Position numbers and translations under genes: made by a program | Source: an uncultured Eubacteriales bacterium | GTDB lineage: Bacteria; Bacillota; Clostridia; Lachnospirales; CAYWBF01 | Assembly (NCBI GenBank): GCA_964456085.1 | Contig: CAYWBF010000001.1 | Coordinates: 1-29,269 of the forward strand | DNA: 29,269 nucleotides | Direction: 5' to 3' | Shown: positions 1 to 29,269 of the stretch, piece by piece | How positions within the stretch are numbered: the stretch's first letter is position 1 | Layout: every line of letters starts with the position of its first letter | Notes under the pieces: generated by a model | What the model was told of the DNA's origin: nothing | The model's database searches: none | The model's input: only the letters and a program-made list of their open reading frames with translations

Positions 1-92
1 AAAACCATTACAAACCAAACTATGAACCCACTTATTGCTATTGATAATACTAAAAATAGTATGTTTATTAGCTTTAGTTTTTTGATGCTCAT
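1..92 (-). CDS. N-terminal fragment of a membrane-anchored or secreted protein (runs off the left edge)
   Basis: ATG at 92-90 preceded by AAAGGGGA SD; open frame MSIKKLKLINILFLVLSIAISGFIVWFVMV (basic N-terminus then hydrophobic helix). Not in the ORF track because it is truncated. Confidence 0.6.
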   Translation of the reverse strand, partial: MSIKKLKLINILFLVLSIAISGFIVWFVMV

Positions 93-184
93 TTAATATT
101 TCCCCTTTGGCTTTGAATTACCTTTATAACGTTGCCTTTTTTAAGGGTTTATATACTATAAATAATTTACATGGTTAAATATAA

Positions 185-208
185 GAAAGGCGGCAAAAGC
201 CGCCTTTC
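185..208 (-). terminator. Intrinsic terminator
   Basis: GAAAGGCGGC-AAAA-GCCGCCTTTC, perfect 10-bp stem; followed by TTAT on the minus strand. Confidence 0.75.
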
Positions 209-247
209 GGATTAGCAAAAATATGGTGAAAGGTTTTTTGCAATCTA

Positions 248-346
248 TAGCAATTTAGCGAAACGTTGTCAGGTCCGGAGCAAAAATAACAAACGGTTCA
301 ACGTTATTTTTGCTAAGGGCGCTGACTACGGTTTTGAAAATTGCTA
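248..346. other. ~100-nt irregular rod-like hairpin, unidentified structured element
   Basis: Nested pairings TAGCAATTT(248-256)/AAATTGCTA(338-346), GTCAG/CTGAC, GTCC/GGGC and AGCAAAAATAAC(279-290)/GTTATTTTTGCT(303-314). No RNA family recognised. Confidence 0.4.
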
Positions 347-379
347 TGTCATTTATATATGGAAATTTAGCAAGTACGC

Positions 380-610
380 CTAATCACGAACTACAATATC
401 GTCGTCGTCATCACCAAGCTTACCATAAAGGCTTAGGCAATAAAGTCCGCAAATTCCAACTAAGGCATAAATTATACGGCTAATCCAAGAGCTCATTCCT
501 CCGAATAATGCAGCCACTAGGTCAAACTGGAAAAAACCTATAAGTCCCCAGTTAATTGCTCCAATAAGCACTAAAGTTAAAGCAGTCATATCAAGTGGTC
601 GTGTTTTCAT
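380..610 (-). CDS. DUF378 family small membrane protein (YuzA-like)
   Basis: LVLIGAINWGLIGFFQFDLVAALFG...RIIYALVG is the typical DUF378 pattern; AAAGGAGG SD. Confidence 0.9.
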   Translation of the reverse strand: MKTRPLDMTALTLVLIGAINWGLIGFFQFDLVAALFGGMSSWISRIIYALVGICGLYCLSLYGKLGDDDDDIVVRD

Positions 611-705
611 TTAGTTTCCTCCTTTGCTTATTCTGTTGTTTGTAAAACAACTTCTAGAATAGTATTTCTTAATTTAATTATTTTATAAGCAACACCGTGA
701 GAAAT

Positions 706-734
706 TTGTAATAGTTTGTTTTTTGTGATAATAT
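706..734 (+). promoter_or_regulatory. Candidate sigma-A promoter of the DUF368 gene
   Basis: TTGTAA(706-711)-17 bp-TAATAT(729-734) with a TGn extended -10. Confidence 0.4.
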
Positions 735-812
735 TATTTAACACTGGTAACCATTTCAACCATTTTATTTAAATAATGAAGCTAATGAACGGATGAACGG
801 AGGCATTATATA

Positions 813-1685
813 ATGAAGAAAGTAATTTTTAATTTTTTTAAGGGTATAATGATTGGGGTGGCAAATATTATACCTGGAGTAAGCGGCGGCACAATTGCTG
901 TAGTGCTTGGAATTTTTGACCAATTAATCGAATCTATAAATAATTTTTATAAGGATTTGAGAAAGTACCTGCCATTTTTGATTCCTATAGGCTTGGGTGC
1001 TGTTACTGGAATTATTTTGTTCAGCTCGCTCATTAAATATGCTTTAGAAAAATATTCATTTCCAACCAGCATGTTTTTTGTGGGCTTGGTTGTGGGGAGT
1101 ATTCCTTTTATTTATAAACGTGCCGTATCACGTGGGTTTAAGGTTAGTTATTTAGTACCTCTGGCGATTGCCTTTCTTGCGGTTGTGGGGCTTTCACTTA
1201 CAAAGGCTCCAACTTCTATGAATACTGCCTATAACGTAGATTTTATGCTCATACTAAAATGCTTCTTCGGTGGCGTTGTGGCCTCTTGTGCTATGGTTAT
1301 CCCTGGAATAAGCGGTTCATTTACCTTAATGCTTTTGGGGCTTTATCCTATTGTCATTGACCATGTAGCCGGAATTAAAGAGTATTTGGCTTTGCCTTCT
1401 AATTTTGCCTTGCTGTTTCAGCTTTTAAAGGTAATCGCACCTATAGGCATTGGTACTATAATAGGTATATTTTTAATTTCCGGCATAATCGAAAGCTTGC
1501 TGTCAAAATTTTATTCCGTTACTTACTTTGTAATACTGGGGCTGATTTTCGGTTCTATTTTCGGAATTTTTAATGACCCTATAACTTATGCCTCCGGCTT
1601 AGGTAATCTGACACTTTTGATTGGAGTGGTTATGGGTGTATTAGGTTTTGTTGTATCTATAATATTTGGGAAAACGGATGCTTAA
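813..1685 (+). CDS. DUF368 family membrane protein (putative undecaprenyl-phosphate transporter, PopT-like)
   Basis: Two internally repeated motifs GVANIIPGVSGGT and AMVIPGISGS in a polytopic membrane protein. The DUF368 family is established as polyprenyl-phosphate recycling transporters. Confidence 0.9.
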   Translation: MKKVIFNFFKGIMIGVANIIPGVSGGTIAVVLGIFDQLIESINNFYKDLRKYLPFLIPIGLGAVTGIILFSSLIKYALEKYSFPTSMFFVGLVVGSIPFIYKRAVSRGFKVSYLVPLAIAFLAVVGLSLTKAPTSMNTAYNVDFMLILKCFFGGVVASCAMVIPGISGSFTLMLLGLYPIVIDHVAGIKEYLALPSNFALLFQLLKVIAPIGIGTIIGIFLISGIIESLLSKFYSVTYFVILGLIFGSIFGIFNDPITYASGLGNLTLLIGVVMGVLGFVVSIIFGKTDA

Positions 1686-1686
1686 T

Positions 1687-1730
1687 AAAAAAGGTACAGT
1701 CAATTATAATTTTTGACTGTACCTTTTTTT
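1687..1730. terminator. Bidirectional intrinsic terminator
   Basis: AAAAAAGGTACAGTCAA / TTGACTGTACCTTTTTT inverted repeat between convergent genes, with A and T tails. Confidence 0.9.
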
Positions 1731-1736
1731 ATTGCC

Positions 1737-3941
1737 CTATCGGGCAGGATTATATGTTGAGAATACCTCAATAATACTTCTATAAATAGCCTGGGCAGCT
1801 TTTTCCTTATAAGCAGGGTCGGCTAGCTTTGCGGCTTCGGCTGGGTTTGAAAGGAAGCCTAACTCTACTAAGGAAGCAGGGATTTGAGAATTTTTAAGTA
1901 CGATGTACGCCTCTGACTTAACCTTTCTGTCGTTTGGCTTTAATGCTTCCAAAAGATTTTTTTGCAGGGTTTGTGCAAGGTACAGGCTAGTTGCCTTTTG
2001 CTTGCTGTCCTCATGTTGGTAGTAGTAGGTTTCCAAGCCGTTGGCTATGAAGTTCGTCTTGTGGGAGTTTATATGTATGGATACAAATATGTCGCCTAAA
2101 GGAGAAGAAAACACCGGTCGGTCGAACAAGTCTACAGCAACGTCCCCACGTCTGGTAGCGTAAGCCTTTATTTTGCCCTCTTGCTCTATGAGAGACATTA
2201 CTCTATTGGCTACCTCAAGGGTAGTGTTTTTCTCAATAATTCCATTACCGCTGGCACCGTTGTCACCTCCGCCGTGACCGGGGTCGATAATTACAATTTT
2301 AGGGTACTTTTCTTTTGGCGAAAGGGCTGATATGTAGATATAGTTATCGTCTTGGGAAAGATTATACGCTAAAACCTTCTTTTCCTTTATGGATATAAGG
2401 GTTTTTCCGTTGGAGGTTTGAACGTTTAGAGAGTAAAGCTTGTCGTTGTTAACAATATACTCGCCAAAGCCCAGAAAGCTGCTGTAATCCCAAGGAAGTG
2501 TAAGTGTATAGGATAAATTATTGTAATCATCATGGTGTACTACAGTTGATAGGTCAATTTGTGCACCGCTCGCCTTGGAAATCCTAAAAGCATTTTTGGC
2601 GGCGTCGTAAGCAATATTTTTATAGGTTGGCTCAATTAGCTTGATTATTACGTTGTTGCCTTGGGTTTGAACGTCGTACTTAGCGTGGCGAGCTAAGTCC
2701 ACTACAACCCTTCCGGCGGTTTCTGTAAACATAGATGACCGAAGGCTGCTTATAAAGGTGCCCTTGAAATTGCTTTCTCCCGGTCTATCAATGGTTGTAT
2801 ATGGGAGGTCTATTACCACACGCTCTGGGTCGGTGAGCACAAAGGTGTTTACTATAGGTGTTTTTTCAAAGGAAAGAGTAACGTAGTCAGATAACTGGTC
2901 AGAGGAGGGTGATATATTAAATACTCTGTTCTTCTCCATTTCACCAAAGCTTACAGATACCTTTTTCCTGTCCTTGTCAGTCCATACGCTGAAATTTACC
3001 GCTGTTTTAAGGTCAAACACCACTCTGGCGATTTTTGACGGCTCATTCTGGAATTGTCCTGTGCGTACTGCTGATATGACGGGGTTGTTTTCTTGGGTAA
3101 GAGTTGAGGAGTTAAGATCCATTTCGGCGTTGTAAAAGTCAATAACAATTTTATTGTTGGGTAAAATAAGCTTGTCTACCTTTGAAATAGGTGAGGAAGC
3201 CTCAATAACAAAGGCGTTTGTTCCGTTTTCCATAGGAGAGGTTATTTTTATGATTTTTGTTAACGGGTTGTTTGCTTCCTTTATTGGCTCTGTGGAAATA
3301 TCCTTTGTTTCGGCTGTGGTCTGGACGCTGGATAGGTTAAAAATAGGGGTTGGAGTTGAAAGAGGGGTAGGGGTTCTTGTAGGTTGAGGGGTTTGTTGAG
3401 GTTGTGGAGTAGCCGTCGGAGTTGGAGTAGGCGTGGCGGCTGGTGTAGATGTATATGAGTTTACACTGGCGGTTCTTGTTGTAGAATCCCAGCCTACGTG
3501 CAACCCAAGGCTTTCCGAAACGAACCTAAGGGGTATCATTGTTTTGTTGTTAATAATTTTTGGTGGAATTTCCATTTTAACCAGCCTGCCATTTATATTG
3601 GCGGTGGTGCTGTCAATTTGCAGCAAAACAAGGTCGTTTTCATAGCCGATAAAAATTTCCTTAGTTTCCGCCTGCCACGCCACAACTGCGCCAAGCGGCT
3701 CAAATACCTCCCTTAAGGGCACTAAGGTGTAATTGTTGAAAACAATGGGCGGCATAGGAAGGTTCATAAGGGTGGCGTCATTTACGGTAAGTGTTATGGG
3801 GAGCGCCTTATAATCAATAACGGCACCGTTTATATTAAGCTTAAGCGCTATCTCTTTTGACTTCTCCAGAGCATAAGCTGTGTTTATAGGGGAAATAATT
3901 GAAAAAAGCAACATGTACAGTGCAAGACATTTTTTTAGCAT
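1737..3941 (-). CDS. Secreted multidomain N-acetylmuramoyl-L-alanine amidase (copper-amine-oxidase-N/stalk domain, Pro/Thr linker, AMIN-like repeats, Amidase_3)
   Basis: Start moved to ATG 3941 (GGAGG SD, signal peptide MLKKCLALY...AYA). TLVPLREVFEPLGA and TMIPLRFVSESLG are stalk-domain motifs; TPTPTP linker; repeated RVVxDL AMIN-type motifs; catalytic IDPGHGG, EKN, SIHIN, VELGF. Confidence 0.9.
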   Translation of the reverse strand: MLKKCLALYMLLFSIISPINTAYALEKSKEIALKLNINGAVIDYKALPITLTVNDATLMNLPMPPIVFNNYTLVPLREVFEPLGAVVAWQAETKEIFIGYENDLVLLQIDSTTANINGRLVKMEIPPKIINNKTMIPLRFVSESLGLHVGWDSTTRTASVNSYTSTPAATPTPTPTATPQPQQTPQPTRTPTPLSTPTPIFNLSSVQTTAETKDISTEPIKEANNPLTKIIKITSPMENGTNAFVIEASSPISKVDKLILPNNKIVIDFYNAEMDLNSSTLTQENNPVISAVRTGQFQNEPSKIARVVFDLKTAVNFSVWTDKDRKKVSVSFGEMEKNRVFNISPSSDQLSDYVTLSFEKTPIVNTFVLTDPERVVIDLPYTTIDRPGESNFKGTFISSLRSSMFTETAGRVVVDLARHAKYDVQTQGNNVIIKLIEPTYKNIAYDAAKNAFRISKASGAQIDLSTVVHHDDYNNLSYTLTLPWDYSSFLGFGEYIVNNDKLYSLNVQTSNGKTLISIKEKKVLAYNLSQDDNYIYISALSPKEKYPKIVIIDPGHGGGDNGASGNGIIEKNTTLEVANRVMSLIEQEGKIKAYATRRGDVAVDLFDRPVFSSPLGDIFVSIHINSHKTNFIANGLETYYYQHEDSKQKATSLYLAQTLQKNLLEALKPNDRKVKSEAYIVLKNSQIPASLVELGFLSNPAEAAKLADPAYKEKAAQAIYRSIIEVFSTYNPAR

Positions 3942-4145
3942 GAAATACCTCCGCTTGAATTTTTGAAATGAAAGGGAATTTATAAAGCTGATAATTGCAT
4001 GAATTATAGCATAATTCGTCGGGTTTTGCAAAGCCAATAGATAGGTATTGATACTTTAATAAAATAAGTATGAAACAAAAATGTAATACTAAGAGGGAGA
4101 ATTTGTGGCAACCCTAAACGTTGTGACGAAAATGGAGGGATAAAA

Positions 4146-4289
4146 ATGGACATTAATTGTATTAACAAGTGTGTTTACCAGCAGGAAGGTAAATGCACCC
4201 TTAGCCGCCTTTCACACGAAAACAGCTTTACCAACGCCGCTTCAAGCAGCGATTGCCCATATTGCACTATTCCCGGTCAAAAAATGTAA
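4146..4289 (+). CDS. 47-aa Cys-rich small protein (not in the ORF track)
   Basis: GGAGG SD; MDINCINKCVYQQEGKCTLSRLSHENSFTNAASSSDCPYCTIPGQKM*; 5 Cys with a Cx3C...C...CxxC spacing. Confidence 0.7.
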   Translation: MDINCINKCVYQQEGKCTLSRLSHENSFTNAASSSDCPYCTIPGQKM

Positions 4290-4575
4290 AGTATTGAATT
4301 AATTTTGGGTACGAAAATCATTGTTATTAAATGAGTCAAAGGCTTATACTTATATTTGCACCTATAATCATTGACTTAGGAATTATCATTAAATAAGTTG
4401 CACTAAACATTTTTGAAGACCAACTTGAACCGTGTGAGACTTCAATAATGAGTGTAGCTAATTAAGGAACAATTCCTTATTCGAGCAGGTTTGCTCGGAA
4501 TTACTACAGTTTGGCGGTGAAGAAAATGCAGATTTTCTGCATTGGATTAATCACCTGCACAAAGGGGGAGGCAAA

Positions 4576-5049
4576 ATGAAGCTTAAGCTTAAGTTACTTT
4601 TGTTTGTAATAGCCTTAATTTTAATTTTTCCGCAAAAGGTAAAAGCGGCTAACAGCAACTACGTTATTTATTATTACAAATATGACAGTCAGGGCGATGC
4701 TTATTGGGTAAGCCAGCCCTTCTTGCCCCCAAGCAAAAAGCTAAGTCACGAGAGGATAATTTATTTAATGCTAAAGGAATTTTTTGAAAGTGAAAGCTAC
4801 AACATAACCTGCGAGGGAACAAAATTACTTGGTATTGCCTTTGAGGACGGTCATTTGACCATTAATGTAAGTAAGGAAATAGCGGATTATGGCGGTGGGA
4901 CTTATTACGAGAACTGCCTGAGAAACCAAATCATCAAAACAGGAACCTCTATTGAGGGAGTGGATAAGGTGAGCCTTTTAATTGAGGGTAAGCTTAACTA
5001 TCTGCCAGAGGGTACTATTATTAATGGAGCTAGGGAAATAATAGAATAA
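4576..5049 (+). CDS. GerMN domain-containing secreted protein
   Basis: Sec signal peptide (no lipobox); GTKLLGI...LTINVSKEI...GG..YE..LRNQIIKT...GVDKVSLLIEGK matches the GerMN pattern; GGGGGAGG SD. Confidence 0.85.
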   Translation: MKLKLKLLLFVIALILIFPQKVKAANSNYVIYYYKYDSQGDAYWVSQPFLPPSKKLSHERIIYLMLKEFFESESYNITCEGTKLLGIAFEDGHLTINVSKEIADYGGGTYYENCLRNQIIKTGTSIEGVDKVSLLIEGKLNYLPEGTIINGAREIIE

Positions 5050-5051
5050 AT

Positions 5052-5099
5052 AAAAAAGTGCCGGTATAGCCAAATTTTGGATATACCGGCACTTTTTTT
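5052..5099 (+). terminator. Intrinsic terminator (probably bidirectional)
   Basis: AAAAAAGTGCCGGTATA / TATACCGGCACTTTTTTT. Confidence 0.9.
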
Positions 5100-5122
5100 G
5101 TGTGGGATAATTAATATTCGCG

Positions 5123-5161
5123 ATAGCATAGCTGCTTGTACCCATACAGCAGCTATGCTAT
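5123..5161. repeat. Perfect 14-bp inverted repeat overlapping the toxin promoter
   Basis: ATAGCATAGCTGCT (5123-5136) / AGCAGCTATGCTAT (5148-5161), 11-nt spacer. Confidence 0.9.
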
Positions 5162-5164
5162 AAT
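5136..5164 (+). promoter_or_regulatory. Sigma-A promoter of the type I toxin
   Basis: TTGTAC-17 bp-TATAAT with TGc extended -10. Confidence 0.75.
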
Positions 5165-5221
5165 TGTTCTACACAAAAGCATAAGGGCGAAAGGCTTGCA
5201 CCTCTGAAAGGAGGTGGGTCT

Positions 5222-5311
5222 ATGTCAGTTTACGAGGCGTTAATTTTAATGCTGACGTTTGGGATTTTTTTATTATCCCTGTTGACATATATTTCTCTAG
5301 AAAAGAAATAA
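5222..5311 (+). CDS. Type I toxin, putative holin-like toxin (BsrG/BsrE/BsrH/TxpA-like), 29 aa
   Basis: AAAGGAGGTG SD; MSVYEALILMLTFGIFLLSLLTYISLEKK*, a single TM helix with Lys tail and the MSxYExLxxMxxFG start typical of this family. Not in the ORF track. Confidence 0.85.
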   Translation: MSVYEALILMLTFGIFLLSLLTYISLEKK

Positions 5312-5430
5312 CCGCCCCAACGCAAAGGTAAGCGGTTATAAGATGAAATACAACATTAAACTGCAAGCCTACCGCCTTTAAAGCGGTCTGTGTAAAAAAG
5401 GGGTGTTCGAGCACTCCCTTTTTTATGCTA
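5299..5430 (-). ncRNA. Putative cis-antisense antitoxin RNA (~130 nt; ends approximate)
   Basis: Own promoter (5436-5464) and terminator (stem 5339-5308, G-U pairs favour the minus strand, followed by TTCTTTTCT); complementary to the toxin's last codons and 3' UTR. Confidence 0.65.
5400..5424 (+). terminator. Terminator of the toxin mRNA
   Basis: GGGGTGT-TCGA-GCACTCCC followed by T6. Confidence 0.7.
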
Positions 5431-5435
5431 ACCAT

Positions 5436-5464
5436 ATTATAATATACTATTCAAATATTGTCTA
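5436..5464 (-). promoter_or_regulatory. Sigma-A promoter of the antisense RNA
   Basis: Minus strand TAGACA(5464-5459)-17 bp-TATAAT(5441-5436), pointing toward the toxin; no convincing protein gene downstream. Confidence 0.75.
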
Positions 5465-5514
5465 TTAAAATATAAAAATTAAGTTTATCAAAAATATAGC
5501 CTTAAAAATTTCAA

Positions 5515-5560
5515 AAAAGCCGTTGGCAAAATCCATTATCTGGTTTTGCCAACGGCTTTT
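5515..5560. terminator. Intrinsic terminator of the LysM gene
   Basis: AAAAGCCGTTGGCAAAA / TTTTGCCAACGGCTTTT, 17-bp arms. Confidence 0.9.
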
Positions 5561-5566
5561 CTAATT

Positions 5567-6913
5567 TTATGGAATAATTAAAACCTGACCAACCTTAATA
5601 CTGGCTGCGTCTTTTAGATTATTTGCATCAATAATTTTTTGGTATGCAGACTGGGCTATAGAGCCGTAGAATTGCTTGCTGATTTTTGAGAGGTTGTCAC
5701 CGGTCTGTACTGTGTAGGTTCTTTGCCCTGTGGAGGAGGTGCCTGCGCCGGACGGTGCTTGGGGGGCTCCCGGAGATGCCTCTGGAACTGGTTCAGTATT
5801 TGAAGCTTTAAGCTCTGTAACAAGGTCGGTTAATTCCTTGATCTTGGTTGTGTATTCGCTGTTTTTGATTTTAAGGTCATTAAGCTCGTCAATTTGCTTT
5901 TTGTACTCTTCGATTTTAGAATTAGCGGTCTCCAGGTCCTTAGAGGTGGAGTTCATTTTCATAAACAATAAAGCCAGTATCACAAAAAACGCCAGAATAA
6001 TTACAAAAGCGCTTGCTCTTATAATAGTATCCCTCTTTGAGTCGGAAAATTCAGTCTGAGTATCGTCCAGTGATGCAAAGCGCTTACTGCTTTGCCTACC
6101 CTTTCCAGGGGTTTTATATGTACCTCTCATAACGCCATCACCCTTCCCCTTATCGCTGACGTCCTTCTTTGTATCTTCGTTTATGTCTACAAAGCTGCCT
6201 GTGTCTGTTAGGAATTGATTCTTCTGTCTTGGCCTTCTTGAATCTCGTGGGCCTGAGGTCGGAGGTTGACTTTGTCCATAAACAGGGGTTTGTCTGCCAA
6301 CAGGTTCTCTTTGAGGTGCTTCTCTTTGCTCGTTGGTAATTTTCTGCGAAGGCAGAGGACGTGGTACTCTGTCAGAGTGTTGCTGGTTGCGCCTAAACAT
6401 AGAGTAGTCGTAGCTTTCCTCTGTATCTGACGAGGCATTAACGCTGTCTGTATATTCCTCTATGTTTCTTCCTCTTTTTTCGTATGGCTTGTCGGAGTCG
6501 CTCTGGTTCATTGCGCTAACAACCTTGCTTCTTACAGCATCATCTGTTGCTGCTAAGGCAGCTCGTTTTTGAGGTGGACGCTCATACCCCACGTCTGGCT
6601 CCTCCATTGCTGGTCTTTTTTGCATAGGTCTTTTTTCTTGGTGCCTTTCTTCGGCGTAACCGTGTGCTCTTGGGTCTTCCCTATCCTCGTTAAAGCCCTT
6701 TACAAAATCGTCCTTTTCCACATTATCCATTAGCTTTCCTACTGCCTTAATAGATAATTCGTCGTTATAGTAATCCAAGGTGTTACTTTCCTTACTGGCC
6801 AAATCTTTATTTTTACGGGAGTTGTTTCTGTTTGAGGAGGCTCTGCCCAAAAATCCACTAGCAAGCTCGTCGTCTATTTTAAAATTTCGTAAACTATCAG
6901 AGTTTCTATCCAA
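5567..6913 (-). CDS. Single-pass membrane protein with long disordered N-terminus, coiled coil and C-terminal LysM domain
   Basis: TTG start with GAGGTG SD; ~295 aa charged low-complexity region, TM (AFVIILAFFVILALLF), heptad coiled coil, P/A/S/G linker, LysM (YTVQTGDNLSKIS...ANNL...IKVGQVLIIP). Confidence 0.85.
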   Translation of the reverse strand: MDRNSDSLRNFKIDDELASGFLGRASSNRNNSRKNKDLASKESNTLDYYNDELSIKAVGKLMDNVEKDDFVKGFNEDREDPRAHGYAEERHQEKRPMQKRPAMEEPDVGYERPPQKRAALAATDDAVRSKVVSAMNQSDSDKPYEKRGRNIEEYTDSVNASSDTEESYDYSMFRRNQQHSDRVPRPLPSQKITNEQREAPQREPVGRQTPVYGQSQPPTSGPRDSRRPRQKNQFLTDTGSFVDINEDTKKDVSDKGKGDGVMRGTYKTPGKGRQSSKRFASLDDTQTEFSDSKRDTIIRASAFVIILAFFVILALLFMKMNSTSKDLETANSKIEEYKKQIDELNDLKIKNSEYTTKIKELTDLVTELKASNTEPVPEASPGAPQAPSGAGTSSTGQRTYTVQTGDNLSKISKQFYGSIAQSAYQKIIDANNLKDAASIKVGQVLIIP

Positions 6914-6961
6914 CTAAATCACCTCTCTATGAATTTTATTTACTTTACAACAATTAAACTT

Positions 6962-6990
6962 ATTTTATTATGTATTTTTCGGCGTGTCAA
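6962..6990 (-). promoter_or_regulatory. Sigma-A promoter of the LysM gene
   Basis: TTGACA(6990-6985)-17 bp-TAAAAT(6967-6962). Confidence 0.75.
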
Positions 6991-7066
6991 CAAATTCATA
7001 GGAATTATTCATTAATTTTTGCAGGGAGTTTCTGGCTGACGGTCATGTTTGAATGAATCAAAACCC

Positions 7067-7095
7067 TTTACAATTGCCCATACCTATTGTAAACT
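7067..7095 (+). promoter_or_regulatory. Candidate sigma-A promoter of dnaX
   Basis: TTTACA-17 bp-TAAACT. Confidence 0.55.
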
Positions 7096-7121
7096 AGCAT
7101 AAAGCCAGTAATAGGAGTGGT

Positions 7122-8747
7122 GTGGATTTGTCATATAAAGCACTATACAGAACGCTGCGTCCAAAAAGCTTTGCCGACGTGGTTGGGCAGGAGCATATTG
7201 TTCGTACGCTGAAAAATCAAATTATAAACGAAAGAATAAGCCATGCCTATTTGCTGTGCGGCACAAGAGGCACGGGAAAAACCTCCACTGCCAAGGTGTT
7301 TGCCCAGGCGGTCAACTGCCTTGACAGAAAAGACGGGGAGCCATGCCACTGCTGCCAAATGTGCGTGGACATAGCAGACAAAAAAAGCTTTAACGTCATA
7401 GAGATAGATGCCGCCAGTAACAACGGCGTTGAAAACATAAGGGATTTGCGAGAGGAAGTAAAATATCCCCCTACCGAGGGTTTTTATAAGGTATACATTA
7501 TTGACGAGGTGCATATGCTTTCCACTGGGGCGTTTAACGCCCTTCTGAAAACGCTGGAGGAACCGCCTGTCCATGTAATTTTTATACTGGCTACTACCGA
7601 CCCTCAAAAGGTGCCCCCTACTATCCAGTCCCGTTGCCAGCGGTTCGACTTTAGACGAATATCGGCGGAGGATATTACTAGCTCCTTAAGCAAAATATCA
7701 CAAAAAGAAAATATAGATATAGAGCTTAACGCCATAAAATATATAGCCGCTCTGGCAGAGGGTGCCATGCGAGATGCTCTTAGCCTTCTCGATCAGTGTA
7801 TTTCCTTTCACTACGGCGAGCATATAGCAATGGAAATGGTTCAAGGTGTTTTGGGCACGGCTGATAAGTCTTATTTTTTTATGCTGGTGGACGCTTTAAA
7901 AAGCTACGACAGCCAAGGGTGTCTTGAAATCATCAATAAGCTGATTCAAGACGGCAAGGACGTTTCCCAGTTTGTAACGGAGCTTATTGACCACCTAAGA
8001 AACCTTTTGGTGGCAAAGGCTGTGGGAGAAAACGGCAGCTCCCTTAACTTAACCATAGAAAGCTACCAGCGAATATTATCCCAAAGCAAGGATATTTCCC
8101 AAGAGGCGTTAATTAGCTACATCAACACCTTCTCTGGTGTGCTGGGGCAGATTAAATATTCTGGCAGCGGAAGAATTTTGTTTGAAATAGCCTGTATTAA
8201 GGCATGTAACCCACAAGCAGGTTTATCAGATGACCAAGATAACCTAAAGCTTAGGCTTGAACGGCTGGAAAAGCTGGAAGAAAGGCTTACGGCTGCACCG
8301 TCTCCCCTGCCTGCTTCTGCTCCCTCACACAACGAGGAAAAAAAAACTAAACCAGAAAAAAAGCCCAAAGCAGCAGTAGCCGACTTTGAGCGGGTTAAGG
8401 AAGGGTGGAGCGGCTTTGTGGACTCTGTTAAGCAGCAGATTCTTCTAAAGCAGCTTTTGGCACAAGCAAAGCCGGAATATATTAATCAGGAACTGCTGTA
8501 CATTTTAGTCTCGGATAAATCCTCGCTAAGCCTTCTTAACAGAGACTATGAGGAAGTATCTGAGAAGCTAAACACATATTTTAATAGAAGCTTTTCTTTA
8601 AAAACCTCAACCCGTGAGGATTTTGAGAGGCTTCACAAGGGTGTATACAACGCAACCTCTGAGGAGGTTGACATAGCACAAGCAATAGCCCAAATAGAGG
8701 AAGCTTATCCGGGCTTTTTAAATAATGAAAATGTTAAAATAGTTTAA
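7122..8747 (+). CDS. dnaX: DNA polymerase III subunit gamma/tau
   Basis: YKALYRTLRPKSFADVVGQEH, Walker A GTRGTGKT, Zn motif PCHCCQMC, EIDAASNNG, DEVHML, SRCQRFDF; upstream of ybaB-recR. Confidence 0.97.
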   Translation: MDLSYKALYRTLRPKSFADVVGQEHIVRTLKNQIINERISHAYLLCGTRGTGKTSTAKVFAQAVNCLDRKDGEPCHCCQMCVDIADKKSFNVIEIDAASNNGVENIRDLREEVKYPPTEGFYKVYIIDEVHMLSTGAFNALLKTLEEPPVHVIFILATTDPQKVPPTIQSRCQRFDFRRISAEDITSSLSKISQKENIDIELNAIKYIAALAEGAMRDALSLLDQCISFHYGEHIAMEMVQGVLGTADKSYFFMLVDALKSYDSQGCLEIINKLIQDGKDVSQFVTELIDHLRNLLVAKAVGENGSSLNLTIESYQRILSQSKDISQEALISYINTFSGVLGQIKYSGSGRILFEIACIKACNPQAGLSDDQDNLKLRLERLEKLEERLTAAPSPLPASAPSHNEEKKTKPEKKPKAAVADFERVKEGWSGFVDSVKQQILLKQLLAQAKPEYINQELLYILVSDKSSLSLLNRDYEEVSEKLNTYFNRSFSLKTSTREDFERLHKGVYNATSEEVDIAQAIAQIEEAYPGFLNNENVKIV

Positions 8748-8757
8748 GGAGGATACT

Positions 8758-9099
8758 ATGGCAAAGAATTTTGGCGGTATGGCCGGTATGAATATGAACA
8801 ACCTAATGAAGCAGGCACAAAAAATGCAGAAGCAGATGGAGACTCTCCAAGAGGAGCTTGAAAACAAAACACTGGAGGTAACCTCCGGTGGTGGGGCCGT
8901 TAAGGTTATTATTTCTGGGAAAAAGCAGCTTAAGGAGATTACTATAGACAAAGAGGTTGTTGCTCCCGATGATGTGGAAATGCTTCAGGATTTGATTTTG
9001 ACTGCTGTTAACGAAGCCATTAGACAGGCCGACGAGGTCTTTAATAAGGAAATGGGAAAAATAACAGGCGGCATGGGAATGCCCTCCGGGCTGTTTTAG
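8758..9099 (+). CDS. ybaB: YbaB/EbfC nucleoid-associated protein
   Basis: NMNNLMKQAQKMQ...SGGGAVKV...DDVEMLQDLILTAVNEA; canonical dnaX-ybaB-recR synteny. Confidence 0.96.
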   Translation: MAKNFGGMAGMNMNNLMKQAQKMQKQMETLQEELENKTLEVTSGGGAVKVIISGKKQLKEITIDKEVVAPDDVEMLQDLILTAVNEAIRQADEVFNKEMGKITGGMGMPSGLF

Positions 9100-9108
9100 G
9101 AGCGTGTC

Positions 9109-9714
9109 ATGGGCACAAATTATTATGGAAATGCCGTAACAGAGCTTATAGAACAGCTTTCTCGGCTTCCCGGTATTGGAGGCAAGTCTGCACAAAGGCT
9201 TGCCTTTTATATTATAAATCAGCCGGGGGAAAGGGTTAACGCCCTTGCAACCGCAATCCTTAAAGCGAAAAATGAGGTGAAATACTGCGACCTCTGTTGT
9301 AACCTTACCGATAGAGATACCTGCAACATATGTGCAAGCCCAAAGCGCAGCAGGTCAACCATTATGGTAGTGGAGGATCCACGGGATATGGCGGCTTATG
9401 AGCGTACCAACGAATACACCGGTCTGTACCACGTACTCCACGGAGCAATCTCGCCCTTAAACGGTATTGGGCCAAACGAGCTAAAAATAAAGGAACTGCT
9501 GGCTAGGCTTAAAGACGATACGGTAACGGAGGTTATTATTGCAACCAACCCAAACGTAGAGGGAGAAGCCACAGCAATGTATATCTCCAAACTGGTAAAA
9601 TCGCTGGGCATTAAAACAACAAGAATAGCCCACGGTGTACCCGTGGGCGGAGAGCTTATCTATATAGATGAGGTTACCTTAAGCAGAGCTTTAAAAGGAA
9701 GAATTGATTTTTGA
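9109..9714 (+). CDS. recR: Recombination mediator RecR
   Basis: [14 protein letters not shown] HhH, C4 zinc finger, [34 protein letters not shown]. Confidence 0.98.
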
Positions 9715-9742
9715 ATCTAAGCTTTGCTCTGGGTAGGCACCA

Positions 9743-11089
9743 TTAATGATGATTCTTAAGCATATTTGTAAATTTTGTATACTGTGATAGCCACATTAAG
9801 TCAACAGTGCCAGTAGGGCCGTTTCGTTGCTTTGCAATGATAAGCTCTGCCTGGCTTTTTTTGTCTGTGTCAGGATTGTAGTATTCGTCACGATATAGGA
9901 AGCACACCAAGTCGGCGTCTTGCTCTATGGCACCCGATTCTCTAAGGTCGGACAGCATTGGTCTGTGGTCAGCACGCTGCTCACAGGCACGACTAAGCTG
10001 GGATAGGGCAATCACAGGTGCGCTTACTTCTCTTGCAATTGCCTTAAGTGAGCGTGAAATCTCGGAAATCTCCTGTTGACGGTTGTCCGATTTTGAGCTG
10101 CCGGTCATAAGCTGTAAATAGTCTATAATCACAAGGCCAAGATTTTTTTCCATTTTGAGCTTACGGCATTTTGCCCGAACCTCCGCTACGGATATGCCAG
10201 GGGTATCGTCTATGTATAGACTAGCGTTGGCGAGGGGTTCCATTGCTGCTGCAATTTTTGCCCAGTCCTCGTCACGGAGATCGCCGTTGCGAAGTCTTTG
10301 GGAGTCTAGCATTGCTTCTTGGCACAAAAGTCTGTTAACAAGCTGCTCCTTGGACATTTCCAAGCTGAATATGGCTGTGGTAACTTTTTTTCTAACTGCG
10401 GCGTGCTGGGCTATGTTTAGCACAAAGGCGGTTTTACCCATGGAGGGACGAGCGGCAAGGAGCACCAAGTCAGATGGCTGTAAGCCTGAGGTTTTCATGT
10501 CAAAATCATAAAACCCCGTTTCAAGACCGGTAAGCTTAGCCTTGGAATAGTAAATCTTCTCAATTTTCTCAATAGACTCGGTTAAAACCTCATGAATGGG
10601 TGAAAAGTCGGCCGTTTGACGGCCTTCTATTATATCAAAGATGCTCTTTTCTGCTTTTTCAAGAATCTGACCAAGCGGCTCCTTAGCCTGAAAGCTGCTT
10701 TGGGAGATAGATTGAGAAGCCTTAATTAGCTTGCGAAGGGTGGACTTTTCTTCTATTATTCTGCAATATGCCTCTACATTAGCAGAGGTAAAATATAAGG
10801 CGGCAAGCTCTGTAATGAACTCTCTGCCGCCCATTTGGTCTATTACGCCCTTTTCGCCCAGCTTGTCATGTACGGTTATGGCGTCAACGGGCTTGTTTTG
10901 CATAAAAAGCTCCATCATCGCCTCAAAGGCAAGTCTATTTGCAGGCTGGTAAAAATCCTCCGGCTTCAAAATCTCCACAGCCGTCAAAACAGCCTCTCGG
11001 TCAAAAAGCATTCCTGATAATACCCCACGCTCTGCCTCTTGGTCATTAGGTGGAATTTGATTTATTGGGGGTAAGCCGTGCTCGTTCAT
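9743..11089 (-). CDS. dnaB: Replicative DNA helicase
   Basis: PPNDQEAERGVL, AARPSMGKT Walker A, IFSLEM, IIDYLQLM, LSQLSR, DLRESGAIEQDAD, KQRNGPTG; 4-nt overlap with the rplI stop. Confidence 0.98.
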   Translation of the reverse strand: MNEHGLPPINQIPPNDQEAERGVLSGMLFDREAVLTAVEILKPEDFYQPANRLAFEAMMELFMQNKPVDAITVHDKLGEKGVIDQMGGREFITELAALYFTSANVEAYCRIIEEKSTLRKLIKASQSISQSSFQAKEPLGQILEKAEKSIFDIIEGRQTADFSPIHEVLTESIEKIEKIYYSKAKLTGLETGFYDFDMKTSGLQPSDLVLLAARPSMGKTAFVLNIAQHAAVRKKVTTAIFSLEMSKEQLVNRLLCQEAMLDSQRLRNGDLRDEDWAKIAAAMEPLANASLYIDDTPGISVAEVRAKCRKLKMEKNLGLVIIDYLQLMTGSSKSDNRQQEISEISRSLKAIAREVSAPVIALSQLSRACEQRADHRPMLSDLRESGAIEQDADLVCFLYRDEYYNPDTDKKSQAELIIAKQRNGPTGTVDLMWLSQYTKFTNMLKNHH

Positions 11090-11535
11090 TTTTGCTCCTG
11101 AACTTTAACAGCTACCTTGGCAGTAACTTCTTTGTACAGCTTAACGGGTACTTCTTTATCGCCAACAGTCTTAATAGGGTCGGGAAGAACAATTTTCTTT
11201 TTGTCTATTTCTATTTTGAATTCATTATCAATAGCTGTTCCAACCTCCTTGGCTGTAACGCTGCCGAAAAGCTTTCCATTTTCCCCGATTTTAACAGCCA
11301 CGGTAACAGGACGGGACTCAAGCAGCTCCTTTAGCTTCATTGCTTCTTCCTTTTCGTGCTGTATCTTTAGCTCTAGGCTCTTTTTCTTCTGCTCAAGCTG
11401 TCTAAGGTTTGTGTCAGTGGCTTCCAAGCCAAGCTTTTTGGGGATAAGATAATTTCTAGCATGACCGTCGGAGGCGTTAATAATCTGCCCTTTTTTGCCT
11501 ACACCTTTTATATCCTCTAATAGTATAACCTTCAT
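11086..11535 (-). CDS. rplI: 50S ribosomal protein L9
   Basis: MKVILLEDIKGVGKKGQII...GHARNYLIPK, GKLFGSVT. Confidence 0.98.
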   Translation of the reverse strand: MKVILLEDIKGVGKKGQIINASDGHARNYLIPKKLGLEATDTNLRQLEQKKKSLELKIQHEKEEAMKLKELLESRPVTVAVKIGENGKLFGSVTAKEVGTAIDNEFKIEIDKKKIVLPDPIKTVGDKEVPVKLYKEVTAKVAVKVQEQK

Positions 11536-11672
11536 TTTTTACCTCCATATTTTTAACCAAAGGATTGCGAATACAAACCTTGGGATTTTTTATTAGGCTA
11601 GGGGGTTTGGGGGAGTGCAGCTCACCCAAGACTTTAGCTGGTTAAAACCACCTACTTATAGTAGGTAATAGT

Positions 11673-13121
11673 TTATTGATAGTTAGTAATATATTTCGTT
11701 ATTGCAGATTTTAGAATTTCTCTTGCATTATCCAATGTTTCCCCCGGTAGTCTACAGCCGGCAATAGTTTGATGTCCTCCGCCGCCTAAAAGCTCCATTA
11801 CCATCTGCACGTTCATTTTGCCAAGACTTCTGGCGGATATTAAAACGTCGCCGTTAAAATCAAAGCACAGCACAAATGAGGTGGAAATGCCTTTTATTGT
11901 AAGCAGCTCGTCTGCAGCTTGGGCGGCCACGATTGAAGAATCGGAAACATCGTCTTGGCAGGCAGATATGGCAATATCGTCCAAATATGTCTCTGCAGAA
12001 ATGATTGCCTTTGACCGTGCCTTGTACATATCCAAATCTATCTGCATCAACTGCCTAACCTTAATGCTGTCAGCGCCGCTGCGCTTAAGAAAGGCGGCAG
12101 CCTCCAGCGTTCGTGCGCCGGTTTTAAAAACAAACCCCTTTGTATCAATAGTAAGCCCGGCCAAAAGCGCATCAGACTCTATCCCCAGCAGATGGATTTT
12201 GTTGCTTAAATACAAAAACATCTCTGTAATAAGCTCGCAGGTGGAAGAGGCATAAGGCTCATGATAAGAAAGGACGGTGTTATCTATAAAATTTTCGCTT
12301 TTTCTGTGGTGGTCAATAACCACAACGTCCTTAATAAGCCCAAGGAGAGCCGGACAGGAGACGTGGGTTTTTCTGTGGGTATCCACCACAACCAAAAGAG
12401 TTGTAGGGTGTACAAGACTTGTAGCGCTGGCGTTTGTAACAAAAACATCCTTGTATTCCTTCTGGCTTAAAAAGGCTTCATAATGGGATGTAATTGCTGT
12501 ATGGTCATCGTCTATAACTATACTGCAGTGCTTACCCAGTGAGGTCGCAATTTTCTTAACCCCAATGGACGCCCCAAAGGAATCCAGGTCGGGATTTCGA
12601 TGCCCCATAACAATAACGTTTGCACAAGCCTGGATAAGCTCCGTCAGCGCAAACGCCTTAACCCTTGTTCTAACCCTTGTGTTATTGCTTACTTCCTTTG
12701 TTTTTCCGCCATAATAGAAAAATTTGTCGTTACTTTTAATTACAACCTGGTCGCCGCCTCGCCCAAGTGCAAGGTCAATGGCGGCTCTGGCAAACTCCAT
12801 AGAGGAGCTTAGGGGCTGACCCTCATCGTTTATACCTATGCCTATGGAAAGGGTAGTGGGGATTTTGTTTCCCATATTTATTTCTCTAATGGAATTTAAT
12901 ATTTCAAATTTATTTTGCTTAAGGGTTTCCAGATTTTCCTGAGTCATAATCAAAATAAATTTGTCCTTATCAAACTTTCTAATAATGCAGGAAAGGGAAA
13001 GCGCTAAAGCGTTAAGCTTTTTGTCAATATTAGCCACCAAAAGAGAACGGCGAACTTCCTCCATTGATTCTAAAACCTCGTCATAGCTATCAATAAAAAT
13101 AAGCCCAATTACAGTATCCAT
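11673..13121 (-). CDS. gdpP: GdpP-type c-di-AMP phosphodiesterase lacking the N-terminal TM and PAS region (degenerate GGDEF + DHH + DHHA1)
   Basis: ALGRGGDQVVI degenerate GGDEF; GHRNPDLDS, VVDTH, IDHHR, GGGGH motifs; directly upstream of rplI-dnaB as in other Firmicutes; AAGGGAG SD before ATG 13121. Confidence 0.9.
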   Translation of the reverse strand: MDTVIGLIFIDSYDEVLESMEEVRRSLLVANIDKKLNALALSLSCIIRKFDKDKFILIMTQENLETLKQNKFEILNSIREINMGNKIPTTLSIGIGINDEGQPLSSSMEFARAAIDLALGRGGDQVVIKSNDKFFYYGGKTKEVSNNTRVRTRVKAFALTELIQACANVIVMGHRNPDLDSFGASIGVKKIATSLGKHCSIVIDDDHTAITSHYEAFLSQKEYKDVFVTNASATSLVHPTTLLVVVDTHRKTHVSCPALLGLIKDVVVIDHHRKSENFIDNTVLSYHEPYASSTCELITEMFLYLSNKIHLLGIESDALLAGLTIDTKGFVFKTGARTLEAAAFLKRSGADSIKVRQLMQIDLDMYKARSKAIISAETYLDDIAISACQDDVSDSSIVAAQAADELLTIKGISTSFVLCFDFNGDVLISARSLGKMNVQMVMELLGGGGHQTIAGCRLPGETLDNAREILKSAITKYITNYQ

Positions 13122-13214
13122 AGGAACTCCCTTCGGAAAAACAACTTTACATTTATAATATTGAATTATTCATAAGAAATTGTCAAGACCCAACAGAAAA
13201 TATAAAAACAAAAT

Positions 13215-13258
13215 AAAAATCACGTCTTTACTGCATAAAAGCCAAAGACGTGATTTTT
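13215..13258. terminator. Intrinsic terminator after the HAD gene
   Basis: AAAAATCACGTCTTT / AAAGACGTGATTTTT, 15-bp arms. Confidence 0.85.
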
Positions 13259-13269
13259 TTATATTAAAG

Positions 13270-13941
13270 TCACGCGAGCCCTAAGTACCGTGCAATTTCC
13301 ATAGGCTCTGCTACAATCAAGTCTGCATTATTTTCTTCAAGCTCCTGCCTGCTTCTGAACCCCCACAGCACACCGACGGTAAACAATCCGGCGTTTTTCC
13401 CGGTTTGCATGTCTGTTGCAGTGTCTCCGATATACAGGCAATCTTCCTTGTTAACCTGCATTTTGTCAATAATATCCAACGCACCTGCACAGTTAGGCTT
13501 TAAGGGAACGCCCTCTCTGGCTCCGTAGGCTATGTCAAAGGTATTCTTTGGAAACATTGCCTCTAAAACCTTAATGGTTGTTTCATGGGGTTTGTTTGAG
13601 AAAACGGAGATTTTAATACCCTTAGACTTTAGTGCAGTCAAAAGCTCCATTATTCCGTCGTATACTGTAGTTTTATACAGAAAATCAGCGTTGTATGTTT
13701 CATTATAGTAAGCCAGAACCTTTGCTACAGTTTCTTCGTCAGCTCCATTTTCTCCACGTAGGTGTGTAAGACAGCGTACAATGAGTGTTTTTGCCCCGTC
13801 TCCTACGAAAATTTTGTACAGCTCCGTATCAATGCTGTCAAAGCCGAATTTGTTAAGGGCGTTGTTTGAGAAGTGGGCTATAGTGTGTATTGTGTCTGTT
13901 AAGGTTCCGTCTAGGTCGAAAATACATAGTTTACAGTTCAT
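13270..13941 (-). CDS. HAD-IA family phosphatase (phosphoglycolate-phosphatase-like)
   Basis: FDLDGTLTDT motif I, FSNK, KP, YIGDTATD motif IV, GVLWGF; start overlaps the permease stop by 11 nt. Confidence 0.92.
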   Translation of the reverse strand: MNCKLCIFDLDGTLTDTIHTIAHFSNNALNKFGFDSIDTELYKIFVGDGAKTLIVRCLTHLRGENGADEETVAKVLAYYNETYNADFLYKTTVYDGIMELLTALKSKGIKISVFSNKPHETTIKVLEAMFPKNTFDIAYGAREGVPLKPNCAGALDIIDKMQVNKEDCLYIGDTATDMQTGKNAGLFTVGVLWGFRSRQELEENNADLIVAEPMEIARYLGLA

Positions 13942-14839
13942 TTTTCTTCCCCTTCCTTTTTATGGGCTGCTTTCTCAAAGGGTGTATAAAGTATGAAGCA
14001 AGCAGCACAAACACTATGGTAAGAATGGTGTTAATTATAATATTAGTAACCCAAATGGGAAGATACCTTCCCGGATTGGGTACATATGCAAAGTTTACGC
14101 TTCGTACAAGGGCATCTAAAGGAAATGCACCGCTTTGGGTGTTAAGTGCCGACAAAAATCCGAAAAACGGATTAAATGACAAAAAGCCATAGATGGTGTT
14201 AAAACCAAGCCCTACTCTTTGCATTCCACTGGATGAAAGCATAATTTGGTTTGTAACCACAAGTCCAACATACACTCCAAGGGTCAACATCCCAATAAAA
14301 ATATAGCTTACCACTATAGAAGCCACTGTCCTTTTGTAAATAGATGAAAGGAAAATGGTAAAGCTGCCTATCATTGTACCCACAAACAAATAAAATAACC
14401 CAATAGCCAACAGCTCAAATATTGATGCGCCACCAAAAAACAGTACAAGAGCAAAAACAGGGAGTGATGCGGCTATCATCAGCAGAATCATTATAATAGA
14501 AGAAAGCAGCTTGCCGATTATGATGGTTAGGGTAGACATTTTTGTTACAAGCATAAGGTCAAGGGTTTGCCGCTCACGCTCACCTGAGATTGAGCCGCCT
14601 GTCATTGGCGGCACAAAGAGCATTATTAGTCCAAGCTGAAAGCAGCCAAGAAATTGATAGAGCGATGTCACTAAGCTTAAGCTAAACCCTCTGTAGTAAA
14701 TAGTGGAGTTGTTAAGAGCAACGGAGATTGCCAGTATTACCGCCAAAAACAAAACATACAGACTTATTGAGCAAAAGGTGCGAAAGCTTCTAAGCACCGT
14801 TTGGTTTTCTCTATGAAATACAGGATTCAAATTATTCAC
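13931..14839 (-). CDS. ABC-2 type transporter permease
   Basis: Multiple TM helices; GGSISGERERQTLDLMLVT...IIIGKL signature. Exact start (GTG) is uncertain. Confidence 0.88.
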   Translation of the reverse strand: MNNLNPVFHRENQTVLRSFRTFCSISLYVLFLAVILAISVALNNSTIYYRGFSLSLVTSLYQFLGCFQLGLIMLFVPPMTGGSISGERERQTLDLMLVTKMSTLTIIIGKLLSSIIMILLMIAASLPVFALVLFFGGASIFELLAIGLFYLFVGTMIGSFTIFLSSIYKRTVASIVVSYIFIGMLTLGVYVGLVVTNQIMLSSSGMQRVGLGFNTIYGFLSFNPFFGFLSALNTQSGAFPLDALVRSVNFAYVPNPGRYLPIWVTNIIINTILTIVFVLLASYFIHPLRKQPIKRKGKKNEL

Positions 14840-14889
14840 CTCATTTTTTAAAGCTTAGAATTTACAAGTAGCCGCTACAGAATATGCCT

Positions 14890-15831
14890 TTAAGCAATAC
14901 TCCCATCTGTAAGCTGCATATAAATTTCCTCAAGGTTGCCCTCGTTTTCACGAATGTTAAGTACAGGTGCGCCTTTGGCTACAGCCTCGGCAATTAACCG
15001 AGCAAGACTTCTGTCATCACCAGAGAAGCCAAACTCTACCTCGGTGTAGCTTTCCTTCAATACCTTCTCTGAAACAACGCTTACCTCGGAATTCCCTTCC
15101 AAAATATTTAACAGCGTTTCATTTTTCTCAAGGAGCTTAATAAAAATCCTACGCTCCCGTGAAAGGCTTCGCATAATTTCATCTACCGAGCCTTGGGCAA
15201 CCATCTTCCCCTTGTCAATAATGCCTACGGTTGTGCAAAGCTCTGCCAGCTCCATTAATATGTGTGAGCTGATAATTACCGTTTTCCCAAGGGTGCCAAG
15301 CTGTTTCAATATGGTTTTTATCTCTACCCTTGCTCTTGGGTCAAGCCCCGAGGCAGGCTCATCTAAAATAAGCACCTCCGGGTCATGGATTAAGCTTCTT
15401 GCAAGGCATAGTCTTTGCTTCATACCTCTGGACAGTGAATCCACATAGGTGTTCTTTTTATCAGCAAGGTCAACTAGCTCCAACAGGCTGTCTAATTTCT
15501 GACCACGTTCCCATTGTGGCAGATAGTAGGCAGCGGCATAAAAATCCATATACTCGCTTACCTTTAGGTTATCATAAACCCCGAAAAAGTCGGGCATGTA
15601 GCCGATTTTTTCCCGTAAGGCACGGGGGCTTTTGGTTACGTCTATGTCGTTTACCTTAACCATACCCGAGGTTGGGGAAAGCAGTCCTGCAATTATTTTC
15701 ATTGTGGTAGTTTTACCGGCGCCGTTGGGGCCGACGAAGCCGAATATACTGCCGTCGTTTACGGTTAGATTTAAGCTGTTAAGCGCAGTAAAGCTGCCGT
15801 AGGTTTTTACCAAATTAACTATTTCCAGCAT
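14890..15831 (-). CDS. ABC transporter ATP-binding protein (exporter type)
   Basis: GPNGAGKT, LSRGMKQR, LILDEPASGLDP, ISSH. Confidence 0.96.
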   Translation of the reverse strand: MLEIVNLVKTYGSFTALNSLNLTVNDGSIFGFVGPNGAGKTTTMKIIAGLLSPTSGMVKVNDIDVTKSPRALREKIGYMPDFFGVYDNLKVSEYMDFYAAAYYLPQWERGQKLDSLLELVDLADKKNTYVDSLSRGMKQRLCLARSLIHDPEVLILDEPASGLDPRARVEIKTILKQLGTLGKTVIISSHILMELAELCTTVGIIDKGKMVAQGSVDEIMRSLSRERRIFIKLLEKNETLLNILEGNSEVSVVSEKVLKESYTEVEFGFSGDDRSLARLIAEAVAKGAPVLNIRENEGNLEEIYMQLTDGSIA

Positions 15832-15834
15832 TTT

Positions 15835-17790
15835 TTACCTCCCTCTTACGCTGATTTGAGGAATAGCTATCACAACCCCTTCTTGAGGGGTGGAGGCCTT
15901 TATCAAAATCTCGTTGTTGCTGTTTATAAATCTGTTTACGTTATCCGTATACTCATGGCGGAGCAATGGCACAAATGTATTAGCTGTCACATCAAAAATT
16001 TCATAAGCAGCCGCTCCTGCGTCCAAAACGCCTTTTTCAACTACAAAATCCCTGTTCACTTGGAGGGCGGAATAATTAATACCCGGCATTAGCTTAACTA
16101 CAAAAAAATAATCCCCCGGTGCACCGGTATACAGTGAATTCATATAGCTGCTGTCAAATCTAAGGTCAGAATAAATTTGAGAAACGGTAATAAAGCCATA
16201 TGGAAGGCTAATTTCCTTTAGACGGTTTATTTCTACAGGTACGGAAAGCCTGAATAGATTAAAGTTGTGTTTTTTAGGCTCTTTGCCGTTTACTGTGATT
16301 CCGCTGTCAAAAAGCTCTTGGCTGCTAAAAGCATATACTCTTGCTGTAAGATTATCTGTCATGCCAAAATTAATTTCAAACCTATTGTTATAGGCCATGG
16401 ACATTGCAGAAGAAGAGATTAATTGGTAATCTCTGTTAAAGCTATTTTCAAACGCAGTACGCTTAAGACCCATAAGCCTTTTTTCGTTAAGAGACAGACC
16501 TTTGCTTTTTATTGCGACGTCAAAGTTGAAAAGATTGTTTATAGCCATATAGCTTCCAGACTGATCCAAGGTTATAGGCTCTATTTTGTGATTTACAGCA
16601 AGTGTCTCCCCTTTTTTGATGCTATCGTACTTGGCAAAGCTTATTCCAGCCACTATAACGATATCCTCTAGGTCGTAGGGAGTATTATTTTTTATTTCGC
16701 CAATAATCCTGTCACCGTTTATTTCCAGCCGAGTATCTAAGGCACCCTTCATGTCAACGGGGGTATTAAACAGAATATTTTTTGTGGCCCAGGTTATATA
16801 GTCGTAAAAATCAATGGTGTTCTTTTCTTCGCCATATGTTATTTTGTGAAGGTTTTTTTCTAAAAATCTGGTTTTCTTATCCGGTTCGGTAATTTGGTCG
16901 TAGTTGCCATAGCCGTTATATAGATTGTTGCTGTCCCATGGAAAAAAATTTATATTTTTGTTAAGGCTGACAGAAAGAGTAGATTTTTTTGGAGAAAATA
17001 ATCCAATGGCAGATTGCGCCATAGCCTGGCTGTTACTGTTTTCTACATCTATTATAGAAATGGTGTTAATAATAGGTGTTCTATACTCCGTGCCGAAGGA
17101 AGCCAAATACAAAACAAGCGTTAAGCCAATGGCGGCGGCAGGGATTACAATAAATCCCTTTTCCCGTTTGTCCAGCTTTTTAAGTATGGGGTACATTAAC
17201 AAAATAGAGAGGGCGTAAATAACTACTATACCCCAAAGGGCAGTAAGCACTTCCTCCTGTGGTGGCGGAAGGTTAGAGGTTAGGGAGGATAGGTAATAAT
17301 TATCTGAATCTCGCCATGTTGATAGAGTTATTTCCTTATCGTTTACTGTGGTGTAAGGTATAAGAGGTATGGGAAAAACCTTGGAATAAACGTCCTTGCC
17401 CTTTTCATTGACCAAGGCAATTGTGTATTTTTGCTGCATCTCAGGGATATTTATTGTAAATGTAAGCTCCTTGGATTCACCTTGGCCAAGCTCTATAGGG
17501 TTGGCGTATGTTTGCTTGTATATTACGTAATTAGGCGAGCTTGTTTCCAGTCTTAGCTGTGCCTCCCCCTTAATGGGCTGTCCGAGGTTTGTTAGCTTTA
17601 CTTGAAAGGAAATAATCCGAGGCTGTAGATATGTTCCCTCGGAAACAGCTTCAACCTGTATCCCAGCCTCAGAAATCTCCTCCCCACGCACAAAAGGTGT
17701 AATAAAGGCAAAAACCAAAATAAAAACCAATAGTGCAGCAGTAATTCTTGCAAAAAGCCTGCGAGCCTCGTCCCTTTTTAATTTTTTCAT
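15835..17790 (-). CDS. Large membrane-anchored ABC-associated protein of unknown function
   Basis: Signal-like N-terminus, beta-rich domain, central TM hairpin (..LMYPILKKLDKREKGFIVIPAAAIGL..), large beta-rich C-terminal part; AAGGAGG SD; first gene of the ABC module. Confidence 0.8.
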   Translation of the reverse strand: MKKLKRDEARRLFARITAALLVFILVFAFITPFVRGEEISEAGIQVEAVSEGTYLQPRIISFQVKLTNLGQPIKGEAQLRLETSSPNYVIYKQTYANPIELGQGESKELTFTINIPEMQQKYTIALVNEKGKDVYSKVFPIPLIPYTTVNDKEITLSTWRDSDNYYLSSLTSNLPPPQEEVLTALWGIVVIYALSILLMYPILKKLDKREKGFIVIPAAAIGLTLVLYLASFGTEYRTPIINTISIIDVENSNSQAMAQSAIGLFSPKKSTLSVSLNKNINFFPWDSNNLYNGYGNYDQITEPDKKTRFLEKNLHKITYGEEKNTIDFYDYITWATKNILFNTPVDMKGALDTRLEINGDRIIGEIKNNTPYDLEDIVIVAGISFAKYDSIKKGETLAVNHKIEPITLDQSGSYMAINNLFNFDVAIKSKGLSLNEKRLMGLKRTAFENSFNRDYQLISSSAMSMAYNNRFEINFGMTDNLTARVYAFSSQELFDSGITVNGKEPKKHNFNLFRLSVPVEINRLKEISLPYGFITVSQIYSDLRFDSSYMNSLYTGAPGDYFFVVKLMPGINYSALQVNRDFVVEKGVLDAGAAAYEIFDVTANTFVPLLRHEYTDNVNRFINSNNEILIKASTPQEGVVIAIPQISVRGR

Positions 17791-17843
17791 AAGCTCCTCC
17801 TTTTTTATAAATTCTCTTTTACTCCGAACTTGATAACATTTTG

Positions 17844-19688
17844 TTACATTGCACTAAACAACGCATGTAAAAACCGTGAGGGCTTTACTCCTGCCTCATA
17901 CCTGTTTTTCATAACGGATATGTATAAATCATTTTTTGCCCTTGTCATGCCGACGTATAACAGCCGTCGTTCTTCCTCTAGCTCTGCTTGTGTTCTGCTT
18001 TTTTCGTAGGGAATAACCGTTTCCACACAGCCTGCAATAAAAACTGTGTTAAACTCCAGCCCCTTTGAGGAATGGAGTGTGGTCAGCGTTACCGCCGGTA
18101 GATGGGTTTGGTTAACCTTTTTCGTTGAGGAAACCGCTTCCTTTACATGGCTTAAATACTCCGAAATATCCGAAAACCCTTTGGAGGAATCCAAAAGCTC
18201 CTCCATAACCTCAAATAAGGGCTTAAATTCAAGCTTCCTATACTCAGCATATCCCTTCAAGTATTCATCATAGCCTACTGCTTGACGAATATAGCGCATT
18301 GCCTCAAATGGTGTGCGCTTTTTTATTGCCGCCAGATAGAACAGCAGCTCGTCTATTCTTCCTAGCTGCCATGGAGTTAGGCCGGGGGTTTCATATAAAT
18401 TTGAGATGAAGTCACCTTTTTTACGCTTTGCTCTTTCAGCAGCTACATTTTTAATATACCGGGTTGGCTTGTTAATTATTCTATGGGCGTACTCGCCGTT
18501 ATTTGCAGGGTCAAGGGCGGCATACATGTAGGCGATTATGTCCTTAGCCACAAAATGCTCATAAATGGTGGGAAATTCGTCCTTTACTATAAAGGGAAGG
18601 TTTTGGTTAAGCATTGCATCAATAAAAGCACGGGACTGAATATTAGTACGGTATAGCACCGCAAAGCTGTCCAGAGGGGCTTTTTTTGACATAATCTTTA
18701 TTGCCTTGGAAATTTTCCCAGCTTCTTCGGATATATCGTCAAAAATCAGCAGCTTAGGAGGTGAGCCCTCTATTCCCGTGCCTTTAATATCCTTAAAATA
18801 TCTGTGAAGGTTTTCGTCGATTATTATTTTGCTGCTGCTTATTAATTTCTCGGTGGAACGGTAGTTGGTGCTTAGGATTATTTGCTGTGCATTTTCAAAA
18901 TCCTTTGGGAAGTTAATTAAAAAGTCCGGACGTGCACCTCTGAAGCGGTAGATACTTTGGTCGTCATCTCCTACTACGAAAATATTTCCATGGGGGCATA
19001 GCAGCTTTAATGTTTCGTATTGCACCCTGTTTATATCCTGAAATTCGTCGCACAAAATAAATTTGTATCTGTCCTGCCATTGCTGTAACACCTCTGGTCT
19101 TTCAGTAAGCAGCTCATGGCATTTTACCAGCATGTCGTCAAAATCAATTTTGTTGTGCTCTGACTTTTGCGTTTCGTATGCTCTGTATATATTTAAAAAA
19201 TCCTCTGCACCCATAGTTTGAGAATTATAGTACCTGTGGTCTAGCAGCTCGTTTTTGATTAGGCTTATTTCATTGCCTATGCTTTGAAAAAATTCCTCGT
19301 CGGTTTCCATTTCTAAGCCGCTTTTGAAAACAATTTGTTTTAGTGCCTGTCGGCGCTCGTCTTCGTGGAGCACATTGTCTGTAGAGTAGCCGTAGGCGCT
19401 TCTTAATATTCTGAAAAAATAGGCGTGGAAGGTTGAGAAGGTAGGCAGCTGAAAGGGGTTTTCTCCTATGAGCTGCTTAAACCTTTGGGACATTTCTGTT
19501 GCTGCTGCCTTTGTAAAAGTTATTACCAGAATGTCCTTCGGGTTAACGCCCTTTTCCTTTATTAAGTAGCCAAGCCTATAAGTAATGACAGTAGTTTTAC
19601 CGCTGCCCGGCCCTGCCAGTACAAGCATAGGGCCTTTAAAATGGCTGACGGCAGATTTTTGATGTTCATTTAAAATAAATTGCTGCAT
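17844..19688 (-). CDS. UvrD/PcrA-like superfamily 1 ATP-dependent DNA helicase (short form)
   Basis: LNEHQKSAV Q motif, AGPGSGKT, ITFTKAAA, DEFQD, VGDDDQSIYRFRGA, NYRS, TLHSSKGLEF, EERRLLYVGMTRAK; 614 aa, ends soon after motif VI. Confidence 0.93.
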   Translation of the reverse strand: MQQFILNEHQKSAVSHFKGPMLVLAGPGSGKTTVITYRLGYLIKEKGVNPKDILVITFTKAAATEMSQRFKQLIGENPFQLPTFSTFHAYFFRILRSAYGYSTDNVLHEDERRQALKQIVFKSGLEMETDEEFFQSIGNEISLIKNELLDHRYYNSQTMGAEDFLNIYRAYETQKSEHNKIDFDDMLVKCHELLTERPEVLQQWQDRYKFILCDEFQDINRVQYETLKLLCPHGNIFVVGDDDQSIYRFRGARPDFLINFPKDFENAQQIILSTNYRSTEKLISSSKIIIDENLHRYFKDIKGTGIEGSPPKLLIFDDISEEAGKISKAIKIMSKKAPLDSFAVLYRTNIQSRAFIDAMLNQNLPFIVKDEFPTIYEHFVAKDIIAYMYAALDPANNGEYAHRIINKPTRYIKNVAAERAKRKKGDFISNLYETPGLTPWQLGRIDELLFYLAAIKKRTPFEAMRYIRQAVGYDEYLKGYAEYRKLEFKPLFEVMEELLDSSKGFSDISEYLSHVKEAVSSTKKVNQTHLPAVTLTTLHSSKGLEFNTVFIAGCVETVIPYEKSRTQAELEEERRLLYVGMTRAKNDLYISVMKNRYEAGVKPSRFLHALFSAM

Positions 19689-19794
19689 AATTCACCATTG
19701 CTTCCAAATCATGTTTTGCTTTAGAGACTGTTTGAAAATAAGTTGTTCCCAAGCAGACCCTTAGGCAGTCATATAAAATTACAACCTATTTTGC

Positions 19795-19824
19795 ATTATA
19801 CTATAATTCATTCAATTTTTACAA
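19795..19824 (-). promoter_or_regulatory. Candidate sigma-A promoter of the helicase gene
   Basis: TTGTAA(19824-19819)-18 bp-TATAAT(19800-19795). Confidence 0.4.
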
Positions 19825-19942
19825 ATTAAATTGGCTGCTCATATAAAGAGTGGAGGTATAAAATTATTAATAGTACAGCTTTTGCATAAACAAGGTTTAT
19901 CCCGAATAAAAATTTATAAAGGAAAATTCGGGAGAGGGAGCC

Positions 19943-20653
19943 ATGAAAAGTATTGGAGTAAAAAATTTGAGAGTCAAGAAAGAAAAGGTCTTTATCATTT
20001 TGTATGTAATAATTATTTTTATAGGAATAGTCACAGCATATAGCAGAGACATAGTCCAAACCTTTTCCATGCCTCTTTCCAAGAAAATTGTTATAATAGA
20101 CGCAGGACACGGAGGCTTTGACCCGGGGAAAATGGCTGGGAAAACGCTGGAGAAGGAAATCAATCTGGCTATAGCTAAAAAGCTTCAAGCTTATTTGGAG
20201 CAGGGCGGCTGCTTGGTATTTATGACAAGGATTGACGATGATGCCTTAAGCTCCGAGAAAAAGGACGATATGTGGAAAAGAAAGATTATTGCAAATTCCA
20301 GTAAGGCTGACGTTTTTATTAGTATTCATCAAAATGCCTACCATATATCAGGGATCAAGGGTGCACAGGTGTTTTATTTTAACGAATCAGACAACAGCAA
20401 GCTGCTGGCAGAATCCATTCAAGACGAATTAAAACGAACCGTAGACCCATACAACCAACGGACTGCAACCTCTAACAAAAGCTACTTCGTACTACGGCAA
20501 ACGAAAATGCCTGCTGTTATAGTAGAATGTGGCTTTTTAACCAACTCACACGACAAGTCACGGCTGCAAAATGACGGTTACCAGGAAAAAATAGCTTGGG
20601 GGATTTATTCCGGTATAGTTAAATACTTTGAGGTAGCTGACAATAAAAAATAA
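19943..20653 (+). CDS. cwlD: Spore cortex N-acetylmuramoyl-L-alanine amidase CwlD-like
   Basis: N-terminal anchor then TFSMPLSKKIVIIDAGHGGFDPG, LEKEINL, SIHQNA, GAQVFY, IVECGFLTN; single Amidase_3 domain of CwlD size. Confidence 0.82.
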   Translation: MKSIGVKNLRVKKEKVFIILYVIIIFIGIVTAYSRDIVQTFSMPLSKKIVIIDAGHGGFDPGKMAGKTLEKEINLAIAKKLQAYLEQGGCLVFMTRIDDDALSSEKKDDMWKRKIIANSSKADVFISIHQNAYHISGIKGAQVFYFNESDNSKLLAESIQDELKRTVDPYNQRTATSNKSYFVLRQTKMPAVIVECGFLTNSHDKSRLQNDGYQEKIAWGIYSGIVKYFEVADNKK

Positions 20654-20681
20654 TTTGGCTTAAATGCCAGCAGAAAAAAAA

Positions 20682-20722
20682 CCATGCATTATGAGTGTTA
20701 AATAATGCATGGCTTTTATTTT
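20682..20722 (+). terminator. Intrinsic terminator after cwlD
   Basis: CCATGCATTAT / ATAATGCATGG followed by CTTTTATTTT. Confidence 0.75.
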
Positions 20723-20812
20723 GAAACTTGCTATAACACAAGAAAAGGCTACTGGAGAATATCCAGTAACCCATAGGTATGCTGCTCAAATAATGGGCAG
20801 CTTTCTACTCAA

Positions 20813-21697
20813 CTATTGTTGGTAAGCAGAAAGGTCGACACTATCCAAAACTGCTTTGCGTTCCTTCTCGTCAAATCCGAAGAATACAACGGCATAATTA
20901 TATTCGCCTATAATTATGTTTGCAATATGAGCTGTTCTTTCACCGGCTTCGTCGGTTTCGGTTAATGTGGTAAATTCTAAGCCTTGTTTGCTTTTATAAG
21001 AACCTTGGCTGCCTTTATCCATTTCGCTGGAAGTATATCTTGTTACTGATTCGCCCTTTGGCGTAATTTCACGTGAAGTTGTAATTCCAAACAAACGGCC
21101 GTTTTCGTCTTCGTAGTTTAGCCAAACTGAGCGTGTTTCAATACCCTTTCCCCATTCCAGGATAGTACCTACTATACTAGAAATCTTCATATCCGGCATG
21201 GACGCTGGCAATATCAACTTCATATCCATTTCCTTTTCGGCTTCTTCAATAGAATTAAAAGTTAGATCTTTAGATTCAACATTTGCAGCTGGTGCTTCTT
21301 GGTCATGTGCTTCTTGTTCAGGTCTTTCATTAATATCTACGTCAATTAAATCCTCTGCTTCCTTTTGGGTCATGTTTTCCGTTGTTCTTAGGACAACAAA
21401 CCTGTCGTCTTTCGCAAACGAAAATACATTAAGTACATTTGCTGCGTATACAGAAGCGCCTAATGCTGCTACAACTGCGGCAATGGCGGCTAATTTTAAA
21501 TATTTTTTTGGTTTCATATTAATTTGCTCCTTTTTACTTAAGTTTTTAATACGTGCGGCAAATATTTTTGGGTCCTCTGCTATTATTTGCTGGCTTTCCA
21601 TATGGCGTAAAGCTTCTATGCCTTTGTTAATTTCTTCTACATTCATCATATCGATTGCATTGTCAATGTCATGCAGCAGCTTTTGCTTTTCGTTCAA
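20813..21697 (-). CDS. Putative membrane anti-sigma factor (cytoplasmic N-terminus, one TM, extracellular domain)
   Basis: TTG start at 21697 after GAGGAGG SD (track start 21721 lacks an SD); TM LAAIAAVVAALGASVYA at about aa 68-85; directly downstream of the ECF sigma gene. Confidence 0.75.
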   Translation of the reverse strand: MNEKQKLLHDIDNAIDMMNVEEINKGIEALRHMESQQIIAEDPKIFAARIKNLSKKEQINMKPKKYLKLAAIAAVVAALGASVYAANVLNVFSFAKDDRFVVLRTTENMTQKEAEDLIDVDINERPEQEAHDQEAPAANVESKDLTFNSIEEAEKEMDMKLILPASMPDMKISSIVGTILEWGKGIETRSVWLNYEDENGRLFGITTSREITPKGESVTRYTSSEMDKGSQGSYKSKQGLEFTTLTETDEAGERTAHIANIIIGEYNYAVVFFGFDEKERKAVLDSVDLSAYQQ

Positions 21698-21746
21698 TGG
21701 AATTCCTCCTCTCACTTCCAACTGGCCAATTGGGTGTTCATTTATA

Positions 21747-21773
21747 TATGCTTTTATTACTTCCGTTGTAACA
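21747..21773 (-). promoter_or_regulatory. Candidate alternative-sigma promoter, copy 2 (TGTTACA-N15-GCATA)
   Basis: Same motif and spacing as copy 1 at 22352-22378. Confidence 0.5.
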
Positions 21774-21778
21774 TAACT

Positions 21779-22327
21779 TTAAAAAATAAATTGTTCTTCC
21801 GCAATTTTTGAAATTATGCCTTTAATTTCACGCCTAAGGCGAACATATCTCATTCTTAATGCTGTTTCCTCAATACCAAGGATTGCTGCGATTTCGCCCA
21901 TACCCTTTTGATTAATGTAGTAAAGAGAATATAGCTTAAGCTTGTCCTCAGAAAGATAGGATAGCACAGTATCTATGTAGGCATCCTCATTAATTTCTTT
22001 GTCTAAAAATGTGGTTATTTCTGAATTTAAATCAAGTATTCCTTCTGTTTCCTCATCAGTTGGCTGCTCTTTTGCTAGTCTTGCAAAGCTTTGGCGGCGA
22101 GCTTTTTTAACAAGGGTTTTAGTAGTTTGAAATAAGAAGCCTCCTGGGTTTGGGTGGGTTGAGAGAAGCTCCATTTTTTCACATGCCACAAGAAAAACCT
22201 CTTGGGTGTAATCTCTAGCGGAAGCTTCATTACCTAGTGCCGCATAAAGGTATCTTAGTATTTTTTCGTAGTATTCCTCGCATAGGCTTTCAAATGAGAT
22301 ACTAGATTTTTTTCTGTTACCAAACAA
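21779..22327 (-). CDS. ECF-type RNA polymerase sigma factor
   Basis: FESLCEEYYEKILRYLY...ARDYTQEVFL (region 2), LYYINQKGMGEIAAILGIEETALRMRYVRLR (region 4 HTH); TTG start with AGAGGTG SD. Confidence 0.92.
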   Translation of the reverse strand: MFGNRKKSSISFESLCEEYYEKILRYLYAALGNEASARDYTQEVFLVACEKMELLSTHPNPGGFLFQTTKTLVKKARRQSFARLAKEQPTDEETEGILDLNSEITTFLDKEINEDAYIDTVLSYLSEDKLKLYSLYYINQKGMGEIAAILGIEETALRMRYVRLRREIKGIISKIAEEQFIF

Positions 22328-22351
22328 ATGTACATCACCTCTTTAGTTTAT

Positions 22352-22378
22352 TATGCAGCAGTTTAGTTTAATGTAACA
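22352..22378 (-). promoter_or_regulatory. Candidate alternative-sigma promoter, copy 1 (TGTTACA-N15-GCATA)
   Basis: Ends 24 nt upstream of the sigma start codon. Confidence 0.5.
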
Positions 22379-22979
22379 TTTTTTTATGATAAAAATTTAA
22401 TTGAATCTTTCTTATGGTTCATGTAATTTTTTAGAAGTAATATTATATCAGCTTAAATGCATAAGCACAGCTTTGAACAGGCTCTGGCTCAAATAAAGTT
22501 TAATCCTATGAATCAAACTGTCACATACTACAAAAGCTACCCATTATTATTTTATATTTTGTAAAGGTCTATATTTTTCAAGCCAATAAAGGCTTATTCT
22601 TTTGCCGGCGCAGTATATAGTAAATACTGTTTAAGAATAAGAGATAATTGAGCGAGAATTTCCGAAAACTATAAAGATGTGGTTTGTCAAGGTGTTAATT
22701 TTTAAGTTAAATAAGAAACAGAAATAATGTTCCATGGAGTCACAAAACAGGACTCCATGTTTTACTAATTGCACTACTTATAGCTGATAAGTTCACAACT
22801 ACATTGCGGTTTAACGTTTTTGCTTCCTGCATTAGCCGATTCTTTTTGTCTTTATTTTGGCGTATTTCTTCTTTTACCCTTACGATTTTCTTGTCCAACA
22901 TTTTAAAATAATCCTTTCTAATTTTATTTTTGGGTAATAAAAAAGCGGGCAAAAACCGCTCCCATTAAAACCGAAAAGC

Positions 22980-23019
22980 AAAAAAATAGTGACTAATCAA
23001 AAATAGTCACTATTTTTTT
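22980..23019. terminator. Bidirectional terminator-like hairpin
   Basis: AAAAAAATAGTGACTA / TAGTCACTATTTTTTT. Confidence 0.75.
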
Positions 23020-23037
23020 GCATAAATATAACGTGAG

Positions 23038-23086
23038 TTCGACGAAGTCGAATAATCCGCAAAGCGGATTAGATTGCGAAGCAATC
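23038..23086. repeat. Three abutting perfect palindromes with 3-nt loops
   Basis: TTCGAC-GAA-GTCGAA, TAATCCGC-AAA-GCGGATTA and GATTGC-GAA-GCAATC, with no spacer between them. Confidence 0.9.
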
Positions 23087-23091
23087 TTCAA

Positions 23092-23722
23092 GTATTTCAT
23101 TTTTGAATCCACGATTACGAATTTCTTTCCAAATTTGCTCTATAGGGTTCATTTCGGGCGTGTATGGCAAAAGGATAAAAAGTTTTATGTTGTGGGGAAT
23201 TTCTGAGGTTTTTGATTTGTGCCACGCAGCACCATCTACACCAAGAAGAATCATATCGTCTGGATAAGTTTTAGATATTTCTCTTAAAAACAAATTCATG
23301 CACACAGTATTTACATATGGTAAAACAAGAAAAAAGTGTTCACCTGTAGAAGGCTCTACTCAAATTGCCTTAAGAATTTATCAGCCTCATCTTTACTCAT
23401 GGTACAATTATTACCGCCTTTGCGGCCATCACAAAGCAAAGCTTTAAGCCCTTTAATTCAATATAGTGATACCAGCTGGCTTACTCTTTTAGGGCGATTT
23501 CCGCTGCTTCAGTATTGCTTTTTTCCTCACCTCTTAGAGCAACCGTCATTAGTCTCTTGTAATATTTTGCATTCTCTTTTTTATTCATTGCTTCACGTAT
23601 TTCTAAAGTGTTTTCCACCGTTACTTTATATACTTTTGACATGTCTCTTCACCATATTATTTTTATCATATATTGGTATTACTTTCTATATTTTTATTCG
23701 GAAATAGTATGAATGCATTATA
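23092..23722 (-). mobile_element. Decayed IS630-family insertion sequence (transposase pseudogene)
   Basis: N-terminal fragment from ATG 23642 (MSKVYKV...YYKRLMTVALRGE; after a frameshift PKRVSQLVSLY*..LLCDGRKGGNN) fused to a DDE fragment VEPSTGEHFFLVLPYVNT...VDGAAWHKS...LPYTPEMNPIEQIWKEIR..GFKNE. Stops, frameshifts and an internal deletion near 23357. Left end placed at TATAATGCATTCATAC (inferred). Confidence 0.85.
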
Positions 23723-23725
23723 TTA

Positions 23726-23760
23726 TAGCCCGCATCTTTTTATAAGGTGTGGGCTGTTTT
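23726..23760 (+). terminator. Plus-strand terminator-like hairpin with no upstream plus-strand gene
   Basis: AGCCCGCATCTT / AAGGTGTGGGCT (two G-U pairs on the plus strand) followed by GTTTT. Confidence 0.55.
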
Positions 23761-23811
23761 ACGCTTACCTTTACGCTTACGTTTGAATACGTTTTTTACA
23801 ACGAATAAACC

Positions 23812-23859
23812 AGAAAAAACCCCTCTACAGTTTATTACCAACTGCATAGGGGTTTTTCT
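23812..23859 (-). terminator. Terminator of the Liv-acetamidase operon
   Basis: AGAAAAA(A)CCCCT / AGGGGTTTTTCT arms immediately after the stop codon. Confidence 0.8.
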
Positions 23860-23860
23860 T

Positions 23861-24775
23861 TTACAATGTACCGATCCTTGCAAATCCCAATTCAGCAAGC
23901 ACTGACTTTGGAAACTCAAATCGCACAGTAATTTCAGGATCAACTACTTGACAAAATTTTAGGTTACCTACAAGGCTCATCAAACGCCCAGCATCCCCTT
24001 GGCTTAAGCCAACAATCCCTGTCAAAAAGACAAACATATTCTCTGTTGCCAGTTTATATGCCTCGTCTGATGTCTTAGCTGAGGAAATGGTTGCAAATAC
24101 TTCATTGGTTTCAACAAACGGAGTAGGAAGCTTGGGAACATCCACCACTGTAGCTGTCAGTGTAACACGTGCCGGTGTTTCTGCACCGCAAACCAACACC
24201 TCACCGTCACCCATCAGCGCATGGGCATCTCCGCAACCAAAAAGGCCGCCATCTACATTTGCATGTAAGTAGAGAGAAGAATCCTCGCAGATTAAATTAC
24301 AATCCATATTGCCACCGTGGCTGCCCGGCACGCCGTTGGGTATGCTATCAGAGACCGGTGCAAGGCCTATTACACCTATCATGGGCTTTAACGGCAGTTT
24401 TAGGTTGCCTTTCGTCGTGGAAACAGAGAGCAAACCGTTGTCGTTGTCCATCACACATGTTGAGGCCTCGGTAATGCCGCTTAATATCCCTGCCCCAGGA
24501 ATGGTAGTCATGACGGATTTTCCGATTAACTCCAGCTTATTTATATGAATACGAACCACATCCCCCGACTTTACACCTTCTATGTAAACCGGGCCTGTTG
24601 CTGGGTTTATATTGCTCCAATCCAAATTGTCTTGAGTGTCCTCGTTGGATTTAAGTTGATTGGAAAAGCAATCACGGGTTTCTAAAGAAAACTGCTCATT
24701 TTGCGCTACCGTTAACTGTGGAGTTAGTGTTTTATCAAAAGCATAAAATAATTTATTATCATTTAACGATTTCAT
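23861..24775 (-). CDS. Acetamidase/formamidase family protein
   Basis: ETRDCFSNQ, INPATGPVYIEGVKSGD, PMIGVIG, PGSHGGNMD, GDAHALMGDGEV motifs (FmdA_AmdA family). Confidence 0.92.
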   Translation of the reverse strand: MKSLNDNKLFYAFDKTLTPQLTVAQNEQFSLETRDCFSNQLKSNEDTQDNLDWSNINPATGPVYIEGVKSGDVVRIHINKLELIGKSVMTTIPGAGILSGITEASTCVMDNDNGLLSVSTTKGNLKLPLKPMIGVIGLAPVSDSIPNGVPGSHGGNMDCNLICEDSSLYLHANVDGGLFGCGDAHALMGDGEVLVCGAETPARVTLTATVVDVPKLPTPFVETNEVFATISSAKTSDEAYKLATENMFVFLTGIVGLSQGDAGRLMSLVGNLKFCQVVDPEITVRFEFPKSVLAELGFARIGTL

Positions 24776-24779
24776 ATCT

Positions 24780-25886
24780 TTACTCCTTTTTTAAAATCTT
24801 TCCCAATTTGCGCTTAATGTTAATTAAAGACATTTCTGCTCCTCCTGTGAGTCCATCCGCCTTCCAGATTAAAAATGCAATCATCATAATGGCAACAACT
24901 ATTTCCGTAGAGCCAGAAGCCTCTACTCCGCTTCTTGTAAGAAACAGTTCAAATTGCCGCAAGATTTGACGTACAAGAACCACTACATATGTTCCAAAGA
25001 AAGCACCGGAAACTGACATAGAGCCGCCGATTACCAACATGGAAAGCACAGTAAACAGTTCGCTCATATAAAATGAAGAAGCGGTAATGGATAAGATATA
25101 ATGTGAATATAAGCCACCCGCAAGACCGCCGATAAACGCACTTGCCACATATCCGAAATAGCGCACCGCAACAAAATTAATACCGCTGGAACGAGCCGCA
25201 TATCTGTCATCACGGCTTGCCCGCAGCTTAAGACCAAGGGATGATTCCTTAAAATAATATACCACGGCAATTATAACCACCGCCACCCCCATTGCTACCC
25301 ATAGATTAGTCAAGCGTGCACTTCCAAGGGTAAACGTTCTGGGGCCGTTTGTAACCTGGGCCCATTGAGAAAGGAGAACGTTTATAACAATGAGAAGCGC
25401 AAACTGTGTAATTGCACCAACGGAATCTGAAAGGCGCATGAGAGGCCAGGCCACAATGGCAGCTACAATCATAGCTACAAAAGCCCCAGCTAACAGTGCC
25501 AAAGGGAAAGGCAGATGCAAGCTTACTAAAAAAGGATACATTATGGGTATCTGCATGGCTTTAACTGTAGGTGTCATTGAAAAGATAGCAGAAGCAAAAG
25601 CCCCAATACCAACATAACCAACGTAACTCCAATTCAAAATTCCGGAGTTACCCATGTAAAGCTGAAAGCCCAGTGCCATAATTAACAAAATTGCACCGGA
25701 GGTAAAGATGTCTTCAATAAACGGAATGTTTAGCCACCAAATAAAAGCACCTGTTACAACAAGTATTGCAACAAGAAACACTACAGTGGAAGATTTGCGT
25801 GGAAAGTCGAGCTGGGAAATAAGGCTTGATGCGGCGGATTGCTTGATGCCTTTCTGTTGGGAAGAAAAATTATTAATTGAACTCAT
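24780..25886 (-). CDS. livM: Branched-chain-amino-acid-type ABC permease (LivM-like)
   Basis: GNSGILNWSYVGYVGIGAF, LRASRDDRYAARSSGIN, MLVIGGSMSVSGAFFG. Confidence 0.9.
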   Translation of the reverse strand: MSSINNFSSQQKGIKQSAASSLISQLDFPRKSSTVVFLVAILVVTGAFIWWLNIPFIEDIFTSGAILLIMALGFQLYMGNSGILNWSYVGYVGIGAFASAIFSMTPTVKAMQIPIMYPFLVSLHLPFPLALLAGAFVAMIVAAIVAWPLMRLSDSVGAITQFALLIVINVLLSQWAQVTNGPRTFTLGSARLTNLWVAMGVAVVIIAVVYYFKESSLGLKLRASRDDRYAARSSGINFVAVRYFGYVASAFIGGLAGGLYSHYILSITASSFYMSELFTVLSMLVIGGSMSVSGAFFGTYVVVLVRQILRQFELFLTRSGVEASGSTEIVVAIMMIAFLIWKADGLTGGAEMSLINIKRKLGKILKKE

Positions 25887-26785
25887 CCTACACGCTCCTC
25901 CTGATAGTTCCCGCGTATTAATCCCTCTGGTCTAAGCACCAAGAACGCAATTACAATAACGAACATAACTGCATCACGGTAAGAGAGCAGCTGGGTTGGC
26001 AGTGTCAGCGAGAGAATGTTTGCGATAAGCGCATATAAAAACCCTCCCGCCACAGACCCGGGCAACGAATGCATTCCACCTATAACCACGGCAATAAAGC
26101 CGATAAGAAGCGGAGAAGAACCCATTAAAGGTTCCACAGAACCTGTACGTGCAGACCAGAAAATAGCAACAACGCCAGCAAGAAAGCCACTGATGATAAA
26201 TGCAGCTGAAATTACAAGGTTTGCCGGTACACCCATCAGCCGGGCTGTAGTAAAATTCTCTGAGGCGGCACGCATAGCAACTCCCAAAGTGGTATATTTC
26301 ATGATAATGACCAATACTGCCATCAATACAAGGGTTGTTCCAATCATCAAGAAATTACGCAGTGGTGTGATAACGCCGAAGAAATTAATGTTATTATAGA
26401 AAAAAGCGGGAACAGGTACGGCTTTTGACCGTGGACTGATGCCTAATTGAAATAAACGCTGCAATATTACGCTAATTGCAAAAGACGTCACAAGCAGTGC
26501 GTCCAAGGAACGCCCTCTAAACCGTCTAAATGCAATTAATTCGCTTAACAAGCCAAAGGCAACAGCTGTAGCAATGCCAATTAAAAAAACCACCGGCCAA
26601 GGCAAGGCAGTAAAGCTGCCAACAAAATACAGCACATAAGCACTTACAGTAATAAATTCTCCATAGGCAAAGTTAACAAGTTTGCATATACCAAAAACAA
26701 ATAACAACCCCAATGCAATAAGCGCATACAAACTGCCCATACTTAACACGTTTATTAAAAACTCAAATGTAATATGTGCACTCAT
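25883..26785 (-). CDS. livH: Branched-chain-amino-acid-type ABC permease (LivH-like)
   Basis: GSLYALIALGL..VFG...VNFAYGE, GVAMRAASEN...A.LMGV, VVIGGMHSLPG, FLVLRPEGL. Confidence 0.92.
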   Translation of the reverse strand: MSAHITFEFLINVLSMGSLYALIALGLLFVFGICKLVNFAYGEFITVSAYVLYFVGSFTALPWPVVFLIGIATAVAFGLLSELIAFRRFRGRSLDALLVTSFAISVILQRLFQLGISPRSKAVPVPAFFYNNINFFGVITPLRNFLMIGTTLVLMAVLVIIMKYTTLGVAMRAASENFTTARLMGVPANLVISAAFIISGFLAGVVAIFWSARTGSVEPLMGSSPLLIGFIAVVIGGMHSLPGSVAGGFLYALIANILSLTLPTQLLSYRDAVMFVIVIAFLVLRPEGLIRGNYQEERVG

Positions 26786-27565
26786 TTATATATCGCCTCC
26801 TTTTTTGCCGCCAAGATACACCGCTGTAATGTCTATAGTGTCTGCCATATCCTGTGGGCGCCCTGCAAATTCCACTGTTCCAGTAGAAAAAAGATATGCA
26901 CGGTCGGCAATTTTCAACGCTCTTTCGGCGTTTTGCTCTACAAGCAGAATGGTAATGCCTCTGGATTTAAGCTCTATTATAAGCTCGAATATCTGATCTA
27001 CACGGGCAGGTGATAGCCCCAGTGACGGCTCGTCCAACATCAGTAAATCCGGGTGGGAAATAAGCCCGCGGGCAATGGCAAGCATTTGCTGTTCCCCGCC
27101 GGAGAGTAAGCCTCCGGGTTGGTTGTAGCGGGCTTTAAGAATTGGAAAGAGGGTGAAAAAATCCTCCAAATCGGCGGCAAAACGTTGCGGCTGATAACGG
27201 CCGAAAGCACCAATGCGCAAGTTTTCTGCCACTGTAAGAGACGGAAATATTTCCCGTCCTTCCGGCACAAGTGCCATACCAAGCTTATGCAGTTGCTCAG
27301 GTTTTTTGCCCGTTACATCCTTATCTTTGAAGCGAATACTTCCTGATTGGGGCTTAAGCACTCCCGAAATAGCTCTTAGAACAGTAGATTTCCCTGCACC
27401 GTTTACACCGCAGATGCTAACCAGTTCGCCCTCACGGACTTCAAGCGAAACTCCGTGCAATGCCAACACAGAGCCATATGCAACATAAAGGTCTGATACT
27501 TGCAGAATTGTTTTACCAGCTGAATTCTCCAAAGCCCTTTCGGGAGTATTTCCGTTGTTACTCAT
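26786..27565 (-). CDS. livF: Liv-type ABC ATP-binding protein (LivF-like)
   Basis: GVNGAGKST, VPEGREIFPSLTVAENL, LSGGEQQMLAIARGL, LDEPSLGLSP, LLVEQN. Confidence 0.93.
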   Translation of the reverse strand: MSNNGNTPERALENSAGKTILQVSDLYVAYGSVLALHGVSLEVREGELVSICGVNGAGKSTVLRAISGVLKPQSGSIRFKDKDVTGKKPEQLHKLGMALVPEGREIFPSLTVAENLRIGAFGRYQPQRFAADLEDFFTLFPILKARYNQPGGLLSGGEQQMLAIARGLISHPDLLMLDEPSLGLSPARVDQIFELIIELKSRGITILLVEQNAERALKIADRAYLFSTGTVEFAGRPQDMADTIDITAVYLGGKKGGDI

Positions 27566-28293
27566 GACGCAGCACTCCCCAAATATGCTATAATTACCTC
27601 AGGGTCTTTCCGCACTTCCTCGGGAAGACCTTCGGCGATGGTTTTTCCATAACTTAACACATGCAAACGGTTACAAAGGTTCATAATTAACCGCATGTCA
27701 TGATCAACAATAAGTATTCCTATCTGCTTCTTTTCCGGCATGGGTTTAAGCAGAGACAGCATTTCATCTGTTTCCAGTTCATTTAGTCCGGCAGCCGGCT
27801 CGTCCAAAAGCAGAAACTTCGGTTGGGCAGACAATGCCCGTGCAATCTCCAGCAAGCGCTGGTCACGAAAGGTCAAACCTTGGGCAGACATATGCATTTT
27901 ATCGCCTAACCCTAACTCTTCTAAAAGCCCCTCGGCAAGCTGTGTAGCTTTTTTGCGGTTAATGCCCACTCCGATTGCGCCAACAATTGCATTTTCTAAG
28001 CAGCTTAAATTCTTAAAAAGACGGATTGTTTGATATGTACGTACTAAGCCATAGCGGGGCACTTGATAACCGGTCATTTCACTGATGTTGTGGCTGTCAA
28101 TCATCACATGCCCCCTATCTTTGGGGATCATTCCTGTAATAATGTTAATCGTTGTAGTCTTTCCAGAACCGTTAGGCCCAATGAGGCCGAGTATTTCACC
28201 TGTTTCAAGCTTAAAGTTTACACCGTCCACGGCTTTTAAACTGCCAAAGGTTTTACCCAGTTCTGTAACGGTAAGGGTAGATTTATTTTCCAT
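27562..28293 (-). CDS. livG: Liv-type ABC ATP-binding protein (LivG-like)
   Basis: FGSLKAVDGV, GPNGSGKTT, RTYQTIRLF, RLLEIARAL, LDEPAAGLN, VDHDM, V...Y LG C-terminus. Confidence 0.93.
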   Translation of the reverse strand: MENKSTLTVTELGKTFGSLKAVDGVNFKLETGEILGLIGPNGSGKTTTINIITGMIPKDRGHVMIDSHNISEMTGYQVPRYGLVRTYQTIRLFKNLSCLENAIVGAIGVGINRKKATQLAEGLLEELGLGDKMHMSAQGLTFRDQRLLEIARALSAQPKFLLLDEPAAGLNELETDEMLSLLKPMPEKKQIGILIVDHDMRLIMNLCNRLHVLSYGKTIAEGLPEEVRKDPEVIIAYLGSAAS

Positions 28294-28314
28294 ATTGTAT
28301 CACTCCAAAAGAGA

Positions 28315-28416
28315 AAGCGTGTTCTATCAATAGAACATATACCGCATAAGGCATTTTAATGCCTTATGCGGTATAGAGGTGCTTCATGCCTTACGCAGTA
28401 TAAATAGAACACGCTT
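28315..28416. repeat. Nested REP-like palindromic element between the SBP gene and livG
   Basis: Perfect 18-bp arms TATACCGCATAAGGCATT(28338-28355)/AATGCCTTATGCGGTATA(28358-28375); degenerate third arm at 28386-28402; outer 13-bp inverted repeat 28315-28327/28404-28416. Confidence 0.85.
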
Positions 28417-28432
28417 GTATTAGTCTAAATCC

Positions 28433-29269
28433 TTATGGGCGAGGCAGATATTCAGGTGTAGACCATTCAACAAATACAGGCTTGCCTTTAACAAGCTTAA
28501 TCACGGCTGCTGCTTTGTTTGGTTCATGACCGCTTGCTGCATCCGACCAATCCAATTTACCTGTCAGCAGCTTGTCGAATGTGGTATCTTCCATATATTT
28601 AGCAATTTTTGCGCCATCGGTGCTGTTTGTTTTACGCATAGCTTCGGCAAGTACCATAACAACGTCATATCCTGCCATAGACCAAGGGGCATCTACGTCT
28701 GAACCGAACATGGCTTTATACTGTTCGTTGTATTTGGTAAACCCTGGTACGGCTTCTTCACTGCAATAGCTGTGTGAATCCCATACTATATTGTCGCCGA
28801 ATGTTTCGCCCAGTAACTCGAACAAGGCGGGGTCATCATATGCGTCACCGCCATAGATAGGCAAGTCTATCCCAGCTGTGCGAAATTCCTTGATAATTGT
28901 GCCAAGGTCTGGCATATAGGAGCTTATGTATATAAAGTCTGGTGTTTCTGGCAACGATTTGTAGTGGGCAATCAGTGCGGCGGTGTCTACTTTACCTTGA
29001 CTGAAAATATCTTCACGCAATATTGTGCCGCCGTAATGTTGGAAAGACTCTACAAAGTAGCGGGAAAGGCTTTTTGTATAATCAATGAAGTCATCGGTTA
29101 TAACTAAACAGGTTTTAAAGCCGTCTTTCTTGAATGCCTTTTCAGCAATAACAGAACCCATGGTTGTGTTCCACATGGATAAGGTGAACTGCTTATCTCC
29201 AAGCATGGTACTGCCAAACAATGGTGAAGAAGCACTGTTGCTTATACCAACAAGACCAGCTTCCTGTGC
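28433..29269 (-). CDS. Liv-type ABC substrate-binding protein, C-terminal part (5' end beyond the window)
   Basis: Frame is open to the right edge (AQEAGLVGISNSASSPLFG...); PDFIYISSY, IYGGDAYD, AGYDVVMVLAEAM are typical of the periplasmic binding protein type 1 (Liv) family. Confidence 0.88.
   Translation of the reverse strand, partial: AQEAGLVGISNSASSPLFGSTMLGDKQFTLSMWNTTMGSVIAEKAFKKDGFKTCLVITDDFIDYTKSLSRYFVESFQHYGGTILREDIFSQGKVDTAALIAHYKSLPETPDFIYISSYMPDLGTIIKEFRTAGIDLPIYGGDAYDDPALFELLGETFGDNIVWDSHSYCSEEAVPGFTKYNEQYKAMFGSDVDAPWSMAGYDVVMVLAEAMRKTNSTDGAKIAKYMEDTTFDKLLTGKLDWSDAASGHEPNKAAAVIKLVKGKPVFVEWSTPEYLPRP

Follow-up and report, generated by a model that had tools for sequence, protein, structure and literature searches.

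A chromosomal cassette from a gut clostridial lineage with the predicted organization of a bsrG/SR4-type toxin-antitoxin module

The window analyzed here, a stretch of 29,269 nucleotides read on the forward strand, comes from a gut-metagenome MAG (3.03 Mb in 569 contigs, 92% complete) whose DnaX protein is nearest to those of Lachnospiraceae and Anaerotignum MAGs, at 44-50% identity, and near-identical sequence was found solely in DNA runs labeled gut metagenome, while a search for RNA runs listed none. A 330-base gap between genes in this window contains a cassette in which a putative toxin gene faces a putative antisense RNA gene. A profile search of the neighbors identified an amidase, GerM, a LysM protein, dnaX-ybaB-recR, dnaB, rplI and gdpP, and revealed no phage genes within ~12 kb of the cassette. 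Since the neighbors over this distance are ordinary chromosomal genes, with housekeeping functions among them, the initial annotation was correct to place this copy outside any obvious prophage; a prophage or mobile-element location is typical of the BsrE-G-H family, without defining it, and is not that of the window copy. Public contigs of the probable source run match exactly over 5089-5524 but stop short of the flanking genes, which means that the GerM-cassette-LysM join rests on the MAG assembly, and no allele lacking the cassette was seen in the metagenome contigs of three DNA runs (~5x, with no contig reaching the flanking genes).

The cassette is bracketed by strong bidirectional terminators, as had been proposed. 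The upstream insulating hairpin (5052-5098), which follows the GerM-like gene, is an inverted repeat of 96% complementarity built from an A-run, 23-nt arms and a T-run, and the downstream one (5515-5560), which follows the LysM gene, was found both by a terminator scan and as an inverted repeat. All six features of the initial annotation, from the toxin promoter to the antisense terminator, were confirmed to be present where it had put them.

The toxin ORF (5222-5311, plus strand, stop codon TAA at 5309-5311) encodes a 29-aa peptide that has a single hydrophobic helix and a KK pair at its C-terminus. The proposal that this small hydrophobic ORF belongs with the BsrE, BsrG and BsrH toxins, for which a search against Pfam Hol_Tox (PF16935) had been suggested, was borne out by a score of 41.5 bits against a cut-off of 23.3, and the peptide has the length (~25-40 aa), single hydrophobic helix and basic C-terminus of this class. 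At the RNA level, the Rfam BsrG covariance model (RF01412) aligns over its full length (model positions 1-259) to plus-strand positions 5172-5419 with 61.3 bits, above the gathering score of 55. When reference loci were fetched by tblastn with the peptide, members were recovered from a Spbetavirus phage, a B. subtilis plasmid and the Brevibacillus phage Jimmer1, which score 214, 114 and 120 bits, respectively, with RF01412; all three are organized like the window cassette, down to a hairpin beginning at the stop codon, and their peptides align to the window peptide with 56-59% identity, in keeping with the proposed likeness. Peptide tblastn alone found these relatives, as blastn of the cassette DNA against the phage and plasmid collections gave no match. 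The statement that the cassette is invisible to standard annotation was overstated: PF16935 and RF01412 both pass their thresholds, and standard pipelines do see the family, because RefSeq (PGAP) labels relatives 'putative holin-like toxin'. In Bacillus phage BUCT082 (L126:582-695), the CDS deposited at the Hol_Tox locus uses the wrong frame, and it is a 27-aa toxin ORF that matches the family.

The genome-wide search for paralogs that had been called for found 10 RF01412 matches in the source genome, along with 8 Hol_Tox ORFs above the cut-off, and the window copy has the second-best Rfam score among the 10 paralogs. This count is a lower bound, because contig C66 starts (position 1) inside a cassette, an observation which also shows that assembly breaks at these repeats. 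As for relatives, RF01412 has matches in 15 of the 41 genomes sampled from this order, and some of these genomes have tandem triplets. Across 301 sampled genomes of the class, Hol_Tox scores above the cut-off in 28, and the source genome tops this sample in copy number (8 versus 4 for the next best). The tandem triplets, whose cassettes lie ~340 bp apart in two relatives (G036:C46:20633-21567 and G039:C112:132-1138), are reminiscent of the way in which ibs/sib and ldr/rdl are arrayed.

Several copies depart from the window cassette in their coding region. In one paralog (C76, L006:1500-1751) and two relatives (L033 and L035), the A-run that encodes the Lys residues ahead of the stop has lost or gained a single base, so that the toxin frame continues to 38-66 aa; these length changes may represent a slippage hotspot, pseudogenisation or sequencing error. 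Another paralog (C47, L010:1495-1757) is divergent, with a 21-aa peptide that lacks the Lys tail and an Rfam score of 30 bits, and this copy is probably decaying.

The paralogs also bear on which strand encodes a protein at this locus. The minus strand has a 71-aa open frame of its own (5220-5435), and this could be the real gene, with the plus-strand peptide being incidental, yet we regard this as extremely improbable, since the longest minus-strand ORFs of the nine other paralogs range from 21 to 71 aa in other positions and frames, the ATG of the 71-aa frame lies upstream of the predicted antisense start, and it is the plus-strand peptide that passes Pfam. This minus-strand frame was rejected as a gene on its lack of conservation among the paralogs.

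The toxin promoter (5136-5164, plus strand) was correctly recognized as TTGTAC (5136-5141) and TATAAT (5159-5164) separated by a 17-nt spacer. Its -10 element is a 6/6 match that is extended by TG-n (TGcTATAAT), and its -35 element is weak, matching the consensus at 3/6 positions, which explains why a consensus scan did not list this promoter. Paralogs have TTGAAA or TTGATA, a 17-nt spacer, and TATACT or TATAAT at the same site. An inverted-repeat search also revealed that the toxin promoter is overlaid by a perfect palindrome (5123-5161) with arms of 14 bp and a spacer of 11 nt, such that the -35 element lies in the loop and the -10 element overlaps the right arm, without flanking A/T runs. 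When this palindrome was searched for as a repeated operator or REP-like element, no second copy was found genome-wide, and other paralogs instead have a different hairpin that abuts the -35 element. The palindrome may serve as an operator, or else as a hairpin that keeps antisense transcription from reading through. In four paralogs (C204, C39, C129 and C47; L001, L003, L009 and L010), the hairpin is an AAGAC...GTCTT structure whose 3' arm enters the -35 element TTGAAA; it is preceded by an A-run, reads as a minus-strand intrinsic terminator, and might catch antisense read-through. The combination of a weak -35 element and a unique palindrome over the promoter means that expression of the window copy might be low or might be regulated in another way.

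Transcription from this promoter would produce a toxin mRNA of ~255 nt (5171-5425, plus strand, from the predicted start to the terminator U-tract), the extent of which is supported by RF01412 and by its fold. The minimum-energy fold of this RNA is -89 kcal/mol (z = -6.6), and it contains the proposed hairpin that sequesters the Shine-Dalgarno (SD) sequence (5199-5216), in which CACCUCU (5199-5205) pairs with GGAGGUG (5210-5216) across a GAAA loop. In this hairpin of 6-7 bp, which is kept with compensatory changes across homologs, the SD (GGAGG, 5210-5214) has an unpaired probability of ~0.

The mRNA is also predicted to be closed by pairing between its ends. The initial annotation had noted complementarity between AGGCTTGCA (5192-5200) and TGCAAGCCT (5362-5370) and between TACACA (5170-5175) and TGTGTA (5389-5394); both helices are in the fold and are supported by covariation, but they form only part of a three-segment structure, since a third long-range helix (5182-5189/5373-5380) had been missed. 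In the fold, this closing helix consists of 5171-5175/5389-5393, 5182-5189/5373-5380 and 5192-5199/5363-5370 (5+8+8 bp). Its 5' arms (5171-5199, plus strand) have 69-83% of alignment cells paired with compensatory changes across 35 sequences, and its 3' arms (5363-5393), which are supported by the fold and by covariation, fall within the stretch that the predicted antisense RNA would cover. The innermost helix has the SD hairpin stacked on it, and the toxin intrinsic terminator (5394-5425), which a terminator scan placed at 5400-5424 as had been claimed, directly follows the outermost one. This arrangement of a long 5'-3' closing helix (P1), a terminator directly after it, and an SD held in a stem is that of the family, as judged by fold and covariation.

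Several comparisons support this nested structure in the 35-sequence alignment. Overall, 80.3% of cells are paired, versus 44-53% with slid partners, and 28 pairs have changed on both sides; the covariation score is 0.235, versus at most 0.135, and none of 500 shuffles reaches it, although such shuffle statistics overstate independence because the paralogs and relatives are related sequences. Within the terminator, compensatory changes occur in 5/7 scored pairs of the nested structure and in 8/9 pairs of the RNAalifold prediction. RNAalifold on a wide MAFFT alignment returned the SD hairpin and the terminator only, and the long-range helices were specified by hand. When the alignment is read by eye, the two inner helices of several relatives are fused into one continuous helix of ~15-17 bp. 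The partner of GGGCG differs between the Rfam model, which uses the post-stop CCGCCC, and the nested fold, which uses CCGCCU (within 5373-5380); most copies have both partners, and the post-stop pairing would cross the 5192/5370 helix as a pseudoknot.

On the opposite strand, a convergent promoter (TAGACA-17-TATAAT, 5436-5464, minus strand) matches the consensus at 11/12 positions. To place it in context, sigma-70-type promoters (at least 10/12 matches) were called in the 76 nt past the toxin terminator of 34 cassettes, comprising the 10 paralogs and 24 cassettes from 12 other genomes. An opposite-strand promoter is found in 28 of these, with a -10 element that ends 8-13 nt past the toxin U-tract, versus 1/34 on the plus strand and ~1.6 expected from shuffles; the pattern across the cassettes is far beyond chance. 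From the positions of promoter and terminator, the antisense RNA is predicted to be ~130 nt long (5296-5429, minus strand) and to be complementary along its whole length to the toxin mRNA, from the final codons through the 3' UTR and the terminator; its predicted fold is -40.1 kcal/mol (z = -2.9).

The antisense terminator (5300-5339, minus strand) is a hairpin (5339-5332/5315-5308) followed by a U-rich tract. It lies over the toxin stop codon (5309-5311), as had been described, and its 16-nt loop is the reason that a simple scan missed it. Across the 35 sequences, this hairpin is 92.9% paired and has six pairs with double-sided changes. The A-run of the Lys codons, TAA and ACCGCC are nearly invariant across the alignment, which suggests that the toxin Lys codons double as the template of the antisense U-tract. 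Unitigs of 31-32 nt with a depth of 300-500, versus ~5 for the flanks, match window positions 5282-5317 in two gut runs (X1 and X2), and this Lys-codon/stop/ACCGCC core appears to be common to very many cassettes across that gut community. Sequence signals therefore place a convergent antisense gene on the 3' side of the toxin gene, where it would overlap both the end of the ORF and the 3' UTR, as in members of the family. The antisense RNA has no Rfam family of its own; it scores 23.1 bits (E = 2.1) with RatA (RF01776) against a cut-off of 49, so it was rejected as a RatA homolog by sequence.

The state of these elements also bears on whether the window cassette is a silent or decaying relic, assigned to the right family but no longer expressed or toxic. 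The weak -35 element and the palindrome over the promoter could be read in this way, and other cassettes have decayed (the frameshifted C76, L033 and L035, and C47 with its 21-aa peptide). Nevertheless, the ORF, the SD, both promoters (each with a 6/6 -10 box), both terminators and all of the helices of the window copy are intact, and its Rfam score is second-best among the 10 paralogs, which makes the relic interpretation very unlikely.

The reading we prefer, with a probability of about 0.85, assigns the cassette to the BsrE/BsrG/BsrH (Hol_Tox) family of type I toxin-antitoxin modules, as a copy located on the chromosome. The family models, the covariation and the positionally conserved antisense promoter all uphold the initial view that it is built like bsrG/SR4 and bsrE/SR5. 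In such a module, the ~255-nt mRNA (5171-5425) would encode the 29-aa single-helix membrane peptide, and the convergent promoter, which lies ~12 nt past the toxin terminator, would produce the ~130-nt antisense RNA. This RNA would end at the stop-codon hairpin, with its U-tract templated by the C-terminal Lys codons, and, by analogy to bsrG/SR4, would pair with the last ~125 nt of the toxin mRNA. The resulting duplex would be a substrate for RNase III, leading to decay of the mRNA as in the bsrG/SR4 system; a gene for this enzyme is present in the source genome (PF14622, 141.8 bits, contig C61).

A second layer of control would act on translation. Antisense pairing would displace the 3' arms of the closing helix and free the 5' AGGCU (5192-5196), which would then pair with GGUCU (5217-5221); the SD hairpin would reach ~12 bp instead of 6, and translation would be blocked, again by analogy to bsrG/SR4. 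When positions 5300-5425 were blocked in the fold to mimic antisense binding, the SD hairpin grew from 6 to 12 bp, with AGGCU (5192-5196) pairing to the SD-AUG spacer GGUCU (5217-5221), and the unpaired probability of this spacer fell from 0.26-0.99 to 0.01-0.28. The 5'-only (nascent) folds of most homologs form the same extended SD hairpin, which suggests that the toxin would be untranslatable before the 3' UTR is made, because the nascent transcript forms the same long hairpin. If the antisense RNA were lost, the peptide would be made and, by the same analogy, would damage the membrane or envelope.

The same architecture could also serve a small membrane regulator that is dosed by the antisense RNA rather than chiefly a killing toxin. 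ComI, encoded by plasmid pBS32, would be one example, and a modulator of envelope biosynthesis, of the kind reported for BsrG, another. ComI is the top NCBIfam match of the peptide (33.1 bits), BsrG disturbs envelope biosynthesis without membrane permeabilization (cited in PMC6563280), the window copy sits amid envelope- or sporulation-type genes (amidase, GerM and the LysM protein), and most copies lie among ordinary chromosomal genes. The neighbors of other paralogs include typA with a MurA/AroA-type gene, chemotaxis receptors, an aldo-keto reductase, an amino-acid kinase, flagellin, and DeoR with Opp, and 1 of the 10 paralogs (C204) is phage-adjacent, adjoining a phage capsid and a prohead protease gene. 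Against a regulatory role, the ComI score does not reach the equivalog cut-off of 55, toxic products are typically the ones kept silent by several tight layers of control, and the flanking genes differ at every paralog, so that a functional tie to the envelope genes is not indicated. On balance we consider a dosed regulator unlikely, and the assignment of the peptide to ComI (NF052249) was rejected at 33.1 bits.

The dispersal of the cassettes raises another possibility, to which we give little weight. The presence of at least 10 dispersed copies, nearly all of them bracketed by terminators among ordinary genes, might reflect a role beyond prophage maintenance, for instance in an abortive-infection or stress-dormancy network or as a self-spreading cassette, and the palindrome at the window copy might then be an acquired transcription-factor operator.

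On its sequence, the type I module described here is a real but ordinary copy of a bsrG/SR4-type system, and the novelty that was implied for it did not hold up. BsrE-G-H/as-BsrE-G-H, with the same gene arrangement, is named among the search families of T1TAdb (PMC8594479), and a report from 2010 described TxpA-like toxins in Clostridiales (PMC2887945); the toxins covered by a 2019 review on type I systems of clostridia are unrelated ones from C. difficile (PMC6563280). The value of this locus is chiefly in annotation, as it provides a delimited toxin ORF, mRNA and antisense RNA where gene callers may skip a 29-aa ORF. In addition, it illustrates that, even away from prophages and in a deep clostridial lineage of the gut, the bsrG/bsrE design keeps all of its parts, namely the closing helix, the SD hairpin and an antisense terminator built on the toxin Lys codons. 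The ten paralogs and their relatives form a natural covariation set, and the folds lend in silico support to the proposal that family members in general lengthen the SD stem on antisense binding. Two points are of minor interest, namely the expansion in copy number and the unique palindrome at the window toxin promoter, and the cassette opens no new question.

Among known systems, hok/sok shares one principle with the window cassette, as long-range 5'-3' pairing keeps its full-length mRNA closed. In contrast, the peptide and RNA of hok/sok (plasmid R1) are unrelated to those described here, Sok targets the 5' leader, and activation by 3' processing is not indicated in the window cassette. The txpA/RatA system of the skin element is closer, with a convergent antisense RNA that overlaps the 3' end and RNase III-dependent decay expected in both, but the window antisense RNA differs from RatA in sequence, scoring just 23.1 bits on RF01776, where the cut-off is 49. 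ComI, the competence inhibitor of pBS32 (NF052249), is similar at the peptide level, as the best NCBIfam match, with 29/30 positions aligned; a B. subtilis plasmid peptide is 65.5% identical to the window peptide by tblastn.

The window peptide is most like the subgroup formed by bsrE/SR5 and bsrH/as-bsrH (B. subtilis P6 prophage and skin element, respectively), which has the peptide pattern MS.[FY][EQ]AL.LML.FG.F...LLTYI..KK, and these systems also have an antisense RNA on the 3' side that overlaps the end of the ORF. SR5 may act by promoting decay only. For bsrG/SR4 of the B. subtilis prophage SPbeta, structure probing of the bsrG mRNA defined a helix P1 that joins nt 1-35 with 232-262 and is followed one nt later by the terminator (Jahn & Brantl 2013, PMC3834814). 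Binding of SR4 lengthens the bsrG SD stem from 4 to 8 bp and inhibits translation while also promoting decay of the mRNA, and according to that paper no antitoxin RNA before SR4 had been shown to affect both processes (PMC3834814). The window cassette shares with this system the RF01412 match, a Hol_Tox-class peptide, a 5'-3' helix with an adjoining terminator, an SD in a short stem, and a convergent antisense RNA over the 3' part of the mRNA. It differs in the length of its peptide (29 versus 38 aa) and of its antisense RNA (~130 nt, predicted, versus 183 nt), in its location on the core chromosome rather than in a prophage, in its host, a gut clostridial lineage, and, relative to the RF01412 consensus, in the order of the 5'-UTR pairing elements. 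The lengthening of the SD stem on antisense binding, measured as 4 to 8 bp in bsrG and predicted in silico as 6 to 12 bp in the window cassette, is a response that both systems would have in common.
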